Shown here one piece after another: positions 1 to 64,000 of a DNA stretch of 64,000 bases. The notes under the pieces are model-generated. The model ran no database searches. It was given only the letters and a program-made list of their open reading frames with translations, and was not told where the DNA came from. Each line of letters starts with the position of its first letter. Position 1 is the stretch's first letter. Source of the stretch: Candidatus Multivoradales bacterium. GTDB lineage: Bacteria; Acidobacteriota; Thermoanaerobaculia; Multivoradales; Multivoraceae. The translations under genes were made by a program, and so were the position numbers. The DNA is taken from the NCBI GenBank assembly GCA_965223325.1, contig CBDCWI010000002.1, positions 2,784,001 through 2,848,000 of the forward strand, read 5' to 3'.

Positions 1-53
1 CCGGACCTTCGGCTTGTCTTTCTGGCCGGATCGCAAGGGGTTCGAAACAGCAT
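1..53 (-). CDS. 5' end of a CDS running off the window (MLFRTPCDPARKTSRRS...)
   Basis: Minus-strand GAGGAG Shine-Dalgarno followed by ATG at 53; frame open to the window edge. Confidence 0.5.
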   Translation of the reverse strand, partial: MLFRTPCDPARKTSRRS

Positions 54-227
54 CGCTGGATTCTCCTCGGTAGTTTCGAGAGTAGACACCCTCTCGCTGC
101 AGCCGTTACGCCATTCCCCTCCGGTGGGTGGACGGAGTATTGAGCGGAAGGCTCTAGAATCCGAAAAGATCGCTATGCTGCACGGCCCGTGGCTCGAACG
201 CGGACCGGAAGTCCAAGGAGAACGCTC

Positions 228-878
228 ATGCCCCTGTTCAGAACACCCAGCATGCCGACCCCCGAACAGGCTCTTCCTGGCCGGTCGGAGATGATGCCGG
301 TGCCGGAGAAGCACTTCGTGCTCGGCAGGCCGCTCGTCGGCCCGTATCCAGACGACACCGAGGTCATTCAGCTCGGCATGGGCTGCTTCTGGGGCGCCGA
401 ACGCCTGTTCTGGACCCAGCCGGGTGTCTTTACCACCGCCGTCGGCTACGCCGGTGGGCACACCCCCAACCCCACCTACAAGGAGGTCTGCAGCGGCGGC
501 ACCGGTCATACCGAAGTCGTGCTGGTGGTCTGGAAGCCGCGGGAGATCTCGCTGGCGCAGATCCTGGCGGGGTTCTGGGAAGGTCACGACCCAACCCAGG
601 GGATGCGACAAGGAAACGACCGTGGCACGCAGTACCGCTCAGCGATCTACACCTCGAGCGCTGCCCAGCTCGAGCTCGCCCACACCACCCGCGACAGTTA
701 TCAGGAGAAGCTCAGAGAGTCCGGCTACGGCGAAATCACCACCGAGATTCGCGCCGCCCCAGACTTCTACTTCGCCGAGGAGTACCACCAGCAGTATCTC
801 GCCAAGAACCCCAACGGCTACTGCGGTATCGGCGGTACCGGAGTGTCCTGCCCCATCTCCCTGGGCGTGCCCGGGTAG
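228..878 (+). CDS. msrA: peptide-methionine (S)-S-oxide reductase MsrA
   Basis: GCFWG active site, GYAGG, QGNDxGTQYRS, [10 protein letters not shown]-terminal GYCGxGGTGVSC; ATG at 228 after AAGGAG. Confidence 0.97.
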
Positions 879-888
879 GCTAGAGGGT

Positions 889-1878
889 TCACGGCGAAAA
901 CAGGGCGCGCTGGCGGCGGGCCAGCTCGCGGTCACCGCGGGCGTCGATCGCATCGCCTACCCGCGCGCACAGGTCTTCGTTGTGGCGATGAATCGCCAGC
1001 GCTTCGAGTGCCAGCGAAGCCCGGCGTGAACTACCGCTCTCGATCTGGCCGAGAAGAAACGCCAACGCCTCTTCCCTCCGCATCGCCGAGAGTCCCGCGA
1101 GCACCGGTGCCTCGAGCTCGGAGCGCTCCTCGAGCGCCTGGGTCAGCACATCGAACGCCGCCTCAAGGCGCGACGCGCCCAGTGCATGCGCAACCTGGCC
1201 GGCGACCTCCGCGTCGCCCGATGCCACCAGCTCTTCGGCGATCGCCAGGCCACGGTCCGGCGCAATCTGTAGGAGGCCCGCAGCCGTCTGGTAGATGACC
1301 TCACTCTCGTCGTCGCCACACAGGGTCTTGTGCACCAACAGCGCCTCGGCACCGTAGGCTCCACTGGCAGCAATTGCTCTCGCCGCTTGAACGCGCGCAC
1401 CGGGTTCGGGGTCTGCCAGGAGGCGGGCAAGCTCGAACAAGATTCCTCCGTAGCCAATCGCCACCAGGCCATTGGCACAGGCCGCGCGCAGCTCGATCGC
1501 GGTATCGACCTTGCCACCGAAGACCGGCTCCATCTGCACGTGGCGGATACCCGTCAAGAGAACGTCCTGGTCGGCCGGCGTGCCGGCTTCGTCGAGCGCC
1601 ATCATCGCCTCGATGATCGCCAGTTTGGTGACGCAATTCGGGTCGCGCTTGAGAGGCTCTTCGAGTCTCCTCGTGAACTCTTCGGCCAGGCGCGGGGCAA
1701 GCTCGGCCAGACCGGCCTCGGCAATGGCCACCGCCGCCCGCGACCCTACGTAGCCACTCCGCGAGCCAAGTAGTTTGTCGAGTTCGGCAATCGCGCCGCT
1801 GCGATCGTCTGCATCTGCAGCGAGAAGCGCGCGCAACTCTTTGACCCGCTCGAGCTGGCGCTCGGTGACTTTCGACAT
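889..1878 (-). CDS. HEAT-repeat (alpha-solenoid) protein
   Basis: Ala/Leu-rich helical repeats (LLADPEPGARVQAARAI, GDDESEV, AHALG); start chosen at MSKVTE. Confidence 0.7.
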   Translation of the reverse strand: MSKVTERQLERVKELRALLAADADDRSGAIAELDKLLGSRSGYVGSRAAVAIAEAGLAELAPRLAEEFTRRLEEPLKRDPNCVTKLAIIEAMMALDEAGTPADQDVLLTGIRHVQMEPVFGGKVDTAIELRAACANGLVAIGYGGILFELARLLADPEPGARVQAARAIAASGAYGAEALLVHKTLCGDDESEVIYQTAAGLLQIAPDRGLAIAEELVASGDAEVAGQVAHALGASRLEAAFDVLTQALEERSELEAPVLAGLSAMRREEALAFLLGQIESGSSRRASLALEALAIHRHNEDLCARVGDAIDARGDRELARRQRALFSP

Positions 1879-1946
1879 GACCGCCCGAGCGTACCGCTTG
1901 CAGCCCAAGGGCCCCACGCCCTTCGCTCTCGGGTTATCGTCTTCGG

Positions 1947-2912
1947 GTGCCGCTCTCAGTCCCCAAACAGCAGCCCCTGGTCGTGCGTCTGCCGAACGCT
2001 GTCGGCGACGTCGTGATGACCGAACCAACCCTCGACTGGCTCACGCAACAGGGTTTCGAAGTCCATGCAATCGGCCCGGGTTGGGCACCACAACTGCTCT
2101 CCCATCTAGACGCCAGGCTCTACCCACTTCCCTCGAGTAGCCAGGAGTGGGCCGACCTCCGCGAGGGCACCGCCGCTTCAGATGCCCTGCTCTTTCGCTC
2201 TTCGTTCCGAAGCTCACAAGAGCTCCGCAGTGCAGGGTTCCGCTGCATTGGTTTCCGGACCGACATGCGCTCGCTCTTGCTCTGGAAGTCGATGCGCCGG
2301 CCCCGCGGTCGCCACAAGATCGAGGAGTACCACGCCCTTGCCACCTACGCCGAAGCCGCCATTCGGGGAAGCGCGCGCAAACAGGACCGCGTCCGCCCGC
2401 CCGTCATTCCAGTTTCGGCAGCCGCCCACCAGAGAGCGCGGGAAAAGACAAACGCTCGTAACCTCGAACCGAACGAGCCCTACGTGGTCTGCTGCCCAAC
2501 CGTCTCAGGCCGCCATCCCGCCGGCTTCAAACTATGGCCGCACTTTCCTACCTTCTACCAACTCCTCGAGAACGAAAACATCACCGCCGTCACCTGCCCC
2601 GGCCCCGAGGAAGAAGAACGACTCGCCGCCTGCCAACCGCGCGGACACGTCGTCCCTGGAGCGACGCTCGACGAACTGGCCGCAATCCTCCAGGGCGCCC
2701 GGGCCGTGGTCTCCAATGACACCGGAACCATGCACCTGGCCACTGCCACCGGCACGCCGACTCTGGGACTGTTCGGCGACACCTCCCCGCAGCGCTACTA
2801 CCCCTATGGCGAGAACGGTCACGTCCTGGGAGAGAAAGGCGCCTGGCCAGAAGTGGAAGAGGTGTTGGGATGGGTGAGAGCGAAGCTCGAAGCGAATAGA
2901 ATGAGGCGGTGA
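1947..2912 (+). CDS. glycosyltransferase family 9 (heptosyltransferase-like)
   Basis: VRLPNAVGDVVM N-terminus and SNDTGTMHLA...LFG motif of GT9. Confidence 0.9.
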   Translation: MPLSVPKQQPLVVRLPNAVGDVVMTEPTLDWLTQQGFEVHAIGPGWAPQLLSHLDARLYPLPSSSQEWADLREGTAASDALLFRSSFRSSQELRSAGFRCIGFRTDMRSLLLWKSMRRPRGRHKIEEYHALATYAEAAIRGSARKQDRVRPPVIPVSAAAHQRAREKTNARNLEPNEPYVVCCPTVSGRHPAGFKLWPHFPTFYQLLENENITAVTCPGPEEEERLAACQPRGHVVPGATLDELAAILQGARAVVSNDTGTMHLATATGTPTLGLFGDTSPQRYYPYGENGHVLGEKGAWPEVEEVLGWVRAKLEANRMRR

Positions 2913-3175
2913 ATGCCGAAGAGAAGGCCTCGTCAAACGACACGAGTGAGGCCCGCGAACAGCGACGACGAGCACGTCATGAGTGGCCAATCCGCAGATT
3001 CCGCCTCGGCGACGAGCCGTCAGAGGACCTGAGGAGCAGCACGACGCCGAGCGAACGCCTTGCAATGGTCTGGGAGCTCAGCGTTCGCGCATGGCGTCTG
3101 GCCGGCAGAGAGATTCCCGACTACGAGCGCCACAACATGCCCGGCAGGCTCGTGAGATCGAGTGACCCGCGTTGA
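2909..3175 (+). CDS. small protein coupled to nucleotidyltransferase (putative antitoxin-like partner)
   Basis: 88 aa, TPSERLAMVWELS motif, 4-nt overlaps with both neighbours. Confidence 0.7.
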   Translation: MNAEEKASSNDTSEAREQRRRARHEWPIRRFRLGDEPSEDLRSSTTPSERLAMVWELSVRAWRLAGREIPDYERHNMPGRLVRSSDPR

Positions 3176-3636
3176 ACGTACCGATACTCCACGAGGATTC
3201 TCGCGATCTTCTGAGTTGCCTGCTCGACTTCGGCGTCCGCTTTCTGATCGTCGGTGCGCACGCGATGGCCGTGCACGGGGTTCCAAGGGCGACCGGTGAT
3301 CTCGACATTCTGGTGGCTCCCGAATCGGCAAACGCCGCCCGCCTGGTCAGAGCTCTGCAACACTTCGGAGCTCCGCTCGACGCTCATGCGATCACGCAGA
3401 GTGACTTCGAAGTGCCGGGCGCCGTCTACCAGATGGGCCTTCCGCCGCGGCGCATCGACGTCATGACGTCGATCGACGGCGTCGATTTCGACGAAGCAGA
3501 ACAAACTGCGATCCGGGCCGAAATCGACGGGCTCGTCCTTCCAGTTCTGGGGCGGGCGCAGCTACTCGCCAACAAGCTCGCGGCTGGTCGCCCCAAAGAC
3601 CTCGTCGACGCCAGGCTGCTCGAAAACGGCGACTAA
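3172..3636 (+). CDS. nucleotidyltransferase-fold protein (DUF6036/AbiEii-like)
   Basis: FLIVGAHAMAVHGVPRATGDLD and NKLAAGRPKDLVD motifs; TTG start overlapping upstream TGA. Confidence 0.85.
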   Translation: MNVPILHEDSRDLLSCLLDFGVRFLIVGAHAMAVHGVPRATGDLDILVAPESANAARLVRALQHFGAPLDAHAITQSDFEVPGAVYQMGLPPRRIDVMTSIDGVDFDEAEQTAIRAEIDGLVLPVLGRAQLLANKLAAGRPKDLVDARLLENGD

Positions 3637-3643
3637 CCGACCT

Positions 3644-3810
3644 GGTCCCCCGCGCCGGCGGGACAAGCCTCGAGATACCGGCCTGAGGATGTACCGATGC
3701 GTAAAAGGCGCTGCGAACTCCCGCATCCGTGGTGGGGTACATCCTCCGGCCGGTAACCCGCTACAGTTCAAGGTCGGTGCCAGCCATCCCGAAGCGCCGC
3801 CGCAGGAACC
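3644..3810. ncRNA. candidate structured ncRNA or long nested inverted repeat
   Basis: 3676-3695 pairs with 3736-3755 (19/20); inner GATGCG/CGCATC; imperfect outer stem 3644-3664 with 3786-3810. Confidence 0.35.
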
Positions 3811-4234
3811 GTGAGACCTCGAAAAGCCCCGCAGCACAAGGGCTCTACGCCGTCGTTCGCGCCCCGGCCTTGGACGCGGAGGGCGAAGAACGAACGGTTT
3901 TCTGAATTCCATCGCCGCCGACAAAGGGCAGCTCGAACCTCCTTGCAGTTCGTCCCTCGTCCCCAGCGAACCGTCCCATCCAATCCCTTTCAAATCCCCG
4001 GGAACGTCGATTCCGCGATTCGGAGATTTGAACCAGAGAACCGTTTCGAGATCTGGGTCACGTCTGCCTGAGCCCCATAAAACCTACCTCCTGTGGGGAT
4101 CAGGACGTCGCGGCTCGGTCTGCGGCATCCAACGGAATGAACTCCATGGGACGGGCGCCGCGGTACGCTCCGGGCAACGTCTTCGCGTCTCGATCCGCGC
4201 TCAGTTGACCGAATCTCCCATCGAAGGAGTTGCC

Positions 4235-5575
4235 ATGGGTCTCACACGCCGTCGCTTTCTCGAAACCACCGGTCACGCACTGGCCGCCAGCGCACTGGCG
4301 CCGGGAGCGCTGGCGGCTCAGGCACCGAAACAGCGTGTCGCTGTCGTGGGCACGGGGGTGCGCGGGGTCGGGCTCTGGGGCCGGGAGCTGCTGGCCGAAC
4401 AGTCCGATGTCGTCGACCTCGTCGGCTTGGCGGACATCAACCCTGGCCGGCTGGCCACCGCGCACCGTTGGCTGGCCGTCCCCGACCTGCCGACCTTCAC
4501 CGACCTCGGCACCATGATCGAAGACACCAGGCCCGACCGACTGATCGTCACCACCCGTGACGACACCCATCACGAGCAGATCATCCAGGCGATGGAGAGC
4601 GGCGTCGACGTGATCACCGAGAAGCCGCTGACGACCGACCCGAGCCGCCTGAGGAGAATCGTCGAAGCGCAACAGCGCACCGGCCGCGACATCGTGGTCA
4701 CCCACAACTACCGCTACTCCCCGCATCGCCAGCAGATGAAAGAGATCTTGCAGTCTGGAGAGATCGGCCAGCTGACCTCGGTCGACTTTCACTGGTACCT
4801 CGACATCTACCACGGCGCCGCCTACTTTCGTCGCTGGCATGGCAAGGAGCGATTCTCTGGGTCGCTCTGGGTCCACAAGGCCTGCCACCACTTCGATCTG
4901 CTCAACTGGTGGATCGAATCAGACCCCGAGCTCGTGTTCGCGTTCCACAATCGTGAGTTCTACGGCAGCAACGGCCCCTACCGGAGCGACAAGTGTCGCG
5001 GTTGCCCACACGCTTCCGAGTGCGACTTCTTCTGGGACATCACAAAGAGCGAACGCCTCACCGAGCTCTACACGAAGAACGAGCACCACGACGGCTACAT
5101 TCGCGACGGCTGCGTCTTCGCCGACGACATCGACATCCCCGACAAGATGGCGGGCACGATTCGCTACGCCAACGGAGTCCAGGTCTCCTACTCGCTGACC
5201 ACCTACTCCCCCTACGAGGGCTACCGGATTGCGTTCAACGGCACCAAAGGACGGCTCGAGGCCTGGATCAAGGAGCGCCAACCCTGGGAAGAGCCCGAGA
5301 AGGACACCCTGCGCGTCACCACCAACTTCGGAGAAACGCGCACTATCGACATTCCGCACTCGAGTGGCGGCCACGGCGGTGGTGATACCCGCATGCAGAA
5401 CCGCATCTTTCGCCAGCGCAACGAGCCAGACCCTCTGCGCCAGGCCGCGGGACTGAGAGATGGCGCCATGGCGGTCTTGATTGGTTTCGCTGCACGCAAG
5501 AGCGGCAAGACCAACCAGCCGGTGCGCATCGCAGACATTGGGCCCTACACACCGCACCCGACCCGCGGGTTCTGA
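4235..5575 (+). CDS. Gfo/Idh/MocA family oxidoreductase, Tat-exported
   Basis: MGLTRRRFL Tat motif, VVGTGVRG Rossmann motif, EKP, HKACHHFD, GGHGGGD; AAGGAG SD. Confidence 0.92.
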   Translation: MGLTRRRFLETTGHALAASALAPGALAAQAPKQRVAVVGTGVRGVGLWGRELLAEQSDVVDLVGLADINPGRLATAHRWLAVPDLPTFTDLGTMIEDTRPDRLIVTTRDDTHHEQIIQAMESGVDVITEKPLTTDPSRLRRIVEAQQRTGRDIVVTHNYRYSPHRQQMKEILQSGEIGQLTSVDFHWYLDIYHGAAYFRRWHGKERFSGSLWVHKACHHFDLLNWWIESDPELVFAFHNREFYGSNGPYRSDKCRGCPHASECDFFWDITKSERLTELYTKNEHHDGYIRDGCVFADDIDIPDKMAGTIRYANGVQVSYSLTTYSPYEGYRIAFNGTKGRLEAWIKERQPWEEPEKDTLRVTTNFGETRTIDIPHSSGGHGGGDTRMQNRIFRQRNEPDPLRQAAGLRDGAMAVLIGFAARKSGKTNQPVRIADIGPYTPHPTRGF

Positions 5576-5582
5576 GTTGCAG

Positions 5583-6593
5583 GTGCAGCTTCCACACCGA
5601 CCGGTTCGCGCGCTTGTATCCGTCGCGACAGCGGTCCTCGCGATCCTCTTGTTCGGCTGCAACCAAACGCGGGTGGTCACTACCCTTCGGCTCGGTCACG
5701 GTCTCGACACGAGCCATCCCGTGCACCAGGCGATGGAGCACATGGCGGACCGCCTGAGCGAACTGTCGCAGGGGGAGATGGCACTCGAGATCTATCCCAG
5801 CGAGCAACTCGGCAGCGAGCGCGAGTGCCTCGAGCTCCTGCAGATCGGCAGCCTCGATCTGACCAAGGTCTCGGCCGCCGTCCTGGAAGGCTTCGCACCC
5901 GACTACGCGGTGCTGGGCCTGCCTTACCTCTTTGACGACGCGGCGCACGCGGCTCGGGTATTCAATAGTGACGTTGGGCGAGAGCTGCTTGCTTCGACCG
6001 AAAAGGCGCGCCTGCGCGGTCTCGTGTTCTACGACGCCGGCAGCCGCAGCTTCTACAGCCGCGAGCAGCCGCTCGAGTCACCCGCCGATCTCGCCGGGCT
6101 CAAGATCAGGGTGCAGGAATCGGCCACCGCCATTCGCATGGTGGAGTCGCTGGGTGGCTCGGCCACGCCGATCTCCTGGGGCGAGCTCTATTCGGCGTTG
6201 CAGCAGGGGGTCGTTGACGGGGCGGAGAACAATCCACCGTCGTTTCACCTCTCGGGCCACTACCAGGTGTGTCGCCACTACACCCTCGACGAGCACACCT
6301 TCGTGCCCGACGTGCTCGTCATGGCGACCGAAACCTGGCAGCGCCTGTCTCCCGAGCAGAAGGGCTACGTCGAGCAGGCTGCCCGCGAGTCAGCCGAAGT
6401 GCAACGTGAGCTCTGGCAGCAAGCCACCGAAGAAGCCCTGACAGCCGTCGCCGAGGCCGGCGTCGAGATCATTCGCCCCGACAAGGAGCTCTGGCGAGTC
6501 GAAGTCGGAGCGCTCTACGACGAGACCAAGGTCGGACCGCTCGGCCCCTGGGTCGCCCGCATTCGCGCCGAGGGCACGGCGGCATCCCCATGA
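5583..6593 (+). CDS. dctP: TRAP transporter substrate-binding protein DctP (lipoprotein)
   Basis: YPSEQLGSERE, GLKIRVQ, ELYSALQQGVVDGAENN; LFGC lipobox. Confidence 0.93.
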   Translation: MQLPHRPVRALVSVATAVLAILLFGCNQTRVVTTLRLGHGLDTSHPVHQAMEHMADRLSELSQGEMALEIYPSEQLGSERECLELLQIGSLDLTKVSAAVLEGFAPDYAVLGLPYLFDDAAHAARVFNSDVGRELLASTEKARLRGLVFYDAGSRSFYSREQPLESPADLAGLKIRVQESATAIRMVESLGGSATPISWGELYSALQQGVVDGAENNPPSFHLSGHYQVCRHYTLDEHTFVPDVLVMATETWQRLSPEQKGYVEQAARESAEVQRELWQQATEEALTAVAEAGVEIIRPDKELWRVEVGALYDETKVGPLGPWVARIRAEGTAASP

Positions 6594-7051
6594 AGCGCCT
6601 CTCAGCCCAGCGCGACCGACTGCTCGAGGCAGTGGTGGTGGTTCTGATGGCGGTCATGGTGACCGACGTCGTGTGGCAGGTCGCAACGCGCTTCCTGTTC
6701 GGCAAGCCGTCCTCGTTCACGGAAGAATTGGCGCGATTCCTATTGATCTGGATCGGGCTGCTCGGCGCCTGTATCGCCGCCCGGCGCAACCTCCACACCG
6801 GAATCGACCTGTTGGCAGGGCGACTCAGCCCCAAAGCAGCGCGGGGGGTGCGCACCGTCGCCGCTCTCGCGGTTGCCATCTTCGGTTTGTTCGTTCTGGG
6901 GCTGGGCGGCCTGCGCCTGGTCGAACTCTCGGCTCGTCTGGGACAGACCTCTGCGGCGCTTGGCATTCCCCTCGCCTGGGTGTACGCCGTCGTGCCGACC
7001 TCGGGTCTCCTCGTCGCCTGGATCGCTATCGACAACTGGCTGGAAGGCTGA
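6590..7051 (+). CDS. dctQ: TRAP transporter small permease DctQ
   Basis: QVATRF...EELARFLLIW, four TM helices, ATGA overlap with dctP. Confidence 0.92.
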   Translation: MKRLSAQRDRLLEAVVVVLMAVMVTDVVWQVATRFLFGKPSSFTEELARFLLIWIGLLGACIAARRNLHTGIDLLAGRLSPKAARGVRTVAALAVAIFGLFVLGLGGLRLVELSARLGQTSAALGIPLAWVYAVVPTSGLLVAWIAIDNWLEG

Positions 7052-7052
7052 C

Positions 7053-8360
7053 GTGGATCCGCTGGTCGTAGGCACACTCCTGGTGGTGTTCGCCGCTCTG
7101 GCAGCGGTGGGTGTTCCCATCGCCTTCGCGCTCGGCATGTCGGCAACCGCGGCACTCTTGTTTGCCGTTGCTCCGGTGCCAGCGGTGACCACCGTCGCCC
7201 AGCGCATCGCCACCGGCATCGACTCGTTCACCCTCCTGGCGATTCCGCTGTTCATTCTCTCGGGCCAGATCATGAACCGCGGTGGCTCGGCGACCCGACT
7301 GGTCGACCTTGGGCGCGCCCTTGTCGGTCGTCTTCCGGGCGGGCTGATGTGGGTCAACGTGGTCGCCTGCCTTCTGTTCGGCGCCATTTCGGGCTCAGCG
7401 GTCGCGGCCGCGGCAGCGATCGGTGGCTTCATGATTCCTGCCCTCGAGCGCGAAGGCTGGGGTCGCGATCGTGCCGCGGCAGTCAACCTGACCTCGGCAA
7501 CCACCGGCCTCTTGATTCCACCGAGCAACATCCTGATCGTCTACTCGCTGGCGTCAGGCGGCGTGTCGATTGCGGCGCTCTTTGTTGCCGGCTACGTCCC
7601 GGGCCTCCTCGTTGGCCTGGCGATCGGGGCGGTCGCCGCCTGGGGCGCCTTCAGGGAACGGCGAAAGGAGGCTCCCGCGCAGCGAACCCGTTCTGATGTC
7701 CGCCTCAGAACGGCCTTCGTGCGTGCCATCCCTAGCCTGCTCCTCATCGTCATCATCATGGGCGGCATCGTCGGCGGCGTCTTCACCGCCACCGAGGCTG
7801 CTGCGATTGCGGTGGTCTATGCCCTGGTTCTGGCTCTCGCTATCCATCGCGAGATCGGCGCCCGCGACCTCTACCAGATCACCCTCGATGCGGCCGCGAC
7901 CACCGGCGTCGTCATGCTGTTGGTGGGCGCTTCGATGGCACTCTCCTGGGTGCTTGCCTGGGAGCGCGTTCCGCAGGCGATCTCCAGCGCCCTGCTCGAC
8001 TCGGTCGACTCACCGCTCGCCATTCTGCTGGTGATGAACGTCGTGCTACTGGCGGTGGGCACGTTCATGGACATCACGCCGGCAGTTCTGGTGTTCACAC
8101 CGATCTTCCTGCCGGTGGCCACCGGGATCGGCCTCGACCCGGTGCACTTCGGCATCATCATGGTGCTCAATCTGTGCATCGGGCTGTGCACACCGCCGGT
8201 GGGTACCGTTCTCTTCGTTGGCCTGGGTGTGGGCGAAACCACGATCGAACGCATCCTCCCGAAGCTCGTTCCGCTGTGGCTGGCAATGATCGTCGCGTTA
8301 GTCTTGATCACCGCGTTCCCTGAATTGACCCTCTGGCTGCCGCGACTCTTGAACCTGTAG
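7053..8360 (+). CDS. dctM: TRAP transporter large permease DctM
   Basis: LLAIPLFIL, FGAISGSAVA, LIPPSN, TPPVG motifs; GTG start right after dctQ stop. Confidence 0.95.
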   Translation: MDPLVVGTLLVVFAALAAVGVPIAFALGMSATAALLFAVAPVPAVTTVAQRIATGIDSFTLLAIPLFILSGQIMNRGGSATRLVDLGRALVGRLPGGLMWVNVVACLLFGAISGSAVAAAAAIGGFMIPALEREGWGRDRAAAVNLTSATTGLLIPPSNILIVYSLASGGVSIAALFVAGYVPGLLVGLAIGAVAAWGAFRERRKEAPAQRTRSDVRLRTAFVRAIPSLLLIVIIMGGIVGGVFTATEAAAIAVVYALVLALAIHREIGARDLYQITLDAAATTGVVMLLVGASMALSWVLAWERVPQAISSALLDSVDSPLAILLVMNVVLLAVGTFMDITPAVLVFTPIFLPVATGIGLDPVHFGIIMVLNLCIGLCTPPVGTVLFVGLGVGETTIERILPKLVPLWLAMIVALVLITAFPELTLWLPRLLNL

Positions 8361-8445
8361 TACGGCTCTGGGTCGGCCTTGGACAACGCACCAACGAGAA
8401 ACGTCTCACAATGAGCTGCCCACGCGGGTCGCTTGGAGAACCGAC

Positions 8446-9948
8446 ATGATGAACTGGTTTCGCTTTAGTTTCCTGACGACTCTGGTACCCCTCGCGGCTC
8501 TTGCCGTGGCAGGATGCAAGAACACGGCGACTGCCACGGACAACCCGGCGTCCGCCAAAGACACGCCAATCGCGATCACCGACATCGTCACAACCGCGGT
8601 GGGCGAGGTACGTGGCACGGCCTCCGAGACCGATGGCATGGTTGTGCGGTTGTGGAAGGGGATTCCGTACGCAGCACCGCCGGTCGCGGACCTGCGCTTC
8701 AGAGCACCGCAGCCCGCGGTCGCCTGGTCGGGCGTGCGCGACGCAACCCGGTGGTCGAGCCGTTGCCCCCAGGGCCCGAGCAGCCTGGGCACCGGTGAGA
8801 TCAGCGAGGACTGCTTGACTCTCAACGTGAGTTCACCGGCTACCTCAACCTCGGACAGGTTGCCGGTGATGGTGTTCTTCCACGGTGGCGGCCTGACGAT
8901 CGGAACCGCAAACTCGGATACGTACAACAACGATGGCCTACCCCGGACCGGTGTCGTCCTCGTCAGTGTCAACAGTCGCCTGGGCCCGATTGGCTACATG
9001 GCGCACCCAGCACTGACAGCGGAGTCGGAGCACGGTGCGTCAGGCAACTACGGAACGCTCGATCTGCTGGCCTCATTGCGCTGGGTACAGGCGAATATCG
9101 AAGCCTTCGGGGGTGACCCGAACAATGTCCTCATCTTCGGTGAATCCGGAGGCGGCACCAAGACCCTCTCGGTCATGTCGTCGCCGCTTTCCCAGGGCCT
9201 CTTCCACAAAGCGATCATCCAGAGTGGCTCGGCTCTGGTTTCCCCCGAGCGGACCACGACGCTTCAGGTGGCCGAGGAAAGAGGCGAGAAGATCGCTGCC
9301 TGGCTTGGAATCGACGAAACAGAGGATGTCCTGGCGGCGTTGCGCGCCGCACCATGGGAGGACATCGTGGCGGCTGCTTCGGATCGAGACGTCGGCTATC
9401 GGTCGAATCTCACGGTCGACGGCTGGGTGCTTCCAGTATCCGTGAACGCCACCTTCACCGAGGGGAGGCAGCATGACGTTCCCTTGATCGTCGGTGCAAA
9501 CGCTGGCGAACGGTCGCTTCAGACCGACGTTCCAATGCTCGCCGAGCTACACAGCCAAACGGTCTCCTCGAACGCCTTTGTCTACAGCTTTTCGCACGTA
9601 CCGACGGGTTGGAAGAAGGATCGCTGCGTAGCCTTTCACGGAGTCGAGATTCCTTACGTCTTCGGAGCCATACCTGATGGACTGACTTCGCCGACCATCC
9701 TTCTCCTGGCAGAGCGCAGCGGCTGCGCCTCGGATGATCCCGGGATCGACGACCTCGATGCCGAGGTTGCCGAGAAGACGATGCGGATGTGGTCACAGTT
9801 CGCCCGCACTGGCGACCCGAGCGTCGAGGGACTTGTCGATTGGCCACCCTACAGCGAAGCGGACGCACGCTACCTCGATATCGGCGTCGATCTCGAGGTC
9901 AAGACCGGGGTCGAGAATGCCTACGTCGATCCGCCGGCCGGCGGTTGA
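8446..9948 (+). CDS. type-B carboxylesterase family lipoprotein
   Basis: KGIPYAAPP, SEDCLTLNV, HGGG, FGGDP..FGESGG nucleophile elbow, HGVE; AVAGC lipobox. Confidence 0.93.
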   Translation: MMNWFRFSFLTTLVPLAALAVAGCKNTATATDNPASAKDTPIAITDIVTTAVGEVRGTASETDGMVVRLWKGIPYAAPPVADLRFRAPQPAVAWSGVRDATRWSSRCPQGPSSLGTGEISEDCLTLNVSSPATSTSDRLPVMVFFHGGGLTIGTANSDTYNNDGLPRTGVVLVSVNSRLGPIGYMAHPALTAESEHGASGNYGTLDLLASLRWVQANIEAFGGDPNNVLIFGESGGGTKTLSVMSSPLSQGLFHKAIIQSGSALVSPERTTTLQVAEERGEKIAAWLGIDETEDVLAALRAAPWEDIVAAASDRDVGYRSNLTVDGWVLPVSVNATFTEGRQHDVPLIVGANAGERSLQTDVPMLAELHSQTVSSNAFVYSFSHVPTGWKKDRCVAFHGVEIPYVFGAIPDGLTSPTILLLAERSGCASDDPGIDDLDAEVAEKTMRMWSQFARTGDPSVEGLVDWPPYSEADARYLDIGVDLEVKTGVENAYVDPPAGG

Positions 9949-10007
9949 GGGCAAGAAGGCCTGGATGCAGACGGCACCGGTTTCGAGAACGGTGCCCCAA
10001 CTGCGGA

Positions 10008-10676
10008 TCAGCATGGCTGGCGATCGCTCGAGCGCGGGCGATCGACGGCCGCCTCACGCACACGCTCGATCTCGCCCGCCGTGGCCATGGTGACTCCGAG
10101 GTCGCGCAACCGACCGTCGGCAAGCTGGTAGATCCAGCCGTGAAGGGTCAGTGACTGACCGCGCGCCCAGGCATCTTTAACGACGGCGGTGTGCGCGGTG
10201 TTCGTGACCTGCTCGATGACGTTGAGCTCACACAGGCGACTCATCTTTCGATCACCTTCGAGCGACTCGAGCAGCGTCGCGTTCCTTCTCTGCACTTCGA
10301 GGAGGTGCTGCAGCCAGTTGCCAATGGCGCCAGCCGGTAGCTCGCCGAGTGAGGTCTGGACACCGCCGCAGCCATAGTGGCCGCAAACGATCACGTGCGG
10401 CACCCGGAGCACATCGACGGCGTACTGCAGGACTGACATGCCGTTTGGGTCCTCTGGAGCAACGACGTTGGCGACGTTGCGGTGAACAAAAAGCTCACCT
10501 GGCGGCAGGTCGACGATTCCACTCGCCGGCACGCGACTGTCGGAACAACCGATCCATAAGAACCTCGGCGACTGTCCCGTGGCAAGCTTGTCGAGGAGAC
10601 CAGGGTGCGACAATTCGATCTGCTTGGCCCACGCTCGGTTGCGCTCGAGCAGAGCTTCTGGGGTGGTGGACTTCAT
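10008..10676 (-). CDS. can: beta-class carbonic anhydrase
   Basis: WIGCSDSRVP and GHYGCGG zinc ligands; start MKSTTP overlaps MFS stop. Confidence 0.93.
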   Translation of the reverse strand: MKSTTPEALLERNRAWAKQIELSHPGLLDKLATGQSPRFLWIGCSDSRVPASGIVDLPPGELFVHRNVANVVAPEDPNGMSVLQYAVDVLRVPHVIVCGHYGCGGVQTSLGELPAGAIGNWLQHLLEVQRRNATLLESLEGDRKMSRLCELNVIEQVTNTAHTAVVKDAWARGQSLTLHGWIYQLADGRLRDLGVTMATAGEIERVREAAVDRPRSSDRQPC

Positions 10677-12034
10677 GATGACGCCCTCCGGCCCGCATCC
10701 CAGGCGAGCAGAGCCTGGCGGTCGCTTTCGTAGCGGCGCCCCGCAAGGTAGAAGAACGGAATTGCCAGCAGGCTGAGAATAGTGAAAGCGACCAGGGTCT
10801 TGGTGTAGGGGTCGGCGATGCCACGATCGCGCAGCGCGTCGACCAGAATGCCGCCCAGGGTGATGCCAACGCCGAGCCCGATGAGGTTGAGCGTCAACAT
10901 ATAGAACGCCACGACCGTGGCGCGAACGCGCGCCGGCACGAGCTCCTGCACGGTGGCGAAAGTCGGGCCATAGAAGGTCCCGAGCTGAAAGTAGCCGAGG
11001 AAGATGCCGATCCAGATGAATACGCTGTCGCCGGGGACCAGCCGGTAGGCGAGCCCAAAGGGCGCCATGGCAAGGCCTAGCCAGACCAGAAACATCGGCC
11101 GACCCTGGCCGGTCCGTTTGAGCCACCAGTCACCGGCGACTCCACCGACGAGGTTGCCAATCACGCCGCCGACCATGCCGACGATGCCGCTCCAGAGGGC
11201 GATGTGGGCGCGCTCGAAACCCCGCTCCTGCACCAGCCACAGCTGGTCGAAGGCGGCTGCACCGAGGATGAAGTGGTACGCGACGCCCCCGGCGATGGTG
11301 AATGAGAGGGCCGGGCAGCGGGTCAGCGCTCCCCAGATGGTCGATAGCAGGTCTCCCAGGCCTTCGCTCTCATGTTCGGCACGCGGACGGTTCGGTTCAG
11401 CCGCCCGCGCCTCGCGCCAACCTTTCGGAAAGCGCGGGTCGGGCACGAACGCCATGAAGACGGCGAAGACGATTCCGATCGCCCCGAGCAGATAGAAGCA
11501 GTTCCGCCAGCCGATCGCTGGCCCCAGCGCACCGGCAACGATCAAACTCGCGCCAACTCCGATTGGCACACCCATGTAGTAGACGCCACTGGCGAAACCG
11601 CGGCGCTCGGCCGGGAAGCGATCCGAGAGCAGCGAGAGTGCTGTCGGGGTGAGGGCCGACTCGCCGATGCCAATGAAGGCACGCGGAATGGCCAGCGTGA
11701 TGAACCCGGTCGCCGCCCCCGACAGGGCGGTCAGGCCACTCCACAGGGAAAGACCACCCGCAATCAGCCGTGGGCGATGCACCATGTCGGCGAGCGCGCC
11801 CATGAACAAGCCCATGACAGCGTAGAAGAGGATGAAGGCAAAGCCGGTCAGCAGTCCGTATTGCGTGTCGGTCAACCCGAGGTCCGGAACGATGAAGTTC
11901 GCAAAGCTCGCCAGCAGCTGGCGATCGACGAAGTTGAGGACATTGAGGATCGTCAGAAAGGCCAGCAAACGATAAGCCGCACCACTCGGGCGGTCGACAT
12001 CTTGCAAACTCAGCTCCTTCGGAAGTTGAGGCAC
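10673..12034 (-). CDS. MFS transporter (spinster-like)
   Basis: NFVDRQLL, GALAD..HRPR motif A, IGIGES, about 12 TM helices. Confidence 0.9.
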   Translation of the reverse strand: MPQLPKELSLQDVDRPSGAAYRLLAFLTILNVLNFVDRQLLASFANFIVPDLGLTDTQYGLLTGFAFILFYAVMGLFMGALADMVHRPRLIAGGLSLWSGLTALSGAATGFITLAIPRAFIGIGESALTPTALSLLSDRFPAERRGFASGVYYMGVPIGVGASLIVAGALGPAIGWRNCFYLLGAIGIVFAVFMAFVPDPRFPKGWREARAAEPNRPRAEHESEGLGDLLSTIWGALTRCPALSFTIAGGVAYHFILGAAAFDQLWLVQERGFERAHIALWSGIVGMVGGVIGNLVGGVAGDWWLKRTGQGRPMFLVWLGLAMAPFGLAYRLVPGDSVFIWIGIFLGYFQLGTFYGPTFATVQELVPARVRATVVAFYMLTLNLIGLGVGITLGGILVDALRDRGIADPYTKTLVAFTILSLLAIPFFYLAGRRYESDRQALLAWDAGRRASS

Positions 12035-12070
12035 AACCTACCCCACATCCCCCACCATCGAACGCCGGTG

Positions 12071-12988
12071 TTAGCGGTTGGCGGCGTAGAGCTCGTCGCG
12101 GGTCCCCGACGACAGCATCTTGCTGGGGAGCGGCCGCTCGAGAAAGTCCTCTAGGCGACGCGCCACCGCGCGCACCTTCTCGGTCGAGACGCCGGTCTCG
12201 AAGCCCATCTCGAGGCACATGTTGTTGAAGTCCTCGGTGGCGATGTTGCCGGAGGCTCCCCGCATAATAGGGCACCCGCCGAGTCCGCCGACCGAGGTGT
12301 CGAAAACCTCGACCCCTTCAGACAACGCCGCGTAGGCGTTCGCCAGACCGAGACCCCGGGTGTCGTGCAGGTGCATGCGAAGCGTCACCGAGGGTGTGGC
12401 CTCCTGAACTCGCCCGACCAGGCGGGCAATGAGGGGCGGGTGCCCGAGGCCGGCCGAGTCGGCGAGGCCGAGCTGCTCGATCCCGCAGTCGGCGAGTCGC
12501 CGCGCCAGCTCGACGATCACCTCGTCTTCGACCTGGCCTTCGAAGGGGCAGCCGAAAGTCGCCGCCAAGGTTGCAGCCACAGCGACCGGTGTCGAACTCT
12601 CCTGGGCCAAGGCTACGACTTCGGCCAGCTGCGCAACCGATTCGTCGACTGAGAGACCGACGTTCTTCTGGTTGTAGGTCTCCGTGCAGCAGATCACCTG
12701 ATGGATCCCCGAGACCTCGGCGGCCATCGCCCGCCGCGCTCCCTCGAGGTTCGGCACCAGGGCCCAGTAGGACACCGCGCGATCGCGCGAAAGCTTCTCC
12801 ATGACCGTGGCGGCATCGCGCATCTGCGGAATGACCCTGGGATGAACGAAGGAAACAGCTTCGATCTCTCGCAGCCCCGCTTCGGCCAGGGCTTCGATCA
12901 CCGACACCTTGAGCTCGGTGGGAATGAATCGTTCCTCCATCTGGAAGCCGTCGCGCGGACCGACGTCGATGAGCCGTACGGACTTCAT
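12071..12988 (-). CDS. hydroxymethylglutaryl-CoA lyase family protein
   Basis: DVGPRDGFQ, HLHDTRG, GGLGGCP..GASGNIATED. Confidence 0.92.
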   Translation of the reverse strand: MKSVRLIDVGPRDGFQMEERFIPTELKVSVIEALAEAGLREIEAVSFVHPRVIPQMRDAATVMEKLSRDRAVSYWALVPNLEGARRAMAAEVSGIHQVICCTETYNQKNVGLSVDESVAQLAEVVALAQESSTPVAVAATLAATFGCPFEGQVEDEVIVELARRLADCGIEQLGLADSAGLGHPPLIARLVGRVQEATPSVTLRMHLHDTRGLGLANAYAALSEGVEVFDTSVGGLGGCPIMRGASGNIATEDFNNMCLEMGFETGVSTEKVRAVARRLEDFLERPLPSKMLSSGTRDELYAANR

Positions 12989-13016
12989 GGAAGCGGTGCC
13001 TTCACGGGAGAATCAC

Positions 13017-14213
13017 TCAAATGACGCCCTCGTCAGCAAGCGCACGGATCTCTTCGTCGCTCAGACCGAGGCTCGCGAACACCTCCTGGTTATGTGTCGC
13101 CACCGGCTGGCCCGGCCACTCGGTGCGCCCCGGAGTGCGCCCCAGTTTCGGCAGAATGGCGGGAATCTTGAGCGACTCGCCGTCTCGTATCTCGACTTCC
13201 TCGAACAACCCGCGCGCCTGGTACTGCGGGTCGACCATCATCTCGCGCACGCTGTAGATCGGACCCGACGGCACCTGGGCCTCGCGCAACACCTCCAGGA
13301 CTTCGTCCATGGTGAGCGTCGCGGTCCAGGCGGCAAGCGCATCGTCGATCTCTTGCTCATGCACCACCCGGTTCTCGTTGCCCTGGAACTTCGGATCCTC
13401 GGCCATCTCGGGGCGACCGGCGGCGCGCATCAGGCGCTGATAGATCGACTCACCGTTGCCCCCGATGATCACGTACTTGCCATCGCTGCAGCGGTAGGTG
13501 TTGGTGGGCACGATGCCGGTGATCGTCGACCCCGAAGGCTCGCGCACAACTCCGGCCCCGTCGTACTCCGGAACCACCGCTTCCATCATGTTGTAAACCG
13601 ATTCGAACAGCGCCGTGTCGATGTCCTGGCCGCGGCCGCTCTTCTGGCGCTCGAGGAGGGCAAGCAGGATTCCGAACGCCGCGTGCAGGCCGCTCAGCGA
13701 GTCGCCGAGGCTGAGGTTGGGGCGCATCGGGCGCTCGCCCGGCAGTCCATTGACGTAACGCAGGCCGCCAAAGCCCTCGCAAACCGAGGCATAGCCCGGC
13801 CGCGAGGCATAGGGGCCCGTCTGGCCATAGCCCGAGATGCGCGAGACGATCAGACCAGGGTTGTCCTCTCGCAACGAATCGGGAGAGAGCCCCCACTTTT
13901 CGAGAGTGCCGGGGCGAAAGTTCTCGAGCAGCACGTCGGCCGTGCCGATCAGCTTGCGCACCAGTTCGCGGCCGCGCTCTTCCTTGAGGTTGGCGGTCAC
14001 ACACTTCTTGTTTCGACCCAGGCTGTACCACCAGAAGGAAACGCCATCGCGGGTTTCTCGCCAGGTGCGGATGGGGTCGCCGTTCTTGGCTTCGACTTTG
14101 ATGACCTCGGCACCGAAGTACGCCAGGAGCGTGCCGGAGAAAGGCCCAGCCAACAGCTGGCCCATCTCGATGACCCGAGTGCCATCGAGCGGCCTGGTGT
14201 CCTCTACCCTCAT
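13017..14213 (-). CDS. CaiB/BaiF class III CoA-transferase
   Basis: LAGPF..FGAEVIKVE, RNKK, ENFRPG, ISGYGQTGP. Confidence 0.95.
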   Translation of the reverse strand: MRVEDTRPLDGTRVIEMGQLLAGPFSGTLLAYFGAEVIKVEAKNGDPIRTWRETRDGVSFWWYSLGRNKKCVTANLKEERGRELVRKLIGTADVLLENFRPGTLEKWGLSPDSLREDNPGLIVSRISGYGQTGPYASRPGYASVCEGFGGLRYVNGLPGERPMRPNLSLGDSLSGLHAAFGILLALLERQKSGRGQDIDTALFESVYNMMEAVVPEYDGAGVVREPSGSTITGIVPTNTYRCSDGKYVIIGGNGESIYQRLMRAAGRPEMAEDPKFQGNENRVVHEQEIDDALAAWTATLTMDEVLEVLREAQVPSGPIYSVREMMVDPQYQARGLFEEVEIRDGESLKIPAILPKLGRTPGRTEWPGQPVATHNQEVFASLGLSDEEIRALADEGVI

Positions 14214-14313
14214 TGCTGAAACCCCTTCCTTCCGCCAGGCGTTGGCCCCATTGCGGCAATCGCATGTTACGGGATGGAAGAAGACCGACGAGGACCGGAG
14301 CCCCGCCGCTCAA

Positions 14314-15519
14314 TCAGTCGAAGCAGCTTCCTTCTTCGGCGTAGAGCGGACCGTCATAGTGACCACGCGGTCGCATCAAGCGGCCTCGCTCGAGCTGCTC
14401 GATGGCGTGCGCAGTCCAGCCGGCTGAACGAGCGATGGCGAAGGTGGCGGTGAAGAGCTCCTTGGGCAGGCCAATCGCGTGCAGAAGAACGGCGGTTCCG
14501 AACTCGACGTTGGCGGCCAGGCGGAGGTGCGGCTTGCGCTCCCGAAGGATCCGCACCGCACACTCCTCGACCGAACGCGCCGTTTGCACGACTCGGGCCG
14601 CATGACTGGCGCCGTCGGACTGCGACATGAGGAGCGCCGTAGCCGCCGCCAGCACCTCGGCGCGCGGGTCGCGTACCCGGTAGACCCGATGACCGAACCC
14701 CATCAGGCGCTCGCCGGCGTCGAGGCGATGTTCAATCCAGGTTTGTGGGTCGCCGCTGTCTGCGATCTCCCGAATCATGTCGAGAACCGGGCCCGGTGCA
14801 CCACCATGCAGCGGTCCCTTGAGCGCACCGATCGCGCCGACCAGCGCCGACACCAGATCCGAATGGGTCGAAATCACCACGCGCGCGGCGAAAGTCGATG
14901 CATTCATGCCGTGGTCGACGACCGTGTTCAGGTAGGTCTCGAGTGCCCGCACTCGTTCGGAGGCCGGCTCCTCGCCGGTCAACATGTAGAGGTAGTTCGC
15001 CGCGTGTCCGAGGTCGGAACGCGGTGCGACGATCTCCTCGCCACGGGCGGCGCGCCCGCCAGCTGCGACGAGGGTTGGGAAGACAGCCAGGAGCGGCAGG
15101 GCGGCAGCGCGCGCCACCTCTGCCGGTGACGCACCTTCTTGTTCCTGGCTCAGGCCGAGATCTCGGGACACGCTCAGGCTGGCGACACCCATTCGCAAGA
15201 GCTCCATCGTTCCAACACCGCGGGCCGCCGCGCTCTCGATCAACGCCAGGGTGGGGGCAGGCACCGCGCGCCAGCTGGCCATCGTCCGGGTCCAGGCAGC
15301 GAGTTCGGCATCGGTCGCGTGTCGACCTTCGAGAAACAGAAAGACCACCTGTTCGAAGGAGTACTCCGGGGCCAGGGTGCCGACCGGGTAGCCGGCGAGA
15401 ATCAGTTCACCGAGCTCGCCGTTGACGCGGCTCAAGCGGGTTTCAGCTGCCACCACCCCTTCGAGACCAGGTTTGTAGTCGGAACCGGGGGTGGCTGCAT
15501 CTGCGGTGGTCGGCGGCAT
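14314..15519 (-). CDS. citrate synthase/methylcitrate synthase family protein
   Basis: PGLEGVVAAET, DHGMNASTF, GPLHGGA, GFGHRVY, ANVEF (Glu in place of catalytic Asp); GAGGAG SD before ATG 15519. Confidence 0.92.
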   Translation of the reverse strand: MPPTTADAATPGSDYKPGLEGVVAAETRLSRVNGELGELILAGYPVGTLAPEYSFEQVVFLFLEGRHATDAELAAWTRTMASWRAVPAPTLALIESAAARGVGTMELLRMGVASLSVSRDLGLSQEQEGASPAEVARAAALPLLAVFPTLVAAGGRAARGEEIVAPRSDLGHAANYLYMLTGEEPASERVRALETYLNTVVDHGMNASTFAARVVISTHSDLVSALVGAIGALKGPLHGGAPGPVLDMIREIADSGDPQTWIEHRLDAGERLMGFGHRVYRVRDPRAEVLAAATALLMSQSDGASHAARVVQTARSVEECAVRILRERKPHLRLAANVEFGTAVLLHAIGLPKELFTATFAIARSAGWTAHAIEQLERGRLMRPRGHYDGPLYAEEGSCFD

Positions 15520-15577
15520 GGTGGGCTCCTCTTGGTTCTCGATTGCTCTCACTATTGTCGGGAGCCAGAAGGCCGAA

Positions 15578-15601
15578 ATCAATCTTGATCAATCAATCAA
15601 T
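15578..15601. promoter_or_regulatory. ATCAAT repeat array / TTGATCAA palindrome between divergent citrate-synthase genes (putative operator)
   Basis: ATCAATCTTGATCAATCAATCAAT: ATCAAT at 15578, 15588, 15592, 15596; AT-rich island in GC-rich DNA. Confidence 0.6.
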
Positions 15602-15644
15602 GTATCCTTGGAGTCGCGTCGATCGCCCGAAGAGAGGAGCGACC

Positions 15645-17027
15645 ATGGCTACCCGAAAGACTCCCAGCAAAAGCAACACACCGGACGCTGCCCGGGGAAG
15701 TGCTCGCGCAAATGCCCATGGAGCCACGCGAAGGTCGTCGTCCTCGCGGCTCCTGACCTCCCGCGAGGCCGCCAGCCGGCTGGGGATTCAGCCCGCCACC
15801 CTCTACGCCTACGTCAGCCGTGGTCTCCTGCGCTCGCGACCTGGCGACTCACCCCGCAGCAGGCTCTATGCGCGCGAAGACATCGAAGCGCTCGAGCGTC
15901 AGCGCTCGATGTCACGCACGCCGGCCGAGGCGGCACAGGCAGCACTCGACTGGGGGGCACCGGTCCTCGACTCATCGATCGCCCTGATCGATGACGGCAA
16001 GCTCTACTACCGCGGCGAACCTGTCGAACGCCTGGCGGTAGAGCGCAACTTCGAGGAGGTCACCGCCCTGCTCTGGGGGTTGCCGTTCGACGCCGCTGCC
16101 AGTCTCTTCCCGAGGCGGGTTCCCGCGCTCGCACCCGCGATGCGAAAGGTCCTCGCGCCGCTTGCCGCGGGTCATCCCAGCGACGCCATGTGCGTGCTCC
16201 TGCGCCACCTCCTGCACGAAGACATTGGCGCAGCCAGCCGCTCCGCCGATGCCAACCGTCGCAGCGCCGCGTTCTTGATCGTACGGCTGATCAGTCACGC
16301 GGCAGGCCTCGAGAAGTCGAGCGACGGGGGCCTGGCTGGAGCGCTTGCACGAGGCTGGGGAAACGTTGAACCAAGAGCGCATCGCCGGACGGCCGGCGCA
16401 ACCGACGACCAGCACCAGGCTCTCACGGAGCTTCTCAATTCGATTCTGATCGTGTGCGCCGATCATGAGTTCAACGTTTCGACCTTCACCGCACGCTGCG
16501 TCGCCTCAGCCGGCGCCACGCCCTACGACATCGTCAACGCCGGCCTGTGCGCCTTGCGCGGTCGCCGCCACGGCGGACACGCCGATCGCGTCGAGGCCAT
16601 GCTCTCCGAGGTCGGCATCGGAAGCGCAGAACAGCCCGTCGATCGCGATCGACTCGAACGCCTGTTGACCGCTCGACTGCAACGGGGCGAACGCCTTCCC
16701 GGCTTTGCACACCCGCTCTATCCTCAAGGAGACCCGCGCTTCTCGCTGGTGATGGACCGTCTAGCGCGGGCACGTCCCAACGCTCCGGGCGTCGAGGCAC
16801 TCTTTCATCTCGCCGAGCTGGCCGAAGACCTGGTGGGCGAAAAACCAACCGTCGACCTCGGCCTGGCCGCCGTGTCGACGACGATAGGGCGCGCCCCCGG
16901 AGGGGCATTCACCCTGTTTGCCCTCGGTCGAATCGCCGGCTGGATCGCGCACGCCCTCGAAGAAGCCGAGCGTGGCCGCTTGATCAGGCCCCGCGCTCGC
17001 TACATCGGCAAGCTGCCCACCGGTTGA
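15645..17027 (+). CDS. helix-turn-helix (excisionase/MerR-like) - citrate synthase fusion protein
   Basis: LTSREAASRLGIQPATLYAYVSRGLL HTH followed by ADHEFN, HGG, GFAHPLY, PTVD citrate synthase-like motifs. Confidence 0.9.
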   Translation: MATRKTPSKSNTPDAARGSARANAHGATRRSSSSRLLTSREAASRLGIQPATLYAYVSRGLLRSRPGDSPRSRLYAREDIEALERQRSMSRTPAEAAQAALDWGAPVLDSSIALIDDGKLYYRGEPVERLAVERNFEEVTALLWGLPFDAAASLFPRRVPALAPAMRKVLAPLAAGHPSDAMCVLLRHLLHEDIGAASRSADANRRSAAFLIVRLISHAAGLEKSSDGGLAGALARGWGNVEPRAHRRTAGATDDQHQALTELLNSILIVCADHEFNVSTFTARCVASAGATPYDIVNAGLCALRGRRHGGHADRVEAMLSEVGIGSAEQPVDRDRLERLLTARLQRGERLPGFAHPLYPQGDPRFSLVMDRLARARPNAPGVEALFHLAELAEDLVGEKPTVDLGLAAVSTTIGRAPGGAFTLFALGRIAGWIAHALEEAERGRLIRPRARYIGKLPTG

Positions 17028-17057
17028 CCCGAAGAACCCGCAGGCCCGCGGCCGCTG

Positions 17058-18152
17058 TCAACTGGCGTTGCGCCGACGCTTGCGCCTTCCTGAACCCTCG
17101 ACGCCGCGCAGGAACTCGAGCAGGCAACGGTCGAGCCACTCGATCTCCATCAGAAAGGCATCGTGCCCATGCGGCGCCTCGATGATCTCGAACTGCACCT
17201 GCGGCAGCGCCTCGGCCAGTTCCTCCTGATCGCCGAGGACGTAGAGCTGGTCGGAGCGCACTCCGACGACGAGAGCCGGGCTGTCGAGCTCGGCGGCGAC
17301 TTCTTGCCACGGTCGATCGCGACCGCGGCCGAGGTCGTGACTGTCCATCGCTTCGGTGAGGCGAATGTAGGTATTGGCATCAAAGCGCTGAACCAGCTTG
17401 CTGCCCTGGTAGCGCAGGTAGTTCTCGACTTCGAAGGCGGTCTCTAGAGCTTCGGTGGTGCGCACTTGTCGAGCAAACCTCTCGGTGAAGCTCTCCTGGC
17501 TGCGGTAGCTGATCAGTGCCATGGCCCGCGCCGCCGCCAGACCGTGGCGCGGCCCCGAACCGAGGCGGTAGAAGCCGCCACTCCAGTTGCGATCCGCCCG
17601 AATGGCCTGGCGCTGCGCCTCGCTTATACCGATGCACCAGGCCGAGTGAGCCCCCGAAGTGCAAACCGGCGCGATCGCCTGCACCCGCTCAGGAAACATT
17701 GCCGCCCACTCGAGCACCTGCATGCCTCCCATCGACCCACCGACTATCAGGCGCAAGCGCTCGACGCCGAGCGCCTCGAGCAGGCGCGCCTGGACGGTGA
17801 CCATGTCGCGAATCGTGACCTGCGGGAAGTCGGCGCCCCAGTGAACGCCGCTCCCCGGCCGCAGCGTGGTGGGACCCGTAGTGCCGTAGCAACCCGCAAG
17901 CACATTGCTCGCAATGACGTAGTTGTCGGCCGGGTCACACACCCCTCCGGGCCGGAAGAGCGTCTCCCACCAGTCGTCGGCATCGGCTGATCCGGTGAGC
18001 GCATGGCAGACAAGAATGGCTTCGCTCTCTGGAGTACCCCAGGTGCGATAGGCGACATCGATGCCGCGCAGCACTTCTCCACTCTCGAGACGAATTGGCG
18101 CCTCGAGCGTCTGGATCTGGGTCTCCGGGGAGACCAGGGAGCGATAGATCAT
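17058..18152 (-). CDS. metX: homoserine O-acetyltransferase MetX
   Basis: CHALTG, GGSMGG, RFDAN, HGHDAFL. Confidence 0.95.
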   Translation of the reverse strand: MIYRSLVSPETQIQTLEAPIRLESGEVLRGIDVAYRTWGTPESEAILVCHALTGSADADDWWETLFRPGGVCDPADNYVIASNVLAGCYGTTGPTTLRPGSGVHWGADFPQVTIRDMVTVQARLLEALGVERLRLIVGGSMGGMQVLEWAAMFPERVQAIAPVCTSGAHSAWCIGISEAQRQAIRADRNWSGGFYRLGSGPRHGLAAARAMALISYRSQESFTERFARQVRTTEALETAFEVENYLRYQGSKLVQRFDANTYIRLTEAMDSHDLGRGRDRPWQEVAAELDSPALVVGVRSDQLYVLGDQEELAEALPQVQFEIIEAPHGHDAFLMEIEWLDRCLLEFLRGVEGSGRRKRRRNAS

Positions 18153-18178
18153 CTGACCGGGGTTCTCGGCATCTGAGT

Positions 18179-19528
<1,350 letters not shown>

Positions 19529-19571
19529 TTACCTCTGCAACTTCGTCTCGAGTCTTCAAACGCGCAATACG

Positions 19572-19608
19572 CAACAAACCCGCCACGACGAAGTCGCCGA
19601 GGCGGGTT
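19572..19608 (-). terminator. attenuator terminator hairpin upstream of metY
   Basis: AACCCGCC (19577-19584) / GGCGGGTT (19601-19608) with inner CGAC/GTCG stem; on minus strand followed by an imperfect U tract (UUUGUUG). Confidence 0.65.
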
Positions 19609-19641
19609 AGGTTCAATCGTTTCCTGGACTCTTCGAAAACG

Positions 19642-19782
19642 TCAGGGAAGCTTTCGCCTCCACCCCGCCTGGCTCATCGACGCGCAACACATGCAGCTGA
19701 CGGCGACCGGCATGCACCGGTGACGCTCGTCCCAGGAGGCCACAGGTGCCTTGGCGATGGAAGTTGAGTTTGTGCGGATCAT
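19642..19782 (-). CDS. putative Cys/Met-rich leader peptide of metY-metX (46 aa)
   Basis: MIRTNSTSIAKAPVASWDERHRCMPVAVSCMCCASMSQAGWRRKLP*; 4 Cys + 3 Met in codons 23-36; followed by terminator hairpin; alternative start at Met24. Confidence 0.65.
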   Translation of the reverse strand: MIRTNSTSIAKAPVASWDERHRCMPVAVSCMCCASMSQAGWRRKLP

Positions 19783-19950
19783 GATGCGGGCTCAGGAGCC
19801 TAGCAGAATCTTGCCTGTGGGGTGCGACAAGCGCTCGAATCTCGTGATTGCCAGAGATCGAGCCCTCATCGGAACCATGGCCGTCCCTATGCGTACAGCG
19901 GGTTTAGAATCCGGGCAACAAGCTGACTGAACATCTCCCAGGAGTTCCCA

Positions 19951-22719
19951 ATGAACGCCACCTTCTCGCGCACGGCTACCGCTCTGGCGACCAACCTGCT
20001 TCTCTCTGTTTTCCTCGTCTCGAGCCTCGGCACCACGCCCGCACTGGCCGCAGATAGCGCACTCGAGATCCCGTTCGAGAAGTTCGTTCTCGACAACGGC
20101 CTCACCCTCATCGTCCATGAAGACAAAAAGGCTCCGATCGTTGCCGTCAACGTCTGGTACCACGTGGGCTCGAAGGACGAAAAGCCTGGCAAGACCGGTT
20201 TTGCGCATCTGTTCGAGCATCTGATGTTCAACGGCAGCGAGAACTTCGACGACGACTACTTCAAGGCGATCGAGAAGGTCGGCGCTACCGATCTCAACGG
20301 CACCACCAACGCCGATCGCACCAACTACTTCCAGAACGTCCCCAAGACCGCTCTCGACACGGCACTGTGGCTCGAGTCCGACCGCATGGGGCACCTGAAA
20401 GGCGCCATCACCCAGGAGCGGCTCGATGAGCAGCGCGGCGTCGTCCAGAACGAGAAGCGGCAGGGAGAGAACCAGCCCTACGGCAAGGTGTTCACGGCGC
20501 TCGGTGAGAACTCCTACCCCGAGGGCCACCCCTACTCGTGGCCGACGATCGGCTCCATGGAAGACCTCAATGCCGCCAGCCTCGAGGACGTTCACGACTG
20601 GTTCGACAGCAAGTACGGCGCCGCCAATGCGGTCCTGGTAATTGCCGGTGACGTAGACGCGCAGGCGGTCAAGGCAATGGTCGAGCGCTACTTCGGTGAC
20701 ATTGATTCCGGCCCACCGCTACCGAAGAAGAAGGCATGGATTGCCAAGCGTTCGGGCGAGAAACGCGTCGTCATGCAGGATCGGGTTCCGCAGGCCCGGG
20801 TGTACCAGGTGTGGAACATTCCCGGCTGGGGTACCGAGGCCCTCGACACCCTCGACATCGCCTCGACGATTCTCTCCAACGGCAAGACCGCTCGGCTCTA
20901 CCGTCGGCTGGTCTACGAAGACCAGATCGCCACCGACGCCGGTGCCTTCGTTCTGCCGCGTGAACTCGGCGGCCTGTTCATCGTCCAGGCCAGCGTAGTG
21001 CCCGGTGGCAACGTCGCCGCGGTCGAGAAGGCACTCTCCGAAGAGCTGCAGAACTTTCTCGAAGAAGGACCCAACCCCGACGAGCTCGAAAGCGCCCTGA
21101 CCGTGACCCGCGCTGGCTTCATTCGCGGTGCGGAACGGATTGGCGGCTTCGGCGGCAAGTCCGACATCCTGGCAGCGAGCGAAGTCTACGGCGGTTCACC
21201 CGACGCCTACCTCGAGACCATGGCCTGGCAGGACCAGCTCGATGCCACGACCATTCGCGAGACCATGCGCGAGTGGCTCTCGGACGGCAAGCTGACGCTC
21301 GAGGTGCTGCCGTTCCCGGAATACAACACCAAGACGACCGATGTCGATCGCAGCACCCTCCCGGTGCCCGACACCTTCCCGGTCGGTGACTTCCCCAATG
21401 CCGAGCGCACCAGGCTCTCCAACGGTCTCGAGGTGGTGTTCGTCGAACGCCGCGCTGTGCCGGTCGTCAACATGCGGCTGTTGGTCGACGCAGGCTACGT
21501 TGCCGATCACAACGGCAAGTCGGGCGTTGCCAGCCTCGCCATGGACATGCTCGATGAGGGCACCACCACCCGCACCGCGCTCGAGATCTCCGAGGAAATC
21601 TCGAAACTCGGCGCGCGCCTCGGTGCCGGCTCGAACCTCGACACCAGCACCGTCACCCTTTCGACGCTCGCCGAGAACCTCGACGCATCGCTCGAGATCT
21701 TCGCCGACGTCATCCTCAACCCGAGTTTCGATGACGGGGAGCTCGAGCGGCGCCGGGCCCAACGGCTCGCCGGAATCCAACGCGAGAAGGCGCAACCCAC
21801 GCAGATGGCCCTGCGCGTGCTGCCAAAGCTGCTCTACGGCGGGGACCACCCCTATGGCATGCCGTTCACTGGAACCGGCACCGAGGGTGACGTGCAGAGC
21901 ATCGAGCGGTCCGACCTGGCTGGCTTTCACCAGACCTGGTTCCGGCCCAACAACGCACGCCTCCTCGTCGTCGGAGCAACCAGCCTCGATGAAATCACCA
22001 CGAAACTCGAAGCAGCCTTCCGGAGTTGGAAACCAGGCGACGTGCCAACAAAGAGGATTCCGGAAGTCGAACTCGCCAAGGGCCAGAAGATCTACCTCAT
22101 CGACAAGCCCGGCGCTGAACAGTCGATCATCTTCGCTGCCCACGTCATGCCGCCCAAGGCCAACGACGACGAGACCGCGCTGCAAGCAATGAACGACGTT
22201 CTTGGTGGCAGTTTCACCGCGCGCATCAACATGAACCTGCGCGAAGACAAGCACTGGTCGTACGGAGCGCGTTCGATGGTCATCGATGCCCGTGCCCAGC
22301 GCCCCTTCTTCGTGATGGCACCAGTCCAGACAGACAAGACCAAAGAGTCGCTCGAAGAAGTGATCTCGGAAGTCACCGGACTGGTGGGAGAGAATCCGGC
22401 AACCGAAGACGAGCTGGCGCGGGTCAAGGACCAGAACACCCTGACTCTCCCCGGTCGCTGGGAGACCTCCAACGCCATCCTCGGTGACCTCGCTGAGATC
22501 GAGACCTTCGACCTGCCGGAAGACTGGTGGTCGACCTACGGCGACCGCGTCAAAGGACTCGACCTCGATCAGGTCCGAGGCGCGGCAGAAAAGTACCTCC
22601 ATCCCGACAACATCGTCTGGGTGGTCGTCGGCGACCGGAGCGTTGTCGAGGAAGGCCTACGCGATCTGGGAGTCGGCGACATCGTGGCACTCGACCCCGA
22701 CGGCAACCTGGTTGAGTAG
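19951..22719 (+). CDS. M16 family zinc peptidase (PqqL-like, fused halves), exported
   Basis: GFAHLFEHLMF inverted zinc motif, second inactive M16 half, NLREDKHWSYG; signal peptide; AGGAG SD. Confidence 0.95.
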   Translation: MNATFSRTATALATNLLLSVFLVSSLGTTPALAADSALEIPFEKFVLDNGLTLIVHEDKKAPIVAVNVWYHVGSKDEKPGKTGFAHLFEHLMFNGSENFDDDYFKAIEKVGATDLNGTTNADRTNYFQNVPKTALDTALWLESDRMGHLKGAITQERLDEQRGVVQNEKRQGENQPYGKVFTALGENSYPEGHPYSWPTIGSMEDLNAASLEDVHDWFDSKYGAANAVLVIAGDVDAQAVKAMVERYFGDIDSGPPLPKKKAWIAKRSGEKRVVMQDRVPQARVYQVWNIPGWGTEALDTLDIASTILSNGKTARLYRRLVYEDQIATDAGAFVLPRELGGLFIVQASVVPGGNVAAVEKALSEELQNFLEEGPNPDELESALTVTRAGFIRGAERIGGFGGKSDILAASEVYGGSPDAYLETMAWQDQLDATTIRETMREWLSDGKLTLEVLPFPEYNTKTTDVDRSTLPVPDTFPVGDFPNAERTRLSNGLEVVFVERRAVPVVNMRLLVDAGYVADHNGKSGVASLAMDMLDEGTTTRTALEISEEISKLGARLGAGSNLDTSTVTLSTLAENLDASLEIFADVILNPSFDDGELERRRAQRLAGIQREKAQPTQMALRVLPKLLYGGDHPYGMPFTGTGTEGDVQSIERSDLAGFHQTWFRPNNARLLVVGATSLDEITTKLEAAFRSWKPGDVPTKRIPEVELAKGQKIYLIDKPGAEQSIIFAAHVMPPKANDDETALQAMNDVLGGSFTARINMNLREDKHWSYGARSMVIDARAQRPFFVMAPVQTDKTKESLEEVISEVTGLVGENPATEDELARVKDQNTLTLPGRWETSNAILGDLAEIETFDLPEDWWSTYGDRVKGLDLDQVRGAAEKYLHPDNIVWVVVGDRSVVEEGLRDLGVGDIVALDPDGNLVE

Positions 22720-22729
22720 ATCGGCAGCG

Positions 22730-25700
22730 TTAGCCTTCCACACCGGTCGTCAGTCGACGGAGGGAGGCCAGCATCAGACCGAGGACCAGGAGAATCATTC
22801 CCCAGCCGCCGAGAGTCGGAACGGTGTAGACGCTTGCGATGACCACGACGGCAACGTCGTGGTCGTCTTCGTCGCCACCGGCACCGTTGATCTCGTTATC
22901 GACCAATACGTCGCCGCCGCCGTTGCCCTGATCGTCTTCGACGGTCGAATCGTCGTCGTCGCCGTCATCGGCGGCGATCTCGGCAAAGTTCTGAAGCGCT
23001 CCAATAGCGTCAGCGCGCACGGCCAGGTTCACCGGCAGCGTCATCGAGGCGCCAGCCGGCAGAACGCCGACGATGGCGGCGCGACCGTCGCTGCCGACGG
23101 CTACCCAGGAGTAGGGCAAGGTGGCACCACCGGCAGTCGTGCCGGGAGGATTGTCGACGAGGTTGAAGGGCTCGAAGTCAGCAAGATCGACGTAGTCGTT
23201 GATCTCGATGCCGGACGCATCGACCGTACCCTGGTTGAAGATCGTGATCGTAAACGGCACCAGATCACCCGGTTCGACTGTCGTCGCCCCGGCTGGAACC
23301 TTGCGCAACGCGAGGTCGTAGCGGGCTGGCGCACGGGTGAATCCGAAGTCGGTCTGATGGTCGTTCTCGCCGGGTGCACCGGCGACCACAACCGCCACCA
23401 TGTGTCCGTCGTAGGGCTGGCCGGGGGCTGCCAAGGTGCTGCCATCGGAGTCACGTTGGTCTTCGCTATCGCCGTTGGCATTCGCAGTCGTTGGTGAGGT
23501 CCCCGCCGGCCAATCCGCTGGGGCGATCGTGACTCGGTAGGTTTCGCCCGGCACCAGGCGATTGGCTCCCAACATGCCAGAGCCGAGTGGTCCTCCGAAA
23601 ACATAGTGACCTCCAACCGTCGTGGTCTGGCCGACCAGGGTGTTGGTGCTGTCGTAGAGGTTGACCGTCGTGCCATCGGGAACCGTCGATTCGGACGGAT
23701 CCTGAATGCCGGCGTTGGGACCGTCGTCGATCCAGACGCGGTTTCCAATCTGTACCGGAGACGAGGTGCACAGGAGCTCCACATCACCAAGTCCGGCACC
23801 CTTGCCGAAGTTGCGGAGCACCGTTCCGTCGTAGATCTCGTGGGCGCCGGTCTCGTCACCCGTCGCGTTGGTCAAGTAGCGGATTCCGCCACTGGAGAAG
23901 TCGTGGGGGTTCATCACCGTATTGACGACCTCGGTGAACCGCGGTGCGAGGGCCAGACCTCCGAGCGAGGTTTCGTGATGAGAAAGGTCACCACCGCCGC
24001 GCCCTTGATCGTCGCGGTAATACCACTCGCTGGTGCCCATCGCACTTGGCGGAGGGTGTTCACCCGGGCTGCGACGGGACGCAAAGGCACAGCCACCGGT
24101 GCCCTCCCATGCCCAAGCGCCAGCCACCCCGTCGAGAACCTGGCCACCGAGAGGATCAGATGTCCAACAGACGCGGTTGATGTCGCCTTGAGTGTTGTTC
24201 TCCCAGAATGGATCGCCGTCCATCAGGTCACCCGGCGCAGCCTCGACGCATGGCCCGCCACTGCAGGATCCGTCGGCAGGATCGGCAAAGTCGCCGTTGC
24301 CACCGAGACCGGGGTTGAAGGCCTGCTGCCCGATCTGGTCTGAGGAACGATCACGGAACCCGAGAATCATCGAACCGTCGGAATCGAACTCGATGTCGGT
24401 GAGCATCGGCTGCGGGTAGTGCGCGCTGTAGCGGAAGGTGTTGGCCTGCATATAGAGATAGCCCTTGTCGAAGGTCCCCACCCAGGCATGCCAGCGCCCG
24501 GTCGCATCGTTGAGATACGGCGTTTGGACCCCGGCACCATCCGGGTCACCCTCCTCGGTCGCGAACAGGCCAGCGCCGCCTCGGTTGAACGACATGTCGG
24601 TCAGCGAGAAGACGGACTCGGTGGTGAGCGCGCCGCCGGTGAGTGGGCTGGTGACCCGAAAGACGTGCGCCTGCACCTGGCCGATGTTGTCGACGCCACC
24701 GTTGTCGTTGACGCGGAAGTCGTCGGTGAGGTCACCCACGGTGCCGTTGTCGTCGGTGGCAAAGCGGATCGGGCTGGCGTTGTTGGTTTCGCCGCTGCAA
24801 ACCCCACCGATGTAGAGCTCGCCATGGTGCATTGCAAGCGCGAAGGGTCGCCAGTCGCCACCCACCGCGCCACCGGTATCGCCACCGGGGCAACCAGGGC
24901 CGGGAATCGCGCCGAGACTTGCGACCGTCGCCGCACCGACACCACCTGAAAGATCGACGCGATAGAGGTTGCGATCGAAGAGGTTGACCACGAACAACGC
25001 ATCGTCGCCCAGCTCGATGTCACCGAGTCCTTCCTTACCCGGTCGACCGAAGAACGCCGAGTCCCATTCCATGTCGAGATCGATTTCCGGGGCTCCAGCG
25101 CCCGCACCGTCCGGATCGCGCCCCTGGTCACGAGGGGTGGGTACCGCTGCGGCTGCGTTGGGAATCACGATCGTAGCCAGCGGCATCGGCGAGCTCCGGT
25201 CGAGGACATAGACCGTGCCGGCACGCTCCTGTGCCGTGGCGCCAACCGGTCCGGGACCCCAACCCGAATGGCGCTTGCCGTAGGAAGCGGCAAAGATGAG
25301 CGCGTCGTCGGTCGTCGGATCCTGATCGGGGTCACCGTCGACCGCCACTCCCCAGACCGCACCGGTGAGGTCATGGGTCGAAAGCGCCGTTTCGCCCGTC
25401 CCGTTGACCGTTGGGGCGTGCGGAACGCTCACCACCGAAGCGACGGTGTCCGCCCCGGCCAGTGTGATCGGGCCACCCGCAAAACAAGTCGTCACCACGT
25501 CCGGGGAGGAGTTGCACCAGTCAGCCGGCGCATGCATCGCGAAGTCGACCCCGGCGTCGTTGCCGAGAGCGAATACGACCGACGTGTCATCGGTCGCTGC
25601 CAAGGCCGCTGAGGGTGCCAGGAACGAGAGGGCTGTGGGAATCTCCGCTTCGACTCGATAGGTCGTCGCGCCGCCAAGACCGCTCAGGGTGTAGGCACCG

Positions 25701-25909
25701 GTGGCCGAGGAGGTCGCCGTATCGATGATGGTGTTGTTGTCGTCCCAAGCGCGAACCACGACTCCCCCAATGCCGGGCTCGCCTGGGTCTTGAATCGCAT
25801 TCTGGTTGGCGTCGTTGTAGACGACACCAGTGATGTCAGCCGCAGCTGGGAGGGTGATCAACATGCCGAGCGAGATGAGAAGCAGCGAAAAGAGGGGCTG
25901 GGGTCGCAT
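22730..25909 (-). CDS. exported SdrD B-like / DUF11 domain protein with IPTL-CTERM sorting signal
   Basis: GVVYNDANQNAIQDPGEPGIGGV and IGNRVWID SdrD-B motifs, YDLALRK..PGDLVPFTITIFNQG DUF11, C-terminal VPTLGGWGMILLVLGLMLASLRR. Confidence 0.88.
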   Translation of the reverse strand: MRPQPLFSLLLISLGMLITLPAAADITGVVYNDANQNAIQDPGEPGIGGVVVRAWDDNNTIIDTATSSATGAYTLSGLGGATTYRVEAEIPTALSFLAPSAALAATDDTSVVFALGNDAGVDFAMHAPADWCNSSPDVVTTCFAGGPITLAGADTVASVVSVPHAPTVNGTGETALSTHDLTGAVWGVAVDGDPDQDPTTDDALIFAASYGKRHSGWGPGPVGATAQERAGTVYVLDRSSPMPLATIVIPNAAAAVPTPRDQGRDPDGAGAGAPEIDLDMEWDSAFFGRPGKEGLGDIELGDDALFVVNLFDRNLYRVDLSGGVGAATVASLGAIPGPGCPGGDTGGAVGGDWRPFALAMHHGELYIGGVCSGETNNASPIRFATDDNGTVGDLTDDFRVNDNGGVDNIGQVQAHVFRVTSPLTGGALTTESVFSLTDMSFNRGGAGLFATEEGDPDGAGVQTPYLNDATGRWHAWVGTFDKGYLYMQANTFRYSAHYPQPMLTDIEFDSDGSMILGFRDRSSDQIGQQAFNPGLGGNGDFADPADGSCSGGPCVEAAPGDLMDGDPFWENNTQGDINRVCWTSDPLGGQVLDGVAGAWAWEGTGGCAFASRRSPGEHPPPSAMGTSEWYYRDDQGRGGGDLSHHETSLGGLALAPRFTEVVNTVMNPHDFSSGGIRYLTNATGDETGAHEIYDGTVLRNFGKGAGLGDVELLCTSSPVQIGNRVWIDDGPNAGIQDPSESTVPDGTTVNLYDSTNTLVGQTTTVGGHYVFGGPLGSGMLGANRLVPGETYRVTIAPADWPAGTSPTTANANGDSEDQRDSDGSTLAAPGQPYDGHMVAVVVAGAPGENDHQTDFGFTRAPARYDLALRKVPAGATTVEPGDLVPFTITIFNQGTVDASGIEINDYVDLADFEPFNLVDNPPGTTAGGATLPYSWVAVGSDGRAAIVGVLPAGASMTLPVNLAVRADAIGALQNFAEIAADDGDDDDSTVEDDQGNGGGDVLVDNEINGAGGDEDDHDVAVVVIASVYTVPTLGGWGMILLVLGLMLASLRRLTTGVEG

Positions 25910-26097
25910 GGTGGGGGATCTCCGGAGGAACCGGGCTTCGGATCGCTGGGAGGCGATTCGGGAAGGCCCGGGAGAGGCGGCCCTCACGCTCGAGGGCTAG
26001 ACCACCTCAGAAGCAAGAGGGTCGGGAGAGAGGGGAAAGCGGGCGGAGGGCCGAAGAAACGGTCCTCGAGCGGCGGGAGCCGCGGGAAGGGGAATGC

Positions 26098-26137
26098 GCA
26101 GCCAGGCAGCCAGGCAACCAGGCAACCAGGCAGCCCG
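26098..26137. repeat. five tandem 8-nt repeats GCA(G/A)CCAG
   Basis: gcagccag x2, gcaaccag x2, gcagcccg, in the intergenic region upstream of the IPTL-CTERM gene. Confidence 0.85.
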
Positions 26138-26218
26138 GGAACCCTAACGAACTTCGCCTATGAATTCCATGAAAAGCGTTATTTCACCAAACGGGCGGGA
26201 CCCACGCCCAGGGCCCCT

Positions 26219-27946
26219 TCAGGAGACTGCCGCAACCGTCGCTTCCTCGAGGAAACGTTCGATGTCTTCCCAGGGGCGGTCGGCGAGCAGCGGGTTCCTC
26301 CGACTGGCGCGCACCACGTCGATCGCGCTACCGCTCTTGCCGTCGCGAATCGTGAAGTCAGCGCCGGCAACATAGAGCAACTCGAGAACATCGAGGTGAC
26401 CGGCTCGGCAGGCCAGCATGACCGGGCAGGATCCGCCCGAACGCGCACCACGGTCGGGATCGGCGCCGGCCGCGAGCAGACACTCGACCAGGGCGCCATC
26501 GCCGCGGATACTGGCGATCATCAGCGCCGTCCAGTCCAGGCGATAGTCGACGTAGACGCCACCCGCGAGCAACTGCAGGAGGGCGTCGAGGTCGCCACGA
26601 TCGGTCGCTTCGAGCATCGCCACTTCCGCCAGACCGTCATCTTGCGCACCGTATTCACGCAGCAAGGCTGCAGCGCGCGTGTGCCCCTTTTGCACCGCGT
26701 AGGCGAGTGCCGTACTGCCATCGTCGTCGCGCGGGCAGGGATCCGCTCCGAGTTCGAGCAGACAGCTGAGTGAATCGAAGTAGGCGACCCCGGTGGCGAG
26801 GCACAGAATCAGCGCCGTGCGCTGGCGCGCGTCGCGCGCATTCACGTCGGCGCCGGCGGCATGCAAACGACGCAGGGTCTCGGGGCGACGATGGCCGAAC
26901 CACGAGTAGGCGGCGAGCATGAGTGCTGTCTGGCCCTCCTCGCCGGGCGCCCGTGAGGTCAGGTTGGGATCGGCGTCTGACACCAGCAGGAGATCGAGAA
27001 TCGCAGGTGGCGCTGCAATCGATGCTTCCATGAGCGGGGTCCGGCCCTCACCGTCGTAGACATCGACCGAGGCACCCTCGGCCAACGCCCGACTGGCGTC
27101 TGCCACCCGGCCGATGGCAACCGCACGCAGCAGCTGCGACTCGGGTGACGTGGGATCGGCCCGCGACAGGTTGCGGCGACGCTCGAACGCCTCCTCCTGC
27201 GCCAATTGGCAGGTACGGTGATCGGCCAGCAAGGAGTAGACCTCGGAGTTGCCGCTGCTCTCGGCGGCAACCAGAACGCGAGCGCCTACCCGCGCGCCCT
27301 CAGCAATCAGGCGCTCGACAATCTCGAGATGGCCGCGCGCCGCCGCTTCAATGAGCGGCGGCCACCGGTCGTCGCGAGGCGATGTCAGCCCTGCCGCCAG
27401 GACTCGTTCGACGGCATCGAGGCGACCCATTTCGCAGGCCAGGCTGAGGGGGCGAACGTCGCGACCATCGCGGCGGCCGTCCGCGACTCTCGCCAGCAGC
27501 ATTTCGAGCAAATCGAGGCGATCGTAGACCACTGCGGTTTCAACGGCCGACGCCGGTGCATAGCGCGCCTCGAGGGCACGATCGCGGTGGGTGTCTTCGA
27601 GCACGATCACACTGCGCATGACGGGCTGGGCAGCGACATCCTCGAGCAACTCGCTGACCACCTCGTCGACGCTCGCAACCGGCCGCGGCTGCCACTGCCC
27701 TCCGGTCATCGGCCGCCGGTGTTCGAGAGGATCTTCGTCGGCCGCAAGCAGCGCGGCGATGACCTCAGGCCATCCACCCCGAACAGCGACCATCAGAGGG
27801 GTCGACCCGTACTGGTCACACACACCGACGAGGCCGGCCTCGATTCCACGGCGCACGACATCGATCTGGCCCGAGGCCACAGCCTCTAGCCAGCGCGCCG
27901 GTGGGTGGACTTCTTCTTTCGCGGTCTGTTGTCGGGACAGGGGCAT
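26219..27946 (-). CDS. ankyrin repeat protein
   Basis: Many GxTPLMxA / TALxxA...GADVNARD ankyrin repeats. Confidence 0.92.
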   Translation of the reverse strand: MPLSRQQTAKEEVHPPARWLEAVASGQIDVVRRGIEAGLVGVCDQYGSTPLMVAVRGGWPEVIAALLAADEDPLEHRRPMTGGQWQPRPVASVDEVVSELLEDVAAQPVMRSVIVLEDTHRDRALEARYAPASAVETAVVYDRLDLLEMLLARVADGRRDGRDVRPLSLACEMGRLDAVERVLAAGLTSPRDDRWPPLIEAAARGHLEIVERLIAEGARVGARVLVAAESSGNSEVYSLLADHRTCQLAQEEAFERRRNLSRADPTSPESQLLRAVAIGRVADASRALAEGASVDVYDGEGRTPLMEASIAAPPAILDLLLVSDADPNLTSRAPGEEGQTALMLAAYSWFGHRRPETLRRLHAAGADVNARDARQRTALILCLATGVAYFDSLSCLLELGADPCPRDDDGSTALAYAVQKGHTRAAALLREYGAQDDGLAEVAMLEATDRGDLDALLQLLAGGVYVDYRLDWTALMIASIRGDGALVECLLAAGADPDRGARSGGSCPVMLACRAGHLDVLELLYVAGADFTIRDGKSGSAIDVVRASRRNPLLADRPWEDIERFLEEATVAAVS

Positions 27947-28121
27947 CTGAGGGGCTACCAGAGGGGAATCGAGTTGAGGTCGGCAGCTAGATGCGCAGCC
28001 TCAATATGAATCCTCGAATTGTATCGAAGCGTCTCATTCACCTCAAATAACTCTTTTTTCTATTAAAATTGCACCCTCTGGCTCTGCTGCGAACCCCGAG
28101 CTCACTGAGGACCCCTGCGCG

Positions 28122-28886
28122 ATGATGCAATTCCTTCCGGATCCAGGCCTCTGGCACCTGCTGCTGTCTCTCCCCGCCGCTCTCTACCTGCTGGGCCCGA
28201 TTCTGGTGCACAGCAGCGTCCAGGCGAAAGCGACTCCACGTCCGAGGAAGACCACCCGGGAGCAGATGCCAAACGACCTCCTGCCGCTCGCCGACATCGC
28301 GGTCGTCCAGCTGCAGTACTGCGGTTTCGAGAACCCGAACTTCATTGCCATCGAAGAACCATCGCCAAACCAGTCGGTGACTGGTGTGGTGACTTTTCAT
28401 CCCGAAGGCTCCACCGGTTGCCGCTGGGGCTTCTATCAGGGAGGTATCCAGAAGACGACCTATCTCGAGTTCGTTTCGATGCTCGACGACGGTCACTGGG
28501 TGATCACCAACAACAACAAGGTCGAGCGTGCCTTCGCTCCCTCTCAGATCTCATCGCAGGCCAACTTCCCCGAGCGTCAGACCGTCGAAGAGCTGTGGAA
28601 GGCTCACCGAGCCCACCTGCGGCTGGTCTCCCGGGGGCGCACGGTTCAGGTGCGCACCGAGAAGTCGATCGAGGAAGACATGGCCCTCGCCATGCGCCAG
28701 AGCTACGAAGAACAGGTCCGCCTGGGCATGTTCCACCATCAAACCAGCGACGACACCTTTCGCCCAACCTGGCGCGGCGCTTTCCTGATGACCTGGCGCC
28801 TGCTTTTCCCCTGGAAAACGCTCACTCGGCGACTCGAGAGCAAGCGTGCCGCCGAGATCGGCCGCGTCGCCAACCAACTGGCCTGA
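28122..28886 (+). CDS. hypothetical membrane-anchored protein
   Basis: 254-aa ORF with N-terminal hydrophobic segment, GAGGA SD, host-like codon usage. Confidence 0.75.
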   Translation: MMQFLPDPGLWHLLLSLPAALYLLGPILVHSSVQAKATPRPRKTTREQMPNDLLPLADIAVVQLQYCGFENPNFIAIEEPSPNQSVTGVVTFHPEGSTGCRWGFYQGGIQKTTYLEFVSMLDDGHWVITNNNKVERAFAPSQISSQANFPERQTVEELWKAHRAHLRLVSRGRTVQVRTEKSIEEDMALAMRQSYEEQVRLGMFHHQTSDDTFRPTWRGAFLMTWRLLFPWKTLTRRLESKRAAEIGRVANQLA

Positions 28887-28921
28887 GGCAAGAGCGCCAA
28901 GCTCCTGCTAGCGTCGGTGGC

Positions 28922-29566
28922 ATGACCCGAGACCTACGCCACATACGCCGTGACTACGAGACTGGCGGCCTCGACCCCGCGACACTGCCCGATCAACCAC
29001 TGGAACTGCTCGAAACGTGGGTCGACGAGGCAATCGCCGGTGGTGAAGCCGAACCCAATGCGATGGCGCTGGCGACCGTCGACGAAGACGGCACCCCATC
29101 GGTGCGCATCGTTCTCCTGCGCGGTCTCGACGAGCGCGGCCTTCACTTCTTCACCAACTACGAAAGCCGCAAGGCCGAACAGATCGCCCAGAATCCCCGT
29201 GCGGCAGCGACCTTCTTCTGGACCGGCCTTCATCGTCAGGTGCGGGTCGAAGGCAAGATCCGCCGGCAGCCAGCAGACGAATCCGACGACTACTTCGCCA
29301 GTCGGCCGCGCGGCAGCCAGATCGGCGCCTGGGCCTCGCCTCAAAGCAGGGTGCTCGAGAGCCGGAACGAGTTGGAAGAGCGCATCCAGGAAGTCGAAGC
29401 GCGTTTCGCGGGCAGCACACCTCCCAGACCGGCGTTCTGGGGTGGCTACGTCCTCGAGGTAGAACGGTGGGAGTTCTGGCTCGGCCGCCAGAGTCGGCTT
29501 CACGACCGCGTTTTGTACCTGCCGACCGAGGGCGGCGCCTTCACGAAACAACGCCTGGCACCGTAG
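28922..29566 (+). CDS. pdxH: pyridoxamine 5'-phosphate oxidase
   Basis: IRRDY, EPNAMALAT, FFTNYESRK, RQVRVEG, SRPRGSQIGAWAS, EFW.GR.SRLHDR, RLAP. Confidence 0.96.
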   Translation: MTRDLRHIRRDYETGGLDPATLPDQPLELLETWVDEAIAGGEAEPNAMALATVDEDGTPSVRIVLLRGLDERGLHFFTNYESRKAEQIAQNPRAAATFFWTGLHRQVRVEGKIRRQPADESDDYFASRPRGSQIGAWASPQSRVLESRNELEERIQEVEARFAGSTPPRPAFWGGYVLEVERWEFWLGRQSRLHDRVLYLPTEGGAFTKQRLAP

Positions 29567-29594
29567 ACCGGGAACCCCCTGGAAGCCCAGGGCC

Positions 29595-32018
29595 TCAGGG
29601 GACCGTCCGGCTCCAGCCCGTGGTCACGCCGCCTTCGAAGCCATCGCCGAAGATCTCATTCGAGGTGTCTTCGAACACCGCGGTGCGCATCAGGTTCTGA
29701 TTGGCAACCACCGTGTGACTCCGATTGCCACCGTCCGACCAGCTGCTCCAGGTCCACGCTCGCTGCCCGAGCGTTTGTGGCGAGGGTGCCGCCAAAGCGA
29801 CACTGGAGCCGCGCACCACCGTTGCCACCAGCGGTGCAGCGACACTGCCACTGAGGCTCGCGTCACCCGAGACCTCGAGAACGCGGCCCGGTGGCACACT
29901 CACCAGGGTGACGGTCACCGTTTCGGGCACCAGGAAGACGCTGGTCTGATCGACCTTCGACGAGCTGTCGCGAGCTAGAAGCACCAGCTCGAGGTAACCG
30001 GGGAGTTCGAGATCTGGACCCACGAACGAAGCGTTCAGCCCGGTGCGGTTGCTCCAGACTTCAGACACCGCGCAGGAGCCCCCAGGAGGGCAATGATGGG
30101 CGCGGAGGGTCCAGAACAGTCGGTTGCCCGCCAACGAGCCGTCTTGTGGATCAAGCGCCGAGCCCGAATAGGAGATCGATTGCCCGACCCTCCAGGTCGC
30201 TCCACTTCCAGGTGTGTTGATGCTGGCCGTCGGCGCATTGGCGTCAGCGGTGATCTGGATCGAGGCGGTGTCGCTGGCTCCCTGTGGATCCGTGACGCGC
30301 AAGCGCACGGTCGTCGTTCCGGCACTGGCGAACGAAGCCACGGGGTCTGGCAGCGAGGAGTCGTCGTACTGACCATCGCCGTCGAGATCCCAAGCGAACC
30401 CCAGAGCGCCTCCGTCGGGGTCAAAGGAGCCCGAGCCGCGAAACGACACCGAGCGGCCCGTTGGTCCGCCGGCCTGGGTGCCCTCGGCCAGCTCGATCGC
30501 CGCGTTCGGCGAGCGGTTGCTCCCGTAGCGCAGTCGCTCGACGCGGCCCCCTTGAATGTCGACCCAGAAGATGTCCCCTTGCGGGCCAAGCGTCAGGTCG
30601 ACCTGAGCGGCGGTGAAGGGCTCGGAAAGAACGTCGCGCAGCGTCTCGGGGGTGCCGTCGCCGTTCTCGTCACGAATTGCCCAGACGCAGCCGCGGATGA
30701 AGTCGGTAAAGAAGACCGCACCGTCGTACGCCGCGGGATAGGGCCCGCCTCCGTAGACCGCCACGCCGGAAGGCGAGGCGTCACCACTGGCAGAACAGCC
30801 GCCCAGGGTCTGGTTCTGTCTGATCAGCAGATGAGGCGCCCGGTAGGGGGCGACGGGGCTCGCCGGCAAGGTGTGCGACTGACCGTGCATGCGACGACAG
30901 ACCTGACTCGAGTCGAACCCGGTTCGCCGAACGTCACCCTCGAAGCAAGGCCAACCAAAGTTCGACGGGGTCGAAACCGGCAGCGGCAATCGGTCGATCT
31001 CTTCGACTTCGTTCCAACCCACGTCGGCGATCCAGACGTCTCCTCCAGCACCATCAATCGCAAAACGGAACGGGTTGCGAAGCCCCCAGGCCATCAGACG
31101 CTGGGCGTTGGCATCGTTCCATGCAGAGAGCGGGTTGCCGGGAGCCGCCAATCCACTACCAGGGTCGATGCGCACAAGGGCACCGGAAAGCCCTACCGCG
31201 TCGCCAGGAGTCTCAATGTCCTGGGAACGGAGCGCGCCGCCCTCGCCAACCGGATCGTCTGGGAACTGATCGGAGGGCCAGGGTGCTGGCGGATCGCTGC
31301 CCGCTTGCCCGAGATCGGGAAAGTGAAACGACGCACCCTCGCCGCCACTTGCCCACAGCCAACCGTCGGCGTCGAACTCGAGATCGCCGACCGAGTGGCT
31401 CGGGTACTGCTGAAACCAGTCTTGCAGCAAGACCACCTCGGGCCCCACCGCCTGGTTCCCCTGCGCCTGCAAACGCGACAACCGGCCAGAGATCACGCAC
31501 CCTCCCGGATTGCCGTTGGCACCTGGTGGGTCGGGGCAGGTGTCGGCGTCGGTCGGCGGCACCGAACCCCACTTCGGGGGCCAACCCCGGCCAGCGTTGC
31601 GTGCCGGGTCGACGTCCGCGTCGGCACTGTAGAGGACATAGACCCAGGGGGAATCCGGAAAGTCAGGATCGAGGGCGAGGCCGACCAGGCCGCGGTCGAT
31701 GTGGTTCATCACCTGCTTGCGAAGATCGGCGAAAACATCGGGTGACGGGTCCGAGAGGCTGTCGTAGACCTTGACGATCCCTCTCTTCTCGGCCACGAAA
31801 ACCCGCCCGTCGCTGGCGAACACAACCGCCGTCGGCTCGGACAGGCCGTCAAAGACCACGAAGCGCTCGAACCCGGGCGCCAGGCCGTTGCCACCCGCAA
31901 GCACCGGAGACGAGAGCAGCGAGCTGGCTAAAGCGAGCATGAGGAGCGCAGCACGAGGGCCGCCGCAGCAGGTGGCCAGGGCTTGTCGCACGGAAAGAGG
32001 GCGAGTCGAGCAAGTCAT
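29595..32018 (-). CDS. exported GSDH (PQQ-dependent sugar dehydrogenase-like) beta-propeller with PKD domain and IFxDGFE tail
   Basis: DGRVFVAEKRG, RGLVGLALDPDF, WGLRNPFRF, ADVGWNEVEEI, NFGWPCFEG; SFDPDG..WDLDGDG PKD; C-terminal IFGDGFEGG; start uncertain. Confidence 0.85.
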   Translation of the reverse strand: MTCSTRPLSVRQALATCCGGPRAALLMLALASSLLSSPVLAGGNGLAPGFERFVVFDGLSEPTAVVFASDGRVFVAEKRGIVKVYDSLSDPSPDVFADLRKQVMNHIDRGLVGLALDPDFPDSPWVYVLYSADADVDPARNAGRGWPPKWGSVPPTDADTCPDPPGANGNPGGCVISGRLSRLQAQGNQAVGPEVVLLQDWFQQYPSHSVGDLEFDADGWLWASGGEGASFHFPDLGQAGSDPPAPWPSDQFPDDPVGEGGALRSQDIETPGDAVGLSGALVRIDPGSGLAAPGNPLSAWNDANAQRLMAWGLRNPFRFAIDGAGGDVWIADVGWNEVEEIDRLPLPVSTPSNFGWPCFEGDVRRTGFDSSQVCRRMHGQSHTLPASPVAPYRAPHLLIRQNQTLGGCSASGDASPSGVAVYGGGPYPAAYDGAVFFTDFIRGCVWAIRDENGDGTPETLRDVLSEPFTAAQVDLTLGPQGDIFWVDIQGGRVERLRYGSNRSPNAAIELAEGTQAGGPTGRSVSFRGSGSFDPDGGALGFAWDLDGDGQYDDSSLPDPVASFASAGTTTVRLRVTDPQGASDTASIQITADANAPTASINTPGSGATWRVGQSISYSGSALDPQDGSLAGNRLFWTLRAHHCPPGGSCAVSEVWSNRTGLNASFVGPDLELPGYLELVLLARDSSSKVDQTSVFLVPETVTVTLVSVPPGRVLEVSGDASLSGSVAAPLVATVVRGSSVALAAPSPQTLGQRAWTWSSWSDGGNRSHTVVANQNLMRTAVFEDTSNEIFGDGFEGGVTTGWSRTVP

Positions 32019-32124
32019 GAGAAGCACCGGAGCGCCCGCAAAGGGAGGCTCGTGAAGACAAGGATGACGCTTTTGCGATCGGCCAATCATGACACGAACA
32101 CCAGAGAGGAGAACGGATAGAGCC

Positions 32125-32182
32125 CGCCCACAGCGTTGGCAGTGCCCACCTCGTGGGCAGACGTCTGCCAACGATGTGGGCA
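32125..32182. promoter_or_regulatory. three 17-bp palindromes TGCC(C/A)AC-N3-GT(G/T)GGCA, putative enhancer (UAS) of a sigma54 activator
   Basis: cgcccacagcgttggca 32125-32141, tgcccacctcgtgggca 32143-32159, tgccaacgatgtgggca 32166-32182. Confidence 0.7.
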
Positions 32183-32246
32183 CCAGGGAGCCGCCGCCGA
32201 GCGCCGGACCCCTTGATTTCGGACTGATGCGGGCGGGCCAATGGGC

Positions 32247-32262
32247 TGGCACGACCCCTGCT
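32247..32262 (+). promoter_or_regulatory. sigma54 -24/-12 promoter
   Basis: TGGCACGACCCCTGCT matches TGGCAC-N5-(T)TGC, 65 bp downstream of the palindrome array. Confidence 0.7.
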
Positions 32263-32591
32263 CTATCCGAGGTTGCGGATCGGCGCCCAAATCCAGCTGC
32301 TCGCAACGCTGGCTGCTACTAGAACCAACTGGATCGCCGGTCCGCCGCTTTTCCCGCCGCTTCCCTCGAGATCCTCGCTAGCGGGCTCCAATTCCCCTCT
32401 CTTCAGGCGTCGCCCACCGCGCCGTGTGGCCCTCCGCAGGGGACCTTCGAGCCCACACCAAAGCGTCAGGCAGGGCGCAACTCTGTTGCGCCAGGACTTG
32501 GCATCGACATCCTGGACCTCCAGCCCTAGGGGGAGCATCAATGGCCGCCCGAGCTCTAACCGCCGCCGCAGCGTGTGATATCAAACCGAAA

Positions 32592-34064
32592 ATGTCTGGT
32601 CCTTCGCTTCCAAGCGAAAGCTATCGAGGGCTGTATCGCCTGGCGCGTCGCCTCCTCGTGCCGCGTAGCTACGAAGCAGCTCTCGATGACATCGTCGAGC
32701 AGACCCTGCAGCTGGTGGGCGCCGAGCGCGGCTTCCTGGTCACCGTCAAGGGTCAGCGTGTCTCCTTCCGGGTGGTGCGCAACTGGTCGCGCGCCGAACT
32801 CGAGCGCACCGACCGGGTGAGTCGCTCGATCGTTCAGCACGTCCTCGAGCAGAACGAAGCGATCCTGGTCCCCGATGCGCTCTTCGACGAGCGCTTCGGA
32901 GGGCGCTCGAGCGTCATCGAGCTCAAGACGCGCTCGGTCCTCGCAGCTCCCATTCGCGTCGGCGATGAAAACACCCGCGCCGTTCTCTATCTCGAGAATC
33001 AGAATCCAGACCGGCTCTTCGAAGAGGTGCAGTTCGAACTTTTCAGGCAGGTCCTGGGCATGGCCGGTGACCTGATGGAGTCGAGCGTCGCGCGACTGCT
33101 CTCAGAAGACGTCTCCGATGCCCTGGCCGATTTTCCGTTCGAAGGGTTGATGACCAGGAACGCTGAGTTTCGCGCCAGCCTCGAAGTTGCGGCGCGCGTC
33201 GCACCGAGTGAACTTCCCGTCCTCATTCAGGGCGCTTCCGGCACCGGCAAGGAGCTGGTGGCGCGTGCAATCCATCGCGCCAGTCCGCGCGGCAAGCGCG
33301 AAATGCAGGCAGTCAACTGTGGAGCCCTATCGGCAACAGTGCTCGACTCCGAGTTGTTCGGGCACGTGCGGGGCGCTTTTACCGGCGCCCACAAGGATCG
33401 CGCCGGCCTCCTGGTCGGGGCAGACCGCGGCACACTCTTTCTCGACGAGATTGGCGAGCTGCCGCTCGAGCTGCAGCCGAAGCTGCTGCGCGTTATGCAA
33501 TTCGGTGAAGTGCGCCCGGTAGGAGCCGAGCGGATGAGGCAGATCGACGTCCGGGTGATCGCCGCTACCAACCGGGATCTCGCCTCCGAAGTCGAGAGCG
33601 GCTCTTTTCGCGAGGACCTGCTCTACCGCCTCAACGCCGTCACCATCGAGATTCCACCTTTGGCCGAACGGCAAGAAGATGTCGCCCCACTGTTTCGACA
33701 TTTTCTCGCCCGCGAGGGCGATGGGACGCGCGAAACCACCGCCGACCTCGAGCACGCACTGCTGGCGTACCCCTGGCCCGGCAACGTGCGCGAACTCGAG
33801 AATGAAGCGCGACGCGTTACCGCTTTGACCGAGAGTGGCTCGACCCTCACTCCTGAGCATCTCTCCCCGCGCGTCTATAAGCATGACGACACCAGCGTTT
33901 CTGTTGCCACACCCGGTCCACCGCTCAGTCTCGAAGAGTCGGAGAAACGGCTGATCGAGCGCCACCTCAGGGCCAACGACGGCAACCGTACGCGAACCGC
34001 CAAAGCGCTCGGCATCAGCCGCGAGGGGCTGCGCAAGAAAATGAAGCGCTACGAACTGACGTAG
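32592..34064 (+). CDS. GAF-domain sigma54-dependent Fis-family transcriptional activator
   Basis: GAF domain, GASGTGKE Walker A, intact GAFTGA, FLDEIG, WPGNVRELEN, C-terminal HTH; alternative start 32541. Confidence 0.95.
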   Translation: MSGPSLPSESYRGLYRLARRLLVPRSYEAALDDIVEQTLQLVGAERGFLVTVKGQRVSFRVVRNWSRAELERTDRVSRSIVQHVLEQNEAILVPDALFDERFGGRSSVIELKTRSVLAAPIRVGDENTRAVLYLENQNPDRLFEEVQFELFRQVLGMAGDLMESSVARLLSEDVSDALADFPFEGLMTRNAEFRASLEVAARVAPSELPVLIQGASGTGKELVARAIHRASPRGKREMQAVNCGALSATVLDSELFGHVRGAFTGAHKDRAGLLVGADRGTLFLDEIGELPLELQPKLLRVMQFGEVRPVGAERMRQIDVRVIAATNRDLASEVESGSFREDLLYRLNAVTIEIPPLAERQEDVAPLFRHFLAREGDGTRETTADLEHALLAYPWPGNVRELENEARRVTALTESGSTLTPEHLSPRVYKHDDTSVSVATPGPPLSLEESEKRLIERHLRANDGNRTRTAKALGISREGLRKKMKRYELT

Positions 34065-34068
34065 CCGC

Positions 34069-35370
34069 CTACGCCCGCTGGCCGGTCGCCTCGAGAACCC
34101 GCATCCAGGTCTCACCCTCGAGATCGACGCGGCTGGGTTCAACGGCCAGCGCTACCGGAACGTGGGTGTAGTGCTGATTCCAACGACCGACCATCATGTC
34201 GGTGCGCCCAGCCATCGCCGCATGCACCGCGTGCTGCCCGAGCACCTGGCACAGCTCCGAATCGCCCGTGTTCGCCGGGCGACTGCGAATGATGTAGCTC
34301 GGATCGATGTACTTGATCGTGTGCCGAATGCTGCGGGCTTCGAAGTGCTCCTTGAAACGGGCACGCAGCAGGTCTCCGATATCCGAGAGCCTCGGGTTGC
34401 CCGACGGGTCGGTTTCACTTTGCGCCGCGTCAAACAGGTGTTGACCGGCGCCTTCGGCCACCACCACGACCGCGTGCCCGCGCAGCAGCAGGCGTTCCTC
34501 GACCTGTTGTAGGAGCCCCTCCTCTCCCTCGAGCTCGAAATGCACTTCCGGAATCAGACAGAAGTTGACGTCGTTCGACGACAGGCTGGCGTGGGCGGCA
34601 ATGAAGCCCGCGTGCCTGCCCATCAGCTTGACGAGACCGATGCCGCCCAGGGCCGACCTCGCCTCGACATGGGCCGCATCGATCGCGCGCTCGGCTTCGG
34701 CAACCGCGGTCTCAAAGCCGAACGAACGTTCGATCCAACGGAGATCGTTGTCGATCGTCTTGGGAACTGCAACAACTGCGATCGGCACGCCGCGCGCCTT
34801 GATCTCAGCCGTTAGCTCGCGGACGCCTCGCAGCGTGCCGTCGCCACCGATGGCGAACAACATCGAGATGTCGAGCGCCTCGAGGTTGTCGACCATGGCA
34901 GGAATCGACTGTGGCCCGCGCGAGGAGCCGAGAATGGTTCCACCTCGATGATGGATGCCACGCACTCTTTCGACATCGAGCTGCTCTGGAGGGTGTAGGC
35001 CGGGAGCCGCCAGGCCCCGGTAGCCGTAGCGGAAGCCCAGCACTTCCTCGACCCCGTAGCCAAAGTGCAAGGTCATGACGATGGCACGGATGACGTTGTT
35101 GAGTCCCGGGCACAGACCGCCGGCGGTGAGAATGGCAGCGCGCACTTCGCGGGGATCGAACGCCAACTGCGAACGCGGACCCGCGGCTTCGAACGCCAGC
35201 GGCACTGAACTGCCGAGCTCCGGAAGCGTCGATGCCAACAAGACCGGTTCGAGGTCGTCGGCGAGCGACGGCCTCGCGGTGATCAGCGGCGACGGAAAGC
35301 GCTCCTCGGCGACTCGGGCGATGTCGAGGTCAGCCGCCTCGAGCACCGCGTCTTGCTCTTGATTCGCCAT
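34069..35370 (-). CDS. pfkA: ATP-dependent 6-phosphofructokinase
   Basis: GGLCPGLN, GGTILGSSRG, IGGDGT, PKTIDND, KLMGR, YIDPSY. Confidence 0.93.
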   Translation of the reverse strand: MANQEQDAVLEAADLDIARVAEERFPSPLITARPSLADDLEPVLLASTLPELGSSVPLAFEAAGPRSQLAFDPREVRAAILTAGGLCPGLNNVIRAIVMTLHFGYGVEEVLGFRYGYRGLAAPGLHPPEQLDVERVRGIHHRGGTILGSSRGPQSIPAMVDNLEALDISMLFAIGGDGTLRGVRELTAEIKARGVPIAVVAVPKTIDNDLRWIERSFGFETAVAEAERAIDAAHVEARSALGGIGLVKLMGRHAGFIAAHASLSSNDVNFCLIPEVHFELEGEEGLLQQVEERLLLRGHAVVVVAEGAGQHLFDAAQSETDPSGNPRLSDIGDLLRARFKEHFEARSIRHTIKYIDPSYIIRSRPANTGDSELCQVLGQHAVHAAMAGRTDMMVGRWNQHYTHVPVALAVEPSRVDLEGETWMRVLEATGQRA

Positions 35371-35400
35371 AGAGCGAACCTTACCCCCCCATTGGCCTTG

Positions 35401-36741
35401 CTAGCGCGCCTGCTCGCCGAACACCGGAGGGCGACGCGCGAGAGCCCGAGGCCGCACCACCCGTGCCACTGGCGGCTCCTCAACCAGGAGCGACTCGTGT
35501 TGCAGGTGCTCACGGAGCACCACGGCACCGGCAATCAATGCCATGTAAAGCCTCGGGGTGATCGGGTTCTGGAGAATCGTTGTCTCGACGACGTTGTGAA
35601 CCAGAACCGTCATCAGCGCGGCCGCCAGCGCAGCGGCTAGCAACTTGATGTCGGGGTCGCGCGCCTTCTTCCACACCGAGCGCAGCGTCCAGAGAGCGAA
35701 CGGAGCCAGCGCCCACAGGAGAAGTGCGAACGGAAAACCGTACTGAACAGCTGTCGCGAGGTAGCCATTGTGTGGTGTGTTCGCACGCCAGTGCAGCGTT
35801 GGGTCGACATGCCACCCGGTGCCGAGCCACGGCTTGTCGACTGCCAGCTTCCAGAAGTGAGGCCACCGTTCCTGCATTCGCCAGACCATGTTCTGGTCTT
35901 CGAGCCCCTGACCAACGCTGAACATCCGTTGGACGGACCGGTTCTGGAGGATCTCTGGACGGGCGATCACCAGCATCACGAGAAGACCGACTGCCAGAGG
36001 CACCAGCCGTAGCACCTGTGAGCGCGCTTCGCTTGCCCGGGTCACCGCAACCGCCAGCACCATCGCCCCGACGAAGAGAGCGGCAAACGCCCCGCGCGAG
36101 CTGGCAAACAGCATGGCGCGCAGAATGATCATTGCCGCCGTTCCCCAGATTGCGGTCGCCGCGGCGGTCCGTGCGCCGAGCAGGCGCCAGGCAACCAGAA
36201 TCAGCGAACCGGCCAGCACGCCGCCGAGGTTGTTCTTGTCTTGCAGGAGACCGTGGATCGGGGCATCGCGGTAACCCTCCATACAGGCAACCACCGCCAT
36301 ACCCACCCCGACCACTGCAAACACCGAGAGCAGGCTCTCGAAGCGACGACGCTCGCGAAAGAGAACCAGCACCAGGGGCAGGTAGATCATCGGCCGCAGG
36401 ACGTAGCGATAGACCTGGTAGCCAGTCGAGAAAAAGCCTTCGAAGTACTCCGAGTTGACCGGCGCGACAACGAACGACACGGTGCGCACTACGGCCAGCA
36501 GGCACCAGGCAACCAGGAGGCGGCGCGGTAGCGGGCGACCGCCGTAGGAGCGAAACAGAACGCCAGCGCCGAGGAAGGCGAGCGCGATGTCGCTGATGTC
36601 GAAGACCACGCCCGAAAGCTCCCAGGTGCCACTCGACCAGTGAGCCAGCAACTCGATGTAGGCGAGCCAAGCGAGCGGCGCGCCGAGAGCGAGAACGAAG
36701 GCGCCGGCGACGACGGGCGCGAGAAGAGCGGTCGGATACAT
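35401..36741 (-). CDS. O-antigen ligase / Wzy_C family membrane protein
   Basis: Multiple TM helices, DKNNLG, SSRGA, R..W...PWLGTG, PHNGYL motif. Confidence 0.88.
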   Translation of the reverse strand: MYPTALLAPVVAGAFVLALGAPLAWLAYIELLAHWSSGTWELSGVVFDISDIALAFLGAGVLFRSYGGRPLPRRLLVAWCLLAVVRTVSFVVAPVNSEYFEGFFSTGYQVYRYVLRPMIYLPLVLVLFRERRRFESLLSVFAVVGVGMAVVACMEGYRDAPIHGLLQDKNNLGGVLAGSLILVAWRLLGARTAAATAIWGTAAMIILRAMLFASSRGAFAALFVGAMVLAVAVTRASEARSQVLRLVPLAVGLLVMLVIARPEILQNRSVQRMFSVGQGLEDQNMVWRMQERWPHFWKLAVDKPWLGTGWHVDPTLHWRANTPHNGYLATAVQYGFPFALLLWALAPFALWTLRSVWKKARDPDIKLLAAALAAALMTVLVHNVVETTILQNPITPRLYMALIAGAVVLREHLQHESLLVEEPPVARVVRPRALARRPPVFGEQAR

Positions 36742-36968
36742 GGTGTTCGGAACCTCTGATTCTACGGCAGCTCCTGGGCTCGAACAGCCGGCGCACCTGC
36801 CACGCGGTGCGCCATTTCACCGGAATCTCGGGTCCGAGAGGAAGCAGACGCCGGTCTCGACGGGAAACGTGCCCTCGAGCCGTAACGCCCGGCGCCAGAT
36901 CCGGAAGGACGCTCTGACACGACAAACCACGTCCCCCAGTCCGAGGGGACCTTGAAGGAGTCCCTCTC

Positions 36969-39194
36969 ATGCCCGTCCGTAACCAAGGAACCCCAGGCCC
37001 CGACTTTGACCGTATTGCCCAGCGGCAAGCGGACCACCAACAGCCCTCACCCCAAGCCCAACAGGCGGCTGCACAACTCGAACAGCTGATCTGGGCAGCG
37101 GCCCAAAAGGCCGGCGAGCCCCCAGAGGCCATTGTCTCTGCCCTCCAGGCCGGTCAGGTCACTCCCGAAGACCTGGTCGCCTTCGTCCAGGGCGACGACT
37201 ATCAACCCCAGGCCGACAAGACCCAGCAGACGAAGGAGAAGCACAAGCCAACCTTCTATCCGATCACCCTCGGGACCGACCTCGACAACAAGGCGGTCGA
37301 GGCTCTCACCAGCGTGATGTCCGACCCGAAGTTCCTCGAAGCGATCAACTCCCCCAACCGCCGCGACCAGCTGTGGGCCAAAGACTATGCCGCTGCTATG
37401 GCCTATCAGGCGATGGGTGGCGACGCCGCCGGCTTCAAGTATCCGAAGCTGGTGGTTCGCGCCTTCCGGCAGGTCCTGCATCAGGCGCTCGGAACTGCTC
37501 AGCGTGAAGGCATCGACATCTACGCCGCGCTCGACAAAGCCTTCTCGACTCGCGGCCACTTCACCGCCCGCACCGAGCCGGTCAAGCCGCCTACCCCGCC
37601 AGAGAGCCCGGCCGGAACGGGTTCCGACCTCGGCGCCGACGGCAATCGCAAGGCGATCGACGCCCTGGCAGCCGTTCTCTCCGGAAAACCGATTCCAGGC
37701 ACCCCGCTCGACGATCCGGAGCTCCAGCAGCTCGTCGACACCGCGAGTGGTCTCGCCGCGGCCCTCGAGTCCGGCGACACCGAGGCGATCAACGAAGCCT
37801 TGGGCGCCGCACCCGCCGCCATAACAGCGGCCCTGGTCACCAGCGGCGTCGATGTCAAAGACGTCGAAGGCCTCATTGACACCATCGCTGGCGTTCTGAC
37901 CTCGGCCAGCCAGGCAGTCGCCGAGGGTGCGACCCCGATGAACGCGCTTGCCGCCGTGCTCAGCGAAACCGGAGACTTCCCGCTTGCGGGCACTGACCCG
38001 GCCGACCCGGCGGAAGGCGAAACGCCGGCCGAAGGAATCGACCTGGGCGGTGAGGGCAACCAGACCGCCATCGAGCTGATGGCCGCACTCTTCCAGGGCC
38101 GGGACATCCCCGGCGCCGACGTGAATGTCGAACCGCTCAAGTCGTACTACCAGACCGCCAAGGGCCTCCAGAAGGCCCTCGAAAGCGGCGACGCCGATGC
38201 CATTGCCAAGGCGATCGACGCCGCTCCTCTCGTTCTGACGGCGGCCCTGGCCAAGAGCGGCATCGACATTGCCGACAACCCCGCCGCAGTCACCAGCGCC
38301 TTCCGCCAGGTCATGCAGGCTACGGCGGCCGGCATGGCCGAAGGTGCCAGCTTCGAGGACGCGATGACGGCAGCGATCAACGAGACCGGGCATTTCGCTC
38401 TCGAAGGTCCGGTCGGAGTCGATCTCGGCGCCCACGGCAACAGGGTGATGCTCGACAACATCGCCAAGCTGTTGAGCGGTATGCCGATCGCTGGAGGTGA
38501 TCTCGACGTCGCCCCATTCAACGACTTCTACGAGATCGCCCGCGGCCTGCGCACCGCCATCACCAAGGGCGACGAGGCGGCGATCCAAAAGGCGCTAGAC
38601 GTCGCACCAATGGTGCTCACCCACGCCCTCGGCAAAGCCGGTATCGGAATGAAAGATGCCCAGGCGACGATGGCTGCCATCTCGCAGCTGCTGCAGAGCG
38701 TGGTGACGAATCTCCAGGCCGGTAACGACCTCGACGCTGCCATCGCTTCCGCAGTGAAAGCCACCGGCCACTTCGCGGGTGTCGAGGTGGAGGAGCCCGT
38801 CGTCGATGACGTCGATGACGTCGATGGTACCGACGACGTCGATGACGCGGACGATGTCGATGACGCGGACGATGTCGATGACGCAGACGATGTTGATGAC
38901 ACCGACGACGTCGACGATGCGGACGACGTCGATGACACGGACGATGTCGTGGACACGGACGATGTTGACGACGCCGAAGACGTCGATGACGCAGACGATG
39001 TCGTTGACACGGATGACGCAGGCGAAGACCCCGAAGTCGAAGACCCCGGCGATCGACCCAGCCGACCAGGTCGCCCGGACATTCCCAACCCCGACACCAC
39101 GCCGACCGACAACGACCACGAGAACGAAGAAGAGGAAGAAACCGACGAGGAGATCGACGTCGACCGCCACGCCCGCCCTGACCGCGGTCGCTAG
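36969..39194 (+). CDS. hypothetical acidic protein with repeated ~120-aa domain and Asp-rich tandem repeat tail
   Basis: AAGGAG SD, strong codon bias; repeats GxDLGxxGN...TG(H/D)F at aa 218-337, 356-476, 483-602, degenerate copy at aa 98-198; no signal peptide. Confidence 0.88.
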   Translation: MPVRNQGTPGPDFDRIAQRQADHQQPSPQAQQAAAQLEQLIWAAAQKAGEPPEAIVSALQAGQVTPEDLVAFVQGDDYQPQADKTQQTKEKHKPTFYPITLGTDLDNKAVEALTSVMSDPKFLEAINSPNRRDQLWAKDYAAAMAYQAMGGDAAGFKYPKLVVRAFRQVLHQALGTAQREGIDIYAALDKAFSTRGHFTARTEPVKPPTPPESPAGTGSDLGADGNRKAIDALAAVLSGKPIPGTPLDDPELQQLVDTASGLAAALESGDTEAINEALGAAPAAITAALVTSGVDVKDVEGLIDTIAGVLTSASQAVAEGATPMNALAAVLSETGDFPLAGTDPADPAEGETPAEGIDLGGEGNQTAIELMAALFQGRDIPGADVNVEPLKSYYQTAKGLQKALESGDADAIAKAIDAAPLVLTAALAKSGIDIADNPAAVTSAFRQVMQATAAGMAEGASFEDAMTAAINETGHFALEGPVGVDLGAHGNRVMLDNIAKLLSGMPIAGGDLDVAPFNDFYEIARGLRTAITKGDEAAIQKALDVAPMVLTHALGKAGIGMKDAQATMAAISQLLQSVVTNLQAGNDLDAAIASAVKATGHFAGVEVEEPVVDDVDDVDGTDDVDDADDVDDADDVDDADDVDDTDDVDDADDVDDTDDVVDTDDVDDAEDVDDADDVVDTDDAGEDPEVEDPGDRPSRPGRPDIPNPDTTPTDNDHENEEEEETDEEIDVDRHARPDRGR
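38814..39011 (+). repeat. 11 tandem 18-nt repeats encoding DDVDD(A/T)
   Basis: DDVDGT DDVDDA DDVDDA DDVDDA DDVDDT DDVDDA DDVDDT DDVVDT DDVDDA EDVDDA DDVVDT, with synonymous variation. Confidence 0.95.
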
Positions 39195-39220
39195 GGAAGC
39201 AGAGAGACCTCGCTCGAGGA

Positions 39221-39259
39221 AAAGAATGGCCGGATCGGGCGTCTACCCGGTCCGGCCAT
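39221..39259 (-). terminator. intrinsic terminator between convergent genes
   Basis: ATGGCCGGATCGGG / CCCGGTCCGGCCAT stem (39226-39259), followed on minus strand by TCTTTT. Confidence 0.65.
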
Positions 39260-39359
39260 ATTGATTCGATTCGATGTGAAGGGATTCAGCGCGCCCTTCC
39301 ACTGACGGCCACGAGGGGGGAGGCGAGACCAACAGGGGGGGCGTCCTGAATGAGGGGAT

Positions 39360-39716
39360 CTACTGAATCCGAATGGACTCCTCGCCAGCGCAGGCACCAA
39401 GCGTTTCGAACGAAATGACCGCGAAGAAGCGCTCATCTCCGTCCTTCTTCCACACGCCTTCGAGCACCAACCGGTGCCCGATGTAGTCGGACAGCTGCTC
39501 TGCGCGAACCAGAAACTCCTGGCCCTCGTCGTCGACCAGGCTATGCGCCCCTTCGGTCGTCGTCTCGCCAAGGCAACCGGTGATCGTGATGGCGACGCTG
39601 TCCTTGTCGACCGAAGTAGCGGCGACCGACCCAGTCAACGAGCCAAGTAGCGACGCCACGGCGGCGAGCAGGCTGAGGCGCAGAAAGAGACTCTCCACTC
39701 TCATGACGTTCTCCAT
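39360..39716 (-). CDS. small exported protein (DUF5818-like beta-barrel, TITGCL motif)
   Basis: Signal-like N-terminus, TITGCL...YIGHRLVLEG...C; GGAGG SD. Confidence 0.75.
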   Translation of the reverse strand: MENVMRVESLFLRLSLLAAVASLLGSLTGSVAATSVDKDSVAITITGCLGETTTEGAHSLVDDEGQEFLVRAEQLSDYIGHRLVLEGVWKKDGDERFFAVISFETLGACAGEESIRIQ

Positions 39717-39837
39717 GACACTCCTACCTCCATCGAGGCTGTAGAGGAGCGGGCCACCGAACTCGCGCCTTCCTCTCAGGAAGCTTCGTCGGGACACCCA
39801 CCACAGACACTGCGCTAGACATCTACACTTAGCGATA

Positions 39838-39853
39838 AGCACTTTCCATGCCC
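39838..39853 (-). promoter_or_regulatory. possible sigma54 promoter of the small exported protein
   Basis: Minus strand GGGCATGGAAAGTGCT with GG-N10-GC spacing, about 120 nt upstream of ATG. Confidence 0.4.
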
Positions 39854-40119
39854 ACCCGAGAGCGACCGGAAACTCGACACCACCGTTCCGGACACGGGGT
39901 GATTCGAGCCAGCCGGGCACGGTCCCGAACGCCGCCGCGGCCAACACGGCGCACGCAGCGAGGGCGCACAAAGGCGTCGTTGTACCGCCCGGCGAGGAAC
40001 CACGAGCGGCCGCGTGATCGGAGGAAAACAGGCGCAGACAGCAACGCCAATCCGGCGCTGGCGGTCACCGGTACGATGCAACGCGCAATCTGCAACTTCA
40101 GATGTCGAGGAGATTCGTG

Positions 40120-43100
40120 ATGGCTTTCTCACCCCGTGCCACCAGAAACCGGCACCCATGGCAGGCATGGCTCCAGGCTGGCGGCTGCCTCCTGGCAATC
40201 GCCTGCGCCGGCTCGCCAGCCCCGGCCGTCGATCCTCGTGACACCAGGTTGCTGAGCGAGCCCGATCTGTCGACCGAGCACATTGCCTTCGCTTACGCCG
40301 GCGACCTCTGGATCGGCCCACGGGACGGCGGTACCGCACGGCGCCTCACCGCCCACCCGGGAACCGAGAGCGACCCGAGGTTCTCGCCCGACGGCTCGCT
40401 GGTGGCATTCACCGGTGAGTACGACGGAAACGTTGACGTCTTCATCGTGCCGGTCAGCGGTGGCGCACCCCTGCGACTGACCTATCACCCTGGCGATGAT
40501 CGCATCGAAGGCTTCACCCCCGACGGCCGTGCCGTGCTCTTCTTCTCGCAGCGCGAGACGTTCACCAGCCGCCACACTCAGATCTTCTCGGTCGGCCTCG
40601 AGGGCGGTTTCCCAGACCGGCTGCCAATTCCCCAGGGCTTGCGCGCCGACATGGACCGCTCAGAGGAGCGCATTGCCTACGTGCCAACTCCCGAGCGTCA
40701 TCAACAGTGGAAGAACTACCGCGGCGGCACCGTGGCACGAATCTGGATCCAGTCGCTCGAGGATCATTCCGTCGTCGAAGTACCGCAACCGCCCAGTCGC
40801 TCGAACGACACCGATCCCGTCTTCGTCGACGGCAAGCTCTACTTCCGCTCGGACCGGGCGGGCGAGTTCAACATCTTCCAGTTCGATCCGTCAGATAGCG
40901 CCATCGAACAGCTGACCCATTTCGAAGACTTCCCGGTTCTAGCACTCGAGACTGACGGCACGTCTCTCGTGTTCGAACAGGCCGGCTACGTGCACTTGCT
41001 CGATCTCCGCGACTCCGGCAACACCCAACGGGTGAAGTTCTCCGTACCCGCAGATCTGCCCGACGTACGGCCGCGGTGGGTCTCTGGCACCCGTTGGATC
41101 CGCGGCGGCACCATATCGCCCACCGGCAAACGCGCCGCGCTCGAGTTCCGTGGCGACATTGTCACCCTGCCACGGAAAAAGGGCGACAGCCGTAACCTGA
41201 CCTCCTCCTCCGATGCGCACGAACGCGACCCGGCCTGGTCACCCGACGGTTCTCATATCGCCTACTTCTCCGATCAAAACGGTGAATACGAGCTCCACAT
41301 CGCCCCGCAAACGGGTGCGCGGGGCGACAGCAGTGCTCTTCGCGCCTTCGCTCTCGATGGCGCCGGCTTCTACGAAGACCTCGAGTGGTCACCTGACTCA
41401 CGCTACTTGACCTACTCCGACAACTCGTGGGCATTGTGGCTGCTCGACACCGAGGCCGGCCAGCAGACGAAGATCACCCAGACACCTCACTACGGCCCGG
41501 GCGGCGACTTTCGCCCCCTTCACCACGCCTGGTCGCCCGATTCCCGCTGGCTCGCCTATACCGTCAACACCCGGGCGTACGTGCAACAGGTCTTCATCTA
41601 CGACATGGAGAACGGCCAGTCGCACGCGGTGAGCGACGGCCTGTCAGAGACCAGCGACCCGGTCTTCGACAAGAGCGGCAAGTACCTCTACTTTCTTTCG
41701 TCGACTGACGCTGGTCCGGCGAAACACTGGTTTGCCATGTCCAACGCCGACGTCTCGGTCACTCATTCAGTGCAGATCGCCGTCCTCTCTGCCGATGAGC
41801 CATCGCCGCTGGGACCAGAGAGCGACGAGGAGCCCGACGAGGAAAGCGACGACGGCTCATCAGAAGCAGGCGCCGACGAAACACCCGAGACGCGCATCGA
41901 CTTCGATGGCCTCGACCAACGCATTCTCTCGATGCCGCTCGCCGCCGGTACCTACGCCGACCTACAGACCGGCCGTGCCGGTCAGGTCTGGTACCGACGG
42001 CTCGACACGGGACCGAACGCGACAGGTGCCGGAACGTTGGCGCACTACGACTTCGACGCGCGCGAAGAAAAGGTCATCGCCAAGCAGATCGACGGCTACC
42101 TGCTGAGCGCCAGCAGCACCCATCTCCTCTATGTGCGTGGAGACAACTGGGGCATCGCCGACGCCGGTCCCAAGATCGACCTCGGCGAGAGCCGAGTCAC
42201 GGTGGACGCACTGCGCACTCGCATCGACCCGCGCGCTGAGTGGCAACAGATCTTCGATGAGGTCTGGCGAATCAATCGTGACTATTTCTACGACCCCGGC
42301 ATGCACGGCGCCGACTGGCAGGCGATGGCAGAGAAGTACGCAGCCTTTCTGCCACACGTCACCTCGCGCGCCGACCTCAACCGCGTCCTGCAGTGGATGT
42401 GTAGCGAGATCGCGGTCGGCCATCATCGAGTCGGCGGAGGCGACCTGGGGGACTCGACTCCGACGATCCCGGGCGGCCTGCTCGGAGCCGACTGGGAGGT
42501 CGACCAGAATCGCTACCGACTGCGCCGCATCTATGGCGGGCTCAACTGGAACCCGGAGCTGCGCGCACCGCTCACCGAACCAGGCGTGCAGGTCCGGGAG
42601 GGCGATTACCTGCTGGCCGTCGACGGTATCGAGCTCACCTCCGAAGAAAACCTGTTCGCACGCTTCGAACACACCGCCGACCGCACGGTCGAACTGCGAG
42701 TGGCGAGCACTCCGACCGGCGAAGACGCCCGCACCATGAATGTGCGACCGATCGCCGACGAGGGGGCCTTGCGCAACCGGGCGTGGGTCGAAGGCAACCT
42801 TCAGAAGGTCCACGACGCAACCAACGGCCGCGTCGCCTACGTCTACGTCCCCAACACGACGACGGCTGGTCACACCTACTTCAAGCGCTACTTCTATCCG
42901 CAGGTCGACAAACAGGCACTGATCGTCGACGAACGCTTCAACGGTGGTGGCCAGGTCGCCGACTACTACATCGACCATTTGCGCAGGCCACTCATTTCCT
43001 GGTGGGCCACCCGCTACGGCGACGCGCTGATGACGCCGAGCGCGTCGATTCAAGGACCCAAGGTGATGTTGATCGACGAAACCGCCGGCTCCGGCGGTGA

Positions 43101-43431
43101 CCTCCTGCCGTGGATGTTCAGAAAGCTCGAGCTAGGAACCCTGGTGGGTAAACGGACGTGGGGCGGCCTGGTCGGCACTCTGGGCTTTCCCAATCTGATC
43201 GACGGTGGTTTCGTGACCGCACCCAATCTGGCGATCTGGAACGAAGACGGGTTCATCGTCGAGAACGTCGGCGTACCACCCGATGTCGAGGTCGAGCAGT
43301 GGCCCGCCGACGTCCTGGCCGGTCGCGATCCACAGCTCGAGCAGGCCATCAAGGTCGTTCTCGAGGAGCTGGAGCGCGCACCGCCCATCCGCCCCGAGCG
43401 GCCGCCGTTCCCAATTCGCGCCAGGCCCTAG
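40120..43431 (+). CDS. tricorn protease-like S41 peptidase
   Basis: PD40/beta-propeller repeats (FSPDG, WSPD), PDZ region, DERFNGGG, AGSGGD catalytic Ser, GKRTWGG, ENVGVPPD. Confidence 0.95.
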   Translation: MAFSPRATRNRHPWQAWLQAGGCLLAIACAGSPAPAVDPRDTRLLSEPDLSTEHIAFAYAGDLWIGPRDGGTARRLTAHPGTESDPRFSPDGSLVAFTGEYDGNVDVFIVPVSGGAPLRLTYHPGDDRIEGFTPDGRAVLFFSQRETFTSRHTQIFSVGLEGGFPDRLPIPQGLRADMDRSEERIAYVPTPERHQQWKNYRGGTVARIWIQSLEDHSVVEVPQPPSRSNDTDPVFVDGKLYFRSDRAGEFNIFQFDPSDSAIEQLTHFEDFPVLALETDGTSLVFEQAGYVHLLDLRDSGNTQRVKFSVPADLPDVRPRWVSGTRWIRGGTISPTGKRAALEFRGDIVTLPRKKGDSRNLTSSSDAHERDPAWSPDGSHIAYFSDQNGEYELHIAPQTGARGDSSALRAFALDGAGFYEDLEWSPDSRYLTYSDNSWALWLLDTEAGQQTKITQTPHYGPGGDFRPLHHAWSPDSRWLAYTVNTRAYVQQVFIYDMENGQSHAVSDGLSETSDPVFDKSGKYLYFLSSTDAGPAKHWFAMSNADVSVTHSVQIAVLSADEPSPLGPESDEEPDEESDDGSSEAGADETPETRIDFDGLDQRILSMPLAAGTYADLQTGRAGQVWYRRLDTGPNATGAGTLAHYDFDAREEKVIAKQIDGYLLSASSTHLLYVRGDNWGIADAGPKIDLGESRVTVDALRTRIDPRAEWQQIFDEVWRINRDYFYDPGMHGADWQAMAEKYAAFLPHVTSRADLNRVLQWMCSEIAVGHHRVGGGDLGDSTPTIPGGLLGADWEVDQNRYRLRRIYGGLNWNPELRAPLTEPGVQVREGDYLLAVDGIELTSEENLFARFEHTADRTVELRVASTPTGEDARTMNVRPIADEGALRNRAWVEGNLQKVHDATNGRVAYVYVPNTTTAGHTYFKRYFYPQVDKQALIVDERFNGGGQVADYYIDHLRRPLISWWATRYGDALMTPSASIQGPKVMLIDETAGSGGDLLPWMFRKLELGTLVGKRTWGGLVGTLGFPNLIDGGFVTAPNLAIWNEDGFIVENVGVPPDVEVEQWPADVLAGRDPQLEQAIKVVLEELERAPPIRPERPPFPIRARP

Positions 43432-43460
43432 GCCCTCACTCTTGGCTGGGGGAGCGATTG

Positions 43461-44390
43461 GTGAATGACGAGCGCGAGCTCCTGGCAATCGTCAATCCGG
43501 CGGCGGGCAACGGTCGCGGGGCCCGGCGCGCCACGCCCCTACTTGAACGCCTGGGCCGCTCGCGCAAGATCACGGTTCGGCATACCGAAAAGGTCGGCGA
43601 CGCCTTCGCCTGGGCCGCAGAAGCGAGCCGGCAGTCGGGTTCCTGCGACATCATCGCGGTCGGTGGTGATGGCACGGCGTTCGAGATCGTCAACGGGGTC
43701 TGTTCGGCAACACCAGGACAGAGCGCCGAGAGGCGGCCGGGGCTCGCGATGTTGCCCGTCGGAACCGGCAACTCGATGGTCCACGACCTGGCGCCGGAAG
43801 GAGCAGATGAGGTTCTCGGCAGACTTCTCGGCGGCCACTCGAGGCCGGTCGATGTACTGCGGGTGGATCTGGAGAACCCGGCCGGCGAGCCAGAGCACCT
43901 CTGGGCGCTCGGCAACCTGAGCCTGGGCTTCGCGGTCGAGGTCGTGCAGGCCACCGAAGAACGTCTCAAAGGACTCGGTGTCTTCGGCTACACCGCGGGG
44001 GTGTTCGCGGCACTCCACGGCCTTTCTCCTACCGTCTTCGACCTCGGTTGTGACGGCGAGGCCAGCGAAGAGCACGCTGCCCTCCTGGTCTCGATCAGCA
44101 ACAACCCCACGCTCGGCGGCAACATGACCATGTCACCGGGCGCGCGCGTCGACGACGGCGTCTTCGACCTCATCGAAGTGCTACCGGTAGGTCGGTTCGA
44201 GCTTCTGCGCGCGTTCCCGCGCATCTTCCGTGGCACCCACCTCCGCCATCCAAGAGTCCGACACCGGCAGGCGGCTAAGTTCCTACTCGACACCAGGGGC
44301 GTTACAACACTGCTCATCGATGGCGAACTGCGGCGCGGCCACATCAAGAACGCCTGCGTCGAACCGGCGGCGATCAACCTCATGTTCTAG
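43461..44390 (+). CDS. diacylglycerol/lipid kinase family protein (YegS/DgkB-like)
   Basis: IVNPAAG, VGGDGT, LPVGTGN, DDG, IDGE. Confidence 0.9.
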   Translation: MNDERELLAIVNPAAGNGRGARRATPLLERLGRSRKITVRHTEKVGDAFAWAAEASRQSGSCDIIAVGGDGTAFEIVNGVCSATPGQSAERRPGLAMLPVGTGNSMVHDLAPEGADEVLGRLLGGHSRPVDVLRVDLENPAGEPEHLWALGNLSLGFAVEVVQATEERLKGLGVFGYTAGVFAALHGLSPTVFDLGCDGEASEEHAALLVSISNNPTLGGNMTMSPGARVDDGVFDLIEVLPVGRFELLRAFPRIFRGTHLRHPRVRHRQAAKFLLDTRGVTTLLIDGELRRGHIKNACVEPAAINLMF

Positions 44391-44421
44391 CGTCCTTCTT
44401 ACCCCCGGGCTGCCCTTGCGA

Positions 44422-44763
44422 TCACGTCGGTAAGTCGTCCCAGCTGCGCTCGATGGCACGCAGGTGCACGCCCTGCCCGATGCGGTAGCCGAGATGAACT
44501 GCTACCAGCAGGACTCCAACCGTAAAGACGGTCTCTTCACTTCGTCCGAGGAAGAGAAACGTCTCCTGGCGGTCGCGCAAGAGAAAGAGCAGCAGGATCG
44601 CTGCCCCGTGAATCAGAACGACGACCCAGGTGCGGCGACTCGCCCTCGAAAGCTCGTCGCGCGCGATCTCACGGCCCTCGGGGCTCTCGAGGTCCTCCCC
44701 TTCGGGAACTCGGACGGAAGCGATATCGAGTAACAACTCGCGAACCACTCGTGATCGAAGCAA
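44422..44763 (-). CDS. hypothetical membrane protein
   Basis: 113 aa with two hydrophobic helices; start uncertain. Confidence 0.6.
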   Translation of the reverse strand: MLRSRVVRELLLDIASVRVPEGEDLESPEGREIARDELSRASRRTWVVVLIHGAAILLLFLLRDRQETFLFLGRSEETVFTVGVLLVAVHLGYRIGQGVHLRAIERSWDDLPT

Positions 44764-44953
44764 AGCACCCTCCTGCCAGGCACGGACTGCTGGCGTTCTG
44801 ACTCAGCGAATCGGAATCAGGGCCGAGGCTAGCAGTGAGAACCGCCGCACCGGCTATTGCTCGGTGCCGGCGCGGAACTTTGCCCACGTCAACACGTAGA
44901 CCATCCCGTATTCTCTGGTATCGATTCCACTCGCCTCAGACAGGAGCCGCTCG

Positions 44954-45523
44954 ATGCGCCGCGCCCAAGACAACTTTCATGTTCCCACTCCGCGAATCCT
45001 GCGAGCCGTCGGAATCCTCTGCTGTGTCGTCCTGGCTTGGGCCGGCCTCCAGACCGCAACGGCACAGGAGCGTGGCAACGACGAGATCCGACGCAGCAAG
45101 AACGGCGTCGCAGAAGGCGAGCTCGGCGGCATCGAAACGCGGATCACCTACGGCCGCCCGGCCGCCCGCGGTCGGCAGCTATGGGGAAAGCTGGTCCCCT
45201 TTGGCGAAGTCTGGCGCGCCGGCGCCGATGAGGCGACCACGATCACCTTTGCCGAACCGGCGACTCTCGGCGGCCAAGAGGTCCCCGCTGGTACTTACGC
45301 CCTCTTCGTTCTACCCGACGAAGCATCGTGGATGTTCATCATCAACGCCGTCGCCAACCAGTGGGGAGCCTTCGCCTACGACGAAAGCCAGGATCTGGCA
45401 AGGATCCGCGCCAAGGTAGAGGAAGCGAACCAGTTCGCCGAACAGCTGACGTTCACCATCGAGAACGATCGCGTTCGGCTGCAGTGGGGGAGCGCGACGG
45501 CGTCGTTCGCACTCGACGACTGA
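44954..45523 (+). CDS. DUF2911 domain exported protein
   Basis: ITYGRP..RGR.LWGKLVPFGEVWRAGADEATTI, AGTYALF, QWGAF.YD. Confidence 0.9.
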   Translation: MRRAQDNFHVPTPRILRAVGILCCVVLAWAGLQTATAQERGNDEIRRSKNGVAEGELGGIETRITYGRPAARGRQLWGKLVPFGEVWRAGADEATTITFAEPATLGGQEVPAGTYALFVLPDEASWMFIINAVANQWGAFAYDESQDLARIRAKVEEANQFAEQLTFTIENDRVRLQWGSATASFALDD

Positions 45524-45598
45524 CGCCAGGCGATCGGAACGCACCGGGCCGGCAGTGACCCCGGCCCGGCAGAGAGCGCCAGATTCACCTCCACCTCG

Positions 45599-46105
45599 TC
45601 AGTCCCCCTCAGACCGCCGACGCACTTCCAGGGTCTCACGCAAGAGGTCCAGGACTGCCCGATCCTTGGAACGATTTGCCTCCTCTTTGGTTGCAATCAG
45701 CGTCTCGAGCCCCAGGACCGAAACCGCCATGCCATGAATCACATGTTGGCCCGATCCTTCGAGGAGGTCTTCGTAGGCTCGTCCCTCACCCACGGTCGCA
45801 AGGACATCGAGGCGTCCGAAACGAGTCCGGAAGAGGTGGTGACCGCCCCGCCGAAGGCGCCCTGGATCTGGCCGGACCGTACGTCCCGCCGGGTCGACAT
45901 AGATCGCATCCAGCGCCGCGAGTGCCTCCACGAGTCGCCGCACGTTGGCATCAGAGTTCTCGTAGACCACGTCGAGGTCGAACGTTGACACGGGCGACCC
46001 CTCGAGGACTGCGGCCACCCCGCCGACGACGATGAAGTCGACTTTCGACGTGGTGAGGGCCCGAAGAAGATCGACGAAACGAACCGGCCGCCGTTCGTCA
46101 GCCAT
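45599..46105 (-). CDS. nucleotidyltransferase-fold protein (DUF6036/AbiEii-like)
   Basis: FIVVGGVAAVLEGSPVSTFDLD, FGRLDVL, TKEEANRSKD. Confidence 0.85.
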   Translation of the reverse strand: MADERRPVRFVDLLRALTTSKVDFIVVGGVAAVLEGSPVSTFDLDVVYENSDANVRRLVEALAALDAIYVDPAGRTVRPDPGRLRRGGHHLFRTRFGRLDVLATVGEGRAYEDLLEGSGQHVIHGMAVSVLGLETLIATKEEANRSKDRAVLDLLRETLEVRRRSEGD

Positions 46106-46295
46106 GAACAGGTGTCCAGAACGCATCGACGAAGTCCTGGAGCACCTCGAGCCTAGCCTCGGCGCTCAGGGAAAGGGACCAGCAAATCAAGTCGAGATCG
46201 GCCATCGAAGCACTCGCCGAATCTCCAAACGCAGGCTCTGACATATCGGCCGGGTCATCGTCGCAAGGGGTCGTTTCCTTTGTCTCGACACTCAC
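46098..46295 (-). CDS. small protein coupled to nucleotidyltransferase (putative antitoxin-like partner)
   Basis: DLDLICWSLSLSAEARLEVLQ motif; 8-nt overlap with NTase; GTG 6 nt after extended -10 TGtTATCGT (alternative ATG 46244). Confidence 0.6.
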   Translation of the reverse strand: MSVETKETTPCDDDPADMSEPAFGDSASASMADLDLICWSLSLSAEARLEVLQDFVDAFWTPVHG

Positions 46296-46400
46296 TCGAG
46301 AACGATAACAGTCAGGAACCGGTGGCCTGACCGCACGCCGCGAGTGTCGAGAACACGCTGCTAGGCTGAAGCGAAACCACCACACCTCAGGAGGCTCCTC

Positions 46401-46793
46401 ATGACCACCACTCTCTGGTGCCTGCTCGTCGTCGCCCTGCTTCCCTACGGGCTCGCCGGGCTCGGCGGATACTTCCGCCTCTCACAGCTCGGCAGGATCG
46501 ACAACAAAAACCCTCGCGCGCAAGCACGCGAACTGACAGGCGCGGGCGCACGGGCGGTCGCCGCACAGGCCAACGCGTGGGAGGCGACGGCCTTCTTCGC
46601 CGCGGCAGTGGTCGTGACCCATCTGGCCGGCGTTCCCGAGGCGGCACTGGCACCCTGGGCGATCGCCTACCTGGTCACCCGGCTGCTCCATCCCGTGCTC
46701 TACCTCGCCAACCTCGACCTCGTACGTTCACTCGTCTTCGTTGCCGGCCTGGGTTGCATCGTGATGATGTTCATCAAGGCAGCAGGGGTCTAG
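46401..46793 (+). CDS. MAPEG family membrane protein
   Basis: DNKNPR...RAVAAQANAWE, RLLH..YLAN..RSL; AGGAGG SD. Confidence 0.9.
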   Translation: MTTTLWCLLVVALLPYGLAGLGGYFRLSQLGRIDNKNPRAQARELTGAGARAVAAQANAWEATAFFAAAVVVTHLAGVPEAALAPWAIAYLVTRLLHPVLYLANLDLVRSLVFVAGLGCIVMMFIKAAGV

Positions 46794-46798
46794 CGAAC

Positions 46799-47881
46799 TC
46801 ACCGCCGCGCGACGCGGTTGGGCCGCAGCAGTTCGACGGTCATCGAACGCGGCGCGAGCGCCCGCACGCGGCTGGCCGTAAGAGCCCCCATGGCGGCGTC
46901 TGCGCGTTCGCCCGAAAGCGTGATGCGAACGACTGCATCGGGGTCGAGTTGCGCCAGTCGAGCGGTGAGCGCCTGTTCGGCTTGCGCCGCTGTCCTTCCT
47001 TCGACGGAAAGCTCGAGGGCGATGAGTGGACGAGCCGGGAGCGGATGGAACGTCCACCGCTTCAACCGTCCGCCGCGGTCGCTACCTTCGAAGTCGAGGA
47101 TCAAGAAGCCCTTCGTTTCGTCACGCTCTGCCATGCTGGTGCGTTCGATCGAGCCGGGGTAGAAGACCGGTGCTGATAGCGGGCGCCCCCTCAGGTCTCG
47201 CACAAGCACCTGGTGACGATGAATGTGGCCTGCAAGGACGGCCGCAAAGTCAGCCGGCAGGTCACGCCCGGTAATCACGTCTTCGCCGGGCCTGAAAGTG
47301 AAACCGGAGGGCCCAACCCGGGCACCCTCGACGGTCTGATGAATCACCAGCAGCCGGACCTGGGCGTCGACGCGCGCGGCGCCCGTTTCGGCAACGAGGT
47401 CTCGGAAGCGCCGGTTGATGCCACCGCGCACCGAGGGGAAACCGGCAATCGCCACCCGCGAGCCCCGCACGTCGAGCTCGACCGTGCGCGGATGATCGAG
47501 TAGGTAGAGGCCCGGGTGAATGCCCAGGATAGGAAATGGCAGGTGGGAGCGCTCGTGGTTGCCCAGGGCGAGAACGACCGGAACGCCCGCGTCGGCAACT
47601 CTCTTGAGCGGCGCGAGTGCGCGGTCGACGAGAGAAAGAGGCACCTTGCTGCGAAAGAGCAGGTCACCGCCGTGGACCACCACATCGACCTCACCTCGGA
47701 CCGCAGGCGCCAGCGCGCGCTCGTAGTTGGCGAAGAAGTCCGGGCCTCGCCGGCGACGGACGACGCGCGGGCGCCGCGGTTCGTCGAAGCCGAGGTGGGT
47801 GTCGGCGAGGAAGAGCACGCGGAGGTTGGTAGGCTGACCTGTCTTCACCCCCGCAGGGTACCGGCTCGCTGATCGCTCCAT
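46799..47881 (-). CDS. metallophosphoesterase, SbcD/Mre11-like DNA repair exonuclease
   Basis: ADTHLG, HGGDL, GNHE, GHIH, YPGSIER, KGF; start uncertain. Confidence 0.88.
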   Translation of the reverse strand: MERSASRYPAGVKTGQPTNLRVLFLADTHLGFDEPRRPRVVRRRRGPDFFANYERALAPAVRGEVDVVVHGGDLLFRSKVPLSLVDRALAPLKRVADAGVPVVLALGNHERSHLPFPILGIHPGLYLLDHPRTVELDVRGSRVAIAGFPSVRGGINRRFRDLVAETGAARVDAQVRLLVIHQTVEGARVGPSGFTFRPGEDVITGRDLPADFAAVLAGHIHRHQVLVRDLRGRPLSAPVFYPGSIERTSMAERDETKGFLILDFEGSDRGGRLKRWTFHPLPARPLIALELSVEGRTAAQAEQALTARLAQLDPDAVVRITLSGERADAAMGALTASRVRALAPRSMTVELLRPNRVARR

Positions 47882-47935
47882 AGCTGACCGCCACGCCGGA
47901 AACAGCGTAGCGTTGGCTGCGTATTCACTATTGAG

Positions 47936-48589
47936 ATGAGCACACCCCGCCAGTCCGTTCGGATCGCCTGGGCCCTGATGACGATCTTGTCGCTCGGCGT
48001 GGCCCTCTACGGTTTGAGCTTCCTGTTCGCTGAGGGATCGAGCCCCGCCAGTGGCGGCACCCCTTCGAACAATGACGAACACTTCCCCTGGTTGCTCGAC
48101 CAACACTGGGTCCGCTTTGCGGCCCACTTCGTGTTCGGCCCGATCGCGCTTGCCATCGGCCCGTTTCAGTTTCTGACCACACTCCGCAACCGGCGACCGC
48201 AGCTGCATCGCGGGCTGGGCTACGTCTATGCCGGCTCGATCGCCATCGCTGGTACGGCCGGACTGGCGCTGGCCACGACCGCCTGGGGCGGCCTGAGCAC
48301 TTCGATCGGCTTCGGCATGCTCGCCGTCCTCTGGCTCTTCTTTACGTTCGGTGCTGTCTGGCATGCCCGTGCGCGGCGCTACGCCGAGCACCGCCGGTTC
48401 ATGGTGCGCTCGTTTGCGTTGACATTCGCCGCCGTGACCCTTCGGCTGTGGATTCCGTTCTTCATGATGCAGGGACACAGCTTCGACGAGACCTACCGGA
48501 CGGTTGCGTGGTTGGCATGGGTCCCCAACCTGATGTTCGCTGAGTGGTGGCTGCGGCCACGGAAGGCCCGCGACGCCGCAAGCGCCTGA
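47936..48589 (+). CDS. DUF2306 membrane protein
   Basis: GPFQF..LR.RRPQLHR.LG.VY, HRRFMVRSFALTFAAVTLR, WLAWVPNL. Confidence 0.88.
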   Translation: MSTPRQSVRIAWALMTILSLGVALYGLSFLFAEGSSPASGGTPSNNDEHFPWLLDQHWVRFAAHFVFGPIALAIGPFQFLTTLRNRRPQLHRGLGYVYAGSIAIAGTAGLALATTAWGGLSTSIGFGMLAVLWLFFTFGAVWHARARRYAEHRRFMVRSFALTFAAVTLRLWIPFFMMQGHSFDETYRTVAWLAWVPNLMFAEWWLRPRKARDAASA

Positions 48590-48663
48590 GCTCTAGACGG
48601 CGCCGCGACCTTGCGTGGTGTCAGAATGCACCGACACTCACTCAGTTCTGGAAGGGGTAACTC

Positions 48664-50052
48664 ATGCCGCTGCGACTGGTGCGCGCGAGCTGCGCAACCA
48701 CTGCCTCTCGCCCAACTGTTTTCCGGGCGGTCCTGGTCACAGCGCCGGTTGCTTCGGCGCTTCTCCTTCTAACCCTCGCCGGCCCGGGTGTCCGACTGGT
48801 TGTCGCCGAAGGCCTTCTCGCGGGCGTTGGTGTCTCCGACCTGACACCCAACACCGACGAGCTCGAGGTGCCGCTGGGCGGCTACGGCGAGCGGCAGAAC
48901 CGCCCGGCCGAGGGTGTTCACGATTCCGTTCTCGCCAAGACCCTGGTGCTCGCTGCCAGTGATGAACGGTTCGCACTCATAACGACCGACCTGCTCGGAC
49001 CGACGCGGGACCTTCGCAATGAAGTGCTGGAACGCATCACCGCGACTGGAATCTCCTCGCACAATCTCGTTCTGGCGGCGAGCCACTCGCACGCCAGCAT
49101 CGAGATGAACGCCATGCATCGCGGCAACGTGTTCAACAACAAATCGATCGGCATTTTCGATGAACGGGTACTCGAGTTCGCCGCCGATCGCATCGCCGCC
49201 TCGGTTGTTGCCGCCGCGAGTGCTCTCGAGCCGGTTCGGGTAGCCAGCACCACCGTTCAGATTCCCGGGATGAACCGTAACCGTCGCGGCGACGAGACCG
49301 TCGACGAGGACATGACTCTCTTGCGTCTTGATCGCGCCACCGGCGAACCCCTGGCGGTCCTCGTCAACTACACCGCCCATCCGACCTTCATGGGCCCTAG
49401 CGAGATGTTGTTCTCGGCCGGTTGGCCCGGATACCTGCAGCGAGAACTCGAGGCTCACCTCGGCGGCAGCACCGTCGTTCTCTTTACCAACGGCGCCGAA
49501 GGTGACCAGAGCACGCGCGGTGCAGTGGGCCCGAGTGCCTTTGCACGGGCGGAGGACTACGGCCGCAAGCTCTCCCTCTTCGCGCTCGCGGCCCTCTCCC
49601 AGATGAAGACCACAAACGACATGGCCACGATGGAGTGGCACACCCGTACCATCGAGCTGCCGGCGCGGGTCCCGCCACCGGCGCTCATGGAGTCTGCCGG
49701 CCCCGAGTATGGGCTCACGCCCGAGAACATCAAAACGCTCACCGAGGCCATGCAGCCAACCTCGACCTTGATGACCGTCTTTCGAATTGGCGACCTGGGG
49801 GCCGTCACGATCTCCGGCGAGATGGCAGCAGGGCTCGGCCTGGAGATCAAGCATTCTCTGCGCGAGCTGGGAATCAAACACCCGATGATCGTGGGACTCG
49901 CCAATGAGTGGATCAGCTACATCCTCTCGACCGAGGGATATCACGGGGGCGGCTACGAGCCAGGGCTGTCGTTCTACGGCGAGGGACTCGGCCCCTTCCT
50001 GGTGGACGAGGCGGAGAAGACCGCCAGCCACCTGTTGGAACGAGGGCAGTAG
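48664..50052 (+). CDS. neutral/alkaline ceramidase N-terminal-domain hydrolase
   Basis: LGGYG.R...GVHD, ASHSHA, NYTAHPT, SAGWPG, GAEGD, GLANEWISYI..Y..GGYE. Confidence 0.85.
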   Translation: MPLRLVRASCATTASRPTVFRAVLVTAPVASALLLLTLAGPGVRLVVAEGLLAGVGVSDLTPNTDELEVPLGGYGERQNRPAEGVHDSVLAKTLVLAASDERFALITTDLLGPTRDLRNEVLERITATGISSHNLVLAASHSHASIEMNAMHRGNVFNNKSIGIFDERVLEFAADRIAASVVAAASALEPVRVASTTVQIPGMNRNRRGDETVDEDMTLLRLDRATGEPLAVLVNYTAHPTFMGPSEMLFSAGWPGYLQRELEAHLGGSTVVLFTNGAEGDQSTRGAVGPSAFARAEDYGRKLSLFALAALSQMKTTNDMATMEWHTRTIELPARVPPPALMESAGPEYGLTPENIKTLTEAMQPTSTLMTVFRIGDLGAVTISGEMAAGLGLEIKHSLRELGIKHPMIVGLANEWISYILSTEGYHGGGYEPGLSFYGEGLGPFLVDEAEKTASHLLERGQ

Positions 50053-50110
50053 GACGCCCCACGACGCGGTTGCCGAGCCCAAATGCCGTGACGCATCACA
50101 GGCGTGAATA

Positions 50111-50139
50111 TTGACCATGGTCTTTGACCATAGTAAGAT
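50111..50139 (+). promoter_or_regulatory. sigma70 promoter with overlapping operator of TA pair 1
   Basis: TTGACC-N17-TAAGAT, ATG 6 nt later; palindrome GACCATGGTC and second TTGACCAT copy. Confidence 0.7.
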
Positions 50140-50145
50140 ATTTGG

Positions 50146-50406
50146 ATGGAAGAAGTCGCCATTTCCCGCTTCAAAGCGACCTGTCTCGAGCTCTTGCGCC
50201 GGGTCCAGATGACTGGTCAGCCCATTCTCGTGACCAGGCATGGCGAACCCATCGCCGAGGTTCGACCGCCAGGCCAACTGCCACGTGGGGCCCGCCTGAT
50301 GGGGTGCATGGAGGGAACCGGCGAGGTCCTTGGCGACATCATCTCCCCAGCCGTGCCGATCGACGGGTGGGCAGTCTTCAACGAAGAGCCTCCGAGCGAC
50401 AGGTGA
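50146..50406 (+). CDS. Phd/YefM family antitoxin
   Basis: ISRFKATCLELLRRV..TGQPILVTRHGEPIAEV. Confidence 0.92.
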   Translation: MEEVAISRFKATCLELLRRVQMTGQPILVTRHGEPIAEVRPPGQLPRGARLMGCMEGTGEVLGDIISPAVPIDGWAVFNEEPPSDR

Positions 50407-50801
50407 AGGTCTTGCTCGATACCCATATCTTCCTATGGGCGGTTCTCGGTGACCGGCGGCTGGGCAGTCGCGCGAGGAGGGTGCTCGAGCGACCCAGCAC
50501 AGAAACCTGGCTCTCGCCGATCTCCGTCTGGGAGACCCTGTTGCTCGAATCCCGCGCACGCCTGCGGCTCGAACCAACTCCACTGCGATGGATTCAAGAA
50601 GCGCTCGGCCGCTATCCCTGGCGTGAAGCGGCGCTCACCCACGAGGTAGCGATCGCCAGTCGGGCGATCGGCCTCAGTCACGAGGATCCCGCCGATCGCT
50701 TCCTGGCAGCAACCGCCGCCGTCTACGACCTGACGCTGTTGACAGCTGATGAGGCCCTTCTCGAGGGAGACGGCTACTCAGTGATGAGCAACGACGACTG
50801 A
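50403..50801 (+). CDS. vapC: VapC family PIN toxin
   Basis: LLDTHIFLW, SVWE, HEDPADR, LTAD; GTGA overlap with antitoxin. Confidence 0.92.
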   Translation: MKVLLDTHIFLWAVLGDRRLGSRARRVLERPSTETWLSPISVWETLLLESRARLRLEPTPLRWIQEALGRYPWREAALTHEVAIASRAIGLSHEDPADRFLAATAAVYDLTLLTADEALLEGDGYSVMSNDD

Positions 50802-50828
50802 CGCCGACGTACGTCGCGCAGAGACCTG

Positions 50829-51287
50829 ATGACAGAGAGCAACACCGGTACGAAGATCCGTCCCGCAGGTCCGAGCGATCGTGAAGCCGTCTTCGAGCTG
50901 GCTGCTCGGTTCGCGACCTCTTTCGTCGTCGACCAACAGGCCTTCGCCGTCGCGTTCGACGCACTGTTGGAGCAAGAGAGCGCCTACCTCCTGGTCGCCG
51001 AGAAAGAGGGTTCTGTCATCGCCTACTGCCTGGCCTTCGACCACTTGACCCTGTTCGCCAACGGGCGGGTGACATGGGTCGAGGAGGTGATGGTCCGCGC
51101 GGACCGCCGCCGCAGCGGGATCGGCGCTCGGCTGATGCAGGCGGTGGAAGACTGGGCGAGGCTGCGTCGCTCGCGACTGGTCGGTCTGGCGACTCGGAGA
51201 GCCGCGCCTTTCTACAGGGCGCTGGGATACGAGGAGTCGGCGACCTACTTCCGAAAGCTGCTGCAAGCGCATCCAGAGCACGCCTAG
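50829..51287 (+). CDS. GNAT family N-acetyltransferase
   Basis: EEVMVRADRRRSGIGARL acetyl-CoA motif, FYRALGY. Confidence 0.92.
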   Translation: MTESNTGTKIRPAGPSDREAVFELAARFATSFVVDQQAFAVAFDALLEQESAYLLVAEKEGSVIAYCLAFDHLTLFANGRVTWVEEVMVRADRRRSGIGARLMQAVEDWARLRRSRLVGLATRRAAPFYRALGYEESATYFRKLLQAHPEHA

Positions 51288-51493
51288 AGGCTGCCCTTGG
51301 GTAGTGCGAGCTCTGATCGCCGCGTATTTACGGCACTCCGGCACAACATCGGCCCATCGATGTCCTTCGAGGTCGGCGGTCGGGGGCGCAATGGTACCTA
51401 TGGGTTCTTCGCACAACCTCCCTCGGCTGCAACGACCACGGCCAGGTTGGAAGGTTCGATCCAGGTCCGGTTTCTCTTGCGCTGCAGGACCGG

Positions 51494-51892
51494 CTAGGCC
51501 GGCAGCAAAGATACGGGAAGTAGTTCCGAGTAGCGAGCGAAGTCGCCGTCCGTGGTGAAGATCGGTACCTCCTGCCGGTTGCTGACGGCACAGATGAGAA
51601 AATCTGTGTTCGAACCCTGAACGCCTGAAGCTCGACAAGAGTTGTAGAACGCTGCGGCTCGTACGTAGTCTTCAGAACACACCTCTAGATCCACGAACGG
51701 TTCAAGACCTTCTCGTAGTCGTTCGAACTGCTGCTTGCGGCGAACACCTGAGAGGATCTCCTGGCGCACGGCTCCAATCATGACCGCACGCCCGTCCGAG
51801 ATCAGATCTCTGAGCCTCTCGACTGCTTTGCCGCCAGGACTGGATCGTCTAAAAGCTAGAGACCAGACCGCCGTATCGACGAGAACATTCAC
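51494..51892 (-). CDS. vapC: VapC family PIN toxin
   Basis: VLVDTAVWS, QEILSG, TDFLICA, FTTDGDF. Confidence 0.92.
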   Translation of the reverse strand: MNVLVDTAVWSLAFRRSSPGGKAVERLRDLISDGRAVMIGAVRQEILSGVRRKQQFERLREGLEPFVDLEVCSEDYVRAAAFYNSCRASGVQGSNTDFLICAVSNRQEVPIFTTDGDFARYSELLPVSLLPA

Positions 51893-52092
51893 GAGTCCAG
51901 CTTCCGCTGCTCTTTGTAGTCGTAGCCCTCGTCGTACTCCACCGTGCCGAAGAGCTCGAGAATGCTCTTTTGCTTCCGACGACGAATGTACTCTTCGAGG
52001 GCTTCCGTGACGGTTGCCTTCTTTGTCTTCTTGTTCCCTACGCGCTGGGCTTCTTCGAGGAGTCCAGGGTCGATTGCCAGGTTCGTTGCCAT
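51889..52092 (-). CDS. vapB: VapB family (RHH) antitoxin
   Basis: MATNLAIDPGLLEEA..G.KKTKKATVTEALEEYI; 4-nt overlap with toxin. Confidence 0.9.
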   Translation of the reverse strand: MATNLAIDPGLLEEAQRVGNKKTKKATVTEALEEYIRRRKQKSILELFGTVEYDEGYDYKEQRKLDS

Positions 52093-52104
52093 CACACTTC
52101 CTTC

Positions 52105-52122
52105 TGTGTAAGTTCCTACACA
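52105..52122. promoter_or_regulatory. inverted-repeat operator of TA pair 2
   Basis: TGTGTA-N6-TACACA immediately downstream of a minus-strand TGaTAGTAT extended -10. Confidence 0.6.
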
Positions 52123-52210
52123 TACTATCACACAGACCTCTCCACCATTCAATCTGGCCAGAACCAGAGCCGCGGGCCACGAGGGTAAAACTCGTGAACG
52201 AGTGAGCCTG

Positions 52211-52240
52211 TTGACTTAGTCATCATTCTTGACTAAGTTC
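52211..52240 (+). promoter_or_regulatory. sigma70 promoter with overlapping operator of TA pair 3
   Basis: TTGACT-N17-TAAGTT, ATG 6 nt later; TGACTTAGTCA and TGACTAAGTTC sites. Confidence 0.7.
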
Positions 52241-52245
52241 TACTC

Positions 52246-52470
52246 ATGAAGACCGTGACGATTCACGAAGCCAAGACCCACCTCTCCCGGCTCATCCGCG
52301 AAGTGCAGGAAGGCGAGGAAATCATCATCGCGCGCGGTGACTGCCCAGTCGTGAAGCTGGTCTTGCTCGATGCATCCGCCGGAGAACGCAGAATCGGAAC
52401 GGCCAAGGGCAAAGTCGTCATCGCGAACGACTTCGATGAGCCGCTAGACGACTTCACTGCCTACCGGTAG
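52246..52470 (+). CDS. Phd/YefM family antitoxin
   Basis: VTIHEAKTHLSRLI..V..GEEIIIAR..PVVKL..DFDEPL. Confidence 0.93.
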   Translation: MKTVTIHEAKTHLSRLIREVQEGEEIIIARGDCPVVKLVLLDASAGERRIGTAKGKVVIANDFDEPLDDFTAYR

Positions 52471-52478
52471 GACTCACG

Positions 52479-52874
52479 GTGGCAGACGAGTACCTTCTCG
52501 ACACGCACGCGCTGCTCTGGCTTTCTACCGATGACGAGCGCCTGACCGACTCGGTACGAAGAATCGTCCTTGAAGGGAAACACACTCTACGCGTCAGCGC
52601 CGCCTCGATCTGGGAGTTGGCAATCAAGAAGAGCCTCGGAAAGCTCGAGCTAAGCGAGCCTCTCCACGTCTTCCTCGAAGGGCAACGCGACGCTCTCGGC
52701 TTCCGGTTCCTTCCGGTCATGGTGAGGGACGCGATCGAAGTCGAGGCACTGCCTTGGCTCCATCGCGATCCCTTCGACCGGCTCCTTGTCGCTCAGGCGA
52801 GGTTGCGGCAGGTGACCATCCTGTCGAGAGATTCCAACCTGGCTCGCTATGACGTGGAGACGTTCTGGGGGTAA
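52479..52874 (+). CDS. vapC: VapC family PIN toxin
   Basis: LLDTHALLW, SIWELAIK, HRDPFDRLLVAQA, SRD. Confidence 0.93.
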   Translation: MADEYLLDTHALLWLSTDDERLTDSVRRIVLEGKHTLRVSAASIWELAIKKSLGKLELSEPLHVFLEGQRDALGFRFLPVMVRDAIEVEALPWLHRDPFDRLLVAQARLRQVTILSRDSNLARYDVETFWG

Positions 52875-52931
52875 GGCGTCCCTCAGGTTGCGCCAGCTCA
52901 CCCGTGCTTGGACGTAGGCGGATCATCGCGG

Positions 52932-53180
52932 TCAGCTGCCCGCTTTGGCGTTGGTCTTCTTCTTCGCGTGTCTAGCGTAGTAGCGGGCCGCTTTGGCCCG
53001 GTTGCCACAGGCCTTCATGTTGCACCAGCCCCTGGTCTTGTTGCGACCGGTCTCGACGAACATCCATCCACAATCGTGTCCGCGACCCTCTTTGACCAGC
53101 GAGAGCCGTTCGGAGCACAAGAGCTCGACCGCCGCCAGCACGATGCACCAGCTCAGGACAGCGATTCTTCGAGACTCTGA
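52932..53180 (-). pseudogene. C-terminal remnant of a CGNR zinc-finger (ABATE) protein
   Basis: VKEGRGHDCGWMFVETGRNKTRGWCNMKACGNRAKAAR; first Cys replaced by Gly, no plausible N-terminal domain or start. Confidence 0.65.
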
Positions 53181-53289
53181 TGGAGCCGAGCCAGGCGCCC
53201 CGCGGCCATCTTCGACGACATCGCGCGGGCGGCAGCCGGCCTTCGAGGCGTAACGGTACATTGGTCTCTCAATCAAGACAGGAGCGCTC

Positions 53290-54627
53290 ATGAACGGACG
53301 CTGTTTCACGATCGTCTCGACGATCGGCCTACTCCTCGTACTGACGCTTTCGACCGTCAAGAGCCCAACCCTGGCCTCCTCCGCCGGAGCGCCAAACGAG
53401 GGCAATCGCGTCGCCGAGGTTCGTTGTGGGCAACTGCTCGACGTAGTCAACCGGCAGGTGCTGCGTGACCAGCGAATCCTGATCGAGAACGACACGATTC
53501 GCGCCATCGGGAAGACGGTCGAAGCACCGGCCGGGGCCGAGCGAATCGACCTCGGCGACCACACCTGCATGCCCGGCCTGATGGACATGCACGCGCATCT
53601 CTTCATCGATGCCACCGGACGAACCGGCGACGAGTCCATACCCACTCAGTCGAGCGCCTACAACGCCTTGATGGGCCTTAGAAACGCCCGAACCCTGCTC
53701 GATCTCGGCTTCACGACCATCCGTGTCCCTGGCGACATGGACTACCACTACGCTGGAATCGAACTGCGCAATGCCATTGCTCGTGGTTGGTACCAGGGCC
53801 CGCGCATGCTGGTCGCTCCGCACGCCATCTCGCCGCTCGGCGGTCACGGCGACTTCAACAGCTATGCCCCCGACCTTCCACACACCGTTCAGGGCCCCCT
53901 CATCGCCGACGGCGTCGACGAGGTGCGGCGTGCCGTGCGGCGTGAGATCAAATACGGTGCGGACTGGATCAAGATCATGGCGAGTGGGGGCGTGATGTCG
54001 CAGCATGACGACCCCGAGGTCGCCGCCTACACTCAGGAGGAGTTCGAAGCCTTCGCCGACGAGACCCACCGCCACGGCAAGAAGATTACCGCCCACGCCC
54101 ACGGCGATGCCGGCATTCGAGCCGCAGTGCTCGCCGGTTTCGACTCGATCGAGCACGCGACGATGATGAGCGAAGAGACTGCCCGCCTGATGGCCGAGCG
54201 GGGCACGTACTACGTCCCGACGCTCTACGTCGTCGATTGGATCCTCGAGCGCGGCGCTACCGGCGGCATTTCGGCCAATAACCTCGAGAAGGCAAAGCTG
54301 GTCGCCGAGCAGCACGGCAGCTCGGTCGCGATGGCATCGAGCGCCGGGGTAAAGCTGATCGTCGGCTCCGACCCGATCTTTCCAATGGCGGAAGCGATCC
54401 GCGAATTCACCGCGATGTCCCAGCGGGTCCAGGACAACTGGCAGGTGCTGCAGGCTGGAACCATCAACCCGGCCCACATGCTGGGGCTGGAATCGGAACT
54501 CGGCTCACTGACAGCCGGCAAAAAGGCCGATCTGGTGGCCAGCCCGGACAACCCGATCGACAACATGCGCAACATCGAGAACGTTACCTTCGTGATGAAG
54601 GGCGGCGTCGTGGTGCGCCGGGACTGA
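53290..54627 (+). CDS. amidohydrolase family protein (Xaa-Pro dipeptidase-like), exported
   Basis: MPGLMDMHAH, KIMASGG, AHAHG, SIEH, GSD, GKKADLV..VMKGG; signal peptide. Confidence 0.92.
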   Translation: MNGRCFTIVSTIGLLLVLTLSTVKSPTLASSAGAPNEGNRVAEVRCGQLLDVVNRQVLRDQRILIENDTIRAIGKTVEAPAGAERIDLGDHTCMPGLMDMHAHLFIDATGRTGDESIPTQSSAYNALMGLRNARTLLDLGFTTIRVPGDMDYHYAGIELRNAIARGWYQGPRMLVAPHAISPLGGHGDFNSYAPDLPHTVQGPLIADGVDEVRRAVRREIKYGADWIKIMASGGVMSQHDDPEVAAYTQEEFEAFADETHRHGKKITAHAHGDAGIRAAVLAGFDSIEHATMMSEETARLMAERGTYYVPTLYVVDWILERGATGGISANNLEKAKLVAEQHGSSVAMASSAGVKLIVGSDPIFPMAEAIREFTAMSQRVQDNWQVLQAGTINPAHMLGLESELGSLTAGKKADLVASPDNPIDNMRNIENVTFVMKGGVVVRRD

Positions 54628-54708
54628 AGACAGGGTGGCCAGCAGCGGCCGTCGTAACACCCCACCGCCTCTCGCCCTCCACGTGCCCTCCGCACAACAA
54701 GTGCCCGG

Positions 54709-55398
54709 CTAGCCGCTCGGAGGGTCCAGGGGCCCAACGAGCGACGCGCGTTGTGAGATCTCAATCCAGTTTCCGTCGGGGTCACGCACAAAGGAGATTC
54801 GCGCAACCTCTCCAAGAGTCCGTGGCGCCATGCCTTCGCGACCGCCGCGCTCGAGAACTCCGGCATGCTCCTGGTCGCAGTCACGGACCTGGAAGGTAAT
54901 GTAGCGGTAGCCTCTGGCCTTGAGCGTGGCGTCAGCCGGTGCACGGTCCGAACGCTCGAACGAGAGCACCGAGTCGCCAGCTAGATAGTGGGACGGGCCG
55001 ATCTTCTCGAGTCCAAGGGTGCGCCCGAGAAACCGGTGGTGATCACTCTCGTTGCGGACTGCCAGGTGGACGCCGAGCCGTTCGACCCCGTCGTTTCCAG
55101 AGGGAACCAGCAAGACCCGATTGCCGTCGGGATCGCAGAGTGCCTCTGCCTCGGTGCGGCCGGGATCGGCGATGCGCCACTCCACGTAGCCACTTGGTGG
55201 TGCATCGGGAAGTGGATCGCGGACGTGGTTGAGCTTGAAGACCGAGCCGTGTCGGCCGTGGCGATGCTGATGGTTACCGCCACCCGTCTTGAGCAGCTCC
55301 TGGTAGGTCAGCCCGGGCGCGCCCTGCCAGAACTCGAGCATTGAGTCGAGCTGATTGGTGTAGAGACCGGGGTCAATGTGTGCCTTTGCCAAGTCCAC
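54709..55398 (-). CDS. VOC/glyoxalase family protein
   Basis: Two beta-alpha-beta modules ending DPDGNRV and FVRDPDGNWIEI; AGGAG SD before GTG. Confidence 0.85.
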   Translation of the reverse strand: MDLAKAHIDPGLYTNQLDSMLEFWQGAPGLTYQELLKTGGGNHQHRHGRHGSVFKLNHVRDPLPDAPPSGYVEWRIADPGRTEAEALCDPDGNRVLLVPSGNDGVERLGVHLAVRNESDHHRFLGRTLGLEKIGPSHYLAGDSVLSFERSDRAPADATLKARGYRYITFQVRDCDQEHAGVLERGGREGMAPRTLGEVARISFVRDPDGNWIEISQRASLVGPLDPPSG

Positions 55399-55460
55399 CT
55401 GGGGTCTCCTGGTGCCGGGCCTTCACACCCGGAGTCACACCACGGCTGAAGCCGAGGCCA

Positions 55461-56705
55461 TCAGGCCGCGCGTTCCTTCAATCGCATCCGCACCGGCATG
55501 TGCTTGATTCCGCCGACGAAGCTCGAACGCAGTCGCTCCATCTCACCGTCCATCTCAACCGACTCCATGCGCCCGAGCAGTCGGGTAAACAGCGCCTTGA
55601 GCTCGGCGCGCGCGATGTGGGCGCCAAGGCAAAGGTGTTCACCAACGCCGAAACCGACGTGCGGGTTGGGGTCACGGTCGATGCGGAAGGAAAAGGGATC
55701 TTCGAAGGCATCTTCGTCGCGGTTGCCAGACGGATAGAAGAGCACCATGTGATCGCCCGCGGCAATGCGCTGGCCGCGCAGCTCAACATCCTGGTTGGGA
55801 GTGCGGCAGAAATGAATCACCGGAGTGACCCAACGAACAATCTCCTCAACCGCGAGATCAATGAGGTCGGGATTCTGTTTCAGCTTTTCCCACTCGCCCG
55901 GATTGTCGATGAAAGCACGCAAACCGCCAGTCGCAGCGTTGCGGGTGGTTTCATTGCCAGCGACGATGAGCACGACCAGATTCGAATAGAGCTCGAAGTC
56001 GGGAATCGGTTGGTCGTCGATGGTGGCATTGGCGAGCGCCGACGTAAGGTCATCGGTCGGTTCGCGGCGCCGTTCTTCGACCATCGTACGGAAGTAGGCC
56101 TGCTGTTCCTGGATGGCCTGCAGGAAGGTCTCGGTTGCCGTGGAGTCAGGCGCCCTGAACTCAGGGTCCCCTGAGCCAATGATCTCGTTCGTCCACGCAA
56201 AGAACTTCTCGCGATCTTCAGGCGGCACACCCATGATGTCGGCAATCACCCAGATCGGAAGGCGCGCTGCGACCTCAGTCACAAAGTCGATCTGCTCGCG
56301 GTCGCCGATCTGGTCGAGAATCTCATCGGCCATCGCTTCGTAGTTGTTGAGCTGCGGGCGCACGGATCGAGGCGTGAAGCGCGAGGACAAGAGACGTCGG
56401 TAGGTCCTGTGGTCGGGAGGATCCATGTTCAACAGGTGCCGGAGCGGACGCTCATACGGATCGCGACCTTCTTCAAGGCGTGTGATGGCGATCAGGGGAG
56501 AGCTTTCGAAGATATCCGGGTCCTTCGAGATGCTGAGGATGTCTTCGCGTTTCGTCACCGCCCAGAAGGGTAGAAAGTGCTCAGCCTCGCAACGCGCGAT
56601 CGGCATCGTTTGCCGGAGCTCACGCCAGGCGTCGTGGGGGTAGCCGTTCTCCTCGTAGAAGATCGGGTCGATGATTTCGGGAGGTGCGAGTGTTGATGTG
56701 GTCAA
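55461..56705 (-). CDS. cytochrome P450 (CYP125/CYP142-like clan)
   Basis: MDPPDH, AGNETT I-helix, EEIVR ExxR, FGVGEHLCLG heme motif; AAGGAGG SD before TTG. Confidence 0.95.
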   Translation of the reverse strand: MTTSTLAPPEIIDPIFYEENGYPHDAWRELRQTMPIARCEAEHFLPFWAVTKREDILSISKDPDIFESSPLIAITRLEEGRDPYERPLRHLLNMDPPDHRTYRRLLSSRFTPRSVRPQLNNYEAMADEILDQIGDREQIDFVTEVAARLPIWVIADIMGVPPEDREKFFAWTNEIIGSGDPEFRAPDSTATETFLQAIQEQQAYFRTMVEERRREPTDDLTSALANATIDDQPIPDFELYSNLVVLIVAGNETTRNAATGGLRAFIDNPGEWEKLKQNPDLIDLAVEEIVRWVTPVIHFCRTPNQDVELRGQRIAAGDHMVLFYPSGNRDEDAFEDPFSFRIDRDPNPHVGFGVGEHLCLGAHIARAELKALFTRLLGRMESVEMDGEMERLRSSFVGGIKHMPVRMRLKERAA

Positions 56706-56765
56706 ACCGGCCTCCTTGGGAGGAGATGATTGGGCGGAGCGTGGCTAGCCGCGACAGCCCTGGAA

Positions 56766-56957
56766 TCACTTCTCGAGCGACAAAGCCTGCCGCGGGCAGC
56801 GGTTGACAGCGTCTTCGAGCTTGGTGAGCAGCGTTTCGGGGGGGTGCTCGTCCAAGACCTTCAGCTCGTCGTGCTCGTCGAGCTTGAAGACTTCCGGACA
56901 AGCGGCCATACAAATGGCGTTGGCTTCACAGAGATCGCGGTCGACGATGACTTTCAA
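56766..56957 (-). CDS. ferredoxin ([3Fe-4S]-type, P450-associated)
   Basis: CEANAIC...CP...CPRQA (CxxNxxC); directly upstream of the P450. Confidence 0.92.
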   Translation of the reverse strand: MKVIVDRDLCEANAICMAACPEVFKLDEHDELKVLDEHPPETLLTKLEDAVNRCPRQALSLEK

Positions 56958-57309
56958 GGAATCCCCTTTCCTTTGACGCATCAAAGCCCATGCGGACAGG
57001 CGGACTGTCATCGTACGAAGAAGACGACCGCCGACAAGATGGGGGAACTACCTAGGTTGATGGTCCTGATCCGCTCGGTCCCGCGCAGACTCCCCCGACT
57101 GTTGGCATTTCAAGCTGAGGGCTGGTCATGCCATCGGACAAACAAGAGCCGTTTCAGTACCCCTGTTCTGGGTGAGTGGGCACCAAAACCTACGATCAGC
57201 CGGCAAGAGTCGCACCAGAAAGCTGCTCTGGCCGGGGCCACGATAAAGTTTCGCCAAGCCCGACATCTCTCCGCATCTGTTCCGGAACAAGCCTCAGGAA
57301 GGAGGCGGC

Positions 57310-58392
57310 ATGCCACATCCGAGCGTCAAACCGTCCGACCAACGGTCACTCAGGCGACCCGTCGTTCTCACTGGAACGGCCCTACTGCTCCTGCACTTCG
57401 GCATTAACGCAGTGCTCGGCCAGTCGGCCGCAACCGTTACGACCACCCTCGAGCGCATGTCCCAGGCGGCGGCGATCTTCCTCAGCACTCTCGATGATCA
57501 GCAGCGCGCCCTCGCTCTCTTTCCGGCAAGCGACGAGGAACGCTTTGTCTATCGCCTGGCACCGCTACCCGACTGGGGCGGCGTACCGCTGGGCGACCTG
57601 CGTCTCGACCAGGCCCTGTTGCTCGACAGCCTTCTGGCCGCCAGCTTGTCGACCGATGGCCTCCTGAAGGCGAACGGCATCATGGCGCTCGAGCAGTATC
57701 TGGTCGACCTCGAGCGCGCCGACGGGCGAAATGTCCCGGTGCACGGCCTCAGTCGCTATTCGGCCGCCTTCTTCGGTGACCCTGCCACCGCGGCGACCTG
57801 GGGCTGGCGACTCCAGGGGCACCACCTTTCGGTCAACTTCCTTGTTAAAGACGGCGAGCTCTACAACGCCGCACCGCATTTCCTCGGAGCGCAACCGCAT
57901 GAGGTCACCGAGGGGCCACGCAGGGGTTGGCACGTCCTCGGCGACGAAGAGCGCCTTGGGCGCGAGCTCTACCTCGCCCTGGGCGAGACACAACGAAGCG
58001 CAGCAACGCTTGCCGGAGGCATGCCCCGCAACGTGCTCTCCGGCGACCAGCGCACCTACGGCCTCGAAAAGCCCGAGGGCCTCCCGTTCACCGAGATGAA
58101 CGAGGCGCAGAAGAAGATCCTCTCCCGACTGATTGAGGAAACCGTCGCCAACGTGCCCGAAGACGTGCGCAAGCGCCGGCAGCGCGCCGTCGACGACGGC
58201 GGCCTCGAAGCCATTCACTTCGCCTGGGCGGGAAGTACCGAAACCGGCCGACCGATGTACTACCGCGTACAGGGGCCAGAGTTTCTGATCGAGTACTGCG
58301 TCACCGCGCCCAATCATGTGCACACGATCTGGCGCGAACGGAACGGCGATTTCGGGCGCGACCTCCTGGGCGAGCATCTAGGCAGCCACTGA
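57310..58392 (+). CDS. DUF3500 domain protein
   Basis: FGDP....WGWRLQGHHLSVN, HFAWAG, YYRVQGP.FLIEY, NHVHTIWR..GDFG. Confidence 0.9.
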   Translation: MPHPSVKPSDQRSLRRPVVLTGTALLLLHFGINAVLGQSAATVTTTLERMSQAAAIFLSTLDDQQRALALFPASDEERFVYRLAPLPDWGGVPLGDLRLDQALLLDSLLAASLSTDGLLKANGIMALEQYLVDLERADGRNVPVHGLSRYSAAFFGDPATAATWGWRLQGHHLSVNFLVKDGELYNAAPHFLGAQPHEVTEGPRRGWHVLGDEERLGRELYLALGETQRSAATLAGGMPRNVLSGDQRTYGLEKPEGLPFTEMNEAQKKILSRLIEETVANVPEDVRKRRQRAVDDGGLEAIHFAWAGSTETGRPMYYRVQGPEFLIEYCVTAPNHVHTIWRERNGDFGRDLLGEHLGSH

Positions 58393-58449
58393 ACCGGTGA
58401 CCACGCCTGAGGAGTGCGCCAGACGCATCACCCCCCACATTTCTGTGGG

Positions 58450-58854
58450 TCACGGTTCGGAGAACCCGGATTCGCGGAGCAGGGCTCGATCGAACGTAGC
58501 CACCTCGCTGCAGCCCGCCTCCACAGAAGCGGCCTGGATCACGTAGTCAGCAAAGTCTGCTCGACTCTCTCGATAGCGATCGAGGGCGCGGCGCAAGCGA
58601 GCGGAGCTGGCGAAGGCCAGATGCCGCGCTCTAAGCAGGGCATCGACCAGATCACAAATGTCAGACCGTGCCACATCGTAGCTTCGCGACAAGACCCAGA
58701 CGAGTTCGCACATCACGACGTCGGACACCCAGGCAGTAGCACCCTCAGCCTGGAGCCTCTCGATGAGACCTTTCGCTCTCGCCGTCTGTTCTTCATCGTC
58801 TTCTACGAGAAGGCGAACAAGAACATTGGTGTCGAGCGCGACGGCTTCGGTCAC
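58450..58854 (-). CDS. vapC: VapC family PIN toxin
   Basis: LDTNVLVR, CELVWVL, ADFADY, TFD. Confidence 0.92.
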   Translation of the reverse strand: MTEAVALDTNVLVRLLVEDDEEQTARAKGLIERLQAEGATAWVSDVVMCELVWVLSRSYDVARSDICDLVDALLRARHLAFASSARLRRALDRYRESRADFADYVIQAASVEAGCSEVATFDRALLRESGFSEP

Positions 58855-59114
58855 GAGTCTGCGGCTCGCTTCGTAGTCTCGTTCGCAGCCTCAGCAATGT
58901 CGCGAGCCATCTGCTCAACGGTCACCCCGCGCCTGCGCGACTTCACGACCCCGACCAGGCTGAGCAGGTCAACGTCCTGGAGTCTTACCTCCACGACTCC
59001 GTCCTCTCTCAGACGGAACTCCAGCCTGTCCCCGGGATCGAGATCCAGGGCGTCCCGTACCGATTTGGGGATCGTGACCTGACCCTTCGATGTGAGCGTC
59101 GACGTCGCCATCAT
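58851..59114 (-). CDS. AbrB/MazE/SpoVT family antitoxin
   Basis: TLTSKGQVTIPKSVRDALDLDPGDRLEF; 4-nt overlap with toxin. Confidence 0.93.
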   Translation of the reverse strand: MMATSTLTSKGQVTIPKSVRDALDLDPGDRLEFRLREDGVVEVRLQDVDLLSLVGVVKSRRRGVTVEQMARDIAEAANETTKRAADS

Positions 59115-59139
59115 CAGTTCCTTTCCGTGAACTGTATTC

Positions 59140-59155
59140 CTTACTCAGCAGTAAG
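59140..59155. promoter_or_regulatory. inverted-repeat operator of TA pair 4
   Basis: CTTACT-CAGC-AGTAAG adjacent to a minus-strand TGaTACTCT extended -10. Confidence 0.6.
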
Positions 59156-59226
59156 AGTATCATCGTCAGTGTTTCGGAAGCGCCAATGCTGTGGGATGCT
59201 GCCGTCCAATCCCGAGAGGCAAGAAC

Positions 59227-60861
59227 GTGGATCTGAACTTCGCCAGATCATTCCTCATGCCGGGCATCATCAGCCTCTGCCTTGCGACGCTTCTGCTCAG
59301 CTGCGCCCAGCGGAATCCTGAGTTCGACGTTCTGATTCAAGGCGCAACGCTCGTCGACCCGGCCACCGAGGAGCTGCGACAAGCGGACCTGGCTGTGCGC
59401 GGCGAGCGCATCGCGGCGATCGGCGACCTCACCGGTCGAACAGCGAAACTCATCGTCCTTGGCACTCGCCTCCACCTCGCGCCAGGCTTCATCGACACCC
59501 ACTCCCACACCGCAGGTGCCTTGGCCAGCGCCGACCGCAGTGCCGCCCCTGCTCTGCTCTACCAGGGTGTCACCACGGTGGTGGTGAACCCAGACGGCCG
59601 CAGCCCACTCGATCTCGAACAACAAAAGCAAGAGCTTCGCGCCCACGGGCTTGGGGTGAACGTCGCACTCTTGATCGGCCACGGAAGCATTCGCGAAAGG
59701 GTTCTCGGAATGGAGGATCGCGCACCAACAGCCGAAGAGCTCGAGACGATGAAAGGGCTCGTCGAGCAGGGCATGGAGGCCGGTGCCGTCGGACTGTCGT
59801 CGGGCCCCTTCTACGCTCCTGGCTCCTTTGCGGAGACGGCTGAACTGGTTGCACTCGCCGCGATCGCCGCGCGGTACAACGGTGTGTACCAAAGTCACAT
59901 TCGCGACGAGTCCAACTACAGCATCGGACTCGAAGCGGCGGTCGAAGAAGTCATCACCGTCGCCGAGCAGGCCGAAGTCACCGGTGTCGTCACCCACATC
60001 AAGGCACTTGGGCCGCCAGTCTGGGGTCGCTCACAAGAGGTGGTCGCAGCGATCGAAAAGGCCCGCAAGCGCGGTGTCTCGGTGTTCGCCGACCAATACC
60101 CCTATCCAGCCTCGGCAACCGGCCTGGCCGCCGCTTTGGTTCCGCGTTGGGCTCAAGCCGGCGGTCACGAGGCATTCCTGGAACGCCTCGAAGACGACTC
60201 GGGAAAGGCTCGAATCGTCGCTGCGATGGCGGAGAACCTGGCGCGTCGCGGTGGCGCTGAACGGATCCAGTTCCAGCAGGCCGGTACCCACGAAGATCTC
60301 GAGGGCAAGACTCTCGCCGCGGTCGCAGAGAAGAACGGCCTCGAGGCGATCGACCAGGCCTTGCTTTTGTTACGAGACGGAGAAGTCCAGATCATCTCCT
60401 TCAACATGAGCGACAACGACGTCGAGCGCTTCATGGCCCAACCGTGGACGATGACAGCCTCCGACGGCGCCTACCCATCCTGGGGCGAGGGAATGCCGCA
60501 CCCTCGAAGCTTCGGAACCTTCCCCAGGCGCCTCAGGCGCTACAGTCTCGACAAGGAAGTGCTACCGCTCGCCCGGACCGTGCGCAGCATGACCACCCTG
60601 CCTGCAGAGGTCTATGGACTGAGCGGTCGCGGAGTTCTCGAGGTCGGCGCGTTCGCGGACCTCGTGCTATTCGACAGCCAACAGATCGAAGACAAAGCGA
60701 CTTTCGAGGAGCCGTACCAACTCGCCGACGGGATTCGCCTGGTGCTGGTCAACGGAGTGCTCGCCCACAGTCACGGAGAAGGCATGCCGCGAACCGGTGA
60801 GGCCGACCCCACTCCCACCCTCGCTGGTCGAATCCTGACCAGGACACCGGCTGGGAACTGA
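59227..60861 (+). CDS. N-acyl-D-amino-acid deacylase (D-aminoacylase) family lipoprotein
   Basis: APGFIDTHSH, GLSSG..YAPG, SHIRDE, THIK, DQYPY, ASDG, HPRSFGTFPR; LLSC lipobox. Confidence 0.92.
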   Translation: MDLNFARSFLMPGIISLCLATLLLSCAQRNPEFDVLIQGATLVDPATEELRQADLAVRGERIAAIGDLTGRTAKLIVLGTRLHLAPGFIDTHSHTAGALASADRSAAPALLYQGVTTVVVNPDGRSPLDLEQQKQELRAHGLGVNVALLIGHGSIRERVLGMEDRAPTAEELETMKGLVEQGMEAGAVGLSSGPFYAPGSFAETAELVALAAIAARYNGVYQSHIRDESNYSIGLEAAVEEVITVAEQAEVTGVVTHIKALGPPVWGRSQEVVAAIEKARKRGVSVFADQYPYPASATGLAAALVPRWAQAGGHEAFLERLEDDSGKARIVAAMAENLARRGGAERIQFQQAGTHEDLEGKTLAAVAEKNGLEAIDQALLLLRDGEVQIISFNMSDNDVERFMAQPWTMTASDGAYPSWGEGMPHPRSFGTFPRRLRRYSLDKEVLPLARTVRSMTTLPAEVYGLSGRGVLEVGAFADLVLFDSQQIEDKATFEEPYQLADGIRLVLVNGVLAHSHGEGMPRTGEADPTPTLAGRILTRTPAGN

Positions 60862-61200
60862 CCAGGCAGTCGGTGCAAGCCGGACGAAGCTCGCTGGCTC
60901 CTGCCAAGTGCTCTCAGGACCCTGCCTACCGCGATACTCTCGAGCTGATCGAGCATCCAGGAGAGCAGACGAAGGGCGAAGCACCAACTGCTCGCTGGTA
61001 GTGAGTCGCTGCAGCCAACCACCAGGGAGGACCAGAGAACGGCAAGACAGGAACCCGACGACCCCTACACCGCCCTCGGTTTTCGACAGAAGGCGGCGGC
61101 TGAGATCCGAGGGAGCTACACTGGTTTGTTCATCGAAAGCCTGCCAGCGACTACCAAGAAACGCCTCTCGCGCACCGCGCAACCACCAGGAGACGGAACC

Positions 61201-61602
61201 CTGAACATCAAGATTCAAGATCTGATGCAGAGCCCGGTACACACTCTGCAACGCCATAACACTGTTGCCGACGCCCGCAAGATGGTCCAGCGAAGGAAGC
61301 TCAGTTCGATTCCCATTACCGGCTCTGACAACGAGCTGCTCGGAATCGTCTCGACGACCGACCTGGTAGGGGACGTCAAGGACGGGACTCCGCTGAGCAA
61401 AGTGATGACCGAGAGGGTCTACTCAGTACCACAGTACAACGACGTTCACATCGCTGCCCGCGTCATGCGCAAGCACGGGATCCACCATGTGGTCGTCACT
61501 CACGAGAAGGCCGTCGTCGGCATCATCAGCTCGTTCGATCTCTTGCAGTTGGTCGAAGACCATCGCTTTACGATGAAGAATGCTCCCAGCAAGCAGAGGT
61601 GA
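61201..61602 (+). CDS. CBS domain pair protein
   Basis: KIQDLM, LLGIVSTTDL, VMT, IHHVVV, VGIISSFDL; AGGAG SD points to a CTG codon at 61201 (start uncertain). Confidence 0.85.
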   Translation: MNIKIQDLMQSPVHTLQRHNTVADARKMVQRRKLSSIPITGSDNELLGIVSTTDLVGDVKDGTPLSKVMTERVYSVPQYNDVHIAARVMRKHGIHHVVVTHEKAVVGIISSFDLLQLVEDHRFTMKNAPSKQR

Positions 61603-61754
61603 TGGAAGCGCTTGTCGAGCACGACATGGAGGCCGGCGCTGTCGGGCTGTCGCCGGGTCCCCTTTCAGGCGCCCGGTTCAGACGCCAGGACTGCAGAGCT
61701 GGTGGCGCTCGCCGAGTGGGCGCCCAGTACGATGGCGTGTGCCAGAGCACACCA
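61602..61754 (+). pseudogene. frameshifted internal fragment of a D-aminoacylase gene
   Basis: MEALVEHDMEAGAVGLSPGP / TAELVALA / YDGVCQS in three segments aligns to MKGLVEQGMEAGAVGLSSGP..TAELVALA..YNGVYQS of 59227-60861. Confidence 0.8.
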
Positions 61755-61773
61755 GGAGCTCTCGAACCCTCGA

Positions 61774-63903
61774 CTACTCGAGGTAGCCGAGGGCTCGCAG
61801 CCGCTTTGTCTCCTCTGCTGAAAGCCGATCCCTTCTGCCCTCCTGGTAGACGTCGGGGCCGCCCGGGTTCAGTTCGCGAGAGAGTCTCTTGAACAGATTT
61901 CCCTCGCAGGGTTCGCTGATCCACTTCCCCTCGCGGAGTCGTTGGCACTCCTCGCCATCACTCCACACCACCCGTCTGCTTTCGAGCAGCTGCTCGCCAT
62001 ACACATGCTCGCCCAACCGCCGGGCCGGATCGAGAACGTGGATTGGCGACACGTGCTCTTCCATGAAGACTCTCTGAACCCGGGCGCTGGTGGTCGACAG
62101 AGGGGCTCCCTCACCTGGTCGCGTCTTCCCAAGGACGTCTAGAACGGTTGGATAGATATCGACGATCGAAGCGAGATGGACGTCTCGATACCCAACCTTC
62201 TGGCCGGGCCAACGAACGACGAGAGGCGCATCAATGAGGGGTGGGTCGAGCCGGTAGCTATGCGTGAGGTGCCGGTACTCACCGAGGCTTTCACCGTGGT
62301 CGGAAGTGATCACGACAAGTGCGTCCTCGAGTAGCCCCCTATCCTCGAGCCCGGACAGCAGCTTCCCAAGCTGAAAGTCCATATAGGCGACTTCGGCAAG
62401 GTACTTGGCGCGCAGCAGCTGCCTCTCTGGCTCAGTGAGATCGGGACTTCCCGTCAAGACCTCCGCCCAGCCGGCTGGGTCGCCAGCTCCGAAGCGCGCC
62501 CACTTCGAGTCAGCGGGAAACTCCGACGCAAGGTCAAACACGCCGAGCGACTCCTCCCAGGGGCGCGGCGCCTGATAGAGGCCGTGGGGGTCAAAGTAGT
62601 TCACGAACAGGAAGATCGGTGACTCGATGTGGCGATCGACTTCTTGCAGCGCTCGATCCGTCACCTCATCGCCACGCATCTCGTGCTCCGCCGGCTGATG
62701 GAACACATCGAAGCCCTGGGCGAGACCAAAGATGGGAGCAACGAGACCACCGCCAGCGACCCCGACCGTGAAGTACCCCTCGCGATCCAGGATCTCGACC
62801 AGCGAGTCGTGATCCGCGGGTAGGCGATCTGAGGTGACGCCACCCCCGTGGCGGGAGGGATAGAGCCCCGTAAAGATGGATGCGTGGCTGGGGATCGTCC
62901 AGGGCGATGTGACGTAGGCCCGATCGAAGACCGCCGCCGAAGCAGCGAACCGTTCGAGATTGGGTGTCAAGCCTGCCGGCCCGTCATAGATCGAAAGAGC
63001 ATCACGACGAGTGGTGTCGAGAGTGACCAGAACGATCGCCGGAAGCGGCTGGTCGACCGCCTCAGGCTCCTGCAGGTTCCACAGAAACAGGCCTAGCTCG
63101 CTCCCGTCCACCTCAACCTGGATCGAGCGAGTCGTTTCGATCACCGGCACCCGAACGGTCACTCGCTCGTACCCCTCTACCCTCCACGCCATTTCGTTCG
63201 ACCCAACGAGTACCTCGAACCGGGCCGGTACGGTCGACAGGTTTGTAAGGTCAAGGTAGATCTCTCGCTGGTCACCCTCCTCGACTGGAAGCGCTCGTCG
63301 CCCGGGTCCAGCGAAAGCCAGGCCCGCCTGCTTCTCCTGCCAGGGGCCCGCAATGCCGTGCTCGATGAAGATGCCCAGTTCTCTGAGTCTTGGAAACTCT
63401 GACTTCAAGAGCTCCTGAACACCCGTTTCGTTCCCAGAACCCAACCTCAGCGCCGCCAGACGTACCGGCGAGTTGGTGTCTTCCGAAAACAGCCGGAGCT
63501 CGTGCCGCCCAACCGTGTTCAGCTGCTCCGGAACCTCTACGGTGAGTAGTTCTTCCGAGAGAGTTGCTGGCAGCTCCTCTTTGTCCCAGGTAGCAACATA
63601 GTTCGACCCGGCACCCGCCACTTGCATCTCGAAGTGAAGGGAGCCTCCCCCCGCCTCGGAAACGATGACGTGAAGCGCACCACCCGGCAAGACCTCGAAG
63701 TACGTCTCGTTTGGGGACTCGCCTGGCGACTCGATCAGGTTCCAGTAGCGATCAAGGGCGAGAAGCACTCGCTCAGAAGAGACGACTTCGCCTTTCAGTT
63801 CTTGGAATCGGGATGCCGGTTGGCGGTCACACGCAAGAAGAATCGCGCTGACGGCTGCGAGCAGGAGCAGCGGCCGGTTCCTGTCAAAAAGCCTGTGAAG
63901 CAT
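61774..63903 (-). CDS. sulfatase-like (alkaline phosphatase superfamily) lipoprotein
   Basis: VTLDTTRRD, WTIPSHASIFTG, FDPH, TSDHGE, H, C-terminal LRALGY; LLAC lipobox; alternative start 63927. Confidence 0.9.
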   Translation of the reverse strand: MLHRLFDRNRPLLLLAAVSAILLACDRQPASRFQELKGEVVSSERVLLALDRYWNLIESPGESPNETYFEVLPGGALHVIVSEAGGGSLHFEMQVAGAGSNYVATWDKEELPATLSEELLTVEVPEQLNTVGRHELRLFSEDTNSPVRLAALRLGSGNETGVQELLKSEFPRLRELGIFIEHGIAGPWQEKQAGLAFAGPGRRALPVEEGDQREIYLDLTNLSTVPARFEVLVGSNEMAWRVEGYERVTVRVPVIETTRSIQVEVDGSELGLFLWNLQEPEAVDQPLPAIVLVTLDTTRRDALSIYDGPAGLTPNLERFAASAAVFDRAYVTSPWTIPSHASIFTGLYPSRHGGGVTSDRLPADHDSLVEILDREGYFTVGVAGGGLVAPIFGLAQGFDVFHQPAEHEMRGDEVTDRALQEVDRHIESPIFLFVNYFDPHGLYQAPRPWEESLGVFDLASEFPADSKWARFGAGDPAGWAEVLTGSPDLTEPERQLLRAKYLAEVAYMDFQLGKLLSGLEDRGLLEDALVVITSDHGESLGEYRHLTHSYRLDPPLIDAPLVVRWPGQKVGYRDVHLASIVDIYPTVLDVLGKTRPGEGAPLSTTSARVQRVFMEEHVSPIHVLDPARRLGEHVYGEQLLESRRVVWSDGEECQRLREGKWISEPCEGNLFKRLSRELNPGGPDVYQEGRRDRLSAEETKRLRALGYLE

Positions 63904-64000
63904 TGAATGCAGGCGCCCACACCTCATGGGAGAAAGCAGCGGGTCGAAAGGTCTTCACGAGGGTACTAGCAGGAGGGGATTGTCCGATCCTTGCCCCTTT

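Follow-up and report, generated by a model that had tools for sequence, protein, structure and literature searches.

The DNA analysed in this study, referred to below as the window, is a stretch of 64,000 nucleotides. Its minus strand carries the metY-metX operon, and profile searches upheld the identities originally proposed for both genes: the first regulated gene, metY, encodes an O-acetylhomoserine sulfhydrylase (TIGR01326, 692 bits, E 2e-208), and the second, metX, a homoserine O-acetyltransferase (NF001209, 378 bits, above the cut-off of 331). The spacer upstream of metY is 455 nt long and is bordered at its far end by a divergent M16-type peptidase gene, which starts at position 19951 (plus strand). 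No Pfam family was matched by the remaining ORFs overlapping this spacer. According to the original prediction, the spacer accommodates a leader-peptide attenuator with a short upstream ORF (uORF) rich in cysteine and methionine codons, a terminator hairpin and a segment that could pair with the 5' side of this hairpin. The features of the locus are as follows.

17058..18152, minus strand: metX, homoserine O-acetyltransferase, second gene of the operon
18179..19495, minus strand: metY, O-acetylhomoserine sulfhydrylase, first regulated gene
19572..19576, minus strand: weak U-rich tail, UGUUG (UUUGUUG with U19578 and U19577 added, which take part in the basal pairs of the stem)
19577..19608, minus strand: candidate intrinsic terminator hairpin (5' half 19608-19595, 3' half 19590-19577)
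19642..19782, minus strand: leader uORF, 46 codons if started at ATG 19782 and 33 if started at the in-frame GTG 19743; stop codon UGA at 19644-19642
19646..19661, minus strand: small hairpin GGAGGC-GAAA-GCUUCC, directly 5' of the uORF stop codon
19664..19673, minus strand: region 2, putative 5' strand of the antiterminator, GCCAGGCGGG; predicted to pair with 19606-19600 and 19598-19596 when the 3' arm of the terminator is absent
19675..19716, minus strand: putative regulatory cluster spanning codons 23-36 (C M P V A V S C M C C A S M), with four Cys and three Met codons
19706..19711, minus strand: region 1 (GCCGGU), candidate anti-antiterminator partner, predicted from this single sequence to pair with 19673-19667 when region 3 is absent
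19780..19785, minus strand: CATGAT, tentatively a -10 box, aligned with the -10 box of a relative from the same genus (L008) and overlapping ATG 19782

The uORF is located on the sense strand of the 5' leader, and 147 nt separate its end from metY. The 46-codon frame described previously, with its concentration of Cys and Met codons (C23, M24, C30, M31, C32, C33 and M36), can be read directly from the nucleotide sequence and corresponds to the peptide M I R T N S T S I A K A P V A S W D E R H R C M P V A V S C M C C A S M S Q A G W R R K L P (stop). A scan of this peptide, i.e. the product of the window's own uORF, identified no Pfam or NCBIfam family. Equivalent uORFs are present in the leaders of related bacteria. 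Cys or Met is specified by 7 of the 14 codons of the cluster, compared with a genome background of approximately 2% (Cys 0.64% and Met 1.40% in 357 long ORFs of the same genome).

Open reading frames and stable hairpins are both common in GC-rich DNA, which would favour a trivial explanation of the locus, namely a chance ORF situated beside an unrelated hairpin. The chance background was counted over all six frames of the window's own genome (6.69 Mb, 64% G+C). Stop-free windows of 10 codons with at least five Cys or Met codons were found 220 times genome-wide; by simple arithmetic, about 0.007 such windows are expected per three frames of a 450-nt spacer, which argues against coincidence. Among the upstream regions of nine metY-family, metX and cysK/M-type genes of this genome, a Cys/Met cluster was unique to the metY spacer.

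The GC-rich hairpin at 19608-19577 has a predicted energy of -23.6 kcal/mol, compared with a mean of -10.3 kcal/mol for shuffled sequences (z -5.53), and none of 200 shuffles was as stable, in agreement with the original proposal. The UUUGUUG tract said to follow the hairpin about 80 nt before metY is also present, and the hairpin ends 81 nt before the metY start codon (ATG 19495). A simple terminator scan of positions 19300-20100 called no terminator, because this U-tract is weak and falls short of the applied criterion (at least five T in eight nucleotides). The gene on the far side of the spacer is transcribed away from it, so the hairpin cannot serve as that gene's terminator, which also weakens the case for an unrelated hairpin. 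Home-made terminator finders, tried in a search for a wider regulon, were abandoned as too noisy: 107 of the 220 genomic Cys/Met clusters had some hairpin downstream.

Immediately downstream of the codon cluster, region 2 includes the segment AGGCGGG (19670-19664, codons 38-40), which, as previously noted, can form complementary pairs with CCCGCCU (19606-19600) on the 5' side of the hairpin. The duplex between region 2 and the terminator 5' half has a predicted energy of -21.7 kcal/mol (shuffle mean -16.5 kcal/mol), and 8 of 300 shuffles performed as well. Folding of both states of a 111-nt leader gave -45.3 kcal/mol for the terminated form and -39.8 kcal/mol for the form in which the antiterminator was forced. 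The two states thus differ by 5.5 kcal/mol and are close in energy, as a kinetic switch needs. The small hairpin 5' of the uORF stop codon appeared in every fold computed, and the whole-leader folds were unremarkable (z -1.1 to -2.4). In a fold of 19625-19480 the GGAG sequence of metY was not sequestered.

One further complementarity was noted in this region: positions 19551-19532 (minus strand), between the terminator and metY, could form about 15 pairs with the terminator 5' half and loop (19605-19587, minus strand). This pairing, which came from a spurious mir-49 alignment, was rejected, as it is absent from the predicted minimum-energy fold.

The window was also compared with known RNA families. 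A search of Rfam with positions 19000-20400 at E values up to 10 produced only mir-49 noise, the whole window contained no match at the gathering score, and in 11 orthologous loci, searched at E values up to 0.1, the sole match was a tRNA, with no riboswitch or T-box. The leader of the window therefore matches none of the SAM-I to SAM-VI, SAM/SAH, T-box or amino-acid leader families of Rfam, and a known SAM riboswitch or T-box, the elements against which the original prediction had to be set, was found neither at this locus nor at its orthologues.

We then examined the conservation of the leader. Among 41 related genomes, orthologous metY genes (73-82% identity) were detected in 11 besides the window's own genome, which gave 12 loci. 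A three-part leader, consisting of (i) a Cys/Met-rich uORF, (ii) a GCGGG-type segment and (iii) an ACCCGC...GCGGGU hairpin with a U-rich tail, was present in 7 of them, the window included (L001, L003, L006, L008, L010, L011 and L012), and absent from the other 5 (L002, L004, L005, L007 and L009). The conservation of a Cys/Met-rich uORF in relatives, expected under the original prediction, thus extends to 7 of the 12 orthologous loci. Within 600 nt upstream of these metY genes, runs of 10 codons with at least five Cys/Met codons occurred on the sense strand in 6/12 loci and on the antisense strand in 0/12; with at least four such codons the counts were 7/12 and 1/12, respectively. In three of the loci (L003, L006 and L012) the terminator ends 191-251 nt before metY, and the intervening leader of 190-250 nt has no Rfam match.

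The bias was also evident in a wider sample of 80 named metY loci spread over many phyla, in which the window's own lineage does not appear by name. Within 300 nt upstream, at least five Cys/Met codons in 10 were found at 34/80 loci on the sense strand and at 0/80 on the antisense strand, and at least six in 10 at 24/80 and 0/80, respectively. Such strand-specific recurrence before metY is difficult to reconcile with a chance ORF. A three-part layout like that of the window was recognized in L032 and L034 (labelled Gammaproteobacteria), L057 (Gemmatimonadetes), L038 (Acidimicrobiia), L031 (Chloroflexi) and L081 (Calditrichota).

The leaders of the metagenome-assembled genomes (MAGs) L032, L034 and L057 belong to the same sequence family as that of the window (98-122 bits), and their metY genes are 73-76% identical to the window's metY. 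Two explanations offer themselves: metY and its leader move as a unit, or the taxonomic labels of these MAGs cannot be relied on.

Many Bacteroidota carry poly-Cys uORFs before metY, followed by a different 3' part. In L047, L048, L053, L054, L061, L073, L078, L086, L088, L099 and L106 these uORFs lie 80-180 nt upstream of metY and end in long Cys runs, often together with Met (...MCCCCM stop, ...CCCCMCCCCMCC stop, ...CCMP stop). Most of these loci are without a clear GC-rich terminator of the window's type. Judged by their sequences, the Bacteroidota uORFs give the impression of the same principle realized in a different architecture.

Two covariance models were built, R1 from nine leaders and R2 from 29, and the sequence of the window was left out of both. 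R1 recovered the window's leader at full length and on the correct strand (19566-19728, minus strand; 16.1 bits, E 0.014 in 201 kb), as did R2 with model positions 1-158 (19565-19730, minus strand; 24.4 bits, E 0.0011 in 136 kb). Recovery by models constructed without it again speaks against a chance origin of the element. The copy in the window is a low scorer (16-24 bits, compared with 40-120 bits for other members of the family). In a sample of the window's order, R1 matched 57 of 151 genomes at E <= 0.01, representing 34 of 63 genera, with some of the matches covering the terminator part only; a sample drawn from the window's phylum gave matches in no more than 4 of 151 genomes at E <= 0.001. 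On the basis of these model scores, the window's element most simply belongs to a widespread leader family, of which it is a divergent and low-scoring member.

The models were also run over the window's own genome, with 150 of the thousands of first-look candidates scored in each case. Among these, R1 gave no match at E <= 1, and R2 gave nine matches at chance level (E 0.39-9.6); the window's own element was listed in neither search because so small a part of the candidates was scored. No further copy of the leader emerged among the candidates scored; the four R2 matches that were inspected all lie inside long ORFs. The best of them (L145, G000:C2:3495412-3495600; 20.3 bits, E 0.39) is a GATGTG tandem repeat within a long ORF and not a leader. 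Elsewhere in the window, a GC-rich palindromic hairpin at 44845-44875 matched the terminator part of R1 and R2 on both strands with scores no better than chance (10.8-12.3 bits) and probably represents an ordinary bidirectional terminator. In another genome, a second full-length R1 match (G037:C1:275617-275755, minus strand; 44 bits) is located approximately 2.7 kb upstream of the same genome's metY leader, which suggests that a neighbouring gene has a leader copy of its own.

The genes downstream of the leader were assigned for 26 new loci from the order search:

metY: 13 of 26 loci (on the basis of N-termini)
cysteine synthase family (cysK/M-type): 5 of 26 (L131, L132 and L134 scanned; L133 and L137 assigned by likeness)
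metX: 1 of 26 (L116, scanned)
aspartate kinase: 1 of 26 (L129, a leader with weak Cys/Met content)
RimK-type ligase: 1 of 26 (L140)
no gene assigned: 5 of 26

The leader family sits before sulfur amino-acid genes. At least four Cys or Met codons within eight were found in 28 of 33 family leaders, and the uORF stop codon precedes the end of the model match by 63-87 nt in 30 of 33. The order of the two residues varies from leader to leader (e.g. MCMCM, MCCCVC, CCCACACM and MSMCC) and the content is kept, which suggests that the constraint lies in the coding and not in an RNA motif. Across the family, the conserved blocks are separated by spacers of variable length and sequence. Among the Cys codons of 30 family leaders, 51 were TGC and 44 TGT, i.e. 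46% TGT, compared with 26% TGT in long ORFs of the window's own genome, although the genomes entering this comparison differ; a rarer codon may be favoured in the sensor, or the RNA itself may be constrained (UGCAUGUGU). The phase of the GCGG segment relative to the Cys/Met frame is not constant (17, 9 and 4 of 30 leaders, with one skipped) and is uninformative with regard to coding.

The nucleotide-level conservation of UGCAUGUGU and of the terminator would be compatible with a different kind of element, namely an RNA that binds a metabolite or protein (e.g. an unclassified SAM sensor), in which the ORF is incidental. We consider this distinctly unlikely, given that no Rfam family was recognized even at E values up to 10, the spacer between the blocks is variable and the whole-leader folds are not unusually stable. 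The kept Cys/Met content in varying codon order, within a frame that stays open to a stop codon at a fixed distance (30/33 leaders), is likewise not what an incidental ORF would lead one to expect.

The hairpin of the window aligns at the terminator positions of both R1 and R2. Across the family, 97.8% of the cells of the terminator helix are paired, compared with 33-49% in slid controls; 6 of its 11 pairs are invariant and 3 change on both sides. The hairpin can thus be regarded as a strong and conserved candidate intrinsic terminator, at which transcription would be predicted to end.

The evidence concerning the antiterminator, a short helix, is of a more mixed nature. The leaders of relatives carry an equivalent GCGGG segment, and the segment that pairs best with the terminator 5' half starts 57-70 nt upstream in 27 of the 29 family leaders. 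Compared with shuffles, this pairing reached p <= 0.05 in no more than 10 of the 29, and compared with natural GC-rich windows in 7 of 29; many natural windows match region 2 in the quality of their pairing with the terminator 5' arm, a point in favour of the chance explanation. RNAalifold, applied to a MAFFT alignment of leaders cut before the terminator 3' arm, did not recover the antiterminator helix, because MAFFT leaves the GCGGG segments out of register. The helix finds its best support in distant members of the family, since their upstream segments differ along with their terminators: the segment covaries with the terminator in L081 (CCGGAAGGG against CCCTTCCGG) and in L031 (GGTCGCGG against CCGCGATC), and L038 and L057 behave alike. 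The antiterminator helix is therefore likely, as far as can be judged by comparing sequences. Taken as a whole, the explanation by chance is already very unlikely, as it would need the entire comparative signal to be an artefact.

The reading frame of the uORF stands as originally described, but its proposed start codon, ATG 19782, may not be the true one, as it lies inside the stretch aligned with a -10 box. In the same-genus relative L008 the promoter consists of TTGACA, a spacer of 17 nt and CATGAT; the window shares CATGAT, and its -35 position is occupied by CTGCTA, a poor match. Should CATGAT be a true promoter element, ATG 19782 would be untranscribed, and GTG 19743 would start a uORF of 33 codons. 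The latter codon is preceded by AAGG, five bases upstream, and the Cys/Met cluster is in frame with either start. A simple promoter and terminator scan of 19300-20100 called no sigma-70-like promoter. With a pattern of our own (a TTGACA-type box, a spacer of 16-18 nt and a -10 box ending 6-11 nt before an ATG), sites were found in 12 of 33 family leaders, and no site was found in the leader of the window. Many uORFs of the family look leaderless, because of this short distance between the -10 box and the ATG in 12 of the 33.

The degenerate -35 sequence (CTGCTA, compared with TTGACA in the relative), the failure of the scans to call a promoter or terminator and the low model scores (16-24 bits, compared with 40-120 bits) would also fit a decaying relic, i.e. 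a copy which no longer regulates in this genome and belongs to a family that is functional elsewhere. Such a relic seems rather improbable, in view of the intact Cys/Met cluster, region 2 and hairpin of -23.6 kcal/mol and of a frame that is still open to a stop codon in the usual place.

We consider it probable that the element is a ribosome-mediated transcription attenuator of metY-metX, which would read charged Cys-tRNA and/or Met-tRNA. The comparison lends support to this reading, first put forward in the original prediction: the features that it foresaw at the sequence level, i.e. a conserved uORF, a candidate terminator and a complementary segment, were found, with no riboswitch at the locus. 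From the existence, conservation and placement of these parts we infer uORF translation, ribosome stalling, termination, read-through and a response to methionine and cysteine. The leader would be transcribed toward metY and the short uORF translated. With cysteine and methionine plentiful, the ribosome would pass codons 23-36, region 2 (19673-19664) would be covered by the ribosome or paired back with region 1 (19711-19706), the hairpin at 19608-19577 would form, and transcription would stop approximately 80 nt before metY. Under a shortage of charged tRNA, the ribosome would stall at C30-M31-C32-C33 and cover region 1, the free region 2 would pair with the terminator 5' half once this had been made, and RNA polymerase would read through into metY-metX. 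Judged by the geometry of the ribosome footprint, an A site positioned at C30-C33 would leave region 1 covered and region 2 free; a stall at M36 would cover region 2, and therefore M36 could not act in the proposed manner. Against the attenuator reading stand the 5 of 12 orthologous loci without the leader, the short antiterminator helix with its limited statistical support, the low model scores of the window's copy, the poor U-tract, the degenerate -35 sequence, the uncertain start codon and the inability of M36 to act as proposed.

The weak U-tract is also relevant to another reading, according to which the uORF is a real sensor that acts through translation or Rho, with the position of the ribosome altering the access of Rho, the stability of the mRNA or the accessibility of the metY ribosome-binding site. 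There are precedents for this: mycobacterial Cys uORFs are described as working on translation in the available text of Canestrari et al. (bioRxiv 10.1101/834739), and in that of Seliverstov et al. (2005, PMC1262725) the actinobacterial cys leaders are without terminators. The strength of the hairpin, its nearly invariant sequence and the conservation of the U-rich tail across the family would be hard to account for in this way, as would the unsequestered GGAG of metY in the fold of 19625-19480, and we regard such a mode of action as unlikely.

If the attenuator reading is extended beyond the window, Cys/Met leader peptides may constitute a major, unpublished form of control of metY and neighbouring sulfur amino-acid genes, a generalization that we favour by a little. 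They would be common in the window's order and occur also in MAGs labelled Gammaproteobacteria and Gemmatimonadetes, with poly-Cys versions common in Bacteroidota; the charging of tRNA would be read by the ribosome, and one leader would integrate two amino acids. If true, such leaders would hold the place taken in model organisms by SAM riboswitches, T-boxes or MetJ/MetR. Confirmation would account for metY regulation in Bacteroidota and in numerous little-studied, GC-rich lineages of soil, and the layout offers a simple annotation rule for spotting unannotated mini-genes before metY.

Transcription attenuation by leader peptides is known from the trp, his, leu, thr, ilv and pheA operons of Proteobacteria, while textbook control of methionine genes is exerted by SAM riboswitches, T-boxes and repressors (MetJ/MetR in model organisms). 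Like the classical attenuators, the window contains (i) a uORF rich in codons for the amino acids of the pathway, (ii) a candidate terminator before the first gene and (iii) a segment predicted to pair with the terminator 5' arm, and the proposed logic is that of ribosome position. Unlike them, it would read both Cys and Met codons, the operon is that of direct sulfhydrylation (metY-metX), the stop codon lies about 20 nt past region 2 and not within or before it, and the uORFs of relatives often begin 6-11 nt after a -10 box, which gives them a leaderless appearance. Our searches of the literature brought to light no leader-peptide attenuator with Cys/Met codons, either for metY or for methionine genes in general, in keeping with the original supposition that a mixed Cys and Met sensor is undescribed.

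The closest published systems differ from the window in several respects. The mycobacterial polycysteine ORFs are leaderless short ORFs which act on translation and sense charged Cys-tRNA, and the available text of the preprint states that uORF-mediated attenuation for cysteine was previously undescribed (Canestrari et al., bioRxiv 10.1101/834739). They share with the leaders described here the Cys-codon uORFs and the downstream sulfur genes, and their leaderless translation recalls the leaderless appearance of many uORFs of the family. As presented there, the mycobacterial ORFs contain consecutive Cys runs, their Cys tract pairs with the downstream Shine-Dalgarno sequence, and they are without an intrinsic terminator, whereas in the window Cys and Met codons are interspersed (with at most two consecutive Cys), a terminator hairpin is present and no pairing with the metY GGAG is predicted.

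A predicted ribosome-mediated attenuator, the uORFC-8-2 motif of cysS in Rhodobacterales, combines a uORF containing conserved Cys codons with a terminator stem and a U run (Brewer et al. 2021, PMC8632094). By its description in the available part of that paper, it is set apart from the window by two tandem Cys codons, the lack of Met codons, a tRNA synthetase gene as target and its occurrence in Alphaproteobacteria. For the actinobacterial cys operons, candidate leader ORFs with Cys runs near the stop codon were proposed and no terminators were found, according to the available text, which also reports no conserved RNA structure upstream of methionine operons (Seliverstov et al. 2005, PMC1262725). 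The window resembles these leaders in its short Cys-rich upstream ORF and differs from them in its terminator hairpin.

The metXZ RNA element of beta-proteobacteria has six conserved regions, a pseudoknot and a proposed terminator-antiterminator arrangement, with no uORF mentioned in the text available (Leyn et al. 2014, PMC4239095). Both there and in the window, a leader with a terminator precedes genes for the conversion of homoserine to homocysteine. The two are set apart by description, as the metXZ terminators are not conserved in sequence, whereas those of the window's family are nearly invariant, with a uORF as the putative sensor. The accessible portions of three further papers (PMC2965389, PMC6429828 and PMC13236596) contain nothing further on Met or metY. 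Thus, the mechanism proposed for the window is a textbook one, and its amino-acid specificity (Cys and Met) and target operon appear to be unpublished; if confirmed, the oldest known mechanism of RNA-based control would gain a new amino-acid specificity, for Cys together with Met.
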